Shown in pieces: positions 1 to 64,000 of a stretch of DNA of 64,000 nucleotides. The stretch spans positions 14,297 through 78,296 of the forward strand of contig JAEUOS010000179.1 in NCBI GenBank assembly GCA_016790695.1, given 5' to 3'. Both the position numbers and the translations under genes were made by a program. Source of the stretch: Burkholderiales bacterium (GTDB taxonomy: Bacteria > Pseudomonadota > Gammaproteobacteria > Burkholderiales > JAEUOS01). Positions within the stretch are counted from its first letter, which is position 1. Each line of letters opens with the position of its first letter. The notes beneath the pieces were generated by a model, which saw only the letters and a list, made by a program, of their open reading frames with translations, had not been told where the DNA came from and did no database searches.

Positions 1-246
1 CTCGTTCATCACCGGCAGGTCCTTCTGGAAACGCTCGCTTTCGGTGCGCAGACGATTGGTCAGATCGTTCAACTCGCGCTCGCGGCGCGAGAATTCGCCC
101 TCGAGCTTCTTCTCGGCGCGCTTGGCGGCCTCCGATTCGCGGAAGATCCGCTCGGTGTTGACGAAGCCGATCTTGCTCTGCGCCAGGGCGGTGCCGGAGA
201 CAACGGCCACCAGCACCGACCCCGCCAGCCATGCTGCATATCGCAT
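1..246 (-). CDS. skp: Periplasmic chaperone Skp/OmpH, N-terminal part (gene runs off left edge)
   Basis: Not in the ORF track (no stop in window). Manual translation from ATG at 246: MRYAAWLAGSVLVAVVSGTALAQSKIGFVNTERIFRESEAAKRAEKKLEGEF... This shows a signal peptide plus an OmpH-like charged coiled coil. It lies directly downstream of bamA, as is typical. Confidence 0.8.
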   Translation of the reverse strand, partial: MRYAAWLAGSVLVAVVSGTALAQSKIGFVNTERIFRESEAAKRAEKKLEGEFSRRERELNDLTNRLRTESERFQKDLPVMNE

Positions 247-304
247 CGAGGACCTACTCGGAAAACGGAACATCCGCTATTTTGCCACGCACGGCGCTCC
301 GCCG

Positions 305-2605
305 CTAGAACGCGGTCCCGGCGGTGAACTGCAGTCTCTGCAGGCGGTCTCCGGCCTGGTTGTTGAGCGGCAGGGCCCAGCTCAGACGCAGGGGCCCGAA
401 CGGCGACTGCCAGTCCAGCCCCAGGCCGGTCGAATAGCGGAAGCTGCCGCCGGAAATCGGGCCCGAGCCGTAGACGCGGCCGCCGTCGACGAATGCAGCC
501 AGACGCACCGACCGGTCCTTCGACAGTCCGGGGAAGGGGAACAGGAACTCGATGGTTCCGGTGAGCCGGCGCTCGCCGCCGAGAATGCTCTCGTCGGTGT
601 CGCGCGGCCCGAGGGAGTTGATGTCGTAGCCGCGCACGCTGCCGATGCCGCCGGCGTAGTAGCGCTTGTTGAAGGGCAGCGGCTTGTCGATGCCGCGCGC
701 GATGCCGACGTCGCCGCGCAGGTACAGGGTGTAGAGCTTGCCGATCGGGTAGTACCAGCGATCGACGTAGTTCATGCGCCAGTACTGCACGTTGCCGCCC
801 GGCAGGCCGAGCTCCATGCCGGCGTTCTGGAGCCGGCCGCTGCGCGTGTAGACGGCACTGTCCCGCGTGTCGCGAATCCAGGCCGCCGATGCCGGCAGGG
901 TGCGCACGTTCGATCCGTAGGTGGTGACGTAGCTCAGCAGGCGGGTCGGCGCCAGCACGCCGAGGCTGTAGTTGGTCGCGTCGATCGCCAGGCCGAAGAT
1001 GAAGGTGTCCTTGGCCGTGTACGGATAGCCGAAGCGCACGCCGGCCCCGGTGCTGCGCGTCTGGTAGTCACCCAGGTTGACGTTGGCGGCGTTGAAGTCG
1101 CGATGGTAGAGGTCGAAACCGCGGCTGATGCCGTCGACGGTGAAATACGGATTGTTGTGCGACAGCGAGTAGATCTTGTTGGTGCGCCCCGTGCTGATCG
1201 ACGCCGCGACGTAATTGCCGCTGCCGAAGATGTTCGCCTGGGCGATCGAGGTCGACAGCACCAGCTTCTCCGAGCTCGAGAACCCCGCGCCGAGCAGCAA
1301 CTGGCCGGTCGGCTTCTCCTCGACCTTGATGTTCACGTCGACCTGGTCCGGCGTACCCGCCACCGCGGGCGTCTCGATGCTCGTCTCCTTGAAGTAGTCG
1401 AGCCGGTCGAGGCGCTTCTTCGATTCGTTGATCTTCTCGCCATCGTAGTACGAGCCCTCGAGCTGGCGCAGCTCGCGGCGCACCACCTCGTCGCGCGTAC
1501 GCGTGTTGCCGGCGATGTTGACGCGGCGCACGTAGACGCGCCGGCCCGGATCGATGAAGATCGTGAAGGCGACGGTCTGCTTGTCGCGGTCGATCTCGGG
1601 CGCGGCATTGGCATTGGCGAAGGCATACCCCTCGTTGCCGAGGCGGTCCTGGATCTTCTTGGTCGACGCGGTGAGACGCTCGCCGTTGAACACGTCGCCC
1701 GGCTTGAACTCGAGCAGTGCGCGCAGCTGCGCCTCCGGAACCACCAGTTCGCCCGCGAGCTTGACCTCGGAGACGGTGAACTTGCGGCCCTCACGGATGC
1801 CGATGGTGATGTAGATGTCCTTCTTGTCCGGCGTGATCGACACCTGGGTCGACTCGACGGCGAACTCGAGGTAGCCGCGATTGAGGTAGAACGACCGCAA
1901 TGCCTCGATGTCGGCGGTGAGCTTCTGCTTGGAATACTGGTCGTCCTTGGTGTACCAGGAGAACCAGCCGCCCTCGGAAAGCTCGAATTCCTCGAGCAGA
2001 ACGCTCTCGCGGAACGCCGAAGCGCCGACGATGTTGATCTTCCGGATCTTCGCCGTCTCGCCTTCCTCGACGGCGAAGTTGAGGCCGACGCGATTGCGGT
2101 CCAGGGGCGTGACCGTCGTCTTGACGGTCATCCCGTACAGGCCGCGCGACAGGTACTGGCGCTTGAGCTCCTGCTCGGCACGGTCGAGCATCGACCGGTC
2201 GAAGATGCGCCCTTCGGCGAGCCCGGCCTCGCGCAGCGATTTCTTGACGGCGTCGGCCTCGAACGCCTTGAGCCCGGTGAAGTCGATCTGGGCGATCGCC
2301 GGGCGCTCCTCGACCGCGACGATCAGGATGTCGCCCTCGACCTCGATGCGCACGTCCTTGAAGAATCCCGTCGCGAACAGCGCCCGGATCGACTCGGCGG
2401 CGCGCTCCTCCGTCATGCGGTCGCCGACCTTGACCGGCAGGTAGCCGAACACGGTGCCCGCCTCGGTCCGCTGCACCCCTTCGACGCGGATGTCGCGGAT
2501 GACGAAGGGTTCGAACGCTAATGCGAGGCGCATCGGCGCGAGCAGACAGGCGACGAGCACGCCTGCCAAGAGCGCGCCCCGGCACGCGAATCGGACAAAG
2601 ACCAA
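305..2605 (-). CDS. bamA: Outer membrane protein assembly factor BamA
   Basis: 766-aa ORF. Signal peptide ends ...LALA/FEPF, followed by POTRA-type repeats (FVIRDIRVEGVQRTE...). The C-terminal barrel ends ...LQFTAGTAF with an aromatic terminus. TTG start at 2605. Confidence 0.95.
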   Translation of the reverse strand: MVFVRFACRGALLAGVLVACLLAPMRLALAFEPFVIRDIRVEGVQRTEAGTVFGYLPVKVGDRMTEERAAESIRALFATGFFKDVRIEVEGDILIVAVEERPAIAQIDFTGLKAFEADAVKKSLREAGLAEGRIFDRSMLDRAEQELKRQYLSRGLYGMTVKTTVTPLDRNRVGLNFAVEEGETAKIRKINIVGASAFRESVLLEEFELSEGGWFSWYTKDDQYSKQKLTADIEALRSFYLNRGYLEFAVESTQVSITPDKKDIYITIGIREGRKFTVSEVKLAGELVVPEAQLRALLEFKPGDVFNGERLTASTKKIQDRLGNEGYAFANANAAPEIDRDKQTVAFTIFIDPGRRVYVRRVNIAGNTRTRDEVVRRELRQLEGSYYDGEKINESKKRLDRLDYFKETSIETPAVAGTPDQVDVNIKVEEKPTGQLLLGAGFSSSEKLVLSTSIAQANIFGSGNYVAASISTGRTNKIYSLSHNNPYFTVDGISRGFDLYHRDFNAANVNLGDYQTRSTGAGVRFGYPYTAKDTFIFGLAIDATNYSLGVLAPTRLLSYVTTYGSNVRTLPASAAWIRDTRDSAVYTRSGRLQNAGMELGLPGGNVQYWRMNYVDRWYYPIGKLYTLYLRGDVGIARGIDKPLPFNKRYYAGGIGSVRGYDINSLGPRDTDESILGGERRLTGTIEFLFPFPGLSKDRSVRLAAFVDGGRVYGSGPISGGSFRYSTGLGLDWQSPFGPLRLSWALPLNNQAGDRLQRLQFTAGTAF

Positions 2606-2614
2606 GACGGAACT

Positions 2615-3964
2615 CTAGCCGGCCAGCAGCCGATGGATGTCGTTGTAAAGGGCAACCGCCATGGTGGTGATCACGATGGCAAACCCGACCCTGGTGCCGA
2701 ACTCCGCAACCTTTTCCGGAACCGGCTTTCCCCTCAGAAATTCCAGCAAATAATACAACAGATGCCCTCCATCCAGCAGCGGAATCGGCAGCAGATTGAG
2801 CACGCCGAGGCTGATCGACACCAGGGCGAGGAAGTTCAGGTAGTAGGTCAATCCGAGTCGCGCGGTCTTGCCGGCGTAGTCGGCGATCGTCACCGGTCCG
2901 GAGAGATTGCGCCACGACACGTCCCCCAGCACCATCCTGCCCAGCATCTTCAGGCTGAACACCGACATGTCCCAGGTCTGCCCAAGACTGCGCGTCAGAC
3001 CGTCGAGCGCGCCGTAACGCACCAGCACCGGCGCCGCCCGGTCGCTGATGCGCGCGCCGATGCGGCCGACCCGGCCGCCGTCGGCGTCGACCGGCGCCGG
3101 CGTGACGTGCAGCGAGAGCGCCGCGCCGTCGCGCCGGACGTCGATCGACAGGCGCGAACCGGGGCTCGCGCGCATGGCCGCGACGAACTCGTCGCCGCTG
3201 GCGATCGCGCGACCCGCGACGGCGACGACGACATCGCCGGCGCGCAGGCCGCCGCGCGCCGCCGGGGAATCGGGCTCGGTCTCGACGATCCGCGGCGGCG
3301 GCCGGAACAGTGTCATGCCGAGCGCCTTCATGAAGTCGCCGTCGAGGTCGGGCGCCCCGCCCTGGCGTCCGAAATCCATCGCCAGGAACGCGATCTCGCC
3401 GCCGTGCCGACGGACCTCGAGCCGGGCAACCGCGCCGGCCTCGGCGGCACGCAGCAGGGTCCAATGCAGATCGTTCCATGAAACGATTGCCTTGCCGTCG
3501 ACCGCCGCGACGCGGTCGCCCGGGATGACCCCCGCCCGTTCCGCGGCGGAGCCGGCGGCGGGCCGGCCCAGCCATGCCGGCGGCTCCTCGACACCGGCCA
3601 GATTCAAGCCCCAATAGAGCGCGATGGCGAGCAGGAAGTTGGCCAGGGGGCCGGCAGCGATGATGAACGCGCGCGCGGCCAGCGGACGGCGATTGAATGC
3701 GCGATGCGCCTCGCCGGGCGCGACCTCGTCCTCCGGATCGTGCCCGAACAGCTTCACGTAGCCGCCGAGCGGGATTGCGGCGATCGCCCACTCGGTGCCG
3801 TCCTTGCCGTAGCGGCGCATCCAGACCGGCCGGCCGAATCCCAGGCAGAAACGGAGCACCCGAACGCCGCACAGGCGCGCGGCCAGGAAATGGCCGAACT
3901 CGTGGAAGGCGATCAGCACGCCAAGCGCCACCACGAACGCCACCAACGTCGACAGGAGGCTCAT
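2615..3964 (-). CDS. rseP: RIP zinc metalloprotease RseP
   Basis: 449 aa with an HEFGH zinc motif near the N-terminus ([12 protein letters not shown]), a PDZ-like middle and an [12 protein letters not shown] motif. ATGA overlap with the dxr stop. Confidence 0.93.
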
Positions 3965-5130
3965 CGGATGTACTCGAGTGCCGCGCGGCGCGCGTCCCGG
4001 TCGGCGTCCAGCACCGCATCGAGATCCGCGAGCGGCCGCGCCGGCAGCGCCGACATCACGCGGTCGACCAGCGCCGCGATGCCGGTGAACGCCAGGCGTC
4101 CCTCGAGGAACGCCTGGACCGCCACCTCATTGGCCGCGTTGAGCGTCGCCGGATGCGTGCCCGCGGCCTCGAGCGCCGCATAGGCCAGGCGCAGACAGGG
4201 AAACCGCGCATGGTCCGGCGCCTCGAAGGTGAACTGCGCAAGCTTGAAGATGTCGAACGGGGCGACCCCGGCCTCGATGCGGTCCGGGTAGGCCAGGGTC
4301 TGGGCGATCGGGGTGCGCATGTCCGGGTTGCCCAGCTGCGCCAGCACCGAACCATCGGCGTATTCCACCATCGAGTGGATCACGCTTTGCGGGTGGATCA
4401 CGACCTCGATCTCGTCGCCGGCGGCGCCGAACAGCCAGTGCGCCTCGATCACCTCGAGCCCCTTGTTCATCATCGTCGCCGAGTCCACCGAGATCTTGCG
4501 GCCCATGACCCAGTTCGGATGGGCGCAGGCCTGCGCTGGGGTGACCCCGGCGAGGCGCTCGATCGGCAGCGTGCGGAACGGCCCGCCGGACGCGGTCAGG
4601 AGGATGCGCCGCACGCCGTGCCCGGCGAGGCCGCGCGCGAAACCGGCGGGCAGCGACTGGAAGATCGCGTTGTGCTCGCTGTCGACCGGCAGGATGGTGG
4701 CGCCGCCCTGCGCCGCAGCCTCCAGAAACACCGGTCCGGCCATCACCAGCGCCTCCTTGTTGGCAAGCAGGATGCGCTTGCCCGCCCGCGCCGCCGCCAG
4801 CGCGGGCTTGAGGCCGGCGGCCCCGACGATGGCGGCGACCACGGTGTCGGCCTCCGCGGCCTGCGCCGCGGCGACCGCGCCCTCCTCGCCCGCCAGCACC
4901 TCGGTGGCGCTGCCGGCCTCGCGCAGGCGCCGCGCGAGCCGGTGCGCGGCGTCCGCGTCCGCGAGCACGGCCAAGCGCGGCGCGTGACGCATGCACTGGT
5001 CGAACAGCGAATCGGCGCTCGATCGCGCGACCAGCGCGTACACGCCGAAGCGCCCGGGATGGCGCGCCACGACGTCGAGCGTGCTCTCGCCGATCGATCC
5101 GGTTGAGCCGAGGATGGTGAGCCAGCGCAT
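3961..5130 (-). CDS. dxr: 1-deoxy-D-xylulose-5-phosphate reductoisomerase
   Basis: [21 protein letters not shown]... with the GSTGSIG NADPH motif. The track ORF to 5637 is upstream read-through. An alternative ATG at 5142 overlaps the cdsA stop as ATGA. Confidence 0.92.
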
Positions 5131-5138
5131 TGCCGCGA

Positions 5139-6005
5139 TCATCCTGCCGGTTGCAGGGCGGCGAAGAGCAGCATCGCGATCGGCATCGTCGGGATCAGCG
5201 CATCGATGCGGTCGAGGACGCCGCCGTGGCCGGGAAGGAGGCCGCTCGAGTCCTTGACCCCGGCACGCCGCTTGAGCAGCGACTCGAACAGGTCGCCGAG
5301 GACGCTGAAGCCGACCAAGAGCGCCACGACCGCGAGCGCGCCCACGAAACCTCCGGGGCCGAGGCGGCCGGCCGCCGCGAACAGCCAGGCGAACCAGGAG
5401 TCCCAGGCGCCCCCTGCCGCCGTGGTCAGGCCGGCGCAGACCACCGCGAGCAGGATGCCTGCGGCGAGACCGCCGGCCACGCCTTCCCAGGTCTTGCCCG
5501 GACTCACCGCCGGCGCCAGCTTGTGCCGCCCGAAGCGGCGCCCGGCGAAATAGGCGCCGATGTCCGCAACCCACACCAGCCCCATGAGCAGGAACAGAAA
5601 GAGGGCGCCGGCGGCGCGCGCCTGCACCACCGCCCACCAGCAGGGCAGCAGCAGCATCAACCCGAGCGCGGCCAGCCAGCGGCCACGCGGCGCGCCGGCC
5701 CCGCGGGTCGCCCAGCTGACGGCGATGCCGGCCCAGCCGATCGCGGCGACCGAGAATGCCGCAAGGCTGACCGGCGCGGCGTCACCGCGCGCCGCCATCC
5801 CCAACGCGAGCGCTCCCGCCACGGTGAGGCCGGCATATGCGAGCGCCGCAGGCATGCCGAACCCGCACAGGCGCGCCCATTCCCAGGCGGCCGCGGCAAC
5901 GAAGACCAGCACGAACATCGCGAATCCGTCGACAGGCAGCCAGAGCAGGGCCGGCACCACCAGCGCCAGCAAGACCAAGGCGGTGATGAACCGCGTCCTA
6001 AGCAT
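5139..6005 (-). CDS. cdsA: Phosphatidate cytidylyltransferase
   Basis: The true start [13 protein letters not shown]... is the ATG at 6005 inside a longer ORF. Multi-TM protein with the C-terminal signature [27 protein letters not shown]. 8-nt overlap with uppS. Confidence 0.9.
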
Positions 6006-6798
6006 CGGCGCGCTGATCGACGCGCGCGGTCGGCGGGGGATCGTCGGCCGGCGCCCGCCGCGCTTCGCGGACCTGCTCGCTGGTCCGCCCGAAGCGGCGC
6101 TCGCGTCGCCGGTACGAGGCGATCGCGAGGTCGAGCTCGCGCGCATCGAAGTCCGGCCAGAAGGTCTCGGTGAAATAGAGCTCGGTGTAGGCCAGCTGCC
6201 AGATGAGGAAATTGCTGATCCGCGTCTCGCCGCCCGTGCGGATGAACAGGTCGGGCTCCGGCGCGTGCGCCATCGCCAGGAACGGCGCGAGATCGGATTC
6301 GCCGAAGCCGCCGGCGAGCTCGGGCCGCGCCGCCAGCATCGCCCGGGTGGCCTGGATGATGTCCCACCGACCGCCGTAGTTCGCACAGATCGTGAGCACC
6401 AGCTTGGTGTTCTTCGCCGTCTTCTCCTCGGCGCGCGCGATGAGTTCGCGCAGGACGCCGTCGAACGCCGCGAGGTCGCCGACGATCCTCAGCCGCACGC
6501 CGCTCGCATGCAGTTTCGCCACCTCCTGTTCGAGCATCAGGCGGAACAACTGCATCAGCACCGACACCTCCTCCGGTGGGCGCCGCCAGTTCTCCGACGA
6601 GAAGGCGAACAGCGTCAGGTACTCGACTCCGCGCTCGACCGAGGCCCGCACCGCCTCGCGCACGGCGTCGACGCCGCGCTGGTGGCCCGCCACGCGCGGC
6701 AGATAGCGGCGCGTCGCCCAGCGCCCGTTGCCGTCCATGATGATGGCGACATGGCGGGGCACGCTCGACACCTCGGGAATGGTGATCGTGGAGCTCAC
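5998..6798 (-). CDS. uppS: Di-trans,poly-cis-undecaprenyl-diphosphate synthase
   Basis: 266 aa with the cis-prenyltransferase motif [17 protein letters not shown] start at 6798. Confidence 0.93.
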
Positions 6799-6828
6799 GG
6801 CAGCTGGGGCGGGCAGCGGAGCGGCCGT

Positions 6829-7389
6829 TCAGACCGCCATGATCTCCGCTTCCTTGGCCACGAGCAGCTTGTCGATCTCGCCGATCGAGCGGTCGGTCAG
6901 CTTCTGCACGTCGTCCTGCGCGCGGCGCTCCTCGTCCTCCGAGACCGCCTTGTCCTTGAGCAGGCGCTTCAGCTGCTCGTTGGCCTCGCGCCGCAGGTTG
7001 CGCACCGCGACGCGCGCGTTCTCCCCCTCGCCCTTGACGACCTTGACGAGCTCCTTGCGCCGCTGCTCGGTGAGCGCCGGCATCGGCACCCGGATCATGT
7101 CTCCCTGGGTGGAGGGGTTGAGCCCGAGGCCGGATTCGCGGATGGCCTTCTCGATGACCGGCACCAGCTTCTTGTCCCACGGCTGCACGCCGATGGTGCG
7201 CGCGTCGAGCAACGTGACCTTCGCCGTCTGGTTGATCGGCGTCGATGCCCCGTAGTTGTCGACATGGATCTGGTCGAGGAGCCCGGCATGGGCCCTGCCG
7301 GTGCGGACCTTGGCGATGTCGTTCTTGAAGGCCTCGATCGAGCGCTGCATCTTCTGCTCGGTCGCCTTGCGGATGTCGGCGATGGTCAT
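6829..7389 (-). CDS. frr: Ribosome recycling factor
   Basis: [39 protein letters not shown]... The start is the ATG at 7389. The longer track ORF overlaps the pyrH end. Confidence 0.93.
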
Positions 7390-7411
7390 CACGAGTTCCC
7401 GAAAGGAAGCG

Positions 7412-8131
7412 TCAGACGTGGACAAGTGTACCTTCGTTTTCGCCCATGATGATGCGCTTCAGGGCGCCCGGCGAAAAGATGGAAAAGACGCTGATTGGCA
7501 GCTTCTGGTCGCGGCACAGGGCGAACGCGGTGGCGTCCATCACCTTCAGGTTCTTGATGATCGCCTCGTCGAAGGTGATCGTCGCGTACTTGCGGGCGCT
7601 GGCATCCTTGTTGGGATCGGCCGTGTAGACGCCGTCCACCTTGGTGCCCTTGAGGACGATCTCGGCGCCCATTTCGGACGCGCGCAGTGCCGCCGCCGTG
7701 TCGGTGGTGAAGAACGGATTGCCCGTCCCGGCGGCGAAGATCACCACCTTGCCCTCCTCGAGATAGCGCAGCGCCTTGTTGCGGATGTACGGCTCGACCA
7801 CCTGCTCGACCGAAAGCGCCGACTGCACGCGCGCCACGATCCCGTGCTGGCGCATCGCGTCCTGCAGCGCGAGCGCATTCATGATCGTGGCCAGCATGCC
7901 CATGTAATCCGCGGTGGCGCGGTCCATTCCCTGCGCTCCGGGCGCCACGCCGCGGAAGATGTTGCCGCCGCCGATGACGATGCTCATCTCGACGTCGAGC
8001 TTGGCGACCGCGGCGATCTCGGCGACGATGCGCTCGATGGTCGCGCGGTTGATGCCGTAGGCATCGTCGCCCATCAGGGCCTCGCCGGACAGCTTGAGCA
8101 GGAAGCGCTTGTACTTGGGTGTTTCCGCCAT
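7412..8131 (-). CDS. pyrH: UMP kinase
   Basis: 239 aa with [14 protein letters not shown], an amino-acid-kinase fold. Conserved pyrH-frr pairing. Confidence 0.95.
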
Positions 8132-8184
8132 GACTTGCCTGGGAATGTAGGTTGCGGGGATCGAGCCGGCGTGCCGCTCGCGAC

Positions 8185-8212
8185 AAAAAAAACGGGCCTA
8201 CGCTAGGCCCGT
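8185..8212 (-). terminator. Rho-independent terminator downstream of tsf
   Basis: On the minus strand the sequence reads ACGGGCC-tagcgta-GGCCCGT followed by TTTTTTTT. It begins 9 nt after the tsf stop. Confidence 0.75.
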
Positions 8213-8220
8213 CCGGGAGA

Positions 8221-9117
8221 TCAGGCCTTTCTGGCCGCCGCCATCTGCTCCGCGACCTCCGCCGCGAAATCGGTGGTCTTCTTCTCGATGCCCTCGCCGA
8301 CGATGTAGAGGACGAAGCGGTTGACCGCGGCCGACTTCGCCTTGAGCAGCTGCTCGATGGTCTGCTTGCCGTCCTCGGCCTTGACGAACACCTGTCCCAG
8401 CAGCGTCACGGTCTTGAGGTATTTCTGCACCGTGCCTTCCGCGATCTTGTCCAACATCGCGGCGGGCTTGCCTTCCTCGCGCGCCTTCTCCACCGCGATG
8501 CGGCGCTCGGTGTCGAGGAGATCCTGGGGAACGCCGGCGGCGTCGAGCGCCTTGGGCTTGGACGCGGCGATATGCATCGCCAGGTCGCGGGCGAGCTGCT
8601 CGTCGCCGCCGGTGACGTCGACGAGCACGCCGATCTTCGAGCCGCCGTGCACGTAGCTGGTCAGGCGACCGACGGCGGACAGACGGGCGAAGCGGCGGAT
8701 AGACATGTTCTCGCCGATCTTGCCGACCAGCGCCTTGCGCACTTCCTCGACGGTTGCGCCGTCCATGGGGGCGGCCGAGAGGGCCTCGACACTGGCCGGA
8801 TCACTGCCCGCCACCAGCGCGGCCAGATTCTTCGAGAAGGCGACGAAGTCGTCGTTCTTGGCCACGAAGTCGGTCTCGGAGTTGAGTTCGACGATCGCGC
8901 CGACCTTGCCGTCCGCGGCGATGTTGACAGCGACCACGCCCTCGGCTGCGACCCGGGTCGCTGCCTTGCTGGCCTTGTTGCCGAGGCGCACGCGCAGGAT
9001 CTCCTCGGCCTTGCCGAGATCTCCGTCGGCCTCGGTCAGCGCCTTCTTGCATTCCATCATCGGCGCGTCGGTCTTCGCGCGCAGTTCTGCGACCATTCCT
9101 GCGGTGATTGCTGCCAT
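8221..9117 (-). CDS. tsf: Translation elongation factor Ts
   Basis: 298 aa with the N-terminal UBA-like segment [24 protein letters not shown]. Lies downstream of rpsB. Confidence 0.96.
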
Positions 9118-9243
9118 TTCCGTTGCTTCCCTGCGAGTTATTGATTGCGGTGGAGCGCCGCCCGCGGCGAACGGCCGCGCGCAGGCGCAGGAGGCGATGG
9201 CCTAACGACCGGCGGGCCGCGGCGCGACCCGCCGGCAACGCCG

Positions 9244-9981
9244 TCAGGAAGCCTCGACCTCGACATACTCGTCGCCGCCGGCGGCGACGATCTCGTTGAT
9301 CGACAGCGCACGCCCCTCGAGGATCGCATCGGCGACGCCGCGCGCGTAGAGCCGGATGGCGCGCGAGGAGTCGTCGTTGCCCGGGATCACGTGCGCGACG
9401 CCGTCGGGAGAGTGGTTGGTGTCGACCACGGCCACCACCGGAATGCCGAGCTTGCCCGCCTCGGTGATCGCGATCTTGTGGTAGCCGACGTCGATGACGA
9501 AGATCGCGTCCGGCAGCGACGCCATGTTCTTGATCCCGCCGATCGACTTCTGCAGCTTGTCCATTTCGCGCTTGAACATCAGCGCTTCCTTCTTGGACAT
9601 CTTGTCGACCTCGCCCGCCTCGACCGCGGTCTCCATTTCCTTGAGCCGCTTGATCGACGCCTTGACGGTCTTGAAGTTCGTCAGCATGCCGCCGAGCCAG
9701 CGCGCGTCGACGTACGGCATGCCGGCGCGTTCGGCCTCCTCGGCGATGATCTCGCGCGCCTGCCGCTTGGTGCCGACCATCAGGACGGTGCCCTTGTTGG
9801 CGGCCAGCGTGCGCAGGTACTTCATCGCGTCGTTGTACATCTCGAGCGTCTTCTCGAGATTGACGATGTGGATCTTGTTGCGATGGCCGAAGATGTACGG
9901 CGCCATCTTGGGATTCCAGAAGCGCGTCTGGTGTCCGAAGTGGACGCCGGCCTCGAGCATCTCCCGCATGGTGGTGGACAT
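9244..9981 (-). CDS. rpsB: 30S ribosomal protein S2
   Basis: [26 protein letters not shown]... A GGAG Shine-Dalgarno sits 9 nt upstream of the ATG at 9981. The longer track ORF is read-through. Confidence 0.95.
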
Positions 9982-10168
9982 GGATGTGGACTCCGATTCA
10001 GGGTTGACCTCCTTCCGCCGGCAGCCGGCCGCCGACGATGCGGACGGTCGCGACCACCCCAAAATGGGCGGAAGTGCGAATTTGCCCGGCGCAACCGCGC
10101 CCGCCGACGGACGGCGCACGCGGAAGCGGACCGCCCGCCGGTGTTGGCACCGGGACGGTAAAATCGCT

Positions 10169-10197
10169 TTGATAAACGCCGAGCAGCCTTATATTAT
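10169..10197 (+). promoter_or_regulatory. Candidate sigma70 promoter for map (TTGATA-17 nt-TATTAT)
   Basis: An AT-rich island in an otherwise GC-rich intergenic region. TTGATA is at 10169-10174, then a 17-nt spacer, then TATTAT at 10192-10197, 73 nt before the map ATG. The complement of 10193-10198 reads TATAAT toward rpsB. Confidence 0.45.
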
Positions 10198-10269
10198 ATC
10201 CGATTCCGCTCACCAGATCACGCGTGCGCGACAGGCCCGACGGCCTGCGCGCGCCGATCCCCCGCCGTC

Positions 10270-11115
10270 ATGGCCATCACCATCAAGACCAAGGAAGACA
10301 TCGCCGGCATGCGCGTCGCCGGCAAGCTCGCCGCCGAGGTCCTCGACTACATCGCGCCGCACGTCCGGCCCGGCGTGACCACCGGCGAGCTCGACCGCCT
10401 GTGCCACCAGTACATGACCACCGTGCAGGGCACCATCCCGGCGCCGCTCGGCTATTGCCCGCCCGGCTACCGCCCGTTCCCGAAATCGATCTGCACCTCG
10501 GTGAACAATCAGGTGTGCCACGGCATCCCCGGCGACAAGGTGCTCAAGAAGGGCGACGTCGTCAACATCGACATCACCACCATCAAGGACGGCTACCACG
10601 GCGACACCAGCCGCATGTTCTACGTCGGCGAACCGTCGATCGCCGCGCGCCGGTTGTGCGAGGTCACGCTGGAGTGCATGTGGGCCGGCATCCTGCAGGT
10701 GCGGCCGGGCGCGCATCTCGGCGACATCGGGCACGTGATCCAGACCCATGCCGAGCGGCACGGGTTTTCCGTGGTGCGCGAGTTCTGCGGGCACGGCATC
10801 GGGAAGCGGTTTCACGAGGAACCCCAGGTGCTGCACTACGGCAAGCCGGGGACCCTGGCCGCGCTCGCGCCCGGGATGATCTTCACCATCGAGCCGATGA
10901 TCAATGCCGGGCGGCGCGAGATACGCGAGCTGGCCGACGGCTGGACCATCGTCACCAAGGACCACAGTCTGTCGGCCCAGTGGGAGCACACGGTTCTCGT
11001 CACCGAGACCGGCTACGAGGTCCTGACGGTCTCCGCCGGCATGCCGGCGATCCCCGCGGCGGCCCTGGCGCTGGCCCCCGCGACCGCCGCCGGCCCCGCT
11101 CCGGCGCACGCCTGA
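10270..11115 (+). CDS. map: Type I methionine aminopeptidase
   Basis: 281 aa: MAITIKTKEDIAGMRVAGKLAAEVL..., with MetAP-like blocks (VVNIDITTIKDGYHGDTSRMF, EFCGHGIG, FTIEPM). Confidence 0.95.
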   Translation: MAITIKTKEDIAGMRVAGKLAAEVLDYIAPHVRPGVTTGELDRLCHQYMTTVQGTIPAPLGYCPPGYRPFPKSICTSVNNQVCHGIPGDKVLKKGDVVNIDITTIKDGYHGDTSRMFYVGEPSIAARRLCEVTLECMWAGILQVRPGAHLGDIGHVIQTHAERHGFSVVREFCGHGIGKRFHEEPQVLHYGKPGTLAALAPGMIFTIEPMINAGRREIRELADGWTIVTKDHSLSAQWEHTVLVTETGYEVLTVSAGMPAIPAAALALAPATAAGPAPAHA

Positions 11116-11136
11116 GCCCGACGAGCCGCGGCGGCC

Positions 11137-13722
11137 GTGTCTGCGCTTCCCCAGGCGGTCGCGGCCGGGCGCTATCGGCAGGAACTGCAGGCCGGGCGCC
11201 GTGAGCTGTTCGACGCGTTCCACGCCGGCGGCTCGGCGCGGCGCCTGCTCGCGGCCCATTGCCGCCTGGTCGATCGCGTGCTCGCGAGCCTGTGGGTCGA
11301 CGCCGGCATCGGCGAGCGCGCGGCCCTGGTCGCCGTGGGCGGCTACGGCCGCGGCGAGCTCTATCCGGCGTCCGACGTCGACGTCCTGCTGCTGCTGCCG
11401 GAGGATGCCGGCGACGAAACCCGCCATGCCCTCGAGGCGCTGATCGGCCTGTTCTGGGACATCGGCATCGAGGTCGGCCACAGCGTCCGGACCGTTCCGG
11501 AGTGCTTCGCCGCGGCCGCCGCCGACATCACCGTGCAGACCACGCTGATCGAGGCGCGCCCGCTCGCCGGCAGCCGCGCCCTGTTCGCGGCGCTCGAGAC
11601 CGGCACGCGCGCCCGCCTCAACGCGCGCGACTTCTACACCGCCAAGCGCCTCGAGCTCGAGCAGCGCCATACCAAGTACCAGGACACGCCCTACAGCCTC
11701 GAGCCGAACTGCAAGGAGAGTCCCGGGGGACTGCGCGACCTGCAGGTGATCCTGTGGATCGCGCGCGCCGCCGGACTCGGCACCAGCTGGAGCGAACTCG
11801 CGGCCCGCGGCGTGATCACGCGCACCGAGGCGGCGATGCTGGGAAAGCGCGAAGCCCTGCTGCAGACCATCCGCGCCCGGCTGCACCTGATCGCCGGGCG
11901 CCGCGAGGACCGCCTGCTGTTCGACCACCAGGACCGGCTCGCCGCCAGCTTCGGCTACAGCGCCACCGCGTCGCGGCGCGCCAGCGAGCAATTGATGCAG
12001 CGCTACTACATCAACTGCCGCTGGATCATTCAGCTCAACACCATCCTGCTGCAGAACATCGCCAACCAGCTGTTCCCCGGCGCCGCCTTCGAGGCGCATC
12101 CGCTCAACGAGCGCTTCCACGTCGAACGCGACATGCTGGCGGCGAGCGACCCGACGGTCTTCGAGACCCACCCGGGCGCGCTGCTCGAATGCTTCCACCT
12201 GCTGCAGCAGCACGCCGAGCTCAAGGGCATGACCGCGCCGACCCTGCGCGCGCTCTGGCGCGCGCGCAACCGCATGGACGCCGCCTTCCGGCGCGATCCC
12301 GGCAACCGGGCGATGTTCATGCAGATCCTCCGGAGCCCGCGCGGGCTCGTGCACGAACTGCGCCGCATGAACCAGTGGGGCATCCTCGGACGCTACCTGC
12401 CGCCGTTCAAGCGCATCATCGGGCAGATGCAGCACGACCTGTTCCACGTCTACACGGTCGATCAGCACATTCTCACCGTGGTCCGCAACGTGCGGCGCTT
12501 CACCATGCTGGAGTTCGCCCACGAGTATCCGATGTGCTCGCGGCTGATCGCCAGCTTCGAGCGTCACTGGCTCATCTACATCGCCGCCCTGTTCCACGAC
12601 ATCGCCAAGGGCCGGGGCGGCGACCACTCCCTGCTCGGCCGCGCCGACGCGCGCGCGTTCTGCCGGGCGCACGGCATCGACCGCGAGGACACCGAACTGG
12701 TGGTCTTCCTGGTCGAGCACCACCTGACGATGTCGTCGGTGGCACAGAAGCAGGACCTGTCGGACCCGGACGTCATCGGCCGCTTCGCCGCGGTGGTCCG
12801 CGACGAGCGGCGCCTGATCGCGCTGTACCTGCTGACCGTCGCCGACATCCGCGGCACCAGCCCGAAGGTGTGGAACGCGTGGAAGGGCAAGCTGCTCGAG
12901 GACCTGTTCCGCGCCACCCGGCGGCTGCTCGGAAGCAAGGCGCGCGGCGGCGCGTTCAGCTTCGACACCGACCTGCAGGAGAAGCAGGCGGAGGCGCTGC
13001 GCATCCTGTCGCTCTACGGATTCTCCCCTTCCGCCCACGAAGCCCTGTGGCGCCAGCTCGACATGGCGTATTTCCTGCGGCACGACGCGAAGGAGATCGC
13101 CTGGCAGACGCGCGCCCTGGTCGCGCGCATGGACTCGCCCGAACCGGTGGTGCGCGCGCGCTTCTCGCCGATCGGCGAGGGGCTCGAAGTGATGGTCTAC
13201 GTGCGCGACCAGCCCGACCTGTTCGCACGCATCTGCGGCTTCTTCGACCGGCGCAACCTGACCATTCTCGACGCCAAGATCCACACCACCCGCAACGGCT
13301 ACGCCCTGGACAGCTTCCTGGTCATGGATGCCGGCGGCGAGGAGGCCGCGCCGCACGGCCAGCCGGCCGAGATCGAGCGCGACCTGCGCCAGGCCCTCGC
13401 CCTGCGCGCCCCGCTGGCCGACCCGGTGACCGGTCGCGTGTCGCGCCAGGCCCGGCACTTCGCCATCGAGCCGGCGGTCAACATCCGCCCGGACGAGAAG
13501 GGCCAGCGCTACATCCTGTCGGTGACCGCCGGCGACCGCCCGGGCCTGCTGTACCGGATCGCCCTGGCGCTGTCGCGCCACGGCGTCAACCTGCAGACCG
13601 CGAAGATCACCACGCTGGGCGAGCGCGCGGAGGACGTGTTCCTGATCGAGGGCGGCGATCTCGGCAACCCCAAGTCGGTGCTCGCCATCGAGACCGACCT
13701 GGTCGACACGCTGCGCCGATAG
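11137..13722 (+). CDS. glnD: Bifunctional [protein-PII] uridylyltransferase/uridylyl-removing enzyme
   Basis: 861 aa with a nucleotidyltransferase motif (GGYGRGELYPASDVDV), an HD domain (LFHDIAKG) and two C-terminal ACT-like repeats. GTG start. Conserved map-glnD adjacency. Confidence 0.94.
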   Translation: MSALPQAVAAGRYRQELQAGRRELFDAFHAGGSARRLLAAHCRLVDRVLASLWVDAGIGERAALVAVGGYGRGELYPASDVDVLLLLPEDAGDETRHALEALIGLFWDIGIEVGHSVRTVPECFAAAAADITVQTTLIEARPLAGSRALFAALETGTRARLNARDFYTAKRLELEQRHTKYQDTPYSLEPNCKESPGGLRDLQVILWIARAAGLGTSWSELAARGVITRTEAAMLGKREALLQTIRARLHLIAGRREDRLLFDHQDRLAASFGYSATASRRASEQLMQRYYINCRWIIQLNTILLQNIANQLFPGAAFEAHPLNERFHVERDMLAASDPTVFETHPGALLECFHLLQQHAELKGMTAPTLRALWRARNRMDAAFRRDPGNRAMFMQILRSPRGLVHELRRMNQWGILGRYLPPFKRIIGQMQHDLFHVYTVDQHILTVVRNVRRFTMLEFAHEYPMCSRLIASFERHWLIYIAALFHDIAKGRGGDHSLLGRADARAFCRAHGIDREDTELVVFLVEHHLTMSSVAQKQDLSDPDVIGRFAAVVRDERRLIALYLLTVADIRGTSPKVWNAWKGKLLEDLFRATRRLLGSKARGGAFSFDTDLQEKQAEALRILSLYGFSPSAHEALWRQLDMAYFLRHDAKEIAWQTRALVARMDSPEPVVRARFSPIGEGLEVMVYVRDQPDLFARICGFFDRRNLTILDAKIHTTRNGYALDSFLVMDAGGEEAAPHGQPAEIERDLRQALALRAPLADPVTGRVSRQARHFAIEPAVNIRPDEKGQRYILSVTAGDRPGLLYRIALALSRHGVNLQTAKITTLGERAEDVFLIEGGDLGNPKSVLAIETDLVDTLRR

Positions 13723-13779
13723 CCGCGCCGCGCGCCGTGCGCGGCACCGGCGCGACGCTGCCGGTTCCGCCGCGCGGCG

Positions 13780-14514
13780 TCAGGAACGCCAGTACCCGGG
13801 CTCGGGCAACTCGTTGAACACCTTCTTGAGCTGCTCGGCCCAGCGGCCGCGGATCGAGGCGAAGTACTCGTCGCGCGAGTCGATCAGCTTGTGCTTGGTG
13901 ACCTTGAGGGCGTCGCGCTCGTAGCACATCAGGTCGAGCGGCAGGCCGACCGAGAGATTGGACTTGATGGTCGAATCCATCGAGATCAGCGCGCACTTGG
14001 CCACCTCCTCGAGCGACAGGCCGCCGCCGATGACGCGATCGAGGATCGGCTTGCCGTATTTCGACTCGCCGATCTGGAAATACGGCGTCTCGTCGGTCGC
14101 CTCGATGAAGTTGCCGGGCGAATAGACGTTGAACAGCCGCGGCTCCTCGCTGCCGACCTGGCCGCCGAAGATCAGGCTGACGTTGAACTCGATGCCGAAC
14201 TCCTTGAGCGACTGGGCGTCGCGCGCATAGACCTTGCGCACCGCGTCGCCGACCAGCTTGGCGGCCGAGAACATGTTCGGGCAGGACGCCAGGCTCTTCT
14301 CCCCGGGATTGCCCATCTGTGCCTTCAGGCCCGATGCCACCGCCTGGCTCACGGCGAGGTTTCCGGCCGTCAGCAGGACCATCACGCGCTCGCCCGGCAC
14401 CTCGTAGATGTGCATCTTGCGAAACGTGCTGATCTGGTCGACGCCCGCGTTGGTGCGCGAGTCGGACAGGAACACCAGCCCCGCCTGATTGCGGATGGCC
14501 ACGCAGTAGGTCAT
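13780..14514 (-). CDS. Anbu-type proteasome-like Ntn peptidase (proteasome beta-subunit homologue)
   Basis: MTYCVAIRNQAGLVFLSDSRTNAGVDQISTFRKMH... Thr2 would become the N-terminal nucleophile once Met is removed. About 244 aa from the ATG at 14514. Sits next to alpha-E and cp-ATP-grasp genes, which is the Anbu operon context. Confidence 0.8.
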   Translation of the reverse strand: MTYCVAIRNQAGLVFLSDSRTNAGVDQISTFRKMHIYEVPGERVMVLLTAGNLAVSQAVASGLKAQMGNPGEKSLASCPNMFSAAKLVGDAVRKVYARDAQSLKEFGIEFNVSLIFGGQVGSEEPRLFNVYSPGNFIEATDETPYFQIGESKYGKPILDRVIGGGLSLEEVAKCALISMDSTIKSNLSVGLPLDLMCYERDALKVTKHKLIDSRDEYFASIRGRWAEQLKKVFNELPEPGYWRS

Positions 14515-14582
14515 GGAATCTTCCCGGAAGCCGGTTCGCCGCGCGGTCGCCCTGCCCTCCCGCGCGCGGACCAAAGTAACGG

Positions 14583-14588
14583 ATTCTA
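14583..14588 (-). promoter_or_regulatory. Candidate -10 element TAGAAT(CC) upstream of the Anbu gene
   Basis: The minus strand reads cTAGAATCC in the 99-nt alpha-E/Anbu spacer, about 70 nt upstream of the ATG at 14514. The same octamer recurs upstream of three other genes (see findings). Confidence 0.3.
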
Positions 14589-14613
14589 GCCGCGCGCGGC
14601 GGCGCCTCCGGCC

Positions 14614-15558
14614 TTACTGCACCGGCACCAGGAAATCGCGCGCGATGCCGTTGCCGATGCCGGCGATGGCGCCGAGGAAGTCGGTCAGGTAGGCGTGGAC
14701 GCCCACCTGCAGGATGTCCTCGATGCGTCCGTAGCGCAGCCGCGAGTACGCGAGCCCGGCCTGGCGCTGGGTCTCCTGCGAGCGCGCGTTCGCCACCAGG
14801 CCCAGGATCTGGTGCACCTCGCGCAGGCAGGCGTGCAGCGAGCGCGGCATGTCCTCGCGCAGGATCAGCAGCTCGGCGACCCGGTTCGGGCTGACCACGT
14901 CGCGATACACCTTGCGGTAGATCTCGAACGCCGACACCGAACGCAGCAGGGCGCTCCATTCATAGTACTCGTTGGTCGACGACTCGGCCGGCGCCAGTTC
15001 GTCGTACTTGACGTCGAGGATCCGCGCGGTGTTGTCCGCGCGCTCGAGGAACGTGCCGAGGCGGATGAAATGGAAGGCCACGTCCTGCAGCATGGTGCCG
15101 ACGGTGACCCCGCGCGAGAGGTGCGAGCGGAACTTCACCCATTCGAAATACTTGGTGAGCTCGCTTCCCTCGATCGCGCCGGACGCCAGGTGCGCCACCG
15201 CAGACCGCCCTTCCAGCCAGGTGGTGTTGATGGTCTCCCAGACTTCGGAGGTGACGGTGCCGCGCACCGCGTGGCAGTTCTCGCGCGCCGCCTTCAGGCA
15301 GGCCGGCAGCGAGGACGGATTGTCGACGTCGAGCGCCATGAAGCGCAGGACCGCCTGCGCCTCGATGCTGTCGCCATGGCGCGCCCGGAACGCGCCGTCC
15401 AGTCCGGTGATGCCCAGGGCCGCGCCCCAGTACCCGCCCGATGCGCCGGGCATCTGCAGCGACATCCGGTAGGTCACGTCGAGCAGGCGCGCCAGATTCT
15501 CGGCGCGCTCGGTGTAGCGCGCCATCCAGTAGAGGTGGTCGGCGGTGCGCGAGAGCAT
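14614..15558 (-). CDS. Alpha-E domain protein (DUF403 family)
   Basis: MLSRTADHLYWMARYTERAENLARLLDVTYRMSL... is the typical alpha-E N-terminus. The start is the ATG at 15558, 2 nt after the stop of the upstream ATP-grasp gene. Confidence 0.85.
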   Translation of the reverse strand: MLSRTADHLYWMARYTERAENLARLLDVTYRMSLQMPGASGGYWGAALGITGLDGAFRARHGDSIEAQAVLRFMALDVDNPSSLPACLKAARENCHAVRGTVTSEVWETINTTWLEGRSAVAHLASGAIEGSELTKYFEWVKFRSHLSRGVTVGTMLQDVAFHFIRLGTFLERADNTARILDVKYDELAPAESSTNEYYEWSALLRSVSAFEIYRKVYRDVVSPNRVAELLILREDMPRSLHACLREVHQILGLVANARSQETQRQAGLAYSRLRYGRIEDILQVGVHAYLTDFLGAIAGIGNGIARDFLVPVQ

Positions 15559-15560
15559 GC

Positions 15561-17000
15561 TCAGTCCTCCAGCACCCAGGTGTCCTTGGTGCCGCCGCCC
15601 TGCGACGAGTTGACCACCAGCGAACCCGCCTTGAGCGCCACGCGCGTGAGCCCGCCGGGCGCCATGCGCACCGTCTTGCCGGAAAGCACGAACGGCCGCA
15701 GGTCGATGTGGCGCGGCGCGATCCCGGCCTCGACGAACGTCGGGCAGGCCGACAGCGCCAGCGTGGGCTGGGCGATGTAGGTGTCGGGCGCCGCCTTCAC
15801 GCGTTCCCGGAAGGCCGCGATCTCGGCGGCGGTCGACGCCGGCCCCACCAGCATGCCGTAGCCGCCCGCGCCATGGGTCTCCTTGACCACGAGCTCGGCC
15901 ATGTTGGCCAGCACGTACGACAGCTCGTCGGGCTTGCGGCATTGCCAGGTCGGCACGTTGGCCAGGATCGGCTCCTCGGAAAGGTAGAAGCGCACCATGT
16001 CCGGCACATAAGGATAGATCGACTTGTCGTCAGCCACGCCGGTGCCGATCGCGTTCGCGAGCGACACCCGGCCGGCCCGGTACACCGAGAGCAGGCCCGC
16101 CACGCCCAGCACGGAGTCGGACCGAAATGCCAGCGGGTCGAGGAAGTCGTCGTCGATGCGCCGGTAGATCACGTCGACGCGCCGCGGCCCCTGGGTGGTG
16201 CGCATGTACAGGGTCTCGTCCTGGACGAACATGTCCTGGCCCTCGACGAGCTCGACACCCATCTGCTGCGCGAGGAATGCGTGCTCAAAGTACGCGCTGT
16301 TGTACGCGCCCGGCGTCAGCACCACGACCGTGGGATCGTCGATGCCCGCCGGCGCCGCCTGGCGCAGCGTGTCGAGCAGGAGGTCGGGATAGTGCTCGAC
16401 CGGCGCCACCGCGTAGCGCGAGAACAGTTCCGGGAACAGGCGCATCATCATGCGCCGGTTCTCCAGCATGTACGACACGCCCGAGGGCACGCGCAGGTTG
16501 TCCTCGAGCACGTAGTACAGGGCGCTGTCGGGCGTTTGTCCGGGCAGCGCGGCGCGCACGATGTCGATGCCGGAAATCAGCGCGTAGAGGTGATTGCGCA
16601 CCGCGATGTCCTGCATCTCGGGACGGTATTGCGCGTTGCGGAATACCTGCTCGGCCGGAATCAGGCCGGCCTTGACGATGCGCTGCGCCGAATAGATGTC
16701 GTGCAGGAAGGCATTGAGCGCGGCCACGCGCTGCCGCAACCCCCGCTCCAGCATGCGCCACTCGGCCGCCGGGATGATGCGCGGCAGGATGTCGAACGGG
16801 ATCAGGCGCTCGGTGCCGGATTCCTCGCCGTATACGGCGAAGGTGATGCCATGGCGGTGAAACGCCGAGTCCGCCTCCTCCCGCTTTTGCGCGATCGTCG
16901 TCGCCGCCACGGTATCGAGCCACGCCTGATACGACGCATAGTGGTCGCGCACGCACCCGTCTGGTGCGTGAAACTCGTCGAAAATGTTCGTCATGACCAT
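15561..17000 (-). CDS. Circularly permuted type-2 ATP-grasp protein (DUF404/DUF407 family)
   Basis: About 479 aa from MVMTNIFDEFHAPDG... (ATG at 17000 or 16994). I recognise the family from blocks such as VVLTPGAYNSAYFEHAFLAQQMGVELVEGQD and SQGGGTKDTWVL. Precedes the alpha-E gene. Confidence 0.85.
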   Translation of the reverse strand: MVMTNIFDEFHAPDGCVRDHYASYQAWLDTVAATTIAQKREEADSAFHRHGITFAVYGEESGTERLIPFDILPRIIPAAEWRMLERGLRQRVAALNAFLHDIYSAQRIVKAGLIPAEQVFRNAQYRPEMQDIAVRNHLYALISGIDIVRAALPGQTPDSALYYVLEDNLRVPSGVSYMLENRRMMMRLFPELFSRYAVAPVEHYPDLLLDTLRQAAPAGIDDPTVVVLTPGAYNSAYFEHAFLAQQMGVELVEGQDMFVQDETLYMRTTQGPRRVDVIYRRIDDDFLDPLAFRSDSVLGVAGLLSVYRAGRVSLANAIGTGVADDKSIYPYVPDMVRFYLSEEPILANVPTWQCRKPDELSYVLANMAELVVKETHGAGGYGMLVGPASTAAEIAAFRERVKAAPDTYIAQPTLALSACPTFVEAGIAPRHIDLRPFVLSGKTVRMAPGGLTRVALKAGSLVVNSSQGGGTKDTWVLED

Positions 17001-17109
17001 CTGAAGTGCATCCCGCCCTACAAGGAGCCAAACAAAGCAAGCGTCATGCCGCTTCGCCGACCGAAAGCCGGATTCCGGACCGGCCGTCGCCCCGCGCGGG
17101 CGCGCGCCG

Positions 17110-17916
17110 TCAGGAGATTCCCAGCACGTCGCGCATGCTGAACAGGCCGGAGCCGCGGCCGCGCAGGAACCGGCACGCGCGCAACGCGCCCTGCGCATAG
17201 GTCGCGCGACTCGATGCCTTGTGGGTGATCTCGACCCGCTCGCCGTCGCCGAGGAACATCACGGTATGGTCACCGACCAGGTCGCCGCCGCGAACGACGG
17301 CGTAGCCGATTGCGTCGGCACGCCTGGCCCCGGTGTGGCCGTGGCGGTCGAACACGGCGACCGCGTCGTGATCGCGTCCGAGGCCGCGCGCCGCCGCCTC
17401 ACCCATGCCCAGTGCGGTGCCCGAGGGCGCGTCGACCTTGTGGCGATGGTGCGCTTCGACGACCTCGACGTCGTAGCCCGGGCCGAGCGCACGTGCGGCG
17501 GTTTCGACAAGCTGCATGGCCAGATTGACGCCAACGCTGAAATTGGGCGCGAACACCACGCCGACCTCGCGTGCCGCGGCCGCGATCGCCGCCTTGCCGG
17601 CAGCGTCGAACCCGGTCGTGCCGACCACCGCCGCGACGCCCAGCCGACGGCAGGCAGCCAGATGGGCCAGCGTGCCCTCGGGGCGGGTGAAGTCGATCAG
17701 AACGTCGGCGCCGGCAAGCGCGGCCGCCACATCGTCGGTGACCAGGACGCCGCTGGCGCGGGCGAGGAACGCGGCACAGTCCTGTCCATGGGCGGGTGAT
17801 CCGGCCACGTCCAGCGCGCCCGCGAGCGCGCAGTCATCGCTCGCGAGCACGGCCTCGACGAGCATGCGTCCCATGCGCCCGCCCGCGCCGGCAACCACCA
17901 CCTTGATCCGATCCAT
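17110..17916 (-). CDS. dapB: 4-hydroxy-tetrahydrodipicolinate reductase
   Basis: [19 protein letters not shown]... and the [15 protein letters not shown] motif. Start is the ATG at 17916. Confidence 0.94.
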
Positions 17917-17967
17917 CGTTCCGGCCTCCTCGTCCGGCTGGCTGCGCGTGCGCTCAGGTCGGCGCAC

Positions 17968-18555
17968 TCACTGCGGCGCGCCCGGCGGCACCGGACCGCG
18001 CGCTCCGCCCGGTTCGCCCAGCACGAGATTGCCCGCGCCGGACACCGCTCCCGGCGGCGACGCCGGCGCCTCCCGCGGTGTCGCCGCCGCGGGTGCCTGC
18101 GCCGGGGGCGCGGGCGGCGGGGTCGCCGGCGCCGGCGGCGGCACCTCGGCCTCCCACCGGGCAAGGCGTCCGTCGGCATCGAAGTGCACCACGAGCTTGC
18201 GGCGCTCCGGCGCATTCCAGCCCTTCGAATGACGGTACAGATAATCCCAGCGATTGGCGTGGAAGATGTCGGTCAGGAGCGGCGTTCCGAGAATGAAGCG
18301 GACCTGTTCGCGGGTCTGGCCGACGGCGAGCTTGTCCACCATCTCCTGGGTGATGAAGTTGCCCTGCTGAACGTCGATGCGGTAGGGCGTGACGATGTGC
18401 GGCACGTACGCGGGCTTGCCGCCGTCGGTTGCGCAACCGGCGACCAGCGCCGCGACGCAGACGACGACGGCGCCGCCGCGGCGCCCGACCGCGGCGGGCG
18501 GGGCAGGACGGAAATGTGAGGCAGACACGAAAAGGGGGGCACGAACCAAAGGCAT
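17968..18555 (-). CDS. bamE: Outer membrane assembly lipoprotein BamE (SmpA/OmlA) with Pro/Ala-rich C-terminal tail
   Basis: Lipobox LVAGC and the SmpA/OmlA core [38 protein letters not shown]. The start is uncertain: ATG at 18555 has no clear SD, and GTG at 18528 is an alternative. Confidence 0.8.
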
Positions 18556-18685
18556 TCGCAGTATGATACTTGAAGGGGTCGCGGTGCCGGCCGCAGTTCC
18601 GCCACGGGTGATCGCGCCCGACGATGCACCGACCAGGCGCGGGCGCACCATAAGGCGCCGCCAATCCATCTCCAGATTCCGTTCC

Positions 18686-19192
18686 ATGCCCACTTCCCGC
18701 CCCACCGCCAAGCCTGCGCCGACGTCGGGCCCGCAGAATCCCAACGACCTGCGCAACATGGGATTGAAGGCGACCGGTCCGCGGCTGCGCATCCTCGAGT
18801 TGTTCCAGACCAGCGGCATGCGCCACATGAGTGCCGAGGACGTCTACCGCCAGCTGCTCGGCGAGCGCATCGAGGTCGGCCTCGCCACCGTCTACCGGGT
18901 GCTCACGCAGTTCGAGCAGGCGGGGCTGCTGCAGCGCCATCACTTCGAGTCCGGCCGGTCGGTGTTCGAGCTCAACGAAGGCGCCCACCATGATCACCTC
19001 GTCTGCCTGCAGTGCGGGCGCGTCGAGGAGTTCTACGACGCTGAGATCGAGCGCCGCCAGAACCGCATCGCGGCCGAGCGCGGCTTTGCCCTGCACGATC
19101 ACTCCCTGTCCCTGTATGCCGACTGCGTGAAGGCCGACTGCCCGCATCGCAGCGAGGCATCCGCGCTCGCGCCGCCGGCCGCGGGCGGCTGA
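18686..19192 (+). CDS. fur: Fur-family metal uptake regulator
   Basis: ...[23 protein letters not shown]..., [16 protein letters not shown]. 18686 is the only in-frame ATG upstream of the conserved N-terminus. Divergent from bamE. Confidence 0.88.
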
Positions 19193-19206
19193 GCCGCGCC
19201 GCCGCG

Positions 19207-19773
19207 GTGCCCGGAAGCACGCTCGACGCCTTCGCCACGTCGACCGTGCTGGTCGCGGTGGCAGAAATCGGCGACAAGACCCAGCTGCTGTCGTTTGCGC
19301 TGGCCGCGCGCTACCGGCGCGCCTGGCCGATCGTTTGCGGCATCCTCGTCGCCACCCTGGCCAACCACGCGCTCGCCGGATCCCTCGGGGTGGCGCTCGC
19401 CGTCCACCTCGATCCGCGCCTGACCGTCTGGCTCGTCGGCGGCAGCTTTCTGGCCTTCGGCATCTGGGCGCTCGTGCCGGACCGCCTCGAATCGGCTCCG
19501 CGCCCGCTGGGCGGCGTGTTCCTCACCACCACCGCCGCCTTCTTCGTGGCCGAGATGGGCGACAAGACGCAGCTCGCGACCGTCGCCCTGGGCGCGCGGC
19601 ACGCGATGCCGGTCGTGGTGACGCTGGGCACGACCCTCGGGATGATGATCGCCAACGTGCCGGCGGTCCTGCTTGGCGGCCGGCTCGCCGAGCGCCTGCC
19701 GCTGCATGCGATGCGCTATGTGGCCTCGGCACTGTTCGTCGCCACCGGCGCGGCCACGCTGCTGTTCGGGTAA
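19207..19773 (+). CDS. UPF0016 (GDT1/TMEM165) family membrane protein, putative Mn/Ca transporter
   Basis: 188 aa with two copies of the E-x-GDKT-Q motif (AEIGDKTQLL, AEMGDKTQLA) in a 6-TM-like layout. GTG start 14 nt after the fur stop. Confidence 0.85.
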   Translation: MPGSTLDAFATSTVLVAVAEIGDKTQLLSFALAARYRRAWPIVCGILVATLANHALAGSLGVALAVHLDPRLTVWLVGGSFLAFGIWALVPDRLESAPRPLGGVFLTTTAAFFVAEMGDKTQLATVALGARHAMPVVVTLGTTLGMMIANVPAVLLGGRLAERLPLHAMRYVASALFVATGAATLLFG

Positions 19774-19778
19774 GCCTG

Positions 19779-19795
19779 GTTACAACTCGTTACAA
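19779..19795 (+). promoter_or_regulatory. Direct repeat GTTACAA-N3-GTTACAA, candidate OmpR-family response-regulator box
   Basis: GTTACAA occurs at 19779-19785 and again at 19789-19795, an exact 10-bp period. It lies 64 nt upstream of the response-regulator ATG. TTACAA also resembles a -35 hexamer. Confidence 0.35.
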
Positions 19796-19858
19796 GCTGC
19801 ACACATCACGGCAAGCATGGCGGCCGACAATCGCGGCACCGGGACCGCACGCCGCGCC

Positions 19859-20548
19859 ATGACCGCCACATTGCTGATGATCGAGGACGACAGCCGCCTC
19901 GCCGACATGGTGCGCGAGTACCTGTCACGGGAAGGATTCACGGTGAGCGTGTCCGGCTCCGGCGCTGCCGGCCTGGCGTGGCTGGAACAGCACCACGCCG
20001 ATCTGGTCATCCTCGATCTCATGCTGCCCGACGGCGGCGGACTCGACGTGTGTCGCGCGATCCGGCGGCGCGGGCAGCTGCCGATCCTGATCCTGTCTGC
20101 CCGAGGCGACGCCGCCGATCGCATCGTCGGCCTCGAGATCGGCGCCGACGATTACCTGCCCAAACCGTTCGAACCGCGCGAACTGCTGGCACGCGTCCGC
20201 GCCGTGCTGCGCCGCCGGCACCCGGACGCTCGTGTCGACGCCTTGCGCTTCGGCCGGCTCGAGCTCGACCGCGACGCGCGCGTCGTCCGTGTCGACGGCC
20301 ACGCGCGCCAGCTCACGGCGCGTCAGTTCAGGCTGCTGGCAGCGATGGCCGAACGCGCCGGTCGCGTGCTCACGCGCGATCAGCTCATGGAGGTCAGCCG
20401 CGACGACAGCGGCGAGGCCTACGATCGCTCGATCGACGTCCAGGTGGCGCGGATCCGCGCCGCCATCGAAGACGACCCGAGGCACCCGCGGCGCATCATC
20501 ACGGTGCGCGGCGCCGGGTATGTCTTCTCCCGCGCCCCGGATGGCTAG
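19859..20548 (+). CDS. OmpR/PhoB-family response regulator
   Basis: MTATLLMIEDD... receiver domain (DLVILDLMLPDG) plus a winged-helix output domain (...ITVRGAGYVF). Start is the ATG at 19859. Confidence 0.92.
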   Translation: MTATLLMIEDDSRLADMVREYLSREGFTVSVSGSGAAGLAWLEQHHADLVILDLMLPDGGGLDVCRAIRRRGQLPILILSARGDAADRIVGLEIGADDYLPKPFEPRELLARVRAVLRRRHPDARVDALRFGRLELDRDARVVRVDGHARQLTARQFRLLAAMAERAGRVLTRDQLMEVSRDDSGEAYDRSIDVQVARIRAAIEDDPRHPRRIITVRGAGYVFSRAPDG

Positions 20549-21701
20549 GGACGCAGCCTTGCGCGCGCGGCGCTTCGGCCACCGGCTGTACCTGCGGATC
20601 TGGCTCGCGGTCCTGCTCGGCCTGGCCGCGACCGCGCTCCTGGCCTTCGCCGCCCTGCATCTGGCGGGCGACGCGCGCGCGCCGCGCACGATCGCGCTGG
20701 TCGACGCGACCGGCCGGCCCGCGGGTCACGCGCGCCTCGACGTCATGCCCGCCCCTGGCACCGTGCGCGTCGCGCTCGACGACGGCCGTGTCCTGTTCGC
20801 CCGCTGGAGCGACGCCGCCGGGCAGCGGCGCGCACCCGGGTTCGGCTGGTGGCTGGCCCTGATCGTCGCGGCCGTCGGGCTCGCCGCCTATCCGGTCGCG
20901 CGGCGCCTGACGCGCCGGCTCGAGCGGCTGCGCGCCGGCGTCGACGCCCACGGCGGCGGCGATCTCGCCGCCCGCGTTGAGGTGCGCGGTCACGACGAGA
21001 TCGCCTACCTCGCGGACCGCTTCAACCACGCCGCCGCGCGCATCGAGGCACTGGTCGCGAAGGAGCGCGATCTGCTCGCCAATGCGTCGCACGAGCTGCG
21101 CTCGCCGCTGGCTCGCCTGCGCATGAGCATCGAGCTGCTCGGCCGCGGCGACGACACCCGCGTGCGCGCGGGCATCGCCCGCGACATCGGCGAACTCGAC
21201 GCGCTGATCGAGGAGATTCTCCTGGCCAGCCGGCTCGGCGCCAGCGGCGCGCCGCCGGAACCGTTCGCGGACGTCGACCTCACCGCACTGGCCGCCGAGG
21301 AATGCGCACGCGCCGACATCCGGTTCGAAGCCGACGGCGCGCTGCGCGTGCATGGCAGCACCCGGCTCCTGCGCCGCTGCCTGCGCAACCTGCTCGACAA
21401 CGCCCGCCGCCACGCGGGCGCGGGCGGCGATGCCATGGTGCGGCTCGCGCAGACCGGCGACCGCGTCGTCCTGCGCGTCGGCGACCGCGGTCCCGGCGTG
21501 GCCGACGATGAGCGCGAACGGATCTTCGAGCCCTTCCACCGCGCGCGCGGCGCCAGCGAGGCCGACGGCGGGGTCGGCCTCGGTCTCGCGCTGGTGCGCG
21601 CGATCGCCGCCCGCCATGGCGGCACCGCGCGCTGCGCGGCGAGAAGCGGCGGCGGCGCCTGGTTCATCGTCGAGCTGCCGGCCGCGGCGGCGGCACGCTA
21701 G
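20541..21701 (+). CDS. Sensor histidine kinase (2 TM, HAMP, HisKA, HATPase)
   Basis: The ATG at 20541 overlaps the regulator gene by 8 nt. H-box ASHELRSPLARL, N/G boxes (LLDNARRHA, GDRGPGV, GVGLGLALV), and a short predicted periplasmic loop. Confidence 0.9.
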   Translation: MARDAALRARRFGHRLYLRIWLAVLLGLAATALLAFAALHLAGDARAPRTIALVDATGRPAGHARLDVMPAPGTVRVALDDGRVLFARWSDAAGQRRAPGFGWWLALIVAAVGLAAYPVARRLTRRLERLRAGVDAHGGGDLAARVEVRGHDEIAYLADRFNHAAARIEALVAKERDLLANASHELRSPLARLRMSIELLGRGDDTRVRAGIARDIGELDALIEEILLASRLGASGAPPEPFADVDLTALAAEECARADIRFEADGALRVHGSTRLLRRCLRNLLDNARRHAGAGGDAMVRLAQTGDRVVLRVGDRGPGVADDERERIFEPFHRARGASEADGGVGLGLALVRAIAARHGGTARCAARSGGGAWFIVELPAAAAAR

Positions 21702-21752
21702 GGCGCCCGGTTCGCTGCGATACTGCGGGCTCCTCCATGCCCGGAGCACCGC

Positions 21753-23474
21753 ATGCTTCAGGACACCGCCGTTGCTGCCCCGACCGGCCAGGGATGGCTG
21801 GCGCGCCGCGCGCGCCTGGCAAGCGGCCTCGTGCTGTTCGCGTTCGTCCTGACGCATCTGCTCAATCACGCCCTGGGCCTGGTGTCGCTGGCTGCGATGG
21901 AGTCGGGACGCCACGTCTTCCTCTCCCTCTGGCGCAACCCGGCAGGACATCTGGTGCTCGGCTCGGCCGCGCTGGTCCACCTCTGCCTGGCGTTCTGGTC
22001 GATCTACCAGCGCCGCACCCTGCGCATGCCGCTGGCCGAGGCCATGCAGCTCCTGCTCGGGCTTGCGATTCCGCTCCTGGTGATCGAGCACGTTCTCGGG
22101 ACCGCGGTGGCGAACGCGCTGTTCGGCTTTCAGGACACGTACGCCTTCCTGCTCCACGTGTTCTGGAACCAGCGTCCCGAACTCGGCCTGATGCAGTCGG
22201 CGCTGCTGACCATCGCCTGGACCCACGCCTGCATCGGCCTGAATTTCTGGCTGGGCACGCGCGCCTGGTATGCGCGCCGGCTGGTCTTCGCCTACACGCT
22301 GGCGCTCCTGGTGCCGATCCTGTCCGTGCTGGGCTTCGTCTCCGGCGCACGCGAGGCCACCGTCCTGCTGCAGGACCCCGACGCAAGGCAGGCGATCTTC
22401 GCCCACGCGCGCATCATCAAGCCGGCGCAGCGGGCCGAACTCGGCGACCTCGCGCGCGTCCTGCTTGCAGCCTTCGGCACACTGCTCGCCGCCGCGCTGG
22501 CTGCGCGCGCCGTGCGTCTGGCGGCCGAACAGCGACGCGCGGTGCGCGTGACCTACCCGGGCGGACGCGTGGTGTCGATGCCGCTCGGCATGTCGATCCT
22601 CGAGTGCAGCCGCGTCGCCGGCATCGCCCACGCGTCCGTGTGCGGAGGCCGTGCGCGCTGCTCGACCTGCCGCGTGCAGGTGCTCGCCGGGGCCGACACC
22701 CTGCCCGCCGCGCGCGCGGACGAGTCACGACTGCTCGAGCGCGTCAAGGCGGGCCGCGACGTGCGCCTCGCCTGCCAGCTGCGCCCGACGCGGGACCTGG
22801 CGGTCGTGCCGCTGATCCCTCCGACCACCGAGCCGGCCCGCGCCCTCGACACCCCAGACCGCATGAGCGGCGAGGAACGCGAGATCTGCGTACTGTTCGC
22901 CGATCTGCGCGGATTCACCCGCCTGTCCGAGTCGCGCCTGCCGTACGATGTGGTGTTTCTGCTCAACCGCTACTTCGAGGCCACCGGGCGTGCGATCGAC
23001 GCGGCGGGCGGAATCACCAACCAGTTCACCGGCGATGGCGTGATGGCGCTGTTCGGGGTCCATGACGGCGCGGCCGCCGGCGCACGCCACGCGCTCGAAG
23101 CCGCCCGCGCGATGACGCGCGCGGTCGCCGCGCTGAGCGCGGACCTGCGCCATGAGCTGCCCGAACCGCTGCGCATGGGAATCGGCATCCACTGCGGTCA
23201 CACCGTCGTCGGCCACATGGGGCGCGGCGTCGCCACGTATCTGACGGCGGTCGGCGACGCCGTCAACACCGCCAGTCGCCTGCAGGACCAGACCAAGCAG
23301 TTCGGCTGCCAGCTGATCTTCTCCGAGTCCGTCGCCGAACGGGCCGGCATCGACGCCGGCCGCTACCCGCTGGAGCGGATCACCGTGCGCAACCGCGCCA
23401 CGCCGATCGCGGTGCGGATCGTTGCCGACGTGGAGACGCTGCCGGTTGGGCTGTCCGGCGCCGTGGCCGCGTGA
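21753..23474 (+). CDS. Membrane-anchored 2Fe-2S ferredoxin / class III adenylate-guanylate cyclase fusion protein
   Basis: 573 aa. The N-terminal ~250 aa carries about 6 hydrophobic helices with conserved His (THLLNH, LVHLCL, IEHVLG, WTHACIG). Next is a plant-type ferredoxin cluster motif, CGGRARCSTC...LAC. The cyclase core follows (ICVLFADLRGFTRLSE, FTGDGVMALFG, GIHCGHTVVGHMG). Confidence 0.85.
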   Translation: MLQDTAVAAPTGQGWLARRARLASGLVLFAFVLTHLLNHALGLVSLAAMESGRHVFLSLWRNPAGHLVLGSAALVHLCLAFWSIYQRRTLRMPLAEAMQLLLGLAIPLLVIEHVLGTAVANALFGFQDTYAFLLHVFWNQRPELGLMQSALLTIAWTHACIGLNFWLGTRAWYARRLVFAYTLALLVPILSVLGFVSGAREATVLLQDPDARQAIFAHARIIKPAQRAELGDLARVLLAAFGTLLAAALAARAVRLAAEQRRAVRVTYPGGRVVSMPLGMSILECSRVAGIAHASVCGGRARCSTCRVQVLAGADTLPAARADESRLLERVKAGRDVRLACQLRPTRDLAVVPLIPPTTEPARALDTPDRMSGEEREICVLFADLRGFTRLSESRLPYDVVFLLNRYFEATGRAIDAAGGITNQFTGDGVMALFGVHDGAAAGARHALEAARAMTRAVAALSADLRHELPEPLRMGIGIHCGHTVVGHMGRGVATYLTAVGDAVNTASRLQDQTKQFGCQLIFSESVAERAGIDAGRYPLERITVRNRATPIAVRIVADVETLPVGLSGAVAA

Positions 23475-23528
23475 TGACGAACGCGCGGAACGCGCGCGCG
23501 GCAGCGGGAGCGCGCGGCGCCATGGGCG

Positions 23529-23534
23529 TAGAAT
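23529..23534 (+). promoter_or_regulatory. Candidate -10 element TAGAAT(CC)
   Basis: gcgTAGAATCCtg in the intergenic region, about 80-90 nt upstream of the MlaC-like gene start. Confidence 0.3.
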
Positions 23535-23610
23535 CCTGCGCCTGCAGAGGCGCGAACGCCCGCTGGGGGACTGAACCGATGAAACCGTCGAACCCGCAAC
23601 GCTGCCGCCC

Positions 23611-24336
23611 GTGCGTGCGCCGATGCTGACCCGGCTGCTGCGCCGGATGCTGCCGGCCCTGGCCTGGATCGGGCTGTGCGGCGCGCCGTCGGCCGCGGCG
23701 CAGCCGTCCCCCGCCGCGTTCGTCGACGGCATCGTCGCGGTGCTGGGGAACTCGATTAAGGCCGCCGAGGCGGCCCTGGGCGGCGACGGCGCGTTGCCCG
23801 CCGCGGCGGCGATCATCGAGCGTGACGTCGCGCCGCACATGGACTTCGGCGTGATCACCCGCGAAGCCGCGGCCGGCGCGTGGGAGGCGGCCAGCGCGGC
23901 GCAGAAGGCGGCCCTGGTGCGCGAGTTCCGCGCGCTGCTCGTCCACGTGCTTGCGCGCCTCCTGGTCACCAATCGCGGCGACACGCTCAATGTCCTGACC
24001 GCGCCGGCTGCCGCCAACGCGCGCGAGGCAGCGGTGAGGGTCGCGGTGACCCGGCCGCGGAGCGCCGGGCAGGCGCCGGAGCCGATGCTGGTCACCGTCC
24101 GCCGCAGCGGCGACGCCTGGAAGATCCGCGAACTGCGCACCGACGGCGTCGACGTCGTCCGGCTCTACAGCGCCAACTTTGCCGTGGTCATCGAGCGCCA
24201 GGGCGGAATCGAGGGGCTGATCCGCGCCCTGGCCGAGCGCAACGCACGCAATGCGCAGGCCGCGGTCGCGCCGCCGCCGGCCCTCACGCCGCGCGTGCTC
24301 GTCGAGGACGCCTGCATCGGCTGCGCCTCCCCCTGA
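23611..24336 (+). CDS. MlaC/Ttg2D-family periplasmic lipid-binding protein (orphan)
   Basis: Signal peptide MLTRLLRRMLPALAWIGLCGAPSAAAQ (an ATG at 23623 may be the true start). The block VAPHMDFGVITREAAAGAWEAASAAQKAALVREFRALLVHVLARLL resembles the MlaC family. Confidence 0.7.
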   Translation: MRAPMLTRLLRRMLPALAWIGLCGAPSAAAQPSPAAFVDGIVAVLGNSIKAAEAALGGDGALPAAAAIIERDVAPHMDFGVITREAAAGAWEAASAAQKAALVREFRALLVHVLARLLVTNRGDTLNVLTAPAAANAREAAVRVAVTRPRSAGQAPEPMLVTVRRSGDAWKIRELRTDGVDVVRLYSANFAVVIERQGGIEGLIRALAERNARNAQAAVAPPPALTPRVLVEDACIGCASP

Positions 24337-24368
24337 GGGGCGCGGCGACGCGCCCTCTCCATTCTTTC
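24337..24368 (+). terminator. Candidate intrinsic terminator after the MlaC-like gene
   Basis: GGGCGCG-GCGA-CGCGCCC hairpin (7-bp stem at 24338-24355 with a GNRA-type loop), followed by the pyrimidine/T-rich stretch tctccattctttc. Confidence 0.4.
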
Positions 24369-24383
24369 GCGCAAGGATTCCCC

Positions 24384-25205
24384 ATGGGCAGGCTCGACGG
24401 CAGGATAGCGATTGTCAGCGGATCGGGGCGCGGCATCGGACGCGCGTGCGCGATCAAGCTCGCCGCCGAAGGTGCGCGGGTCGTGGTCAACGACCTCGAC
24501 GCCGCGCCGGCCGCCGACGTGGTCGCCGCGATCCGCGCCGGCGGCGGCGAGGCGATCGCCGTCCCCGGCAGCGTCACCGAGGACGGCTTCGCCGAGCGCT
24601 TCGTCGCGGCCGCGGTCGACACCTGGGGCGGCCTCGACATCATCGTCAACAACGCGGGCTTCACCTGGGACTCGGTGATCCAGAAGATGACCGACGAGCA
24701 GTTCGATGCCGTTCTCGACGTCCACCTGAAGGCACCATTCCGCATCCTGCGCGCAGCCGCAGGGGTGATCCGCGAGGCCGCCAAGCGCGACGCCGCGGCC
24801 GGCCGCGAGGTGTTCCGCAAGGTGGTCAACGTCTCGTCGATCTCCGGCACGCAAGGCAACGCCGGGCAGACCAACTATTCGACGGCCAAGGCCGGCATCA
24901 CCGGCATGACGCGCACGCTGGCCAGGGAGTGGGGACGCTACAAGGTCAATGTGAACGCGGTCGCGTTCGGCTACATCGTCACCCGCATGACGCAGGCAGT
25001 CGAAGGCGGCCCGGCGACGCTCGACGTCGGCGGTCGCGCCATTCCCGCCGGCATTCCGGCGCAGCAGGTGCGCATGATGGAGGCGGGCATCCCGCTGGGG
25101 CGCGGCGGCACCGCCGAGGAGGCGGCCGATGCCATCTATCTCCTGTGCACGCCCGAGGCCAATTACATCAGCGGCCATGTGCTGATGGTCACCGGAGGGC
25201 TCTAG
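24384..25205 (+). CDS. Short-chain dehydrogenase/reductase (SDR) family oxidoreductase
   Basis: MGRLDGRIAIVSGSGRGIGRA (TGxxxGxG-like), NNAG, and catalytic NYSTAKAG (Y-x3-K). Start is the ATG at 24384. Confidence 0.9.
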   Translation: MGRLDGRIAIVSGSGRGIGRACAIKLAAEGARVVVNDLDAAPAADVVAAIRAGGGEAIAVPGSVTEDGFAERFVAAAVDTWGGLDIIVNNAGFTWDSVIQKMTDEQFDAVLDVHLKAPFRILRAAAGVIREAAKRDAAAGREVFRKVVNVSSISGTQGNAGQTNYSTAKAGITGMTRTLAREWGRYKVNVNAVAFGYIVTRMTQAVEGGPATLDVGGRAIPAGIPAQQVRMMEAGIPLGRGGTAEEAADAIYLLCTPEANYISGHVLMVTGGL

Positions 25206-25208
25206 CCG

Positions 25209-26528
25209 ATGGCCAGGCCGAACTTCGTGTTCATTCTCGCCGACGACCTCGGCTATGCTGACCTGGGAGTGACCGGCGCACGCGATTCCGGCCTGCCCGG
25301 CGGCGTCTCGCCCAATCTCGACCGCCTGGCGCGCGAGGGCCTGCTGTTCACCAGCGGCTATTCCAATTCGCCGGTGTGCTCGCCCACCCGATTCGCGCTG
25401 GCCACCGGGCGCTACCAGTACCGCCTGCGCGGCGCCGCCGAGGAGCCGCTCGCGGGCACCGCCCGGGGGAATCCGGTCCTCGGCCTGCCGCCGGCCCATC
25501 CGACCCTGGCGTCGCTGCTGCGCGATGCCGGCTATGCCACGGCGCTGATCGGCAAGTGGCACCTCGGCTTCCGGCCGCATTTCGGGCCGGAGAAGAGCGG
25601 CTACCAGATGTTCTTCGGGCCGATGGCCGGCGGCGTGGATTACTTTTCCCACAGCAGCCGCGACGGCATCGTCGACCTGTGGGAGAACGAGGTCCAGGTC
25701 AGGCGCGAGGGTTACCTGACCGACCTGCTCTCGGAGCGCGCCGCCGCGTTCGTGCGCGCGCAGGGGCGCCGGCCCTTCATGCTCTCGCTCCACTACACCG
25801 CGCCGCATTGGCCGTGGGAGACGCGCGACGACATCGCGGAGTCACGCCGCATCAACGGCGCCATCCCGCACACCGACGGCGGCTCGATCGCCACCTACCG
25901 CCGCATGATCCACCACATGGACGAGGGCATCGGCGCGCTGATGGCGGCATTGCGCGAGACCGGCGCCGACGCCGACACCCTGGTCGTGTTCACGAGCGAC
26001 AACGGCGGCGAGCGCTTTTCCGACAACTGGCCGTTCATCGGCCAGAAGATGGACCTGCTCGAAGGCGGCATTCGCGTGCCGCTCCTGGCGCGCTGGCCGG
26101 CGCGGATCGCGGCGGGCGGCGTGACCGACACGCCGGCGATCACCATGGACTGGGTCGCGACGATGCTCGAGGCGGCGGGCGTCGCGCCCGACCCCGCGCA
26201 TCCGCTCGACGGCGCGAGTCTCGTGCCGCTGTTCGCTGACCCGACCTGGCAGCCGGCCCGCAACCTGTTCTGGCGTATGGCCTATCGCGGCCAGCGCGCG
26301 ATGCGGCAGGGACAATGGAAGTACCTGAGGATCGAGGACCACGAGTACCTGTTCGACCTGGAACGCGACGCGCGCGAGCGCGCCAACCAGGCCGCACGCC
26401 AGCCGGAGCGCATTGCCGCGATGCGCGCGGCCTGGGATGCCTGGGCCGCGACCATGCCGGGGATTCCGGCCGATGCCAGGGTGTCGCTGGTCTACGGCGA
26501 GGCGCAGATGCCGCGGCCGTCGCATTGA
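25209..26528 (+). CDS. Arylsulfatase-family (type I sulfatase) protein, no signal peptide
   Basis: MARPNFVFILADDLGYADLG, with the formylglycine motif CSPTR in SPVCSPTRFALATGRY. 439 aa. Confidence 0.9.
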   Translation: MARPNFVFILADDLGYADLGVTGARDSGLPGGVSPNLDRLAREGLLFTSGYSNSPVCSPTRFALATGRYQYRLRGAAEEPLAGTARGNPVLGLPPAHPTLASLLRDAGYATALIGKWHLGFRPHFGPEKSGYQMFFGPMAGGVDYFSHSSRDGIVDLWENEVQVRREGYLTDLLSERAAAFVRAQGRRPFMLSLHYTAPHWPWETRDDIAESRRINGAIPHTDGGSIATYRRMIHHMDEGIGALMAALRETGADADTLVVFTSDNGGERFSDNWPFIGQKMDLLEGGIRVPLLARWPARIAAGGVTDTPAITMDWVATMLEAAGVAPDPAHPLDGASLVPLFADPTWQPARNLFWRMAYRGQRAMRQGQWKYLRIEDHEYLFDLERDARERANQAARQPERIAAMRAAWDAWAATMPGIPADARVSLVYGEAQMPRPSH

Positions 26529-26544
26529 CCGGGCGCAGCGCGCC

Positions 26545-27465
26545 GTGGCGAAGTCCGGTCGTTCGCGCGCGCTCGCCCACTTCGACGCGATCCGGCGCGC
26601 CGGCTCGATCCGCGCGGCGGCACGCGGCCTCCACATCTCCTCGTCCGCGCTGAACCGTCAGTTGCTGCTGCTCGAGGAGTCCCTCGGCTTTCCCCTGTTC
26701 GAGCGGCTGCCGCGCGGCCTGCGGCTGACGCCCGGCGGCGAGATCGTCGCGCGTCATGCCATCACCGTCCTGCAGGACGAGGCGCGCATGGCCGCGGAAC
26801 TCGATGCGCTCAAGGGCATCCGCCGCGGCTCGGTCGACGTCGCGACGGTCGAAACGCTCGCTGCCGGCATGATTCCCGCGGTGCTCGATCGCCTGCTCGC
26901 GCGCCATCCCGCCGTCCAGGTCACCGTGCGCATCGCCGGGTCTGCCGCGGCGGCCGGCGCGGTCGTCGACGGCGATGCCGACATCGCGATCGCCTTCCTG
27001 CGCCGACGCACCGACGGCCTGCGGCAGGTCGCGCGCGGCAGGTTCCGCGTCGGCGCGGTGGTGCCGCCGCGGCATCCGCTCGCCGCGCGCGGCAGCGTCA
27101 CCTTCGCGGAATGTGCGCGCCACCCGCTGGTGCTGCCGACCGCCGAACTGTCGATCCACGACGACCTGCAGCCGCTGTTCGGCAGCCAGGCGCGGGCGCT
27201 GCAGGTCGTGCTCGCGACCGGCTCGATCGAACTGGCCAAGAGCCTCGCCGCGCGCGGCGCCGGCATCGCCTTCGCCAACCGCTTCGGTATCGCGGCCGAG
27301 GCGGCCCAGGCGCAGCTTCGCTTCGTGCCGCTCAGGCCGGCAGTGCACTCCGAGCTCGGGATCTACGTCCGCGCCGAACGGCACCTGCCGCCCGCGGTCG
27401 ACGCCCTGGTGCGCATCGCCGCAGACGAGATCGCGCGCCTCGAGACGCGCGACGGGTCGGGTTGA
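26545..27465 (+). CDS. LysR-family transcriptional regulator
   Basis: HTH region ALAHFDAIRRAGSIRAAARGLHISSSALNRQLLLLEESLGFPLFERLPRGLRLT. The start is uncertain; GTG at 26545 was chosen because the in-frame ATGs lie inside the sulfatase gene. Confidence 0.8.
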   Translation: MAKSGRSRALAHFDAIRRAGSIRAAARGLHISSSALNRQLLLLEESLGFPLFERLPRGLRLTPGGEIVARHAITVLQDEARMAAELDALKGIRRGSVDVATVETLAAGMIPAVLDRLLARHPAVQVTVRIAGSAAAAGAVVDGDADIAIAFLRRRTDGLRQVARGRFRVGAVVPPRHPLAARGSVTFAECARHPLVLPTAELSIHDDLQPLFGSQARALQVVLATGSIELAKSLAARGAGIAFANRFGIAAEAAQAQLRFVPLRPAVHSELGIYVRAERHLPPAVDALVRIAADEIARLETRDGSG

Positions 27466-27595
27466 CGCTGCAATTTCTGCAGCGGCCTGCGCGAAATTTT
27501 GCGCTTTCTCGCTCGGCGGCGCCGGCATAGACTGCCTCATCGCCAGCACGCGCGCGTCCCGCGGCGTGCGCGAGGCGAATTCGGAGCCTCGATCC

Positions 27596-28582
27596 ATGCA
27601 CCTGTCCCTTCGCCTTTCCCGGACCGCCGCCGCAGCGCTGCTTGCCGCATGCGCGGTCGGCAGCCACGCGCAGAGCGGTGCCGGCGACTATCCGAGCCGC
27701 ACGGTGCGCGTCATCGTCCCGGCGGCCAGCGGCAGCCTGACCGATCCGGTGGCCCGGGTACTCGTCGACGAACTCGCGCGCAACACCGGCGGAACCTGGG
27801 TGGTGGACAACCGCCCCGGCGCCGGCGGCATCATCGGCGCGGACGCCGTCGCGAAAGCGCCCGCGGACGGCTACACGCTGCTGTTCACGGCCAACAACTT
27901 CATCATCACCCCGAGCCTCTACGCCAAGGTGCCGTTCCGGATCCCGGACGATTTCACCAGCATCGGGCTGGTCGGGCGCGCCGACAATCTGCTCGTGGCC
28001 TCCGCCGCGACGGGCATCCGCAACCTCGGCGAGCTGGTCGCGCGCGCCAAGGCCTCGCCCAAGCCGCTCGAGTACACCTCCCCCCTGCTTGGCTCGGCCG
28101 CGCATCTGACCGTCGAGTTGTTCAAGCGCAGCGCCGGCATCGCGCTCGAGCACATCCCGTACAAGGACTCGGGCCAGGGCACCGGCGACACCCTGGCGGG
28201 CCGCATCCCGGTCAACATCATGGGGCTGTCGACAGCGCTGCCACACATCCGCGCGGGCAAGCTGGTGCCGCTGGCCTGGACCGGGGCCCGACGGCCGCCG
28301 GAACTGCCCGAGACGCCGACCTTCGTCGAGGCCGGCTACAAGGACGTGCACATGGGGCTGTGGTTCGGCTTCGTCGGCCCGGCACGCCTGCCTGCGAGCC
28401 TGGTGAGCCACCTGAACGGGCGCATCAACGCGGCGCTTGCCGCGCCGGCGGTGATCGAACGGCTCGGCAACCTGCGCATCGCGCCGCTGCCCGGCGATTC
28501 CCAGGCCATGGCGCGACTGATCGCCGCCGAGCTCCCGGTCTACGCCAAACTCGCCGCCGACACCGGCATCCGGCTCGACTAG
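27596..28582 (+). CDS. Bug/TctC-family tripartite tricarboxylate transporter substrate-binding protein
   Basis: Signal peptide MHLSLRLSRTAAAALLAACAVGSHAQ, then YPSRTVRVIVPAASGSLTDPVARVL...NRPGAGGIIGADAVAKAPADGYTLLF. Confidence 0.9.
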   Translation: MHLSLRLSRTAAAALLAACAVGSHAQSGAGDYPSRTVRVIVPAASGSLTDPVARVLVDELARNTGGTWVVDNRPGAGGIIGADAVAKAPADGYTLLFTANNFIITPSLYAKVPFRIPDDFTSIGLVGRADNLLVASAATGIRNLGELVARAKASPKPLEYTSPLLGSAAHLTVELFKRSAGIALEHIPYKDSGQGTGDTLAGRIPVNIMGLSTALPHIRAGKLVPLAWTGARRPPELPETPTFVEAGYKDVHMGLWFGFVGPARLPASLVSHLNGRINAALAAPAVIERLGNLRIAPLPGDSQAMARLIAAELPVYAKLAADTGIRLD

Positions 28583-28589
28583 GCGCGCC

Positions 28590-29090
28590 ATGCCGGACGG
28601 CGCACCGCGGATCGCCGCGATCTTCACCTGCGCGCGGGCGGGACTGCCGATGCAGGCGCTGCCCGCGGCGCGGATCATCGCCGGCACCGGAATCGACGGC
28701 GACCGCTACGCCCAGGGGCTCGGCGCCTACTCGCGCGTCGCGCCGGTCAAGATCCGCCACGCCACGTTCATCTGCCGTGCCGCGATCGCCGACGCCAACG
28801 CCTGGCTCGCGCAGCGCGGACACGCGCCGTTCAGCGCGGCCGAGACGCGCCGCAACTTCGAGGTCGACGGCCTCGACGCCGAACTGCTCAACGGCCTGGT
28901 CGGCGCCGTGTTCCGTGTCGGTACACTGCGCTTCCGCGGACTGGAACTCGCCACGCCGTGTCATCGGCCCTCGCGCCTGCTGTCCCGCGGCGCGGTGTTC
29001 GAGGCGGCGTTCGCGGGCCGCGGCGGCCTGCGCGCCGAGGCCTGCGACGACGGCGTGGTCAGCGAAGGCGACCTCCTGCAGCTAGGGTGA
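28590..29090 (+). CDS. MOSC domain-containing protein
   Basis: 166 aa. AGTGIDGDRY..., ETRRNFEVDG, ELATPCHRPS with a conserved Cys. This is a family-level call only. Confidence 0.7.
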   Translation: MPDGAPRIAAIFTCARAGLPMQALPAARIIAGTGIDGDRYAQGLGAYSRVAPVKIRHATFICRAAIADANAWLAQRGHAPFSAAETRRNFEVDGLDAELLNGLVGAVFRVGTLRFRGLELATPCHRPSRLLSRGAVFEAAFAGRGGLRAEACDDGVVSEGDLLQLG

Positions 29091-29837
29091 ACGCGCGGCG
29101 CCGTTGCCGGGAGGCAGCCCGCGCTCAAGCGCATCGAGCCGTTCCCGTATCGCGCGCAGTTCCGCCAGGATCTCCTCTTCCTCGCGCTCGATCTTCTGCT
29201 CCCCGACGCCAAGCGCCGAGGCGGCGATGCCGGCCACGAACGCGCCCATGAGAACGAAGCCGGCGACCGCGAGCGCCGTGGCGACCAGGCGTCCCTCGAC
29301 GGTGACCGGGTTGTAGAGCCCCGACCCCTGGCTGATCAGCATCTCGAAGGCCCACCACAAGGCGTCGCTCGCGGTGCGGATCCTGGTGCCCGGCTCGAGA
29401 TTGAGAATGGCGATCGCCGAACCCACGACAAGCAGGAAGCTCGCCACCGCGGTGGCCGCGAACAGCCCGGCCGCGCGCCGCTCGAAGATGATCGCCAGGA
29501 GCGTGCGCACCGAACGCACCGCCCGCAGCACCCGGAGGATGCGCAGCACGCGCACCGTCCGGCCCCAGCGCAGCACGTCGAGCGTCGGGATCGACGACAC
29601 CAGGTCGATCCAGCCCCATTTCAGATAGGTCCACCGGTTCGGTGCGGTCGCCAGGTGATAGGCGAAATCGCCGAGGAAGACCACGCATATCGCGTTGTCC
29701 GCCCAGTCGAGCACCGTTGCCACCTCGGCGGGCAGCGCCCACAGGGTCTGCACGAACAGCGCGGCCAGCACGTAGGCCGACAGGGCGAGGATGACGATCT
29801 GCCACAGCGTGAGCCTGGCGGGTGCGGTGTCGATCAT
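29082..29837 (-). CDS. Voltage-gated-like cation channel (ion transport family), non-canonical pore, C-terminal coiled coil
   Basis: 251 aa. S4-like segment RTVRVLRILRVLRAVRSVR, pore region DALWWAFEMLISQGSGLYNPVT with no T-V-G-Y-G, and an acidic/heptad tail EQKIEREEEEILAELRAIRERLDALER. 9-nt convergent overlap with the MOSC gene. Confidence 0.75.
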   Translation of the reverse strand: MIDTAPARLTLWQIVILALSAYVLAALFVQTLWALPAEVATVLDWADNAICVVFLGDFAYHLATAPNRWTYLKWGWIDLVSSIPTLDVLRWGRTVRVLRILRVLRAVRSVRTLLAIIFERRAAGLFAATAVASFLLVVGSAIAILNLEPGTRIRTASDALWWAFEMLISQGSGLYNPVTVEGRLVATALAVAGFVLMGAFVAGIAASALGVGEQKIEREEEEILAELRAIRERLDALERGLPPGNGAARSP

Positions 29838-29855
29838 GGGTTCGCCCCCCGCCGG

Positions 29856-31145
29856 TCAGGGATACAGGCCGCGCTGCTCGCGCGCGGCGAGCACGCGCCG
29901 ACAGGCGACCACGAAGGCGGCCGTGCGCAGCGACACGCGCAGCGACGCGGCAAGGCGCCAGACATGATCGAAGGCGCCGGTGAGAATGCTGTCCATGCGC
30001 CGCGTCACCTCGTCCTCGGTCCAGAAGAACGAGTTGAAGTCCTGCACCCACTCGAAGTACGAGACGATGACGCCGCCGGCGTTGGCGATGACGTCGGGCA
30101 CGACGGTGATGCCGCGCTCGGCGAGCAGCGCGTCCGCGGCCGGCGTGGTCGGTCCGTTCGCCCCCTCGAGGACCAGCCGCGTGCGCAGGCGCGCGGCACG
30201 CCGCGCGTCGATGGCGCCTTCGAGCGCCGCGGGCACCAGAACCTCGGTCTCCAGCGCCCAGAACTCCTCGCTGTCGATCGACGCGCAGCCGGGGCTGCCG
30301 GCCAGCGCGCCCGTGCGTTCCTTGTGCGCCAGCGCCGCCGCGACATCGATCCCGGCCGGATTGAAGACCGTCGACGCACGATCCTGCAGCGCGATCACGC
30401 GCGCGCCGTCCTCGGCGAACAGCCGCGCCGCCACCGCGCCCACATTGCCGACGCCCTGCACGGCAACGCGCGCGCCATGCAGCGGCATCCCGAGGCGGCG
30501 CGCGGTCTCGCGGCCGATCACGTTCACGCCGCGTCCGGTGGCCTGGTCGCGCCCGAGCGAGCCGCCGAGCGCGACCGGCTTGCCGGTGACCATGCCGGTC
30601 GCCGAGGTGCCGGTGTTCATGGCGCAGGTATCCATCATCCAGGCCATCACCTGCGCGTCGGTGTTGACGTCGGGAGCGGGGATGTCGCGGTCCGGACCGA
30701 TCAGGAGCCCGATCTCGCTGGTGTAGCGCCGCGTCAGGCGCTCGAGTTCCTTGCGCGAGAGCCTTGCCGGATCGACGCGAATGCCGCCCTTCGCGCCGCC
30801 GAACGGCAGGTTCATCGCCGCGTTCTTGATCGTCATCCAGCCCGCGAGGGCCATCACCTCGTCGAGGCGGACGCCGGCGTCATAACGCACGCCGCCCTTC
30901 CCCGGGCCGCGCGACAGGTTGTGATGCACGCGGTAGCCCTCGAAATGCGCGACCGAGCCGTCATCGAGCTCGATCGGCACATCGACGATGAGCACGCGTT
31001 TGGGCCGGCACAGGGTGTCGATCAGGCGGGCCAGCGGCCCGAGGTGCGGGGCAACGCCCGCCACCGTCGCGACGAAGGCCTGCCACGGCCCGTCGGCGTG
31101 CGGATCCACATACGACAGTCCGGCCGGAACGATCATCGACACCAC
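29856..31145 (-). CDS. gdhA: NAD(P)-specific glutamate dehydrogenase (Glu/Leu/Phe/Val dehydrogenase family)
   Basis: 429 aa with [21 protein letters not shown] and [15 protein letters not shown]. Start is GTG at 31145 (alternatives GTG 31142 or ATG 31136). Confidence 0.92.
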
Positions 31146-31240
31146 CCGCCCGCGGCACGCGCCGCGACGGAGCCAGTATAGAAATCGACCGCCGGGGCCG
31201 CTTGACGTGGGTCAACCGGCGCCTCGCGCCGGCGGCGTCG

Positions 31241-31489
31241 TCATGCCGCAGGCGCGCAGCCTTGCGGCTTGCGGATGCGCTGCGTCGACGCCGGATGCCG
31301 GGCCAGCTTGTCCGGCGGCCGGCGCGGACGGGCGACCAGTTCCCCGCCGCAGTTCGGGCATCGGCCCGCGAGCGGGCCGAGCGCGCAGTCGCGGCAGAAG
31401 GTGCATTCGAAGGAGCAGATCAGCGCTGCCGTCGACTCCGGCGGCAGGTCGCGATCACAGCATTCGCAGTTCGGGCGCAGTTGCAGCAT
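31241..31489 (-). CDS. DUF1272 zinc-ribbon protein
   Basis: MLQLRPNCECCDRDLPPESTAALICSFECTFCRDCALGPLAGRCPNCGGELVARP. The Cys pattern is typical of DUF1272. Start is the ATG at 31489. Confidence 0.7.
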   Translation of the reverse strand: MLQLRPNCECCDRDLPPESTAALICSFECTFCRDCALGPLAGRCPNCGGELVARPRRPPDKLARHPASTQRIRKPQGCAPAA

Positions 31490-31655
31490 GGGCTCTCCGG
31501 TCGGGCCGCGCGATGGCGGACAGCATACTCCGCTGGCGCACGCCCGGCGCCGCGGCGCCCGTACGCCGCACATACACAACGCGTACGCCGAATTGCCGCG
31601 AAGTTCCGGGCCAGATCGCCGGTTCCCGCCGGCCGCGAACCGCTACGCTACGGAC

Positions 31656-31973
31656 ATGGACGGCCTGCTTGCGATCGCCGCCACCGCCTTGCTGGTGGCC
31701 CCGCTGCACTTCGCGGTGCTGTCCTACCTTGCGCGTCTCGATGACGGCCGGTGGCTGCGCGAGACCGGCGTCGTCATCCTCGACGAGCGGGCGCTCGAGT
31801 CGCAGGGCGAGGTCATCGGCAGCTACGCCGGCACGCCGATCCGCACGGCAGTGCGGTTCAAGGGCGTCGAGTACCGCTACGAAGGCATCGCGCCGTCGCG
31901 TCACAAGGAGCGCATGGGTCCCGACGAACTCTTCCTCGAGCCCGGCCTCCTGTACCTGGCGCGCCCGGCCTGA
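31656..31973 (+). CDS. Hypothetical small membrane-anchored protein
   Basis: 105 aa from the ATG at 31656: one N-terminal hydrophobic helix (LLAIAATALLVAPLHFAVLSYL), then a soluble part. No recognisable family. Supported only by ORF length and plausible composition. Confidence 0.4.
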   Translation: MDGLLAIAATALLVAPLHFAVLSYLARLDDGRWLRETGVVILDERALESQGEVIGSYAGTPIRTAVRFKGVEYRYEGIAPSRHKERMGPDELFLEPGLLYLARPA

Positions 31974-32076
31974 ACCGCGGCGCGCCGCACCGGCCGACGG
32001 TGCTCGGCGACCGGCGGGTGCCGCCCCTCTGCCGCGCCCGGCGCGGCGGCGGACCCGGCGGCCCGCCGCACGCGGC

Positions 32077-34704
<2,628 letters not shown>

Positions 34705-34742
34705 GTTCCGGTGCCGTCCTGGTAAAGGGGAATTGATCGGGT

Positions 34743-34770
34743 AAATGCGGGTCTGACGGGGAAATTCAAG
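34743..34770 (-). promoter_or_regulatory. Candidate sigma32 (RpoH) heat-shock promoter of clpB
   Basis: The minus strand reads CTTGAA-13 nt-CCCGCATTT, compared with the consensus CTTGAA-N13/14-CCCCATnT. It ends about 38 nt upstream of the clpB ATG. Confidence 0.55.
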
Positions 34771-34867
34771 GCGATTCGCGGCGCCGCGGGTTGATTTCCG
34801 TCAAACCGCGCCCCCGGTTGCCGTCCTTCTCGCGGCACGAGCGCGGCGTTCGAACTGCTAGGATAGG

Positions 34868-35419
34868 ATGGTCATGCAGATACATCAAATGCAGGTTGTC
34901 TTTGACGCCGCCGAGGATCGGCTGCGCATGCGCCTGTCGACCACCTCCGGCGAGGAATTCCGCGTGTTCCTGACGCGCCGCTTCGTCCGCCTGCTGTGGC
35001 CGGAACTGCAGCGGACGGTCGATCGCGCCGCGGCGGCGCGCCATCCCGGCCCTGCGGCGCGCCGCGAGATCGTCTCGTTCGAGCGCGAGAAGGCGCTGAC
35101 CGAAACCGATTTCAAGACGCCGTTCCAGGAGTCGGGCCAGGCCGCGCCGCGCCAGTTTCCGCTCGGGGAGGTGCCGTTCCTGGCCACCCGCGCCCAGGTC
35201 AGGATCGAGCGCCCGGGAACCTATCGGCTGACCCTCGACCCGCAGTCGGGGCGCGGCATCGAACTGGGCCTCGACGATCGCCTGATGCACTCGCTGGCGC
35301 GGCTGATCGAATCGGCAGCCCGCGCCGCGCAGTGGGACCTGCCGTTCCTCGCGCCGGCCAGTCCGGCGCCGGCGCCCGGCGGGGCGCCGGCCGAAGAGCC
35401 GCCGCGGCTGCTCAACTAG
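34868..35419 (+). CDS. Hypothetical protein (no recognisable domain), upstream partner of the kinase gene
   Basis: 183 aa. AGGATAGGATGG lies upstream of the ATG at 34868, and the ORF ends 13 nt before the kinase start. Composition looks coding-like. I recognise no motif. Confidence 0.6.
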   Translation: MVMQIHQMQVVFDAAEDRLRMRLSTTSGEEFRVFLTRRFVRLLWPELQRTVDRAAAARHPGPAARREIVSFEREKALTETDFKTPFQESGQAAPRQFPLGEVPFLATRAQVRIERPGTYRLTLDPQSGRGIELGLDDRLMHSLARLIESAARAAQWDLPFLAPASPAPAPGGAPAEEPPRLLN

Positions 35420-35432
35420 GCCGGATCGGCGC

Positions 35433-36758
35433 ATGCAACCGGTCCCGCGCAGCATCGGCAAGTATGCGATCGTCCGCGAACTCGGCCGCGGCGCGACCTC
35501 GCGCGTGTACCTCGGACGGGACGCGTTCGCCGATCGCGAGGTCGCCATCAAGGTGTTCGATTTCGGCCCGGACATGGCCGAGGACGCCCGCGGGCTGTCG
35601 ATGCGCCGCAAGGCCTACCTGGCCGAGGCCGGCCTGGTCGGCCGCCTCAACCACCCGCACATCGCGCAGATCTACGACGCCGGCAGCGACGGCGACCACG
35701 CCTATGTCGTCATGGAGTACGTCAGGGGCGGCACCCTCGACGCCCATGCCGACCCGCAGAGCCTGCTGCCGCTGCCGCGGGTGATCGAGATCATCTTCAA
35801 GTGCGCGCGCGCGCTCGAACTGGCGATGCGCGAGGGGATCATCCACCGCGACATCAAGCCGGGCAACATCCTCGTCACCGAATCGGGCGACATCAAGATC
35901 TCCGACTTCGGCGCCTCGATCCTGGCCAAGCCCGCCGACGCGACCACGCGCACCCTCACCGGCACCGGCGAGACGGTGATCGGCTCGCCCGCCTACATGT
36001 CGCCCGAGCAGATCCGCAACGACAAGCTCACGCACCAGAGCGACATCTATTCGCTGGGCGTGGTCATGTACCGCCTGATCACCGGCCGGCTGCCGTTCAC
36101 CGCGTCGAACCACATCGGGCTGGCCTACGCGATCCTCAACACCGAGCCCGCGCGCCCCTCCGACCTGCGGCCCAACCTGCCGGCCGCGCTCGACGCCATC
36201 GTCCTGCGCGCGCTCGCGAAGACCCGCGAGGGGCGCTACCAGAACTGGGCCGAGTTCGGGCGCGACCTCACCCAGGCGTTCGCGGTCCTGCGCGCCGACG
36301 ATTCGCCGGTGTCGGACTCCGAGCAGTTCCAGGCCCTGCGCGCGCTGCCGTTCTTCGGCGGCTTCAGCGACGTCGCGCTGTGGGAGGTGGTGCGCATATC
36401 CACCTGGCACCGGCCGCGCCGCGGCGACGTGATCATTCGCGAGGGCGACATCGGCGACGCGCTCTACGTGCTGGTCGACGGCGAGATCGACGTCTCGATC
36501 CGCGGCCAGCGCGTCTCCTCGGTCAAGCCCGGCGGCTGCTTCGGCGAGATGCTGTATTTCCAGGACCAGAGCACCCGGCGCGGCACCACGATGACCGCGC
36601 AGGTCGACTGCGCCGCGATCGAACTCAAGGCCCAGGCGATGCGGTCGGCGACCGACGCGGTGCAGGCGGAATTCAACAAGGCCTGCATGCGCGTCCTGCT
36701 CGAGCGCGTCGGCAACATCAACGTGCGCCTTGCGATGCTCAAGGCGGCGGGGGACTAG
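35433..36758 (+). CDS. Ser/Thr protein kinase fused to a C-terminal cyclic-nucleotide-binding domain
   Basis: 441 aa. Hanks kinase motifs: GRGATSRVY, VAIKVF, HRDIKPGNILV, DFG, SPAYMSPEQ. The cNMP-binding fold follows (LPFFGGFSD..., GDALYVLVDGEIDV, GGCFGEMLYF...TRRGTTMTA). Confidence 0.88.
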   Translation: MQPVPRSIGKYAIVRELGRGATSRVYLGRDAFADREVAIKVFDFGPDMAEDARGLSMRRKAYLAEAGLVGRLNHPHIAQIYDAGSDGDHAYVVMEYVRGGTLDAHADPQSLLPLPRVIEIIFKCARALELAMREGIIHRDIKPGNILVTESGDIKISDFGASILAKPADATTRTLTGTGETVIGSPAYMSPEQIRNDKLTHQSDIYSLGVVMYRLITGRLPFTASNHIGLAYAILNTEPARPSDLRPNLPAALDAIVLRALAKTREGRYQNWAEFGRDLTQAFAVLRADDSPVSDSEQFQALRALPFFGGFSDVALWEVVRISTWHRPRRGDVIIREGDIGDALYVLVDGEIDVSIRGQRVSSVKPGGCFGEMLYFQDQSTRRGTTMTAQVDCAAIELKAQAMRSATDAVQAEFNKACMRVLLERVGNINVRLAMLKAAGD

Positions 36759-36795
36759 GCGCTCTGCCCCGCCATGCCGGGCCGCCCGGCGCCGC

Positions 36796-37179
36796 CTAGG
36801 TCGCGACCAGGCGCCAGGTGGCGATCCCGGCGAGCGTGGCACCGAACGACCCGATCAGGTGCATCGCGCTGTGCGCGAACGCTGCCGCGTAGCGCGCCTG
36901 CTGCAGCAGCGCCACGCCTTCGGCGGAGAAGGTCGAAAAGGTGGTGAGCCCGCCGAGGAACCCGGTGATCGCGAACAGGCGCCACTCCGGCGCGACCCCG
37001 GCGTGGCCGGCGAAGAACGCGACGGCGATGCCGACCAGGTAGCCGCCGGCGAGGTTGGCGACCAGCGTGCCCGGCGGGATCGCCGGATACCATGCATTGA
37101 GCAGCGCACCCAGGCCCCAGCGCAGCCACGCGCCGAGCGCCGCGCCGACGCCGACCGCGAGCACGCCGGCCGCGCTCAC
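36796..37179 (-). CDS. crcB: Fluoride channel CrcB/FluC
   Basis: 127 aa from the GTG at 37179, which overlaps the moaE stop as GTGA. GALLRW-like N-terminus ([12 protein letters not shown]), [14 protein letters not shown] and [13 protein letters not shown] motifs. Confidence 0.87.
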
Positions 37180-37676
37180 GTCCCGGGGCGCGCGGCGTCG
37201 CCCGCCGCCCACTTGCCGGCGGCGTCGTCGTCGCTGGCGCGCGCGTCGACCCAGCGCTCGCCGTCCGGCGTGCGCTCCTTCTTCCAGAACGGCGCGCGCG
37301 TCTTCAGGTAGTCCATGATGAACTCGCAGGCGGCGAACGCCTCGCCGCGATGGGCGCCGACGGTGACCACCAGGACGATCTGATCCTGCGGCAGCAGCGC
37401 GCCGACCCGATGCACGACCAGGGCGTCGAAGATGTCCCACCGGCCGCGCGCCTCGGCGACGATCGCCTCGAGCGAGCGCTCGGTCATGCCGGGATAGTGC
37501 TCGAGCGTCATGGCGCTCACGGCGGCGGCCACGCCGCGGTCGACATTGACGTCGCGCACCGTGCCGACGAAGCAGGCGACGGCGCCGATCTGCGCCGCGC
37601 GCGCCCCTTGCGCGGCGCGCAGACCGGCGACCTCGGCGGTGAGGTCGAAATCGGCGGTCTGGACCCGCACCGGCAT
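37176..37676 (-). CDS. moaE: Molybdopterin synthase catalytic subunit
   Basis: 166 aa: ...[12 protein letters not shown]..., [36 protein letters not shown]. Confidence 0.93.
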
Positions 37677-37682
37677 GGCGGC

Positions 37683-37937
37683 CTAGCCTCCCGTCACCGG
37701 CGGAAAAAAAGCTACCTCGTCGCCGTCGCGCACCGGCGCCGCCGCTGCCGCCATGTCCTGGTTGACCGCGGCGCGCAGGTTGCGCGCCGCCGCGAACTGC
37801 TCGGCCCAGGCGCCGCCACGCGCGGCGAGGTGCGCGCGCAGTGCGGCGACGTCGCAGTCCGGCGCCGGCAGGGCCAGGGACTCGCCGGGGATGCCGAGCG
37901 CCTCGCGCAGGCCGGCAAAGTACAGCAGCTTCACCAT
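37683..37937 (-). CDS. moaD: Molybdopterin synthase sulfur-carrier subunit
   Basis: 84 aa with a ubiquitin-like fold and the C-terminal ...FFPPVTGG diglycine end. Confidence 0.92.
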
Positions 37938-37938
37938 G

Positions 37939-39159
37939 TCAGGTCAGCAGCGCCGCGAACGGCAGGAATCGCACGAGGTCGCCGCGGGCGATCGCGTGGC
38001 CCGGCGGATTGTCGATCAGTCCGTCGGCCCAGACCGTCGAGGTGAGCACGCCGGAACTCTGGTTCGGAAACAGTTCGAGCCCGGCCGCGCCCTGCCGCGC
38101 CCGCAGGAACTCGCGGCGCCGGTCGGGGCGGGGCCAGTCGAAATCCGCGCGCAGCGCCAGCGCGCGCGGCGCCAGGTCGGCGACGCCCTGGCGCTTGAGG
38201 ATGAACGGCCGCACGAACAGCAGGAAGGTGACGAAACCCGACACCGGATTGCCGGGCAGCCCGATGAAATCGGCATGTCCGCCGGGGGCACGCCGCACCC
38301 GTCCGTAGGCGAGCGGCTTGCCGGGCTTGATCGCGATCTGCCACAGGCGGATCTCGCCCTCGGCCTCGACCGCCGGCCGGACATGATCCTCCTCCCCCAC
38401 CGAGACGCCGCCGGTGGTGACGATCAGGTCGTGCTCGCGCGCCGCCTCGCGCAGCACGCCGCGCGTGGCATCGAGCGAATCGGGCACGATGCCGAAATCG
38501 GTGACGCGGCAGCCGAGTCCGGCGATCAGGGCGCTGAGCACGAAGCGGTTCGAGTTGTAGATGGCGCCCGGCTTGAGCGACTCGCCCGGCATGGCGAGTT
38601 CGTCGCCGGTGAAGAACACCGCCACGCGCAGGTCGCGCACCACCGGCACCGTGGCCAGGCCGACCGAGGCGGCGAGGCCGCAGGCTTGCGGCGACAGCCG
38701 CGTCCCGGCGGCGAGGATCCGGGCACCCGCGCGGATGTCCTCCCCGGCGCGCCGCACCCAGTCGCCGGCTGCCGGCACGTGATTGACGACGACCGCGTCG
38801 CCGTCGGCGCTGCACTGCTCCTGCATCACCACCGCGTCGGCCCCGGGCGGAATCATGGCCCCGGTGAAGATGCGTGCCGCGGTGCCGGCCGCAAGCGGCG
38901 ACGGCACCTGCCCGGCCGGCACGCGCTGCGACACCGGCAGGCGCGTTCCCGCCGCCGGCACGTCCGCCGCGCGCAGCGCATAGCCGTCCATCGAGGTGTT
39001 GTCCATCGGCGGCACGTCGAGCGTCGAATGCAGCGGCGCGGCCAGCACGCGCCCATGCGCGGACAGCGTGGGCACCGTCCGGTGCTCGGCAACCGGCGTC
39101 GCCTGCGCCAGGAGCGCGGCGAGCGCCTCATCCATGGAGAGCATTGGCGGACGCGTCAT
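37939..39159 (-). CDS. moeA: Molybdopterin molybdotransferase
   Basis: MTRPPMLSMDEALAALLAQ...MDNTSMDGYALRAADV..., about 406 aa. The ATG at 39159 overlaps the mobB stop as ATGA. The track ORF to 39654 is read-through. Confidence 0.92.
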   Translation of the reverse strand: MTRPPMLSMDEALAALLAQATPVAEHRTVPTLSAHGRVLAAPLHSTLDVPPMDNTSMDGYALRAADVPAAGTRLPVSQRVPAGQVPSPLAAGTAARIFTGAMIPPGADAVVMQEQCSADGDAVVVNHVPAAGDWVRRAGEDIRAGARILAAGTRLSPQACGLAASVGLATVPVVRDLRVAVFFTGDELAMPGESLKPGAIYNSNRFVLSALIAGLGCRVTDFGIVPDSLDATRGVLREAAREHDLIVTTGGVSVGEEDHVRPAVEAEGEIRLWQIAIKPGKPLAYGRVRRAPGGHADFIGLPGNPVSGFVTFLLFVRPFILKRQGVADLAPRALALRADFDWPRPDRRREFLRARQGAAGLELFPNQSSGVLTSTVWADGLIDNPPGHAIARGDLVRFLPFAALLT

Positions 39160-39662
39160 CGGGATGCGAGTCGAAGGTGGCGCATTATAAATTCGGCGAT
39201 GGCGGCCGGATCGTTGATATCGAGCACCGGCAAGGGGGTCTGCACCGGCGCGTCGGTGGCGACGGCGACGATGTTGGCGTCCTCCGGATGCAGCAGCGGC
39301 CGGCCGTGCCGCGGGCGATGCACCTCGAGCTTGGGGATGGCCGCGCGCTTGAAGCCCTCGACCAGGACCAGGTCGCAGGGCGCGAATCGGTCCAGCTGGT
39401 CGGCAAGCGTCGGCTCCGGCTCGTCGCGCAGCTCGTGCATCAGCACCCAGCGCCGGTCCGAGGTGACCAGGACTTCGGTGCAGCCGGCCTCGCGGTGGCG
39501 ATAGGAGTCCTTGCCGGGCTTGTCGATGTCGAACGCGTGGTGGGCGTGCTTGATCAGCGACACGCGCAGTCCGGCCGCGACGAAGCGCGGAATCAGCTTC
39601 TCGATCAGGGTGGTCTTGCCCGAACCGGAATACCCGGCGAAGCCGAAGACGCACTTGTTCAC
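39156..39662 (-). CDS. mobB: Molybdopterin-guanine dinucleotide biosynthesis adaptor protein
   Basis: V(M)NKCVFGFAGYSGSGKTTLIEKLIP... with a P-loop, 168 aa. The GTG at 39662 overlaps the thrC stop as GTGA. Confidence 0.9.
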   Translation of the reverse strand: MNKCVFGFAGYSGSGKTTLIEKLIPRFVAAGLRVSLIKHAHHAFDIDKPGKDSYRHREAGCTEVLVTSDRRWVLMHELRDEPEPTLADQLDRFAPCDLVLVEGFKRAAIPKLEVHRPRHGRPLLHPEDANIVAVATDAPVQTPLPVLDINDPAAIAEFIMRHLRLASR

Positions 39663-41071
39663 GGCGCGTGCGCCGCGACGAAGGCCTTGACCCGCTCCGC
39701 GGAAGCGGGCATCACCTCGAAGTGCCGCGGCAGCGCCTCGATGCCGGCGAACCCCGGCGGCCGCGGCGGCCTGATGCCGAGCGCCTCGACGATCGTGTCC
39801 TCGAACTTGGCCGGCTGCGCCGTCTCCAGCACCACCATCGGCACCCCCGTCTCGCGCTGCTCGAGCGCGACCTTCATCCCGTCGGCGGTATGGGTGTCGA
39901 TGATCCTCCCGTAGCGCGCGTGCGTCGCGCGGATGGTGGCGATGCGGTCCGCGTGGGAGCTCGAGCCGGAGACGAAGCCGTAGCGGGGCAGCGCCGCCAT
40001 CAGCGGCCCGCCGGCCAGGTCGAAGCGGCCCTCCGCGTCGACACGCTGCCACAGCGCGCGCACCACCGCGGCGTCGCCGCCGGCGAGGTCGTGGACGAAG
40101 CGCTCGAAATTCGAGGCCTTGGAGATGTCCATCGACGGGCTCGAGGTCTGGCGCGTCTCGGCGCTGCCGCGCACGCGGTAGGCGCCGGTGCGGAAGAACT
40201 CGTCGAGTACGTTGTTCTCGTTGGTGGCGAGTACCAGGCGGCGGATCGGCAGCCCCATCATGCGCGCCACATGGCCGGCGTAGATGTTGCCGAAGTTCCC
40301 CGACGGCACGGCGAACGAGACCTCCTCGCCGTCGCCGCGCGTGGCCGCGAAGTATCCCTTGAAGTAGTAGACGACCTGCGCCACCACGCGCGCCCAGTTG
40401 ATCGAGTTGACCGCGCCCAGACGATGGCGCGCCTTGAAGGCAGCGTCGCCGGCGATCGCCTTGACGATGTCCTGGCAGTCGTCGAAGACGCCCTCGATCG
40501 CGATGTTGTAGATGTTCGGGTCGGCCAGCGAGAACATCTGGGCCGTCTGGAACGGGCTCATGCGGCCGTGCGGCGACAGCATGAAGACGCGCACGCCGCG
40601 CTTGCCGCGCATGGCGTACTCGGCCGCCGAGCCGGTGTCGCCCGAGGTGGCGCCGAGAATGTTCAGGTCCCGGCCGTCGCGCGCAAGCACGTGCTCGAAC
40701 AGGTTGCCGAGCAGCTGCATCGCCATGTCCTTGAAGGCGAGCGTCGGCCCGTTGGACAGCTCGAGCAGGCCGAGGCCCGGCTCGAGCGCCGTGTACGGCG
40801 TGATGGCGGCGCTGCCGAAGATCGCCGGCGTGTAGGTGGCGTCGATCAGCCGCTTGAGGTCGGACGCGCCGATGTCGTCGATGAAGCGCGACAGCACCGC
40901 GAAGGCGAGGTCCGCATAGCCGAGGCCGCGCATCGCCGCCAGTTCGGCGGCGTCGAGGCGCGGGTAACCGTGCTCGGGCACCGTCAGCCCGCCGTCGGGC
41001 GCGAGGCCTTCGAGCAGAATCTCGGTGAAGCGCGCCGGCGCCATCCCGCCGCGGGTCGACACGTATCTCAT
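39659..41071 (-). CDS. thrC: Threonine synthase
   Basis: MRYVSTRGGMAPARFTEILLEGLAPDGGLTVP..., with the PLP Lys region (GPTLAFKDMAMQLLG). 470 aa from the ATG at 41071. Confidence 0.95.
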   Translation of the reverse strand: MRYVSTRGGMAPARFTEILLEGLAPDGGLTVPEHGYPRLDAAELAAMRGLGYADLAFAVLSRFIDDIGASDLKRLIDATYTPAIFGSAAITPYTALEPGLGLLELSNGPTLAFKDMAMQLLGNLFEHVLARDGRDLNILGATSGDTGSAAEYAMRGKRGVRVFMLSPHGRMSPFQTAQMFSLADPNIYNIAIEGVFDDCQDIVKAIAGDAAFKARHRLGAVNSINWARVVAQVVYYFKGYFAATRGDGEEVSFAVPSGNFGNIYAGHVARMMGLPIRRLVLATNENNVLDEFFRTGAYRVRGSAETRQTSSPSMDISKASNFERFVHDLAGGDAAVVRALWQRVDAEGRFDLAGGPLMAALPRYGFVSGSSSHADRIATIRATHARYGRIIDTHTADGMKVALEQRETGVPMVVLETAQPAKFEDTIVEALGIRPPRPPGFAGIEALPRHFEVMPASAERVKAFVAAHAP

Positions 41072-41619
41072 CGCTGCGCCGGCGCCGCCCGCGGGCCCGC
41101 CGCCTCCGCCGACTTGCGCACCCAGTTGCCGCGCTCGTCGCGATACCACCATCCCGCCGGCGCCTGGCCGATCCACTCGCGCGCGAAGGACTCGCGCTCG
41201 AACGGCATCCAGTCGCCGAACCAGTCGTTGATGCCGTGCCCGACCTCGGACGCCGAGGCACCGTAGAGGATGCTGCGGTCGAGGTTCTCGCGCCGCACCA
41301 GCGCGCGCAGGGCCGGCGCGGACGACGCCGGATCGCGCAGCGCGACATAGGCCTCGCTCGTCAGACCCGCCGCGCCCGACTCGAGGGCGGCGCGCAATTC
41401 GGCGAAGCGCGCGGTCATCCGCGCCACCACGCGCGCGATGTCGGGCGCCCGATAGGGCAGCCCCGCGACCGGGTCGGCCGCCTGGCCGTACACGGCGCGC
41501 ACCACCTCGCGGGCCTGCACCACCGTGCCCGCGGCCGCGGTGTGCACGCTCGCGGAGCCGCACGCGGCCAGCAGCAGCGCCGCCGCCATCGCGACGACCG
41601 CAGCGAGACGACGGGTCAA
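41068..41619 (-). CDS. Lipoprotein with YdbL-like (DUF1318) region, inserted between hom and thrC
   Basis: Lipobox LLLAAC. LRAALESGAAGLTSEAYVALRD...RRENLDRSILY...GWWYRDERGNWVRK resembles DUF1318. Its stop overlaps the thrC ATG (ATGA). The proposed TTG start at 41619 overlaps the hom stop (TTGA); ATG at 41589 is an alternative. Confidence 0.6.
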   Translation of the reverse strand: MTRRLAAVVAMAAALLLAACGSASVHTAAAGTVVQAREVVRAVYGQAADPVAGLPYRAPDIARVVARMTARFAELRAALESGAAGLTSEAYVALRDPASSAPALRALVRRENLDRSILYGASASEVGHGINDWFGDWMPFERESFAREWIGQAPAGWWYRDERGNWVRKSAEAAGPRAAPAQR

Positions 41620-42926
41620 CGCAGCTCCTCGAGCCGGATGCGCGCCACCTTGGAGAGCACCACCGGCAGCGCCTCGATGCGCGCAATCGCGGCGTCGACG
41701 CGCTTCTCGACCGCCAGGTGGGTGAGCATGATGATGTCGACCTGGTCCTCGCCCTCGGCCGGCTCCTTCTGCACCATCGCGTCGATCGAGATGTTGTTGT
41801 CGGCGAGCACCCGCGTGATGTCGGCGAGCACGCCGGGCTGGTCCTTGACGCGCAGGCGCAGGTAGTAGCTGGTCTCCACCTCGCCGATCGGCAGGATCGG
41901 CGTGTTCGCCAGCCGGTCCGGCTGGAACGCCAGGTGCGGCACGCGATGCTCGGGATCCGCGGTGTGCACGCGGGTGACGTCGACCAGGTCGGCGACCACG
42001 GCCGAGGCGGTCGGCTCGGCGCCCGCGCCGGCACCGTAGTACATGGTGGCGCCGACCGCATCGCCCTTGACGAGCACCGCGTTCATCACGCCCTCGACGT
42101 TGGCGATCAGGCGCTTCGCCGGGATCAGCGTCGGATGCACGCGCAGCTCGATGCCGCCCGCGGTGCGCCGCGCGATGCCGAGCAGCTTGATGCGGTAGCC
42201 GAGTTCCTCGGCGTAGCGGATGTCCTCGGCCGTGAGCTTGGTGATGCCCTCCACATGCGCGGCGCCGAACTGCATGGGAATGCCGAAGGCGATCGCGCTC
42301 ATGATGGTGAGCTTGTGCGCGGCGTCGACGCCCTCGATGTCGAAGGTCGGGTCGGCCTCGGCGTAGCCGAGCCGCTGCGCTTCGCGCAGCACGTCGCCGA
42401 ACGGCAGGCCGCGCTCGCGCATCTCGGACAGGATGAAATTCGAGGTGCCGTTGATGATGCCCGCGATCCATTCGATGCGGTTGGCGGTGAGCCCCTCGCG
42501 CAGCGCCTTGATGATCGGGATGCCGCCGGCGACCGCCGCCTCGAACGCGACCACCACGCCCTTCTCGCGGGCCGCGGCGAAGATCTCGTTGCCGTGGGTG
42601 GCCAGCAGCGCCTTGTTCGCGGTGACGACGTGCTTGCCGGCGCGGATCGCCTTGAGCACCAGGTCGCGCGCCACGGTGTACCCGCCGATGAGCTCGATGA
42701 CGATGTCGATGTCGGGGTTGCCGATGATGTCGTCCGCGTTGCGGGTCACGACCGCCCGCCCCTTGACGATGCGCTCGGCGCGCTCGGTGTCGAGGTCGGC
42801 GACCATGCTGATGACGATATCGCGCCCGGCGCGGCGCACGATCTCCTCGCGATTGCGGGCGAGGACGTTGAAGGTTCCGCTTCCGACGGTGCCGATGCCG
42901 AACAAGCCGACTTGGATGGGCTTCAT
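41616..42926 (-). CDS. hom: Homoserine dehydrogenase
   Basis: 436 aa: MKPIQVGLFGIGTVGSGTF..., with a C-terminal ACT domain. Confidence 0.95.
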   Translation of the reverse strand: MKPIQVGLFGIGTVGSGTFNVLARNREEIVRRAGRDIVISMVADLDTERAERIVKGRAVVTRNADDIIGNPDIDIVIELIGGYTVARDLVLKAIRAGKHVVTANKALLATHGNEIFAAAREKGVVVAFEAAVAGGIPIIKALREGLTANRIEWIAGIINGTSNFILSEMRERGLPFGDVLREAQRLGYAEADPTFDIEGVDAAHKLTIMSAIAFGIPMQFGAAHVEGITKLTAEDIRYAEELGYRIKLLGIARRTAGGIELRVHPTLIPAKRLIANVEGVMNAVLVKGDAVGATMYYGAGAGAEPTASAVVADLVDVTRVHTADPEHRVPHLAFQPDRLANTPILPIGEVETSYYLRLRVKDQPGVLADITRVLADNNISIDAMVQKEPAEGEDQVDIIMLTHLAVEKRVDAAIARIEALPVVLSKVARIRLEELR

Positions 42927-43013
42927 GATCTGCGCTTGGTTGCTGTTGAGAGGGTCGCGGCGCGCGCCCGCGCGCGCGGTCGCCGCGCGACGCCGCCGGC
43001 CGGCCGGCGTGGC

Positions 43014-44222
43014 CTAGGCGGCCGCCTTGGGGAGAACGCCGTCCTTGCGGAACATTTCCTTGATGCCCCGCAGCGCCTGCCGGCAGCGCTGCTCGTTCTC
43101 GATCAGCGCGATGCGCACGTAATCGTCGCCGTAGTCGCCGAACCCGATCCCCGGCGACACCGCGATCTTGGCGTCCGCGAGCAGCTTGCGGGCGAAATCG
43201 AGCGACTTCATCGGCGCATAGGCGGGCGGGATCTTGGCCCAGATGTACATCGACGCCTTCGGCTTGTCGACCATCCAGCCGATCTCGTGGAGGCCCTTGA
43301 CCATCACGTCGCGCCGGCTCTGGTACTGGGCGCAGATCTCGCGCACCGCGTCCTGCGGGCCTTCCAGCGCGGCGATCGAGGCCACCTGCACCGGCGTGAA
43401 GCTGCCGTAGTCATGGTAGCTCTTGATGCGCGCCAGGGCGCTGACGAGCTCGGCGTTGCCGACCATGAACCCGATGCGCCACCCCGCCATGTTGTAGCTC
43501 TTGGACATGGTGAAGAACTCGACGGCCACGTCGCGCGCGCCGGCCACCTGCATGATCGACGGCGCGCGGTAGCCGTCGAACGTGATGTCGGCGTAGGCGA
43601 GGTCGTGCACCACCAGGATGTCGTGCTCCTTGGCCAGCGCGATCACGCGCTCGAAGAACGGCAGGTCGACGCACTGCGCGGTCGGATTGGACGGAAAGCC
43701 CAGGATCATCATCTTGGGCTTGGGAATGCAGCCGCGGATCGTGGTCTCGAGCTCCGAGAAGAAGTCCACGTCGGGCGTCATGCGCACGCTGCGGATGTCG
43801 GCGCCGGCGATCACCGCGCCGTAGATGTGGATCGGGTAGCTCGGGTTCGGCACCAGCACGGTGTCGCCGCGATCGAGCGTCGCCAGCATCAGGTGCGCGA
43901 GGCCCTCTTTCGACCCGATGGTCACGATCGCCTCGGTCTCCGGGTCGAAGTCGACGTCGTAGCGCGACTTGTACCAGTTCGTGATCGCGCGACGCAGGCG
44001 CGGAATGCCCTTCGACACCGAGTAGCCGTGCGTGTCCGGGCGCTGCGAGGCCTCGACGAGCTTGTCGACGATGTGCTGCGGCGTGGAGCCGTCGGGATTG
44101 CCCATCGACAGGTCGATGATGTCCTCGCCGCGGCGGCGCGCAGCCATCTTCAGTTCCGCCGTGATGTTGAACACGTACGGCGGCAGGCGCTTGATGCGCG
44201 AAAACTCTCTCATGGCGGCCAT
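43014..44222 (-). CDS. PLP-dependent class I aminotransferase (AlaC-like alanine/aspartate transaminase)
   Basis: 402 aa: [36 protein letters not shown], with the [15 protein letters not shown]-lysine motif. Has the usual position upstream of hom. Confidence 0.9.
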
Positions 44223-44437
44223 CCCGACGCCGGCCGCGCCCGCGCGGTTCGCGCCTGCGGGACGGTCGGCGCGCCGAAGCGGGAAGGGCTGGCAGAAAAG
44301 CTATAATTCTACGCTACGCCGCATTGCGTCGCAACATCACCCCTCGGGCAGGGGGCGCCAGGGAGCGCGTCCGACCGGCGTCCACGCCGGCAGGCGCCGG
44401 CAGCGCGGCGGCACTGCCAACCATCCGCCCGTCCACC

Positions 44438-44809
44438 GTGAAATTGCATCTCGACCGCCCCGCGGCGACCAACATCATCACCGCGTTCGGCCCGCAGTTC
44501 GTGCAGGTCAATGGCGTGCGCCACGCGACATCGCTGATCGTGCTGGCGGAGCGCCTGCTCGAGCATTGGCCGCCGCGTTCGCCGGAGGACCTGACCGAGG
44601 CCGAGTTCGACCGCCTCGCCGGCCTCGGCGCCGGCATCGTGCTCCTCGGCACCGGCGCGCGTCAGCGCTTCCCGCACCCGCGCCTGGCGGCGCGCCTGCT
44701 CTCGCACGGCATCGGCCTCGAGGTCATGGACACCGCAGCGGCGTGCCGGACCTACAACATCCTCTCCGGCGAGGGGCGCAGCGTCGCCGCCGCGCTGATC
44801 GTCGAATGA
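44438..44809 (+). CDS. Mth938-like (DUF498) domain protein
   Basis: V(M)KLHLDRPAATNIITAFGPQFVQVNGVRHATSLIV...GIVLLGTGARQRFP...GIGLEVMDTAAACRTYNIL. GTG start at 44438. Confidence 0.7.
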   Translation: MKLHLDRPAATNIITAFGPQFVQVNGVRHATSLIVLAERLLEHWPPRSPEDLTEAEFDRLAGLGAGIVLLGTGARQRFPHPRLAARLLSHGIGLEVMDTAAACRTYNILSGEGRSVAAALIVE

Positions 44810-44852
44810 TGCCGCGACGCCCGTCCCCGCGACATCCCCGCCGGGCACGCCG

Positions 44853-46526
44853 ATGCTGACGCGCGGCGGGTGGTGGGCACTGGTCGCGCTGCTGGCCGCG
44901 GTCTGGTTCTGCAATCTGGAAGTGCGCAAGCTGGTGCGGCCGGACGAGGGGCGCTATGCGGAGATTCCGCGCGAGATGGTCGCCAGCGGCGACTGGATCA
45001 CGCCGCGCCTGAACGATTTCAAGTACTTCTACAAGCCGCCGCTGCAGTACTGGGCGACCGCCGCGGCGTACACCGCGTTCGGCGAGCACCACTGGACCGC
45101 GCGCCTGTGGTCGGCGCTGACCGGCTTCCTGGGCGTGCTGTTCGCCGCCTTCACCGCCGCGCGCCTGTGGGGCGGCGCGACCGGGATCGCGGCCGGCGCC
45201 ATCTGCGCCAGCGCGCTGCTCTACGCGCTCATCGGCCACGTCAACACCCTCGACATGGGCGTGACCTTCTTCACCTGCGGCGGCCTGTTCTGCCTGCTCC
45301 TGGCGCAGTCGGCACCCGCCGGCGGCGGCAGCGCGCGGCGCTGGATGCTCGCGGCCTGGGCCGCGCTGGCGCTCGCGGTGCTCTCCAAGGGGCTGATCGG
45401 CGCGGCGCTGCCGTTCGCAACCCTGGTGATCTACTCCCTGGTGACGCGCGATTTCGCCGTCTGGCGCCGCCTCCACCTGGTCCGTGGTCTGGCGCTGTTC
45501 CTCGCCATCACCGCACCGTGGTTCGTCGCGGTGTCGCTCGCGAATCCCGAGTTCTTCCACTTCTTCTTCATCCACGAGCATTTCGAGCGCTTTCTCACCA
45601 AGGCCCACAGCCGCTACCAGCCGCCCTGGTACTTCGTGCCGATGCTGCTGGTCGGGTTCCTGCCGTGGACGCTGATGCTGCCCGGCGCGCTGGTCGCCGC
45701 GCCGCGGCTGGATGCGGGCACCGGCTTCCGGCCGCGCGTGTTCCTTCTGGTCTGGTCCGGGTTCGTGTTCGCGTTCTTCTCGGCATCGAGCTCCAAGCTG
45801 CCGTCCTACATCCTGCCGATCCTGCCGCCGCTGGCGCTGCTGGTCGCCGACCGCGTCTGCCGCACCGCGCCGCGTGCGCTGACCTGGCATGCCGCACCAT
45901 ACCTGATGCTCGGCGTGGCGATGATGCTCGCGGCACCGCTGGCGGTGCGCCTGGCCAGCGACGACGTTCCGCGCGCGCTCTACGAGAGCTATGTGCCCTG
46001 GCTGGTGGCCGCTGGCGCGGTGCTGGCCGCTGGCGCCGCCGGCGCGGCGTGGCTCGGCTGGCGCGGCCGTGCCCTGCCTGCCGTCCTCGCCCTCGCGGCC
46101 GGCGGCCTCGGTTGCGCGCAATTGGTGCTCACCGGCCACGACAGCCTCGCGCCCGCGAGTTCCGCGTATCACCTGGCCGGACGGATCCGCGCCCACGTCA
46201 CGCCCGGCATTCCGTTCTACAGTCTCGGCATGTACGAGCAGACGCTGCCCTTCTACATCAAGCGGCCGATCACCCTGGTCGAGGCGCGCGACGAGCTGTC
46301 GTTCGGGATCGCCCGGGAACCGGGCAAGTTCGTCGCCGACTATGCGGAGTTCAGCCGCCGCTGGCAGGCCCACGACGAGGCGCTCGCGATCATGCATCCG
46401 AACACGCTCGCCTACTTCGATCAGATGCGGCTGCCGTATGAAATAATCGGCCGCGACACGCGCCGCGCCGTGGTGCGCAAGCCGCGCGCCCCGGCATCGC
46501 CGGGGACCCGCCCCCAATCTCCGTGA
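44853..46526 (+). CDS. arnT: Undecaprenyl-phosphate-alpha-L-Ara4N:lipid A arabinosyltransferase (GT family 39/83)
   Basis: 557 aa, polytopic: RPDEGRYAEIPREMVASGDWITPRLNDFKYFYKPPLQYW. Heads the arn cluster. Confidence 0.88.
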   Translation: MLTRGGWWALVALLAAVWFCNLEVRKLVRPDEGRYAEIPREMVASGDWITPRLNDFKYFYKPPLQYWATAAAYTAFGEHHWTARLWSALTGFLGVLFAAFTAARLWGGATGIAAGAICASALLYALIGHVNTLDMGVTFFTCGGLFCLLLAQSAPAGGGSARRWMLAAWAALALAVLSKGLIGAALPFATLVIYSLVTRDFAVWRRLHLVRGLALFLAITAPWFVAVSLANPEFFHFFFIHEHFERFLTKAHSRYQPPWYFVPMLLVGFLPWTLMLPGALVAAPRLDAGTGFRPRVFLLVWSGFVFAFFSASSSKLPSYILPILPPLALLVADRVCRTAPRALTWHAAPYLMLGVAMMLAAPLAVRLASDDVPRALYESYVPWLVAAGAVLAAGAAGAAWLGWRGRALPAVLALAAGGLGCAQLVLTGHDSLAPASSAYHLAGRIRAHVTPGIPFYSLGMYEQTLPFYIKRPITLVEARDELSFGIAREPGKFVADYAEFSRRWQAHDEALAIMHPNTLAYFDQMRLPYEIIGRDTRRAVVRKPRAPASPGTRPQSP

Positions 46527-46894
46527 CCGCCGTCCCATTCGCCCTCATCCTCGCCGGCGTGCTGCTCAATGCCCTGGCGCAACTGCTGCTCAAGGCCGGC
46601 ACCAACGCGATCGGCCACTTCGAATTCACCGCCGCCAACGTCGTCCCGGTCGGCGTGCGCCTGGCTGCGCAGCCGCACATCCTCGGCGGCATGGCCTGTT
46701 ACGCGGTCAGCCTGGTGGTGTGGATCATGGGCCTGTCGCGGGTTCCGGTCTCGGTCGCCTACCCGATGCTGTCGCTCGGCTACGTGGTCAACGCGATGGC
46801 CGCGTGGTGGCTGTTCGACGAATCCCTGGCGGCGCAGAAGATCGCCGGCATCGGGCTGATCATCGTCGGCGTGTGGCTGGTCGCACGCTCGTGA
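46523..46894 (+). CDS. ArnE/ArnF-like SMR/EamA small membrane protein (Ara4N-undecaprenyl-phosphate flippase subunit)
   Basis: 123 aa with 4 TM. The GTG start overlaps the arnT stop (GTGA). Only one such subunit gene is present. Confidence 0.75.
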   Translation: MTAVPFALILAGVLLNALAQLLLKAGTNAIGHFEFTAANVVPVGVRLAAQPHILGGMACYAVSLVVWIMGLSRVPVSVAYPMLSLGYVVNAMAAWWLFDESLAAQKIAGIGLIIVGVWLVARS

Positions 46895-46907
46895 GCGCAG
46901 GCGGACG

Positions 46908-48038
46908 ATGAGCCAGCCGTTCCTTCCCTTCACCCGCCCGTCGATCGACGAGGACACCATCGCGGGCGTGGCGGCGGTGCTGCGCTCCGGCTGGATCACC
47001 ACCGGCCCGCAGGCGCAGGCGTTCGAGGCCGCGCTGTCGGCCCACTGCGGCGGGCGACCGGTGCGCGTGTTCAACAGCGGCACCGCGACCATGGAGGTCG
47101 CGCTGCGGGTGGCGGGCGTCGGCGCGGGGCACGAGGTGATCACCACGCCGCTTTCCTGGGTCGCCACCGCCAACGTGGTGCTCGAGACCGGGGCCCGGCC
47201 GGTGTTCGTCGACGTCGACCCGGCCACCCGCAACATCGATCTGATGCAGGTCGAGCGGGCGATCGGCCCGGCAACCCGCGCGGTGATCCCGGTCGACCTG
47301 GCGGGCCTGCCGGTGGACCGCGACCGCCTGTACGACATCGCGGCCAGGCACCGCCTGCGGGTGGTGGAAGACGCGGCGCAGTCGTTCGGCAGCGCCTGGC
47401 GCGGCCGGCCGATCGGGGCGACCGGGGACTTCGTCTCGTTCAGCTTCCACGCCAACAAGAACATCACGTCGGTCGAGGGCGGCGCCCTCGTGCTTCCCGA
47501 CGACGTCGATCCGGCGCTGGTCGAGCGCTACCGGCTGCAGGGCGTTGCGCGCAGCGGCTTCGACGGCATGGACGTCGACGTCCTCGGCGGGAAGTTCAAC
47601 CTCACCGACGTCGCCGCGCGCGTCGGGCTCGGTCAGCTGAAGCGGCTGGACGAGTTCACCGCGCGGCGCCGCGAGCTCGCGCGGCACTACTTCGACGTCT
47701 TCGATGTCGATGCCGGCTGCGACCTGCCGGTGATGGACTTCGAGAACTGCAACTGGCACATGTTCCAGATCGTGCTGCCGGCCGGTGTCGAGCGCGCCGC
47801 CTTCATGGCGGCGATGAAGGAACGCGGCATCGGCACCGGGGTGCACTACCCGGCGATGCACCTGTTCTCGCTGTACCGGGCCATGGGCTACGGGCCCGGC
47901 ATGTTTCCGCATGCCGAGCGCATCGGCCGCGGCATCGTCACCCTGCCGCTGTTCCCGGCCATGACGGCGGACGATGTCGAGCGGGTCTGTGCCGCGGTCA
48001 CGGCAAGCATCGCCGCCGTTCGCGGAGGCGCCCGGTGA
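46908..48038 (+). CDS. arnB: UDP-4-amino-4-deoxy-L-arabinose--oxoglutarate aminotransferase (DegT/DnrJ/EryC1 family)
   Basis: 376 aa: MSQPFLPFTRPSIDEDTIAGVAAVLRSGWITTGP, with the FSFHANKNITS PLP-Lys motif. Confidence 0.9.
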   Translation: MSQPFLPFTRPSIDEDTIAGVAAVLRSGWITTGPQAQAFEAALSAHCGGRPVRVFNSGTATMEVALRVAGVGAGHEVITTPLSWVATANVVLETGARPVFVDVDPATRNIDLMQVERAIGPATRAVIPVDLAGLPVDRDRLYDIAARHRLRVVEDAAQSFGSAWRGRPIGATGDFVSFSFHANKNITSVEGGALVLPDDVDPALVERYRLQGVARSGFDGMDVDVLGGKFNLTDVAARVGLGQLKRLDEFTARRRELARHYFDVFDVDAGCDLPVMDFENCNWHMFQIVLPAGVERAAFMAAMKERGIGTGVHYPAMHLFSLYRAMGYGPGMFPHAERIGRGIVTLPLFPAMTADDVERVCAAVTASIAAVRGGAR

Positions 48039-48973
48039 CGCCCGCGCTGTCGGTCGTCATACCCGTCTACAACGAGGAGGACGGGCTGGCCGCGCTGTTC
48101 GAGCGCCTCTACCCGGCGCTCGACGCCCTCGGCACGGCCTACGAGGTGATCTTCATCAACGACGGTTCGCGCGACCGCTCGCCCGCCATCCTGCGCGAGC
48201 AGCACGCGCGCCGGCCCGACGTCACGCGGGTCGTGCTGTTCAACGGCAATTTCGGCCAGCACATGGCGATCATGGCCGGGTTCGAGGTCAGTCGCGGCGA
48301 CGTCGTCGTCACGCTCGACGCCGACCTGCAGAATCCGCCCGAGGAGATCGGCAGGCTCGTGGCCAAGATGCGCGAAGGCTACGACTACGTCGGTTCGATC
48401 CGGCGCGCCCGGCAGGACACCTTCTTCCGGCGCACCGCCTCGCGGGCGATGAACGCGGTGCGCGAGCGCATCACGCGGATCCGGATGACCGACCAGGGCT
48501 GCATGCTGCGCGCCTACTCGCGCGGCATCGTCGACGCGATCAATTCGTGCCGCGAGATCAACACCTTCATCCCGGCGCTGGCCTACACCTTCGCGCAGAA
48601 CCCGGTGGAGATCGAGGTCGGCCATGCGGAGCGGCAGGCCGGCGAGTCGAAGTATTCGCTCTATTCGCTGATCCGGCTCAATTTCGACCTGATGACGGCG
48701 TTCTCGGTGGTGCCGCTGCAGCTGTTCTCCTTCGCCGGCATCATCATCGCGGTCCTGAGCTTCCTGTTCACCGCCTACCTCGCGGTACGCCGCCTGTTCC
48801 TGGTCGGCCCCGAGGCCGAGGGGCTGTTCACCCTGTTCGGCATCGCCTTCTTCCTGATCGGCGTGACCCTGTTCGGCATCGGCCTGCTCGGGGAGTACGT
48901 CGGGCGCATCTATCAGCAGGTGCGCTCGCGTCCGCGCTACCTCGTGCAGGCAATCCTCGAGCGGCGCGAATGA
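48035..48973 (+). CDS. arnC: Undecaprenyl-phosphate 4-deoxy-4-formamido-L-arabinose transferase (GT2)
   Basis: 312 aa: LSVVIPVYNEEDGL..., DADLQNPPEEI, and two C-terminal TM helices. GTGA overlap with arnB. Confidence 0.9.
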   Translation: MTPALSVVIPVYNEEDGLAALFERLYPALDALGTAYEVIFINDGSRDRSPAILREQHARRPDVTRVVLFNGNFGQHMAIMAGFEVSRGDVVVTLDADLQNPPEEIGRLVAKMREGYDYVGSIRRARQDTFFRRTASRAMNAVRERITRIRMTDQGCMLRAYSRGIVDAINSCREINTFIPALAYTFAQNPVEIEVGHAERQAGESKYSLYSLIRLNFDLMTAFSVVPLQLFSFAGIIIAVLSFLFTAYLAVRRLFLVGPEAEGLFTLFGIAFFLIGVTLFGIGLLGEYVGRIYQQVRSRPRYLVQAILERRE

Positions 48974-49893
48974 CCAGCGCGGTGGTCTTCGCGTACCACG
49001 ACGTCGGCGTGCGCTGCCTGTCGGTGCTGCTCGACCGCGGCGTCGACGTGCGGCTGGTGGTCACCCATGACGACGACCCGTCGGAATCGATCTGGTTCGC
49101 CAGCGTCGCCGCGCTGGCGCGTGCGCGCGGCATCCCGGTCGCCGCGCCGCGCGATCCGAACGCGCCGGAATTCGTCGCCCGGGTTGCCGCCGCCGCGCCG
49201 GACTTCCTGTTCTCCTTCTACTACCGCCACATGCTGTCGCGCGCGCTGCTGGTCATTCCGACGCGCGGCGCCTACAACATGCACGGGTCGCTCCTGCCGC
49301 GCTACCGCGGCCGCGTGCCGATCAACTGGGCGATCATCCACGGCGAGACCGAAACCGGCGCGACGCTGCACGCGATGACCGAAAAGCCGGACAACGGCGC
49401 GATCGTGGTCCAGAAAGCCGTGCCGATCGGCCCCGACGACACCGCCCGCGAAGTGTTCGAGCGCGTGACGGCCGCTGCGGGCGAGGCGCTCGACGCGGCG
49501 CTGCCCGCGCTCGTCGCCGGGACCGCGCCGCACTTCGCGCAGGATCGCGCGCTGGCCAGCTACTTCGGCGGCCGCCGGCCCGAGGACGGCCGCATCGACT
49601 TCGCCTGGCCGGCCAGGCGCATTCACGACTTCGTCCGCGCGCTCACCCGCCCCTACCCGGGCGCGTTCGCCGAGGTCGGCGGCACGCGCCTGAACTTCTG
49701 GCGCACCCGCCGCACCGCCGGCGCCGCGCCCCCGCGCGCGGCCGCGGTGCTCGGCGTGGCCGACGGGGCGATCCTGCTCGAGTGCCGCGACGGCGGCACC
49801 CTCGAGGTCACGGACCTGGAGATCGGCGGCAGGGCCGTCCAGGCCGGCGACTTCGCCGCTGCGGCCGGCGGAAGCCGCATTGTTCTCGCGTAG
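48970..49893 (+). CDS. arnA: UDP-Ara4N formyltransferase (stand-alone N-terminal half of ArnA)
   Basis: 307 aa: MTSAVVFAYHDVGVRCL..., with the formyltransferase motif NMHGSLLPRYRGRVPINWAI. ATGA overlap with arnC. Confidence 0.88.
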   Translation: MTSAVVFAYHDVGVRCLSVLLDRGVDVRLVVTHDDDPSESIWFASVAALARARGIPVAAPRDPNAPEFVARVAAAAPDFLFSFYYRHMLSRALLVIPTRGAYNMHGSLLPRYRGRVPINWAIIHGETETGATLHAMTEKPDNGAIVVQKAVPIGPDDTAREVFERVTAAAGEALDAALPALVAGTAPHFAQDRALASYFGGRRPEDGRIDFAWPARRIHDFVRALTRPYPGAFAEVGGTRLNFWRTRRTAGAAPPRAAAVLGVADGAILLECRDGGTLEVTDLEIGGRAVQAGDFAAAAGGSRIVLA

Positions 49894-49896
49894 AAT
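49891..49896 (+). promoter_or_regulatory. Candidate -10 element TAGAAT(CC) overlapping the arnA-FT stop codon
   Basis: cgcgTAGAATCCcg, 58 nt upstream of the decarboxylase ATG at 49954. Confidence 0.3.
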
Positions 49897-49953
49897 CCCG
49901 CGTCCTTCCATCCCCTCCTTCGTGGCGCACCGCGGGCGCCCGGGACGCATTGC

Positions 49954-50997
49954 ATGAAGAAGATCCTCATCCTGGGTGTCAACGGCTTCATCGGCCACCA
50001 TCTGTCCAAGCGCATCATCGCCGAGACGCCGTGGGAGGTCTACGGAATGGACATGGCGAGCGACCGCGTCGCCGACCTGCTGGGCGAGGAGCGCTTCCAT
50101 TTCTTCGAGGGTGACATCACCATCAATCGCGAGTGGATCGAATACCACGTGAAGAAGTGCGACACGGTGCTGCCGCTGGTCGCCATCGCCACGCCCGCGA
50201 CCTACGTCAAGGAGCCGCTGCGCGTCTTCGAGCTCGACTTCGAGGCCAATCTGCCGATCGTCCGCGCCTGCGTGCGCCACCGCAAGCGGGTGATCTTCCC
50301 GTCGACCTCGGAAGTCTACGGCATGAGCAGCGACGCGGAGTTCGATCCGGAGCGCTCCAACCTGGTGCTGGGCCCGATCAACAAGCCGCGCTGGATCTAC
50401 TCCTGCGCCAAGCAGCTGATGGACCGCGTCATCCACGCCTACGGCATGCAGGAGGGGCTGAAGTACACGCTGTTCCGGCCGTTCAACTGGATCGGCCCGG
50501 GCCTGGATTCGATCCACACGCCCAAGGAAGGCTCGTCGCGCGTGATCACCCAGTTCCTCGGCCACATCGTCCGTGGCGAGAACATCCAGCTCGTCGATGG
50601 CGGCGCACAGAAGCGCGCCTTCACCTACGTCGACGACGGCATCGCCGCGCTGATGAAGATCATCGAGAACAAGGGCGGCGTGGCCGACGGGCAGATCTAC
50701 AACATCGGCAACCCGCGCAACAACTATTCGGTCCGCGAGCTTGCCGAGATGATGCTGGCGCTCGCGAAGACCATCCCCGAGTACCGCGACAATGCGCGCA
50801 AGGTGAAGCTGGTGCGCACCACCTCGGGCGCGTACTACGGGCGCGGCTATCAGGACGTGCAGAACCGCGTCCCGAAGATCACCAATACCCGGTCCGACCT
50901 CGGCTGGTCGCCGACGGTCAGGATGGACGCCGCGCTGCGCAACATCTTCGAGGCGTATCGCGAACACGTCGACCAGGCCCGCCATCTGAACGACTGA
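49954..50997 (+). CDS. arnA: UDP-glucuronate decarboxylase/oxidase (stand-alone C-terminal half of ArnA; NAD-dependent epimerase/dehydratase fold)
   Basis: 347 aa with the Rossmann motif MKKILILGVNGFIGHHL and YSCAKQLMDR (Y-x3-K). Confidence 0.88.
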   Translation: MKKILILGVNGFIGHHLSKRIIAETPWEVYGMDMASDRVADLLGEERFHFFEGDITINREWIEYHVKKCDTVLPLVAIATPATYVKEPLRVFELDFEANLPIVRACVRHRKRVIFPSTSEVYGMSSDAEFDPERSNLVLGPINKPRWIYSCAKQLMDRVIHAYGMQEGLKYTLFRPFNWIGPGLDSIHTPKEGSSRVITQFLGHIVRGENIQLVDGGAQKRAFTYVDDGIAALMKIIENKGGVADGQIYNIGNPRNNYSVRELAEMMLALAKTIPEYRDNARKVKLVRTTSGAYYGRGYQDVQNRVPKITNTRSDLGWSPTVRMDAALRNIFEAYREHVDQARHLND

Positions 50998-51003
50998 GGC
51001 GCC

Positions 51004-51924
51004 GTGCGCATCGCGCTCAAGGTCGATGTCGACACCTGGCGCGGCACCGTGCACGGCGTGCCGCGCCTGCTCGACGCCCTGCGGCGCCACGGCGCGAGCG
51101 CCACCTTCCTGTTCAGCCTGGGCCCGGATCGGACCGGGCGCGCGATCCGCCGGGTGTTCCGGCCGGGGTTCTTCGGCAAGGTGGCGCGCACCTCGGTGGT
51201 CGAGCACTACGGAATCCGCACCCTGCTCTACGGCACCGTGCTGCCGGCGCCGGACATCGGGGCCCGTTGCGCGGGCCTGATGCGCGCAGCCGCCGCGGCC
51301 GGCCACGAGACCGGCATCCACGCCTGGGACCACGTCACCTGGCAGGACGGGGTCGGCACGGCGGAACGCCCTGCCGGCAACGACTGGACCGAGCGACAGA
51401 TGCGCCTTGCCTGCGAGCGCTACCGCGACATCTTCGGCGCGGATGCGCGCACCCACGGCGCCGCCGGATGGCAGATGAATCCGCACGCGATCCGCCTCAC
51501 CCAGCGCCTCGGCTTCGACTACTGCAGCGACACCCGCGGCACCCACCCGTTCCTGCCGGTGGTGCGCGGCGAGCCGACCTTGTGTCCCCAGGTGCCGACC
51601 ACGCTGCCCACGCTCGACGAGCTGATCGGCATCGGCGGAACCACCGTCGAGAACGTGCATGAGCGGGTGCTCGCGGCATCGGCCGCCGCGGCGCCTCTGG
51701 GCCACGTGTACACGCTGCATGCGGAACTGGAGGGCATGAAGCTGCTGCCGGTGTTCGAGCGCCTCCTCGGCGCATGGCGCGACCGCGGCGACCGCCTGTG
51801 CAGCGTCGCGGCGCTCGCGGCCGACCTGGATCGCGGCGCGCTGCCGTTTCACGACGTCTGCTGGACCGAGATCGCCGGGCGCAGCGGCACGCTGGCGATG
51901 CAGGGACCGGCCTCGCTCGGGTGA
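51004..51924 (+). CDS. arnD: 4-deoxy-4-formamido-L-arabinose-phosphoundecaprenol deformylase (polysaccharide deacetylase fold)
   Basis: 306 aa: V(M)RIALKVDVDTWRGTVHGVPRLLDALRRHGASATFLFSLGPD. GTG start. Confidence 0.88.
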   Translation: MRIALKVDVDTWRGTVHGVPRLLDALRRHGASATFLFSLGPDRTGRAIRRVFRPGFFGKVARTSVVEHYGIRTLLYGTVLPAPDIGARCAGLMRAAAAAGHETGIHAWDHVTWQDGVGTAERPAGNDWTERQMRLACERYRDIFGADARTHGAAGWQMNPHAIRLTQRLGFDYCSDTRGTHPFLPVVRGEPTLCPQVPTTLPTLDELIGIGGTTVENVHERVLAASAAAAPLGHVYTLHAELEGMKLLPVFERLLGAWRDRGDRLCSVAALAADLDRGALPFHDVCWTEIAGRSGTLAMQGPASLG

Positions 51925-52002
51925 CGGCCGCGTTGCACAAGAGCCGGAAATTCAGTTACTCTCCAATCCACCGACAACGACCGCCGGCCTGTCCGATCAA
52001 CG

Positions 52003-52473
52003 ATGACCTCCCCTTCCGTCCTGGGTCTGCAGGTCCCCGACTTCTCTGCCGCCGTCACCGGCGGCGGCAGGTTTGAGCTCTCCGCCCGACGGGGCCGCAA
52101 GCTGGTGCTGTACTTCTACCCCAAGGACAGCACGCCGGGCTGCACCGTGGAGGCCCAGGACTTCCGCGATCGCCACGCGCAATTCGCGGCCGCGGGCGCG
52201 GACGTGTTCGGCATCTCGCGCGACTCCCTGAAGTCGCACGAGAGCTTCAAGGCCAAGCAGGGACTGCCGTTCGAACTCATCGCCGATTCCGACGAAGCCG
52301 TCTGCCGGCTGTTCGACGTCATCAAGATGAAGAACATGTACGGCAAGCAGGTGCGCGGCATCGAGCGCAGCACGTTCCTGATCGACGGTGCCGGCCGGGT
52401 CGCGCGCGAGTGGCGCGGCGTCAAGGTCGCCGGGCATGCCGACGAGGTACTGGAGGCTGCACGCGCGCTATGA
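52003..52473 (+). CDS. bcp: Thioredoxin-dependent peroxiredoxin Bcp
   Basis: 156 aa: KLVLYFYPKDSTPGCTVEAQDFRD, with peroxidatic Cys. Confidence 0.93.
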   Translation: MTSPSVLGLQVPDFSAAVTGGGRFELSARRGRKLVLYFYPKDSTPGCTVEAQDFRDRHAQFAAAGADVFGISRDSLKSHESFKAKQGLPFELIADSDEAVCRLFDVIKMKNMYGKQVRGIERSTFLIDGAGRVAREWRGVKVAGHADEVLEAARAL

Positions 52474-52564
52474 TCCGCGTCAGCGTACGCTGCGGGGACA
52501 CGTGCCGACCGTGAGCGCCCGTCGGCAGCCGGTGCCCGGCAGATTCGTTCCCGCCACGAATCGA

Positions 52565-52601
52565 GGCCGTTTGTCCCCCCGGACAAGCGGCCTTTTCTTT
52601 T
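52565..52601 (+). terminator. Rho-independent terminator after bcp
   Basis: GGCCGTTTGTCC-cccc-GGACAAGCGGCC, a 12-bp stem with one G-U pair, followed by TTTTCTTTT. Confidence 0.75.
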
Positions 52602-52629
52602 CCGGAAGCACGTTCGCCAGGAGGCCGCA

Positions 52630-54105
52630 TTGAACGCCAGCGTCACCAAGCTCCCCGCACCGAAGCGTCCCGCGCGCAAGGCCGCCACCGTCACGCCGCT
52701 GCGCGCGGCGCCGGTCAAGCTGTTCGTGCTCGACACCAATGTCCTGATGCACGACCCGACCAGCCTGTTTCGGTTCGAGGAGCACGACATCTTCCTGCCG
52801 ATGGCGACGCTCGAGGAACTCGACAATCACAAGAAGGGCATGACCGAGGTGGCGCGCAATGCGCGCCAGGCCAGCCGCTATCTCGACGAGCTGGTCAGCG
52901 GCGCCGACGCGTCGATCGAGAGCGGCATCGCGCTCGACGCGCGCAACGGCAAGGATGCGACCGGGCGCCTGTACCTGCAGACCGAGGCGATCACCCACGC
53001 GCTGCCGGCCTCGCTGCCGGCAGGCAAGGCGGACAACCAGATCCTCTCGGTGATCGCGCATCTGACCAAGAAGCACGCGGGACGGCAGGTGATCCTGGTC
53101 TCCAAGGACATCAACATGCGCATCAAGGCGCGTGCGCTCGGCCTGCCCGCCGAGGATTACTTCAACGACAAGGTGCTCGAGGACACCGATCTCCTCTACT
53201 CGGGCGTCGCGGCGCTGCCGGCCGATTTCTGGGACACCCACGGCAAGGGCGTCGAAAGCTGGAAGCAGGGGGAGAACACCTACTACCGCGTGCGCGGCCC
53301 GCTGTGCCGCGACTGGCTGGTCAACCAGTTCGTCCATCTGGACGGCGACGGACGCCCGGCAGCGGCCGCCTTCCACGCCCAGGTGACCGAGACCGGCGGC
53401 AAGACCGCGATCCTCAAGGTCCTGCGCGACTTCAGTCACCACAAGCAGGCCGTCTGGGGCATCACGGCGCGCAACCGCGAGCAGAACTTCGCACTGAACC
53501 TGCTGATGGACCCCGCGATCGACTTCGTCACCCTGCTCGGCCAGGCGGGAACCGGGAAGACCCTGCTCACCCTCGCGGCAGGGCTGACGCAGACCCTCGA
53601 GGAAAAGATCTATTCCGAGATCATCATGACCCGCGTCACCGTGCCGGTCGGCGAGGACATCGGCTTCCTGCCCGGGACCGAGGAGGAGAAGATGACGCCG
53701 TGGATGGGCGCGCTCGAGGACAATCTCGACGTCCTCAACAAGTCCGACGACGAGGCCGGGGACTGGGGTCGCGCCGCCACCCGCGACCTCATCCGGAGCC
53801 GGATCAAGGTCAAGTCGCTGAACTTCATGCGCGGACGCACCTTCATCAACAAGTTCCTGATCATCGACGAGGCGCAGAACCTGACGCCGAAGCAGATGAA
53901 GACCCTGATCACGCGCGCCGGCCCCGGGACCAAGGTGGTGTGCCTGGGCAACATCGCGCAGATCGACACGCCCTATCTCACCGAAGGGTCGTCGGGGCTG
54001 ACCTTCGTCGTCGACCGCTTCAAGGGCTGGGAGCACAGCGGCCACGTCACGCTGATGCGCGGCGAGCGCTCGCGGCTCGCCGATCACGCGGCCGAGGTGC
54101 TCTGA
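52630..54105 (+). CDS. PIN-domain/PhoH-like ATPase fusion (PhoH2/YlaK family)
   Basis: PIN part KLFVLDTNVLMHDP...DNQILSV...LVSKDINMRIKA. PhoH part with P-loop LLGQAGTGKTLL and IIDEAQNL. The TTG start at 52630 is uncertain. Confidence 0.88.
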   Translation: MNASVTKLPAPKRPARKAATVTPLRAAPVKLFVLDTNVLMHDPTSLFRFEEHDIFLPMATLEELDNHKKGMTEVARNARQASRYLDELVSGADASIESGIALDARNGKDATGRLYLQTEAITHALPASLPAGKADNQILSVIAHLTKKHAGRQVILVSKDINMRIKARALGLPAEDYFNDKVLEDTDLLYSGVAALPADFWDTHGKGVESWKQGENTYYRVRGPLCRDWLVNQFVHLDGDGRPAAAAFHAQVTETGGKTAILKVLRDFSHHKQAVWGITARNREQNFALNLLMDPAIDFVTLLGQAGTGKTLLTLAAGLTQTLEEKIYSEIIMTRVTVPVGEDIGFLPGTEEEKMTPWMGALEDNLDVLNKSDDEAGDWGRAATRDLIRSRIKVKSLNFMRGRTFINKFLIIDEAQNLTPKQMKTLITRAGPGTKVVCLGNIAQIDTPYLTEGSSGLTFVVDRFKGWEHSGHVTLMRGERSRLADHAAEVL

Positions 54106-54117
54106 GGTCGGCCGTCC

Positions 54118-54597
54118 CTAGGCCTGGGCCGGCGGCGTCGAGAGTTCGACCTTGGGGTCGGCGCCCGGCGCCGCGTGGCCGCCCGGCTGACTGGCGGGCC
54201 CCTGCTGGGCGTACTCGGCCAGCTTCTGCAGCACGAACGACCGGACGATCGGCGGCAGGGTCGTCGACTCGCGCATGAACCGGTCGACGACGGCGTGCCC
54301 GTCGAAGTCCCCGCCCTGCTCGAGCAGCGACGCCGAGGCGCCATGGTCCGCCATCGTGTCGCCGCCCTTGACCACGCGGTGATGGGAGAAACCGCCGTCC
54401 TTCTTCCATTCGAGCGTGCGCTGCCGGCGCCGGATGTCGTAGCACAATTGCATGCCGACGAACTCGCGGTCCGCCTTGACATCGGCACGCTCGCTGTGCC
54501 GGAAATAGAAGATGAAAAGGTCGAAATAGTCGCTCTGGTACCAGCGACGCTTCGGCCCGTCAGTCGCCTGCTTGCTGACCGTGATCTCGCGGAACAT
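54118..54597 (-). CDS. Hypothetical protein
   Basis: 159 aa: MFREITVSKQATDGPKRRWYQSDYFDLFIFYFRH... I recognise no family. The 5' third is locally AT-richer than its surroundings. Convergent with the PhoH2 gene across a 12-nt gap. Confidence 0.55.
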   Translation of the reverse strand: MFREITVSKQATDGPKRRWYQSDYFDLFIFYFRHSERADVKADREFVGMQLCYDIRRRQRTLEWKKDGGFSHHRVVKGGDTMADHGASASLLEQGGDFDGHAVVDRFMRESTTLPPIVRSFVLQKLAEYAQQGPASQPGGHAAPGADPKVELSTPPAQA

Positions 54598-54741
54598 TTC
54601 CGGTCCCTGCCCCCCAACCGAGACGGCTTATCCGACCTCCGCGGCTAGTTTAGCCCACCGCGCGCCCGCCGGGCCGGCGGCCCGGCCCGCGGCGCGGCGA
54701 TGCCCCGCCTTTTCCGAGGAATGGGCCGGGGATCGGCCGTG

Positions 54742-54747
54742 TAGAAT
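54742..54747 (+). promoter_or_regulatory. Candidate -10 element TAGAAT(CC) upstream of phaZ
   Basis: ccgtgTAGAATCCtt, 77 nt upstream of the phaZ ATG. Confidence 0.3.
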
Positions 54748-54823
54748 CCTTTCGAGACGCCGGATCGGCGGCGAGGCGCGCCGGCACGATCCTTCGCCGC
54801 ACGCGAGACATGAAAGGCCCTTG

Positions 54824-56053
54824 ATGCTCTACCAATTGCACGAGTTGCAGCGCAAGCTCCTGAGTCCGGTCACCACCTTCGCCGAAAGTGCCGCGTCCCT
54901 CTACGCCTCGCCGGGCAGCCCCCTGGCTTACCTGCCGTTCGCCCGCGAGATCTCGGCAAGCTACGACCTGCTGCATCGCCTCGGCAAGGAGTACGAGAAA
55001 CCCGAGTTCGGCATCACCGACACCGTCGTGCGCGGGCAGCCGGTCGCGGTGGTCGAGGAAGCGGCGATCACCAAGCCGTTCTGCGTGCTCAAGCACTTCA
55101 AGCGGCAAACCCGCGTCCGCGACCCGAAGGTCCTGGTATGCGCGCCGCTTTCCGGGCATCACTCCACGCTGCTGCGGGACACCGTGCGCCAGCTCGTCAC
55201 CGCGCACGACGTCTACATCACCGACTGGGTCGACGCGCGCATGGTGCCGCTGTCGTCGGGTGCCTTCCGGCTCGACGACTACATCGCCTACCTGATCGAG
55301 TTCATCCGTCACCTGGGGCCGGACCTGCACGTGATCTCGGTGTGCCAGCCCACCGTCCCGGCGCTGGTCGCGATCTCCCTGCTGGCCGCGGAGAACGACC
55401 CGATGAGCCCGCTCACGATGACCATGATGGGCGGCCCGATCGACACGCGGCGCAATCCGACCGAGGTCAACGCGCTGGCGATCCGGAAGCCGTTCTCCTG
55501 GTTCGAGAACAACGTGATCTACCGCGTGCCCCACAACTACCCGGGGTACATGCGCCGCGTCTACCCGGGCTTCCTCCAGCATGCCGGTTTCGTGGCCATG
55601 AATCCCGACCGGCACCTGACGAGCCACTGGGAGTACTACAACCACCTGATCGAAGGTGACGGCGAGTCCGCCGCGCAGCACCGCGCCTTCTACGACGAGT
55701 ACAACGCCGTGCTCGACATGGACGCGGACTACTATCTCGACACCATCCGCATGGTGTTCCAGGAACACGCGCTGCCGCTCGGGACGTGGGTGACCGGCGA
55801 GACCCTCGGGCGCCGCCGCGTCGAGCCGGCGGCGATCCGGCGCACCGCGCTCTTCACCATCGAGGGCGAGATCGACGACATCTCCGGCTGCGGCCAGACC
55901 GAGGCGGCGCACGACCTGTGCACTGGCATCCCGAAGAGCCGCAAGCAACACTTCACCGCGCCCAAGTGTGGCCACTACGGCATCTTCTCGGGCAGACGGT
56001 GGCGCGAGTTGATCTACCCGCGCATCGCCGCGTTCATCCGCAAGCACGGCTGA
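54824..56053 (+). CDS. phaZ: Intracellular polyhydroxyalkanoate (PHB) depolymerase
   Basis: MLYQLHELQRKLLSPVTTFAES..., KVLVCAPLSGHHSTLLRDTV, ISVCQPTVPAL. About 409 aa from the ATG at 54824. Confidence 0.88.
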   Translation: MLYQLHELQRKLLSPVTTFAESAASLYASPGSPLAYLPFAREISASYDLLHRLGKEYEKPEFGITDTVVRGQPVAVVEEAAITKPFCVLKHFKRQTRVRDPKVLVCAPLSGHHSTLLRDTVRQLVTAHDVYITDWVDARMVPLSSGAFRLDDYIAYLIEFIRHLGPDLHVISVCQPTVPALVAISLLAAENDPMSPLTMTMMGGPIDTRRNPTEVNALAIRKPFSWFENNVIYRVPHNYPGYMRRVYPGFLQHAGFVAMNPDRHLTSHWEYYNHLIEGDGESAAQHRAFYDEYNAVLDMDADYYLDTIRMVFQEHALPLGTWVTGETLGRRRVEPAAIRRTALFTIEGEIDDISGCGQTEAAHDLCTGIPKSRKQHFTAPKCGHYGIFSGRRWRELIYPRIAAFIRKHG

Positions 56054-56115
56054 CGCCGTCCGCGCACCATCGATTCCCGGCACGGCATGCCGCCGCCGCC
56101 ATTTCCTCTACGCCC

Positions 56116-56592
56116 ATGCCAGACAAACTGATCCAGGTCCGCAATTCCGCAATCCACGGCCGCGGCGTGTTCGCCGCCCGTCCGATCAAGAAGGGCACCC
56201 GCATCATCGAATACAAGGGCAAGCGCCTGACGCACAAGGAGGCCGACCGCATCTACGGCGGCACCTCCGAAACCGGCCACACGTTCCTGTTCACGCTCAA
56301 CGACTACTATGTGATCGACGCGAATCAGGCCGGCAACGCGGCGCGCTGGATCAACCACGGGTGCGCGCCGAATTGCGAGTCGATCTGCGAGGAGTCCGAC
56401 GACGGCCGGCCCGAGAACGAACGCGTGTTCATCGACGCCATCCGCGACATCCGCGCCGGCGAGGAACTGACCTATTCCTACTTCATCACGCTCGACGAGC
56501 CCCACACGCGGCGCCTGCAGAAGGTCTGGAAGTGCCTGTGCGGTGCGAAGAAGTGCACCGGGACGATGCTGGAGATGAAGAAGAAGGACTGA
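56116..56592 (+). CDS. SET-domain protein-lysine methyltransferase-like protein
   Basis: 158 aa: SAIHGRGVFAARPIKKGTRIIEYKG, RWINHGCAPNCE (NH-x-C motif), ELTYSY (catalytic Tyr region), and the post-SET-like Cys cluster CLCGAKKC. Confidence 0.85.
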   Translation: MPDKLIQVRNSAIHGRGVFAARPIKKGTRIIEYKGKRLTHKEADRIYGGTSETGHTFLFTLNDYYVIDANQAGNAARWINHGCAPNCESICEESDDGRPENERVFIDAIRDIRAGEELTYSYFITLDEPHTRRLQKVWKCLCGAKKCTGTMLEMKKKD

Positions 56593-56630
56593 GCGGACGG
56601 CCGCACCGCGCCGTCCCGCCCGCCGCACCG

Positions 56631-57632
56631 CTAGCGGATGGCGCCGGCCCGCGGTGCGAGGCGCTCGGCGAAGACACCCGCCATCGCCGCGCCGAAGCGC
56701 TTGGCGAGCCGCTCGGCGACATTCTCGCGCTCGGTATAGTCGATCACCGTCTCGGCCTTGATCACGTCGCGGGCGACCATGTCCACCGTGCCGTAGGCGT
56801 CGGCCAGGCCCATCTCGATGCTCTTGGCGCCGGTCCACATCAGGCCGGAAAAGGTCTCCGGCGTCTCCTTGAGCCGCTTGCCGCGCCCTTTCTTGACCAC
56901 ATCGATGAACTGCTGGTGGATCTCGGCGAGCATCGCCTGCGTGTACTCGCGGTGCTTCTCGTTGGTCGGCGCGAACGGGTCCATGAACGCCTTGTTCTCG
57001 CCGGCGGTGTAGACGCGTCGCTCAACCCCGAGTTTCTCCATCGCGCCGGTGAATCCGAAGCCGTCCATCAGCACGCCGATCGAGCCGATCAGCGACGCCT
57101 TGTCGACGTAGATCCGGTCGGCGGAGGCGGCGATGTAGTAGCCGCCCGAGGCGCACAGGTCCTCGACGACCACGTGCAGCGGCTTGTCGGGATACTTCTC
57201 CCGCAGCCGCCTGATCTCGTCGTAGACGATGCCGGATTGCACCGGGCTGCCGCCCGGGCTGTTGATGCGCAGCACGACGCCGGCGGAATTCTGGTCCTTG
57301 AACGCGTTGGCGAGCGCCGAGGTGATGTGATCGGCGCTGTTCTTGCCGCCGGGCTCGATGACGCCCTGCACCTCGACCAGCGCGGTGTGCTTCTCCGCCG
57401 TGGCGGCGCGCTTGCCGGGCAGCGGCAGGTCCAGCAGGACGATCAGCAGCAGCGTCAGGTAGGCGAAGGTGAGCAGCTTGAAGAAGATGCCCCAGCGCCG
57501 TGCCGTCTTCTGCTCCTTCAATGCCGCGAAGGCGAGCTTTTCGATCGTCTGCCGCTCCCAGGTGAGGTCGGCGGCGCCCGCCGCGCGACCGGCGCCGGCA
57601 GACGGGTCGGAGGTGTTGTCTTGCATGCTCAT
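56631..57632 (-). CDS. sppA: Signal peptide peptidase SppA, 36K type (S49)
   Basis: MSMQDNTSD..., one TM, INSPGGSPVQSG and catalytic ASGGYYIA/GSIGV blocks. The ATG at 57632 overlaps the upstream stop as ATGA. Confidence 0.9.
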   Translation of the reverse strand: MSMQDNTSDPSAGAGRAAGAADLTWERQTIEKLAFAALKEQKTARRWGIFFKLLTFAYLTLLLIVLLDLPLPGKRAATAEKHTALVEVQGVIEPGGKNSADHITSALANAFKDQNSAGVVLRINSPGGSPVQSGIVYDEIRRLREKYPDKPLHVVVEDLCASGGYYIAASADRIYVDKASLIGSIGVLMDGFGFTGAMEKLGVERRVYTAGENKAFMDPFAPTNEKHREYTQAMLAEIHQQFIDVVKKGRGKRLKETPETFSGLMWTGAKSIEMGLADAYGTVDMVARDVIKAETVIDYTERENVAERLAKRFGAAMAGVFAERLAPRAGAIR

Positions 57633-57973
57633 TCTTCCAGGAGAATCCGGCCGTCTTCCTCGCGCACCGCCAGCGGCTCCAGGCCGCGGCCGCGACACGG
57701 GCCGCCGACGCAGGCGCCGGTGGCCGCATCGTAACTCGCGCCGTGCATCGAGCACAGCAAGTATAAGCCGGCGGCGTCGTAGAAGACTCCGGGCTGCCAG
57801 TCGAGCTCCACCGCGACATGGGTGCAGCGATTGACATAGGCGCGCGCCAGGCCGCCGCAGCGGACCGCGAAGGCCTGGACCGCGCGGCCGTCCCGCGCGA
57901 TCTCGAAGCGGACGCCGCGGCCGCCGTCGCGCAGATCGGCGCCGGCGCAGATCACCCGTGGCGGGCCAGCCAT
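57629..57973 (-). CDS. Small Rieske [2Fe-2S] domain protein
   Basis: About 114 aa with C-T-H (NRCTHVAVELD) and C-x2-H (LLCSMHGASY) cluster ligands. Start is ATG at 57973, or GTG at 57955 (GTGA overlap with the HAD stop). Confidence 0.8.
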   Translation of the reverse strand: MAGPPRVICAGADLRDGGRGVRFEIARDGRAVQAFAVRCGGLARAYVNRCTHVAVELDWQPGVFYDAAGLYLLCSMHGASYDAATGACVGGPCRGRGLEPLAVREEDGRILLEE

Positions 57974-58605
57974 GCGGCGAGATCCTCGACCGAATCGACC
58001 ACGGAGCGCGGCGCCGCGGCCTCGAGCTGCGGGCGCGGGTGCGCCCCATAGGAGACCGCCAGGGCCGGCACGCCGGCGTTGGCCGCCATCTGCGCATCGT
58101 GGGTGGTGTCGCCGATCATCAGCGTGCGCGCGGGCGCGGCATCGAGGTCCTCCATGAGTTCGAGCAGCATCTGCGGATGCGGCTTCGAGCGGGTCTCGTC
58201 GGCCGTGCGCGTGGCATCGAAAAGATGGCCGATGTCGCCATGCGCCATCACGCGATCGAGCCCGGCGCGCGACTTGCCGGTCGCCACCGCGAGGCGGTAC
58301 GGGCCCGCCTTGAGCGTCTCGAGCAGCTCGCGCATGCCGGCGAACAGCACCAGGTCGTCCTCGTGGGCGCGCCAGTGCGCGACATAGCGCTCCACCATGC
58401 GCGGATAGTCCGCGCGCGCGAGCTCGGGAACCGCGATGCGCAACGCGTCGCCCAGGCCGAGGCCGATCACATGGCTCGCGGCCTCGTCCGTCGGCACCGG
58501 CAGGCCGAGGTCGCGCGCGGCCTGCTGGATCGAGGCGACGATCACCCGGGTCGAATCCATCACGGTGCCGTCCCAGTCGAAGACGATGAGGTCGAAGTTC
58601 TTCAT
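57952..58605 (-). CDS. HAD-superfamily hydrolase (phosphoglycolate phosphatase-like)
   Basis: 217 aa: MKNFDLIVFDWDGTVMDS (DxDGT motif), ...MIGDTTHD. Confidence 0.88.
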   Translation of the reverse strand: MKNFDLIVFDWDGTVMDSTRVIVASIQQAARDLGLPVPTDEAASHVIGLGLGDALRIAVPELARADYPRMVERYVAHWRAHEDDLVLFAGMRELLETLKAGPYRLAVATGKSRAGLDRVMAHGDIGHLFDATRTADETRSKPHPQMLLELMEDLDAAPARTLMIGDTTHDAQMAANAGVPALAVSYGAHPRPQLEAAAPRSVVDSVEDLAAWLARHG

Positions 58606-59579
58606 GTCGCGAGTGCGCGCGGCAGCGGTGCCAGCGTGCGCAGGTAGGTGCTGCAGTCGTCCGGCAGCGGCGCCTCGAGGCGCAGGCGCGTGCCGTCGTC
58701 CGGGCGTACGAACGAGATTTTAGCCGCGTGCAGGAACATGCGCCTGAACCCCGCGCGGGAGGCGGCGCGATTGACCTCGGGATCGCCGTACTTGTCGTCG
58801 CCGACGATCGGATGTCCCGCCGCCGCCAGATGAACCCGGATCTGATGGGTGCGGCCGGTGCGCAGCTGCACCTCGAGCAGCGTCGCGTCGGCGAATCGGC
58901 GGGCCACGCTGACGACCGAGTGCGCGTCCTTCGCGTCCATGTCGGCCTCGTCGGTCGCGGCAACGCGCCGTTCGCCGCCGACGACGCGGCTCTTCAGCGC
59001 GCTCGTCAGGTGGTGCTTGGCGGCGTGCGGCCAGCGCCCGCGCGCCAGCGCGAGGTAGCGCTTGTCGACGCGGTGTTCGCGGATCAGCGCGTGCACCGCG
59101 ACGAGCATCGCGCGCTTCTTGGCGAGCAGCAGCACGCCCGAGGTGTCGCGATCCAGGCGGTGCGCCAGTTCCAGGAACGTCGCCTGCGGCCGGGCGGCAC
59201 GCAGCGCCTCGATGACGCCGAAGGCGAGGCCGCTGCCGCCGTGGACCGCAACCCCGGACGGCTTGTCGATCGCCAGCAGCGCGTCGTCCTCGAAAAGCAC
59301 GTGCAGGTCGCCACCGGCGCGCGCCGCCCCGGCGGCCGCGTGGCGGCCCGGATCGTCCAGCGCCAGCGGCGGCACGCGCACCCGGTCGTCCGCGGCGAGA
59401 CGGGTTTCCGGCCGCGCGCGGCCCTTGTTCACCCGCACTTCGCCGGAGCGGATGATCCGGTACACCAGGCTCGACGGCGCGCCCTTGAGCACCTTGTGCA
59501 GGAAGTTGTCCAGGCGCTGCCCCGCCGAATCCGGCCCGATTTCAAGGACTTTCGCGCCGGCCTTACCTAGATCGTTCAT
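58602..59579 (-). CDS. rluC: 23S rRNA pseudouridine synthase RluC (RluA family with S4 domain)
   Basis: 325 aa: QRLDNFLHKVL...S4 domain, with catalytic HRLDRDTSGVLLLAKK. Divergent from rne, as in E. coli. Confidence 0.9.
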   Translation of the reverse strand: MNDLGKAGAKVLEIGPDSAGQRLDNFLHKVLKGAPSSLVYRIIRSGEVRVNKGRARPETRLAADDRVRVPPLALDDPGRHAAAGAARAGGDLHVLFEDDALLAIDKPSGVAVHGGSGLAFGVIEALRAARPQATFLELAHRLDRDTSGVLLLAKKRAMLVAVHALIREHRVDKRYLALARGRWPHAAKHHLTSALKSRVVGGERRVAATDEADMDAKDAHSVVSVARRFADATLLEVQLRTGRTHQIRVHLAAAGHPIVGDDKYGDPEVNRAASRAGFRRMFLHAAKISFVRPDDGTRLRLEAPLPDDCSTYLRTLAPLPRALAT

Positions 59580-60114
59580 TTCTCATTATAATTCGACGGT
59601 CGGCGCAGTTCGGCCGGCCATCCAGCAAGCGTTATTGTCGTCGTCATTCCTCCTGCCGCGCCTGGCCCGGTGCCGTTGCACAGGCAGCGCCCGAAGCGCG
59701 GGATGGAGCGGGAGACGACTGTCCCGCCGATCGCCCTGCGCAACGGGCAGGCGCCGCAGACGACAACGGCTTCGACGCTGGGGCGCCCCCTGACCGGGGC
59801 GCGGCCGCCCCGCCACTGCGCAGACCGGCATGTCGCTCGCCAGATGTCATGACCTGAGCGATGTTAACGGCAAACGAATTCGCGCGCGCAACGCCCCTCT
59901 TTCGCGCCAGGTGCCCTGTCGGGCTCCCGGCCGCTACCTTCCCCAGTGACCCTCGTCTTCCTCTTCCTTGCGTTCTGCCTGGCCGGACTGATCTCCGCGG
60001 GCGGTCTCGCACGCATCGGCCCCGGCAGTCCTGCCTTGGCCGGCAGCGGCGCGCCGGGAGTGGAGGGCGGCCGGCCGCGGGCAAGGGGGCCCGAGCGAGC
60101 GCCGGGAGCAAAGC
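59580..60114 (+). promoter_or_regulatory. rluC-rne divergent control region, including a long putative rne 5' leader
   Basis: 535-nt non-coding gap ahead of rne. It contains only short Arg/Pro-rich ORFs and many GC hairpin-capable segments. Long autoregulatory rne leaders are established in E. coli. No specific element was mapped here. Confidence 0.5.
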
Positions 60115-62937
60115 ATGAAACGCATGTTGTTCAATGCGACGCACGCGGAAGAACTGCGCGTCGCCATTGTGGATGGCCAGAAGCTGGTCGATCTGGACAT
60201 CGAGATCGCCGGGCAGGAGCAGCGCAAGAGTAACATCTACAAGGGTGTCATCACCCGCATCGAGCCCTCGCTCGAGGCCTGCTTCGTCGACTACGGCGTC
60301 GACCGCCACGGCTTCCTGCCGTTCAAGGAAATCTCCCGCAGCTACTTCCGCGAGGGGGTCAGCGCGCGCGACGCGACCATCAAGGAGGCGCTGCGCGAAG
60401 GCCAGGAACTCCTGGTGCAGGTCGAGAAGGACGAGCGCGGCAACAAGGGTGCCGCGCTGACCACGTTCATCTCCCTCGCCGGACGCTACCTCGTCCTCAT
60501 GCCCAACAACCCGCGCGGCGGCGGGGTGTCGCGGCGCGTCGAAGGCGAGGACCGGCAGGAATTGAAGGAGGTCATGGACCAGTTGCAGTACCCGGACGGC
60601 ATGAGCCTGATCGCGCGCACCGCCGGCATCGGCCGCGAGGCGGCCGAGCTGCAATGGGACCTCAACTACCTGCTCAAGCTCTGGGACGCGATCAAGAGCG
60701 CCGCGGACTCGCTCAAGGGCGCCAACCTGATCTACCTCGAGTCGAGCCTGGTGATCCGCGCCATCCGCGACTACTTCTCGCCCGACATCGGCGAGATCCT
60801 GATCGACACCGACGACATCTACGAGCAGGCCAAGACGTTCATGTCGCTGGTCATGCCCGACACCGAGAGCCGGGTCAAGCGCTATCGCGACGACGTGCCG
60901 CTGTTCTCGCGCTTCCAGATCGAGCACCAGATCGAGTCGGCCTACGCGCGCACGGTGCAGCTGCCCTCCGGCGGCGCCATCGTCATCGACCACACCGAGG
61001 CGCTGGTCGCCATCGACGTCAATTCGGCGCGCGCCACGCGCGGCGGCGACATCGAGGAGACCGCGTTCCGCACCAACATGGAGGCCGCCGAGGAGGCGGC
61101 GCGCCAGCTGCGCCTGCGCGACATGGGCGGCCTCATCGTCATCGACTTCATCGACATGGAATCGGCGCGCAACCAGCGCGACGTCGAGCAGAAGCTCAAG
61201 GACGCCATGCGGCCCGACCGCGCCCGCGTGCAGATGGGCAAGATCTCGCGCTTCGGCCTGCTCGAGCTGTCGCGCCAGCGCCTGCGCCCGGCGCTGGCCG
61301 AGGCCAGCCACACCGTGTGCCCGCGCTGCAACGGCACCGGCCACATCCGCGACACCGAATCCTCGGCGCTCCACATCCTGCGCATGATCCAGGAGGAGGC
61401 GATGAAGGACAACACCGCGACCGTGCGCGCGCAGGTCCCGGTGGATGTCGCCACCTTCCTCCTCAATGAAAAGCGCCTCGAGATCAACCGCATCGAGGTG
61501 CGCAACCGCGTCAACGTGCTGCTGATCCCGAACATCCACCTCGAGACGCCGCACCACAAGATCGAGCGCCTGCGCTACGACGATCAGACCGACACCACCA
61601 AGGCGAGCTTCGAGCAGATGGACGCGCCGCCCGCCGACGGCTACCGCCGCAAGGAGCCGGGGGCACAGGTCAGCAAGCCGGAACCGGCCGTCAAGGGCAT
61701 CACACCCGAGGCGCCCGCACCGATGCGCGCCGCCGAGGTCGCGGCCGCGCCGGAAGCGCCGCCGCCAGCCCAGATGCCGGTGACCGCCGCCGGGCCGTTG
61801 GTGGCCCCGTCGCAGGAAACCACCGGATTGATCGGCCGCATCATGGGCTGGTTCAAGCCGCGCACCGAGCCGGCCGCTGCGGTTGCGCCGGCGGCTGCCG
61901 CGACCGCCGCGTCAGCAGCCGTCGCCGCCGGGCCCGGTGGCGAGGCGGCACCGGCGCGCGAGGCGCGCGGCCGGTCGCGCCGCGGTGAGCGTAGCGAGCG
62001 TGGTGAACGTGGCGAGCGTGGTGAGCGTGGCGAGCGTGGCGAGCGTCCGCCGCGTGGTCCGCGCGGCGAGCGCGATGGGCAACGCGGGGATCGCGGTGAA
62101 CGCCGGCGCGACGCAGCCGAAGGCGACAAGGCCGTACCGACGCCTGCGGACAGCGCGGAAGGAACGACCGGCCGTGCCGAGCGCGGCGAACGCGGCGACC
62201 GCGGCCGCCGGCGCGACCGGCCGCCGCGTCCCAATGGCGATGCGCGCCCGGCCGAGCCGGCAGCGGAAGGCGTGGCCGTGCAGCCACTGGCGGCGACACC
62301 TGCGGTCACACCGGCCGAAGGCGCCGAGAACGGCGCGACCGCGCCCGGCGATGCCCAGCGTGACGGCGAGGCACGGCGCGGCCGTGGCCGACGCGGTCGC
62401 CGCGGTCGCGGCCGCGATGGCCAGCGCGAAGGCGACCTGTTCGTCGATGGCGACGCCGCCGCGATGGCCGGCACCCCCGATGCGGGCGACGCAGCCGCCG
62501 ACGCCGCATCGCCGCCGGTGACGGCGGCCGAGGCGTCGCCCGACACACCCAGCGAACCCGCCGCGGTCGCCACCGCCGTCGCGCCGCACGTCGCCGTCCC
62601 GGTGCCGGCTGCCGAGCCCGCGTCGGTTGCCGCGCCGGCCGCGGTCGCCGCCGCGCCGGTGCCCGAGCCGGTGCCCGAGCCGGCACCGCGCGCGCCGCGC
62701 CCGCCCGTGGCCGCCGATCCCATCGTCATGCACGCGACGGCGGCCGAACGCGAGGCCGCGCGGCGCGCGATGCTCGAAGCCGCCGGCCTGGCCCTGGTCG
62801 AGACCGATCCGCAGAAATGGCGGTCGGCGTACGATCGGTCCGCACAGATCGTCGATGTGCCGCCGCCGCCGCGCGTCCTGCGGCCGCGGCCGCCGATCGA
62901 ACAGGGGCCGCTGATCCAGGTCGAAACCCGGCGCTAG
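60115..62937 (+). CDS. rne: Ribonuclease E
   Basis: 940 aa: [30 protein letters not shown]..., with the S1 domain, DNase-I-like catalytic core, CPRCNGTG Zn-link and a long Arg/Pro/Ala/Glu-rich scaffold tail. Confidence 0.96.
61984..62046 (+). repeat. Seven tandem 9-bp units (GGYGARCGT-like) encoding (G/S)ER repeats in the RNase E tail
   Basis: ggtgagcgt agcgagcgt ggtgaacgt ggcgagcgt ggtgagcgt ggcgagcgt ggcgagcgt, giving [21 protein letters not shown]. Confidence 0.9.
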
Positions 62938-62944
62938 GCTGTCG

Positions 62945-62977
62945 CGTGGTCCCCGCGGCGCCGCCGCGGGGACCGCG
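62945..62977. terminator. GC-rich hairpin between convergent rne and the LMW-PTP gene (possible bidirectional terminator)
   Basis: CGTGGTCCCCGCGG-cgccg-CCGCGGGGACCGCG, a 14-bp stem with one G-U pair. No strong U-tract on either side. Confidence 0.4.
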
Positions 62978-62980
62978 TTC

Positions 62981-63544
62981 TCAGGACGGCACGCCGCCGC
63001 GCGCGAGGCGCGCGAGATCGCGGTCGATCAGGCCGTCGCAGGCATCCTCGATGTAGTCGAGGACCACTTCGAAGCCGTTCGGCCCCCCGTAGTACGGGTC
63101 GGGGACGATCTCCTGCGCCGGATAGCGCCGCGAATACCGCATCAGCAGACCCACCTTGTCCTGGTGCTCGGGCGGGCAACGCTCGGCGAGCGTCTCCAGG
63201 TTCTCCCGGTCCATCGCGAGCACGAAGTCGAAGCGCGCGAAGTCCTCGGTGCGCACGCGCCGTGCGCGCTGGCGCGAAAGATCGTAGCCGCGCCGGGCCG
63301 CATGCGCCTGCGCGCGCGGGTCGGGCGCGTTGCCGATGTGGTGCGCGTGGGTTCCCGCCGAATCGACCTCGATCAGCCCGGCCAGGCCGTGCCGCGCGAC
63401 CTTCTGCCGCAGCACGCCTTCCGCGGTCGGCGATCGGCAGATGTTGCCCATGCAGACGAACAGCACCTTCGCGCGTGCCTGCCCGCGCGGACCCGGGTCG
63501 GCATCGCGCTTGAACAGGCGGGTGACCGCGTCCTTGATCTCCAT
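62981..63544 (-). CDS. Low-molecular-weight protein-tyrosine phosphatase
   Basis: VLFVCMGNICRSPTAEG (C-x5-R-S P-loop), ...DPYYG. The ATG at 63544 gives a ~25-aa N-terminal extension before the conserved core. Confidence 0.88.
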   Translation of the reverse strand: MEIKDAVTRLFKRDADPGPRGQARAKVLFVCMGNICRSPTAEGVLRQKVARHGLAGLIEVDSAGTHAHHIGNAPDPRAQAHAARRGYDLSRQRARRVRTEDFARFDFVLAMDRENLETLAERCPPEHQDKVGLLMRYSRRYPAQEIVPDPYYGGPNGFEVVLDYIEDACDGLIDRDLARLARGGVPS

Positions 63545-63669
63545 CGCGGCATTATCCTCCAAGGCGCGCGCCGCCCCAGCGCCGCCTTCCGGCACACCGA
63601 CGGCCTGCCGGCGCCGCCGGCTACAATCCCCGCTCCCGTCCACCCGCCGCCAGGAACCGCCCCGCCGCC

Positions 63670-64000
63670 ATGCTGACCTTCTACTACAACCTCGCCCCCA
63701 ATCCGATGAAGGTCGCGCTCCTGCTCGAGGAACTCGGCCTGCCGTACGATCCGGTCCCGGTGGACACGCGCAAGGGCGAGCAGTTCTCGCCCGACTTCCT
63801 CAAGGTCAACCCGAATGCCAAGGTGCCGGCGATCGTCGATGGCGACGTGCGCGTCTTCGACAGCAACGCCATCCTGCTCTACCTCGCCGACCGCGAACGG
63901 CGCTTCGTCCCGCTGGAAGCGTCCAGCCCGGCGCGCGGCGAGCTGTTGTCCTGGCTGATGTTCATCGCCAGCGGCATCGGCCCGTTCTCCGGCCAGTCGG
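63670..64000 (+). CDS. Glutathione S-transferase family protein, N-terminal part (runs off right edge)
   Basis: Not in the ORF track. Manual translation from the ATG at 63670: MLTFYYNLAPNPMKVALLLEELGLPYDPVPVDTRKGEQFSPDFLKVNPNAKVPAIVDGDVRVFDSNAILLYLA, a thioredoxin-like GST N-domain. Confidence 0.8.
   Translation, partial: MLTFYYNLAPNPMKVALLLEELGLPYDPVPVDTRKGEQFSPDFLKVNPNAKVPAIVDGDVRVFDSNAILLYLADRERRFVPLEASSPARGELLSWLMFIASGIGPFSGQS

Follow-up and report, generated by a model that had tools for sequence, protein, structure and literature searches.

A three-gene Anbu operon lacking the usual transglutaminase gene in an uncultured Burkholderiales bacterium

Introduction

To our knowledge, Anbu, a widespread relative of the proteasome, still has no assigned substrate or role nearly two decades after its discovery. 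Its gene usually lies in an operon with genes for a circularly permuted type-2 ATP-grasp ligase (cpATPgrasp), an alpha-E domain protein and a transglutaminase-like protein (TGase). A 64-kb stretch of DNA from an uncultured Burkholderiales bacterium, hereafter the window, appears to carry such an operon with only three of the four genes. A reading made from the sequence alone regarded the missing TGase gene, a -10-like element in front of Anbu and a position between glnD and dapB as the features that set the locus apart. Is this three-gene operon genuine, is it exceptional, and what does it imply for the role of the TGase in the system?

Results

The three-gene operon is genuine. Its genes are co-directional on the minus strand, in the order cpATPgrasp (COG2308; 15561-17003, with an alternative ATG at 16997), alpha-E (COG2307; 14614-15558), a spacer of exactly 99 nt (14515-14613) and Anbu-1 (13780-14514). 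On the operon's strand it is flanked upstream by dapB (17110-17967; Pfam DapB_N and DapB_C), and downstream by the convergent, plus-strand gene for the PII uridylyltransferase, glnD (11137-13722; Pfam GlnD_UR_UTase, HD and ACT). Pfam and PDB matches thus bear out the families, gene order and flanks given in the sequence-only reading, which had placed the operon at 13780-17000; the genes are there, but the end was slightly off, as the ATP-grasp start codon lies at 17003 or 16997. None of the three proteins matched an NCBIfam family name.

The ATP-grasp protein matches Pfam CP_ATPgrasp_2 across the entire model (E 2e-163, positions 1-374 of 374), as well as CP_ATPgrasp_1 (E 1e-149) and the solved representative 3N6X (E 8e-212 over residues 4-480). 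The ATG of alpha-E follows the TGA of this gene by 2 nt, as had been claimed, and is preceded by a GGAGGA Shine-Dalgarno sequence; the two genes are probably translationally coupled. Residues 1-310 of the 314 in the alpha-E protein align with all 294 positions of PF04168 (E 4e-96), and 43 homologues keep its ER motifs, E17-R18 and E172-R173, without exception. An AlphaFold2 model of the protein is all-alpha (pLDDT 85.8). A Foldseek search of the PDB with this model found no solved relative at E<=0.001 (TM <=0.3), and a sequence search of the PDB gave no match.

The third protein, of 244 amino acids and beginning MTYCVAI, falls within the Anbu clade. Pfam Proteasome matches at E 9e-6, above the family cut-off, and the matches in the PDB at E<=0.01 are exclusively Anbu chains, aligned over residues 1-240: the consensus-designed Anbu-1 5LOY is the best (E 6e-96), and 5NYJ (2e-77), 5NYF, 5NYW and 5LOX match at E 1e-67 to 1e-77. 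Alignments to the solved chains reach C-terminal residues 238-240. In MTYCVAIRNQAGLVFLSDSRTNAGVDQISTFRK, T1, D17 and K32 (Thr1 numbering) align with identical residues of 5LOY and 5NYJ, in agreement with the Thr nucleophile that had been proposed. The catalytic Thr directly follows the initiator Met, and there is no propeptide. An in-frame upstream TTG at 14574, which would add 20 residues, was considered as an alternative start; it is not conserved in relatives, and we therefore place the start at the ATG at 14514. Comparison of the translation with the structure of Pa-Anbu (PMC5666114) indicated that the S1-pocket residues T20, F30, T48, L52 and S55 are all identical, an Anbu-1 pocket and not the basic pocket of Anbu-2.

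The TGase gene is missing, as the sequence-only reading had stated, and its absence extends through the 64-kb window. Recognised domains fill all three open reading frames and leave no TGase domain hidden in any of them, and six-frame searches of the window with an HMM built from seven operon TGases and with tblastn gave nothing significant, the best match being a 78-aa stop-to-stop fragment at E 0.02. When the spacers of the window and of four TGase-less relatives (L001, L006, L010 and L011) were compared with TGase-bearing intervals by blastn-short and tblastx, matches to the TGase were at chance level only, which leaves no basis for reconstructing the deletion junction. The 99-nt spacer contained no Rfam family at E<=1 and no unusual RNA fold (z-score 0.07).

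We compared 80 species-level loci, nearly all from Burkholderiales or other Betaproteobacteria, 72 of which were informative. The canonical four genes, with the TGase between alpha-E and Anbu, were found in 28 of the 80, and Anbu occurred alone in 20. In a further 18 of the 72 informative loci alpha-E adjoins Anbu without a TGase; these comprise L001, L006, L010, L011 and 14 further species, and include the reference genome of Candidatus Accumulibacter phosphatis. The absence of the TGase is thus frequent in Betaproteobacteria. The location between dapB and glnD, kept in L001-L011, is likewise no distinguishing mark, being the conserved ancestral location of the operon in the window's clade, with or without the TGase. 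Horizontal insertion of the operon was rejected, since GC content and skew are unremarkable and synteny is conserved.

The closest relatives, which share this synteny, form a loss series. In L002, L003, L004, L005 and L007, whose Anbu proteins are 94-95% identical to that of the window, a gene of about 270 codons with Bact_transglu_N and Transglut_core domains occupies the position of the spacer. In two of these the TGase has lost its nucleophile, the Cys having become Ser in L004 and Ala in L007, an intermediate state between the intact and the deleted gene. TGase-less forms fall at no fewer than seven places in the operon tree (neighbour-joining, no support values), and with synonymous sites close to saturated (dS 0.6-1.0), both the number of losses and their dating can be given only approximately. 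The topology of the TGase tree agrees with that of the operon tree, which implies vertical descent and loss, and we infer that the absence of the TGase reflects repeated loss rather than gain. No column of Anbu, alpha-E or cpATPgrasp contained a shared derived residue tied to TGase loss.

The remaining genes are under strong purifying selection, as judged from dN/dS. Values between the window and its relatives were 0.03-0.18 for cpATPgrasp, 0.03-0.26 for alpha-E and 0.02-0.19 for Anbu, and those for TGase-less pairs were 0.06-0.18, 0.06-0.26 and 0.05-0.19, respectively; between the TGase-less genomes L010 and L011 they were 0.057-0.059. Within the window's clade the TGase itself gave 0.13-0.21, versus 0.02-0.04 for Anbu in the same pairs.

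A sigma-54-type -24/-12 element, c-GGCAT-gacgc-TTGCT, lies on the minus strand at 17036-17050, 33 nt upstream of the ATP-grasp ATG. It is the single match to GGCAY-N5-TTGCT on either strand of the 64 kb, where 0.12 would be expected by chance, and about 20 related loci have it at an equivalent position amid otherwise divergent intergenic DNA. Relative to the consensus TGGCAC-N5-TTGCW, the element keeps the GG and GC dinucleotides and their spacing, and departs from it at two non-core positions (CGGCAT versus TGGCAC). It overlaps a weak 5-bp hairpin with a T-rich tail that a scanning tool scores as terminator-like. Signature motifs of rpoN or of enhancer-binding protein genes were not found in the window, nor was a conserved upstream activator site recognised there. 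A GGCGCA/TGCGCC-like repeat that precedes the -24 element in relatives is absent from the window.

The conserved element, newly described here, agrees with reports that homologous clusters are controlled by nitrogen limitation and NtrC. In Burkholderia cenocepacia, a DUF404/407-DUF403-TGase cluster is sigma-54 dependent and 6- to 9-fold down in an ntrC mutant (PMC5491218), and in Pseudomonas putida nitrate in place of ammonium induces PP_2685 (Anbu) and PP_2688 (cpATPgrasp) about 16-fold (PMC8050072). Regulation of the nitrogen-limitation type has been measured in Pseudomonas, both there and in the work of Hervás (2008) as it is cited in PMC3235984.

A -10-like element had also been proposed in the spacer before Anbu. 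The hexamer TAGAAT is present on the minus strand at 14583-14588, 74 nt upstream of the Anbu ATG, and may be the -10 element of an Anbu-specific promoter; it does not distinguish the locus, however, as a TAnAAT hexamer lies 39-78 nt upstream of Anbu in all 10 representatives of the window's clade, whether or not the TGase is present. Clade members that keep the TGase have it in the TGase-Anbu spacer, and outside the clade it precedes Anbu in only 7 of about 70 loci. We read TAGAAT as inherited and not as a by-product of rearrangement. A complete sigma-70 promoter before Anbu was rejected, the scan calling none and the clade having no consistent -35 element.

Discussion

We consider it likely, with a probability of about 0.7 for the explanation as a whole, that an uncultured, Comamonadaceae-related Burkholderiales bacterium carries, at this locus, a functional Anbu-1 operon from which the TGase-like gene has been deleted. 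Because operons without the TGase are common, gene loss having produced them repeatedly in related bacteria, the locus represents a known system in an ordinary form and adds no new kind of system. Transcription would start at the putative sigma-54-dependent promoter at 17036-17050 and be activated when nitrogen is limiting, probably through NtrC, in line with reports on homologous clusters; the clade-specific TAnAAT element may add separate expression of Anbu. The ATP-grasp enzyme, whose Yersinia counterpart liberates phosphate from ATP (PMC6376114), would act with its alpha-E partner to form an amide bond at the expense of ATP via an acyl-phosphate intermediate. Anbu, by homology an open-ring dodecamer with a Thr1 hydrolase site, would hydrolyse peptide or amide bonds in protein or peptide turnover during nitrogen starvation. 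MG132 and epoxomicin, both proteasome inhibitors, modify Pa-Anbu covalently (PMC5666114), and in vitro peptidase activity has been shown for no Anbu (PMC6376114, PMC5666114). The TGase-like cysteine peptidase would be an accessory whose inactivation or loss is tolerated, its role possibly being supplied in trans by a paralogue.

A stronger version of this last point, that the system still needs a TGase encoded elsewhere in the genome and that the window operon is a relocated or split four-component form, is a serious minority possibility. Its likely source would be a second nitrogen-regulated cluster of many Burkholderiales (a TGase with DUF2126, a cpATPgrasp paralogue and a TGase), which adjoins the Anbu operon in 7 of the 18 TGase-less loci (L019, L020, L026-28, L030 and L033). 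Every Anbu genome examined by Valas and Bourne encoded at least some TGase domain, and unlinked genes were usually in the same regulon (PMC3235984). However, no TGase lies in the window, nor within ±10 kb of 11 other TGase-less loci. The paralogous cluster includes an ATP-grasp protein of its own that is only 31-35% identical to that of the window, and may therefore be a separate system. The loss of the nucleophile from the operon's own TGase in L004 and L007 also argues that TGase catalysis is dispensable in the window's clade.

It is more doubtful that Anbu works without the ligase pair, with a general protease role in nitrogen starvation or housekeeping, and that their co-location reflects shared regulation only. 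The 20 loci (Limnohabitans and others) without cpATPgrasp or alpha-E directly upstream of Anbu, the 8 kb that separate Anbu from the ligase genes in L008, L009, L013 and L014, and the clade-specific TAnAAT element would all be consistent with such independence; a stable complex of Anbu with its operon partners was not detected, and a degradative role is the one preferred by Fuchs et al. (PMC6376114, PMC5666114). Against this, alpha-E and Anbu stayed adjacent after TGase loss in at least seven separate lineages, and gene order is conserved across phyla (PMC6376114).

Clusters occur with the TGase only (Burkholderia), with both hydrolases (Pseudomonas) and with Anbu only (the window and 18 other species). 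An unlikely reading is that the ATP-grasp/alpha-E pair is an invariant core with the TGase and Anbu as interchangeable or redundant hydrolase partners, and that the three-gene form is a minimal, self-sufficient module, induced by nitrogen starvation, that first ligates and then hydrolyses. If so, no natural system would be simpler for tracking down the long-sought substrate of Anbu, and the logic of the module would be analogous to that of the Pup-proteasome.

That the operon is instead a decaying remnant, its other three genes heading for inactivation after TGase loss, is very improbable and already largely refuted: nucleophile loss followed by deletion within the clade, and window-versus-relative alpha-E dN/dS of 0.13-0.26, above some other pairs, would suit decay, but none of the three reading frames is truncated or interrupted, the catalytic and invariant residues are retained, dN/dS falls far short of 1 even between TGase-less genomes, and the three-gene form persists in 18 species.

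Among more distant systems, HslV/HslU and the 20S proteasome share with Anbu the Ntn fold, a Thr1/Asp17/Lys33-type active site and self-association into ring-like assemblies; Anbu differs from them in that it lacks both an AAA+ partner gene and a propeptide, carries a C-terminal H5 helix and assembles into an open split ring in place of a closed barrel (PMC5666114, PMC8665760). The likeness to the Pup-proteasome (PafA ligase, Dop and 20S) is a functional analogy only, in which an ATP-dependent amide ligase is encoded beside an Ntn Thr protease and tagging followed by degradation is the proposed logic; the ligase fold is unrelated, the window has no tag protein gene, and tagging is only hypothetical here.

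Closer to the window is the sigma-54/NtrC-dependent cluster I35_5080-5083 of B. cenocepacia (PMC5491218), composed of cpATPgrasp, alpha-E, a TGase and a large TGase/DUF2126 protein. Both have the cpATPgrasp and alpha-E pair, but the Burkholderia cluster has two TGase-family proteins and no Anbu, and the window the reverse. The 31-35% identity noted above is that of the ATP-grasp paralogue of this type, and a homologous cluster adjoins the TGase-less locus L020.

The nearest known system is the canonical four-gene operon of P. putida (PP_2688-2685), P. aeruginosa and Yersinia bercovieri, whose gene families, order and strand arrangement recur in the window with the same Anbu-1 subtype and an identical catalytic triad and S1 pocket. 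The difference is the third gene, encoding a ~270-aa Bact_transglu_N and Transglut_core protein, which the window replaces with its 99-nt spacer. A single clade thus offers a natural series in which the TGase is intact, without its nucleophile or deleted, while the ligase, alpha-E and Anbu remain under strong purifying selection. This series weighs against the idea that the TGase of the operon is essential, as in the model of Anbu feeding substrates to it, although a paralogue might supply its function in trans, and the three-gene operons provide the simplest material for reconstitution. Regulation of the nitrogen-limitation type, measured for the canonical operon in Pseudomonas, is predicted for the window, where the conserved sigma-54 element would be a concrete regulatory handle that ties an uncultured lineage to the nitrogen-limitation response of Pseudomonas and Burkholderia.

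Gene content and flanks of the Anbu operon

Three intact co-directional genes occupy the minus strand of the window between 13780 and 17050: a 480-aa type-2 circularly permuted ATP-grasp protein (cpATPgrasp; 15561-17003, with a second ATG at 16997; Pfam CP_ATPgrasp_2, E 2e-163), a 314-aa alpha-E protein (14614-15558; PF04168 over its full length, E 4e-96), and a 244-aa Anbu whose N-terminus is MTYCVAI (13780-14514). cpATPgrasp aligns almost colinearly with 3N6X, a structural-genomics entry (E 8e-212). The PDB matches of Anbu are Anbu chains only (E 1e-67 to 6e-96, residues 1-240). The AF2 model of alpha-E is confident (pLDDT 85.8) and all-helical, and a search of the PDB with it found no structural relative. 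The alpha-E gene, preceded by a GGAGGA Shine-Dalgarno sequence, starts 2 nt past the cpATPgrasp stop codon, and a 99-nt spacer precedes Anbu. These gene calls, family assignments and junctions are as the sequence-only reading had described them, and the Pfam and PDB matches bear the assignments out. Pfam likewise confirms its flanking genes, dapB upstream on the same strand and glnD downstream and convergent. That reading was also right that no transglutaminase-like gene (TGase), the third of four genes in the canonical operon, lies in the cluster or is concealed in its ORFs: domain matches occupy all three ORFs entirely, and a profile built from seven operon TGases found none in the 64 kb, whichever frame was read.

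Comparison with solved Anbu structures upheld the proposed Thr nucleophile and its triad, with T1, D17 and K32 present (Thr1 numbering) alongside T20, F30, T48, L52 and S55, the S1-pocket residues of Pseudomonas aeruginosa Anbu-1 (PMC5666114). A longer start at an in-frame TTG 60 nt upstream, which would add 20 residues, was rejected; this TTG is not kept in relatives, and the Thr is therefore exposed by Met removal alone, as already reported for Anbu.

Two features of the flanks deserve mention. A methionine aminopeptidase gene, map (Peptidase_M24; 10270-11115, plus strand), lies 2.7 kb from Anbu and belongs to the enzyme class that would uncover its Thr1; this closeness is probably coincidental because map belongs to a conserved core gene order, rpsB-tsf / map-glnD. 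glnD and Anbu converge with just 57 nt between their stop codons, and the GC-rich, partly palindromic DNA in this interval (13723-13779; CGCCGCGCGGCG) may be a shared bidirectional terminator, with no T-run terminator called there.

TGase-less operons are commonplace within Burkholderiales

The predominant Anbu operon in the literature has four genes, encoding ATP-grasp, alpha-E, TGase-like and Anbu proteins (PMC6376114), which are sometimes unlinked (PMC3235984). We mapped cpATPgrasp, alpha-E and TGase at 80 species-representative loci, each with an Anbu related to the window's, a sample skewed to Burkholderiales. The canonical order alpha-E, TGase, Anbu was found in 28 loci, and in 18 alpha-E is directly beside Anbu with no TGase between them, including the complete genome of Candidatus Accumulibacter phosphatis (L037). 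In a further 20, mostly Limnohabitans, the ligase genes (cpATPgrasp and alpha-E) are not directly upstream of Anbu; six had other arrangements, and eight contigs were too short for classification. The three-gene operon is thus commonplace within Burkholderiales, and the absence of TGase is not the distinctive trait it had been taken for.

It is possible, if short of an even chance, that TGase is supplied in trans by another cluster, which would modify the main reading rather than replace it. In 11 of the 18 TGase-less loci no TGase-family gene lies within ±10 kb; the other seven have a second cluster alongside (L020 82-7365; similar in L019, L026-L028, L030 and L033). It comprises a 1189-aa TGase + DUF2126 'amidoligase', an ATP-grasp paralogue sharing 31-35% identity with cpATPgrasp of the window, and a TGase, and resembles the NtrC-regulated I35_5080-83 cluster of B. 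cenocepacia. In L008, L009, L013 and L014 a similar cluster, in inverted orientation, separates the ligase genes from Anbu.

Less probable still, and in our view unlikely, is that Anbu works independently of the ligase. The 20 solo-Anbu loci favour such independence, but alpha-E/Anbu adjacency was kept after each loss of TGase. In the L056-L080 set (mostly Limnohabitans), Anbu occurs at 57-59% identity and neither ligase gene directly precedes it; these genes are downstream or on the opposite strand in L067 and L077. Another variation is seen in L035 (7293-8993) and likewise in L036, L038 and L039, where the ATP-grasp and alpha-E genes of a TGase-less operon are separated by a gene for a 566-aa TPR + GGDEF diguanylate cyclase, which hints that in this lineage the Anbu operon is tied to c-di-GMP signalling.

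Repeated loss of TGase

The window's nearest relatives, with Anbu 86-95% identical, have a common synteny of map-glnD / Anbu … dapB-(bamE)-fur, and within this region differ only at the alpha-E/Anbu junction. The position between dapB and glnD, which the sequence-only reading placed correctly, is therefore ancestral to the clade rather than peculiar to the window. Five relatives (L002, L003, L004, L005, L007) have a 270-aa Bact_transglu_N + Transglut_core gene at the junction, while in L001, L006, L010, L011 and the window the junction is a spacer of 87-192 nt. When the three proteins were concatenated and placed in a neighbour-joining tree, computed without support values, TGase-less operons fell in at least seven places, three of them inside the window's clade: the window, L006, and L001 as sister of the TGase-bearing L002. 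This scatter, together with a TGase tree that matches the operon tree, argues that TGase was inherited vertically and lost repeatedly, and was not a recent insertion. None of the spacers retains a TGase remnant, and a search for substitutions tracking the loss of TGase found none.

The nucleophile of the operon TGase is changed from Cys to Ser (TCG) in L004 (1445-2263) and to Ala (GCA), along with a Q to R change, in L007 (9044-9865); both proteins retain His and Asp. These genes show an intermediate state in TGase loss, and with a dN/dS of 0.135 between them they suggest that a non-catalytic role was kept ahead of outright gene loss. In the Methyloversatilis group (L045, L046, L048, L049, L053, L058, L059) the nucleophile motif is GCSAD, not GVCQD, such that Cys has moved one position and Ser occupies the usual Cys column.

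TGase is the least constrained operon gene in the window's clade, with dN/dS of 0.13-0.21 against 0.02-0.04 for Anbu and 0.03-0.08 for alpha-E in the same genome pairs, at dS of 0.6-1.0, near saturation. Between TGase-less genomes, purifying selection on the three retained genes is strong (dN/dS about 0.06 for each in the L010-L011 pair), which contradicts the very improbable notion that the three-gene operon is a decaying remnant. Collectively, these comparisons argue that catalysis by the operon's own TGase is dispensable in this lineage.

Regulatory signals

The -10-like TAGAAT in the spacer before Anbu is present at 14583-14588, as the sequence-only reading had noted, yet it does not mark a rearrangement: the element is ancestral to the clade. 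All ten clade members have a TAnAAT hexamer 39-78 nt ahead of the Anbu ATG, placed within the TGase-Anbu spacer in those bearing TGase; elsewhere it is present in only 7 of ~70 loci. The hexamer is clade-wide, but it has no consistent -35 element and a scan of 13600-17300 reported no sigma-70 promoter, so that a putative Anbu-specific promoter is plausible and unproven. The spacer matched no Rfam family and had no unusual RNA fold.

More telling is a sigma-54-type element, cGGCAT-gacgc-TTGCT (17036-17050, minus strand), 33 nt upstream of the cpATPgrasp ATG, in which GG and GC are spaced as in sigma-54 promoters. It is the single match to GGCAY-N5-TTGCT in the window (0.12 expected), and recurs at the equal relative position in ~20 related loci, where the surrounding intergenic DNA is poorly alignable. 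A weak 5-bp hairpin overlapping it in the window is not kept in relatives.

Proposed working and relation to known systems

Homologues suggest that, under nitrogen limitation, the operon would be driven by the sigma-54 promoter. The ATP-grasp enzyme would convert a carboxylate to an acyl phosphate and ligate it to an amine, partnered by alpha-E, whose gene is probably translationally coupled to that of the enzyme; Anbu, as a Thr1 hydrolase, would cleave peptide or amide bonds. Ligation may mark substrates for Anbu, or the two activities may share no more than their regulation. The Yersinia ATP-grasp homologue releases Pi from ATP (PMC6376114). In vitro peptidase activity has been shown for no Anbu, and no complexes were found (PMC6376114). 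Pseudomonas Anbu forms an open dodecameric ring and reacts covalently with MG132 and epoxomicin (PMC5666114). The earlier statement that no role is established for Anbu agrees with the literature, in which 'no function is known' was the position in 2021 (PMC8665760); our literature search found nothing newer.

The locus is a member of the already known, functionally unsolved Anbu system, and its modest value lies in a natural loss series that marks TGase as accessory and in a conserved, testable, predicted sigma-54 promoter. Published work is in line with such a promoter: in B. cenocepacia the homologous DUF404/407-DUF403-TGase cluster depends on sigma-54 and NtrC (PMC5491218), in P. putida a poor nitrogen source strongly induces PP_2685 (Anbu) and PP_2688 (ATP-grasp) (PMC8050072; Hervás 2008, as cited in PMC3235984), and in Bradyrhizobium an RpoN site is predicted ahead of a CP_ATPgrasp gene (PMC13207237).
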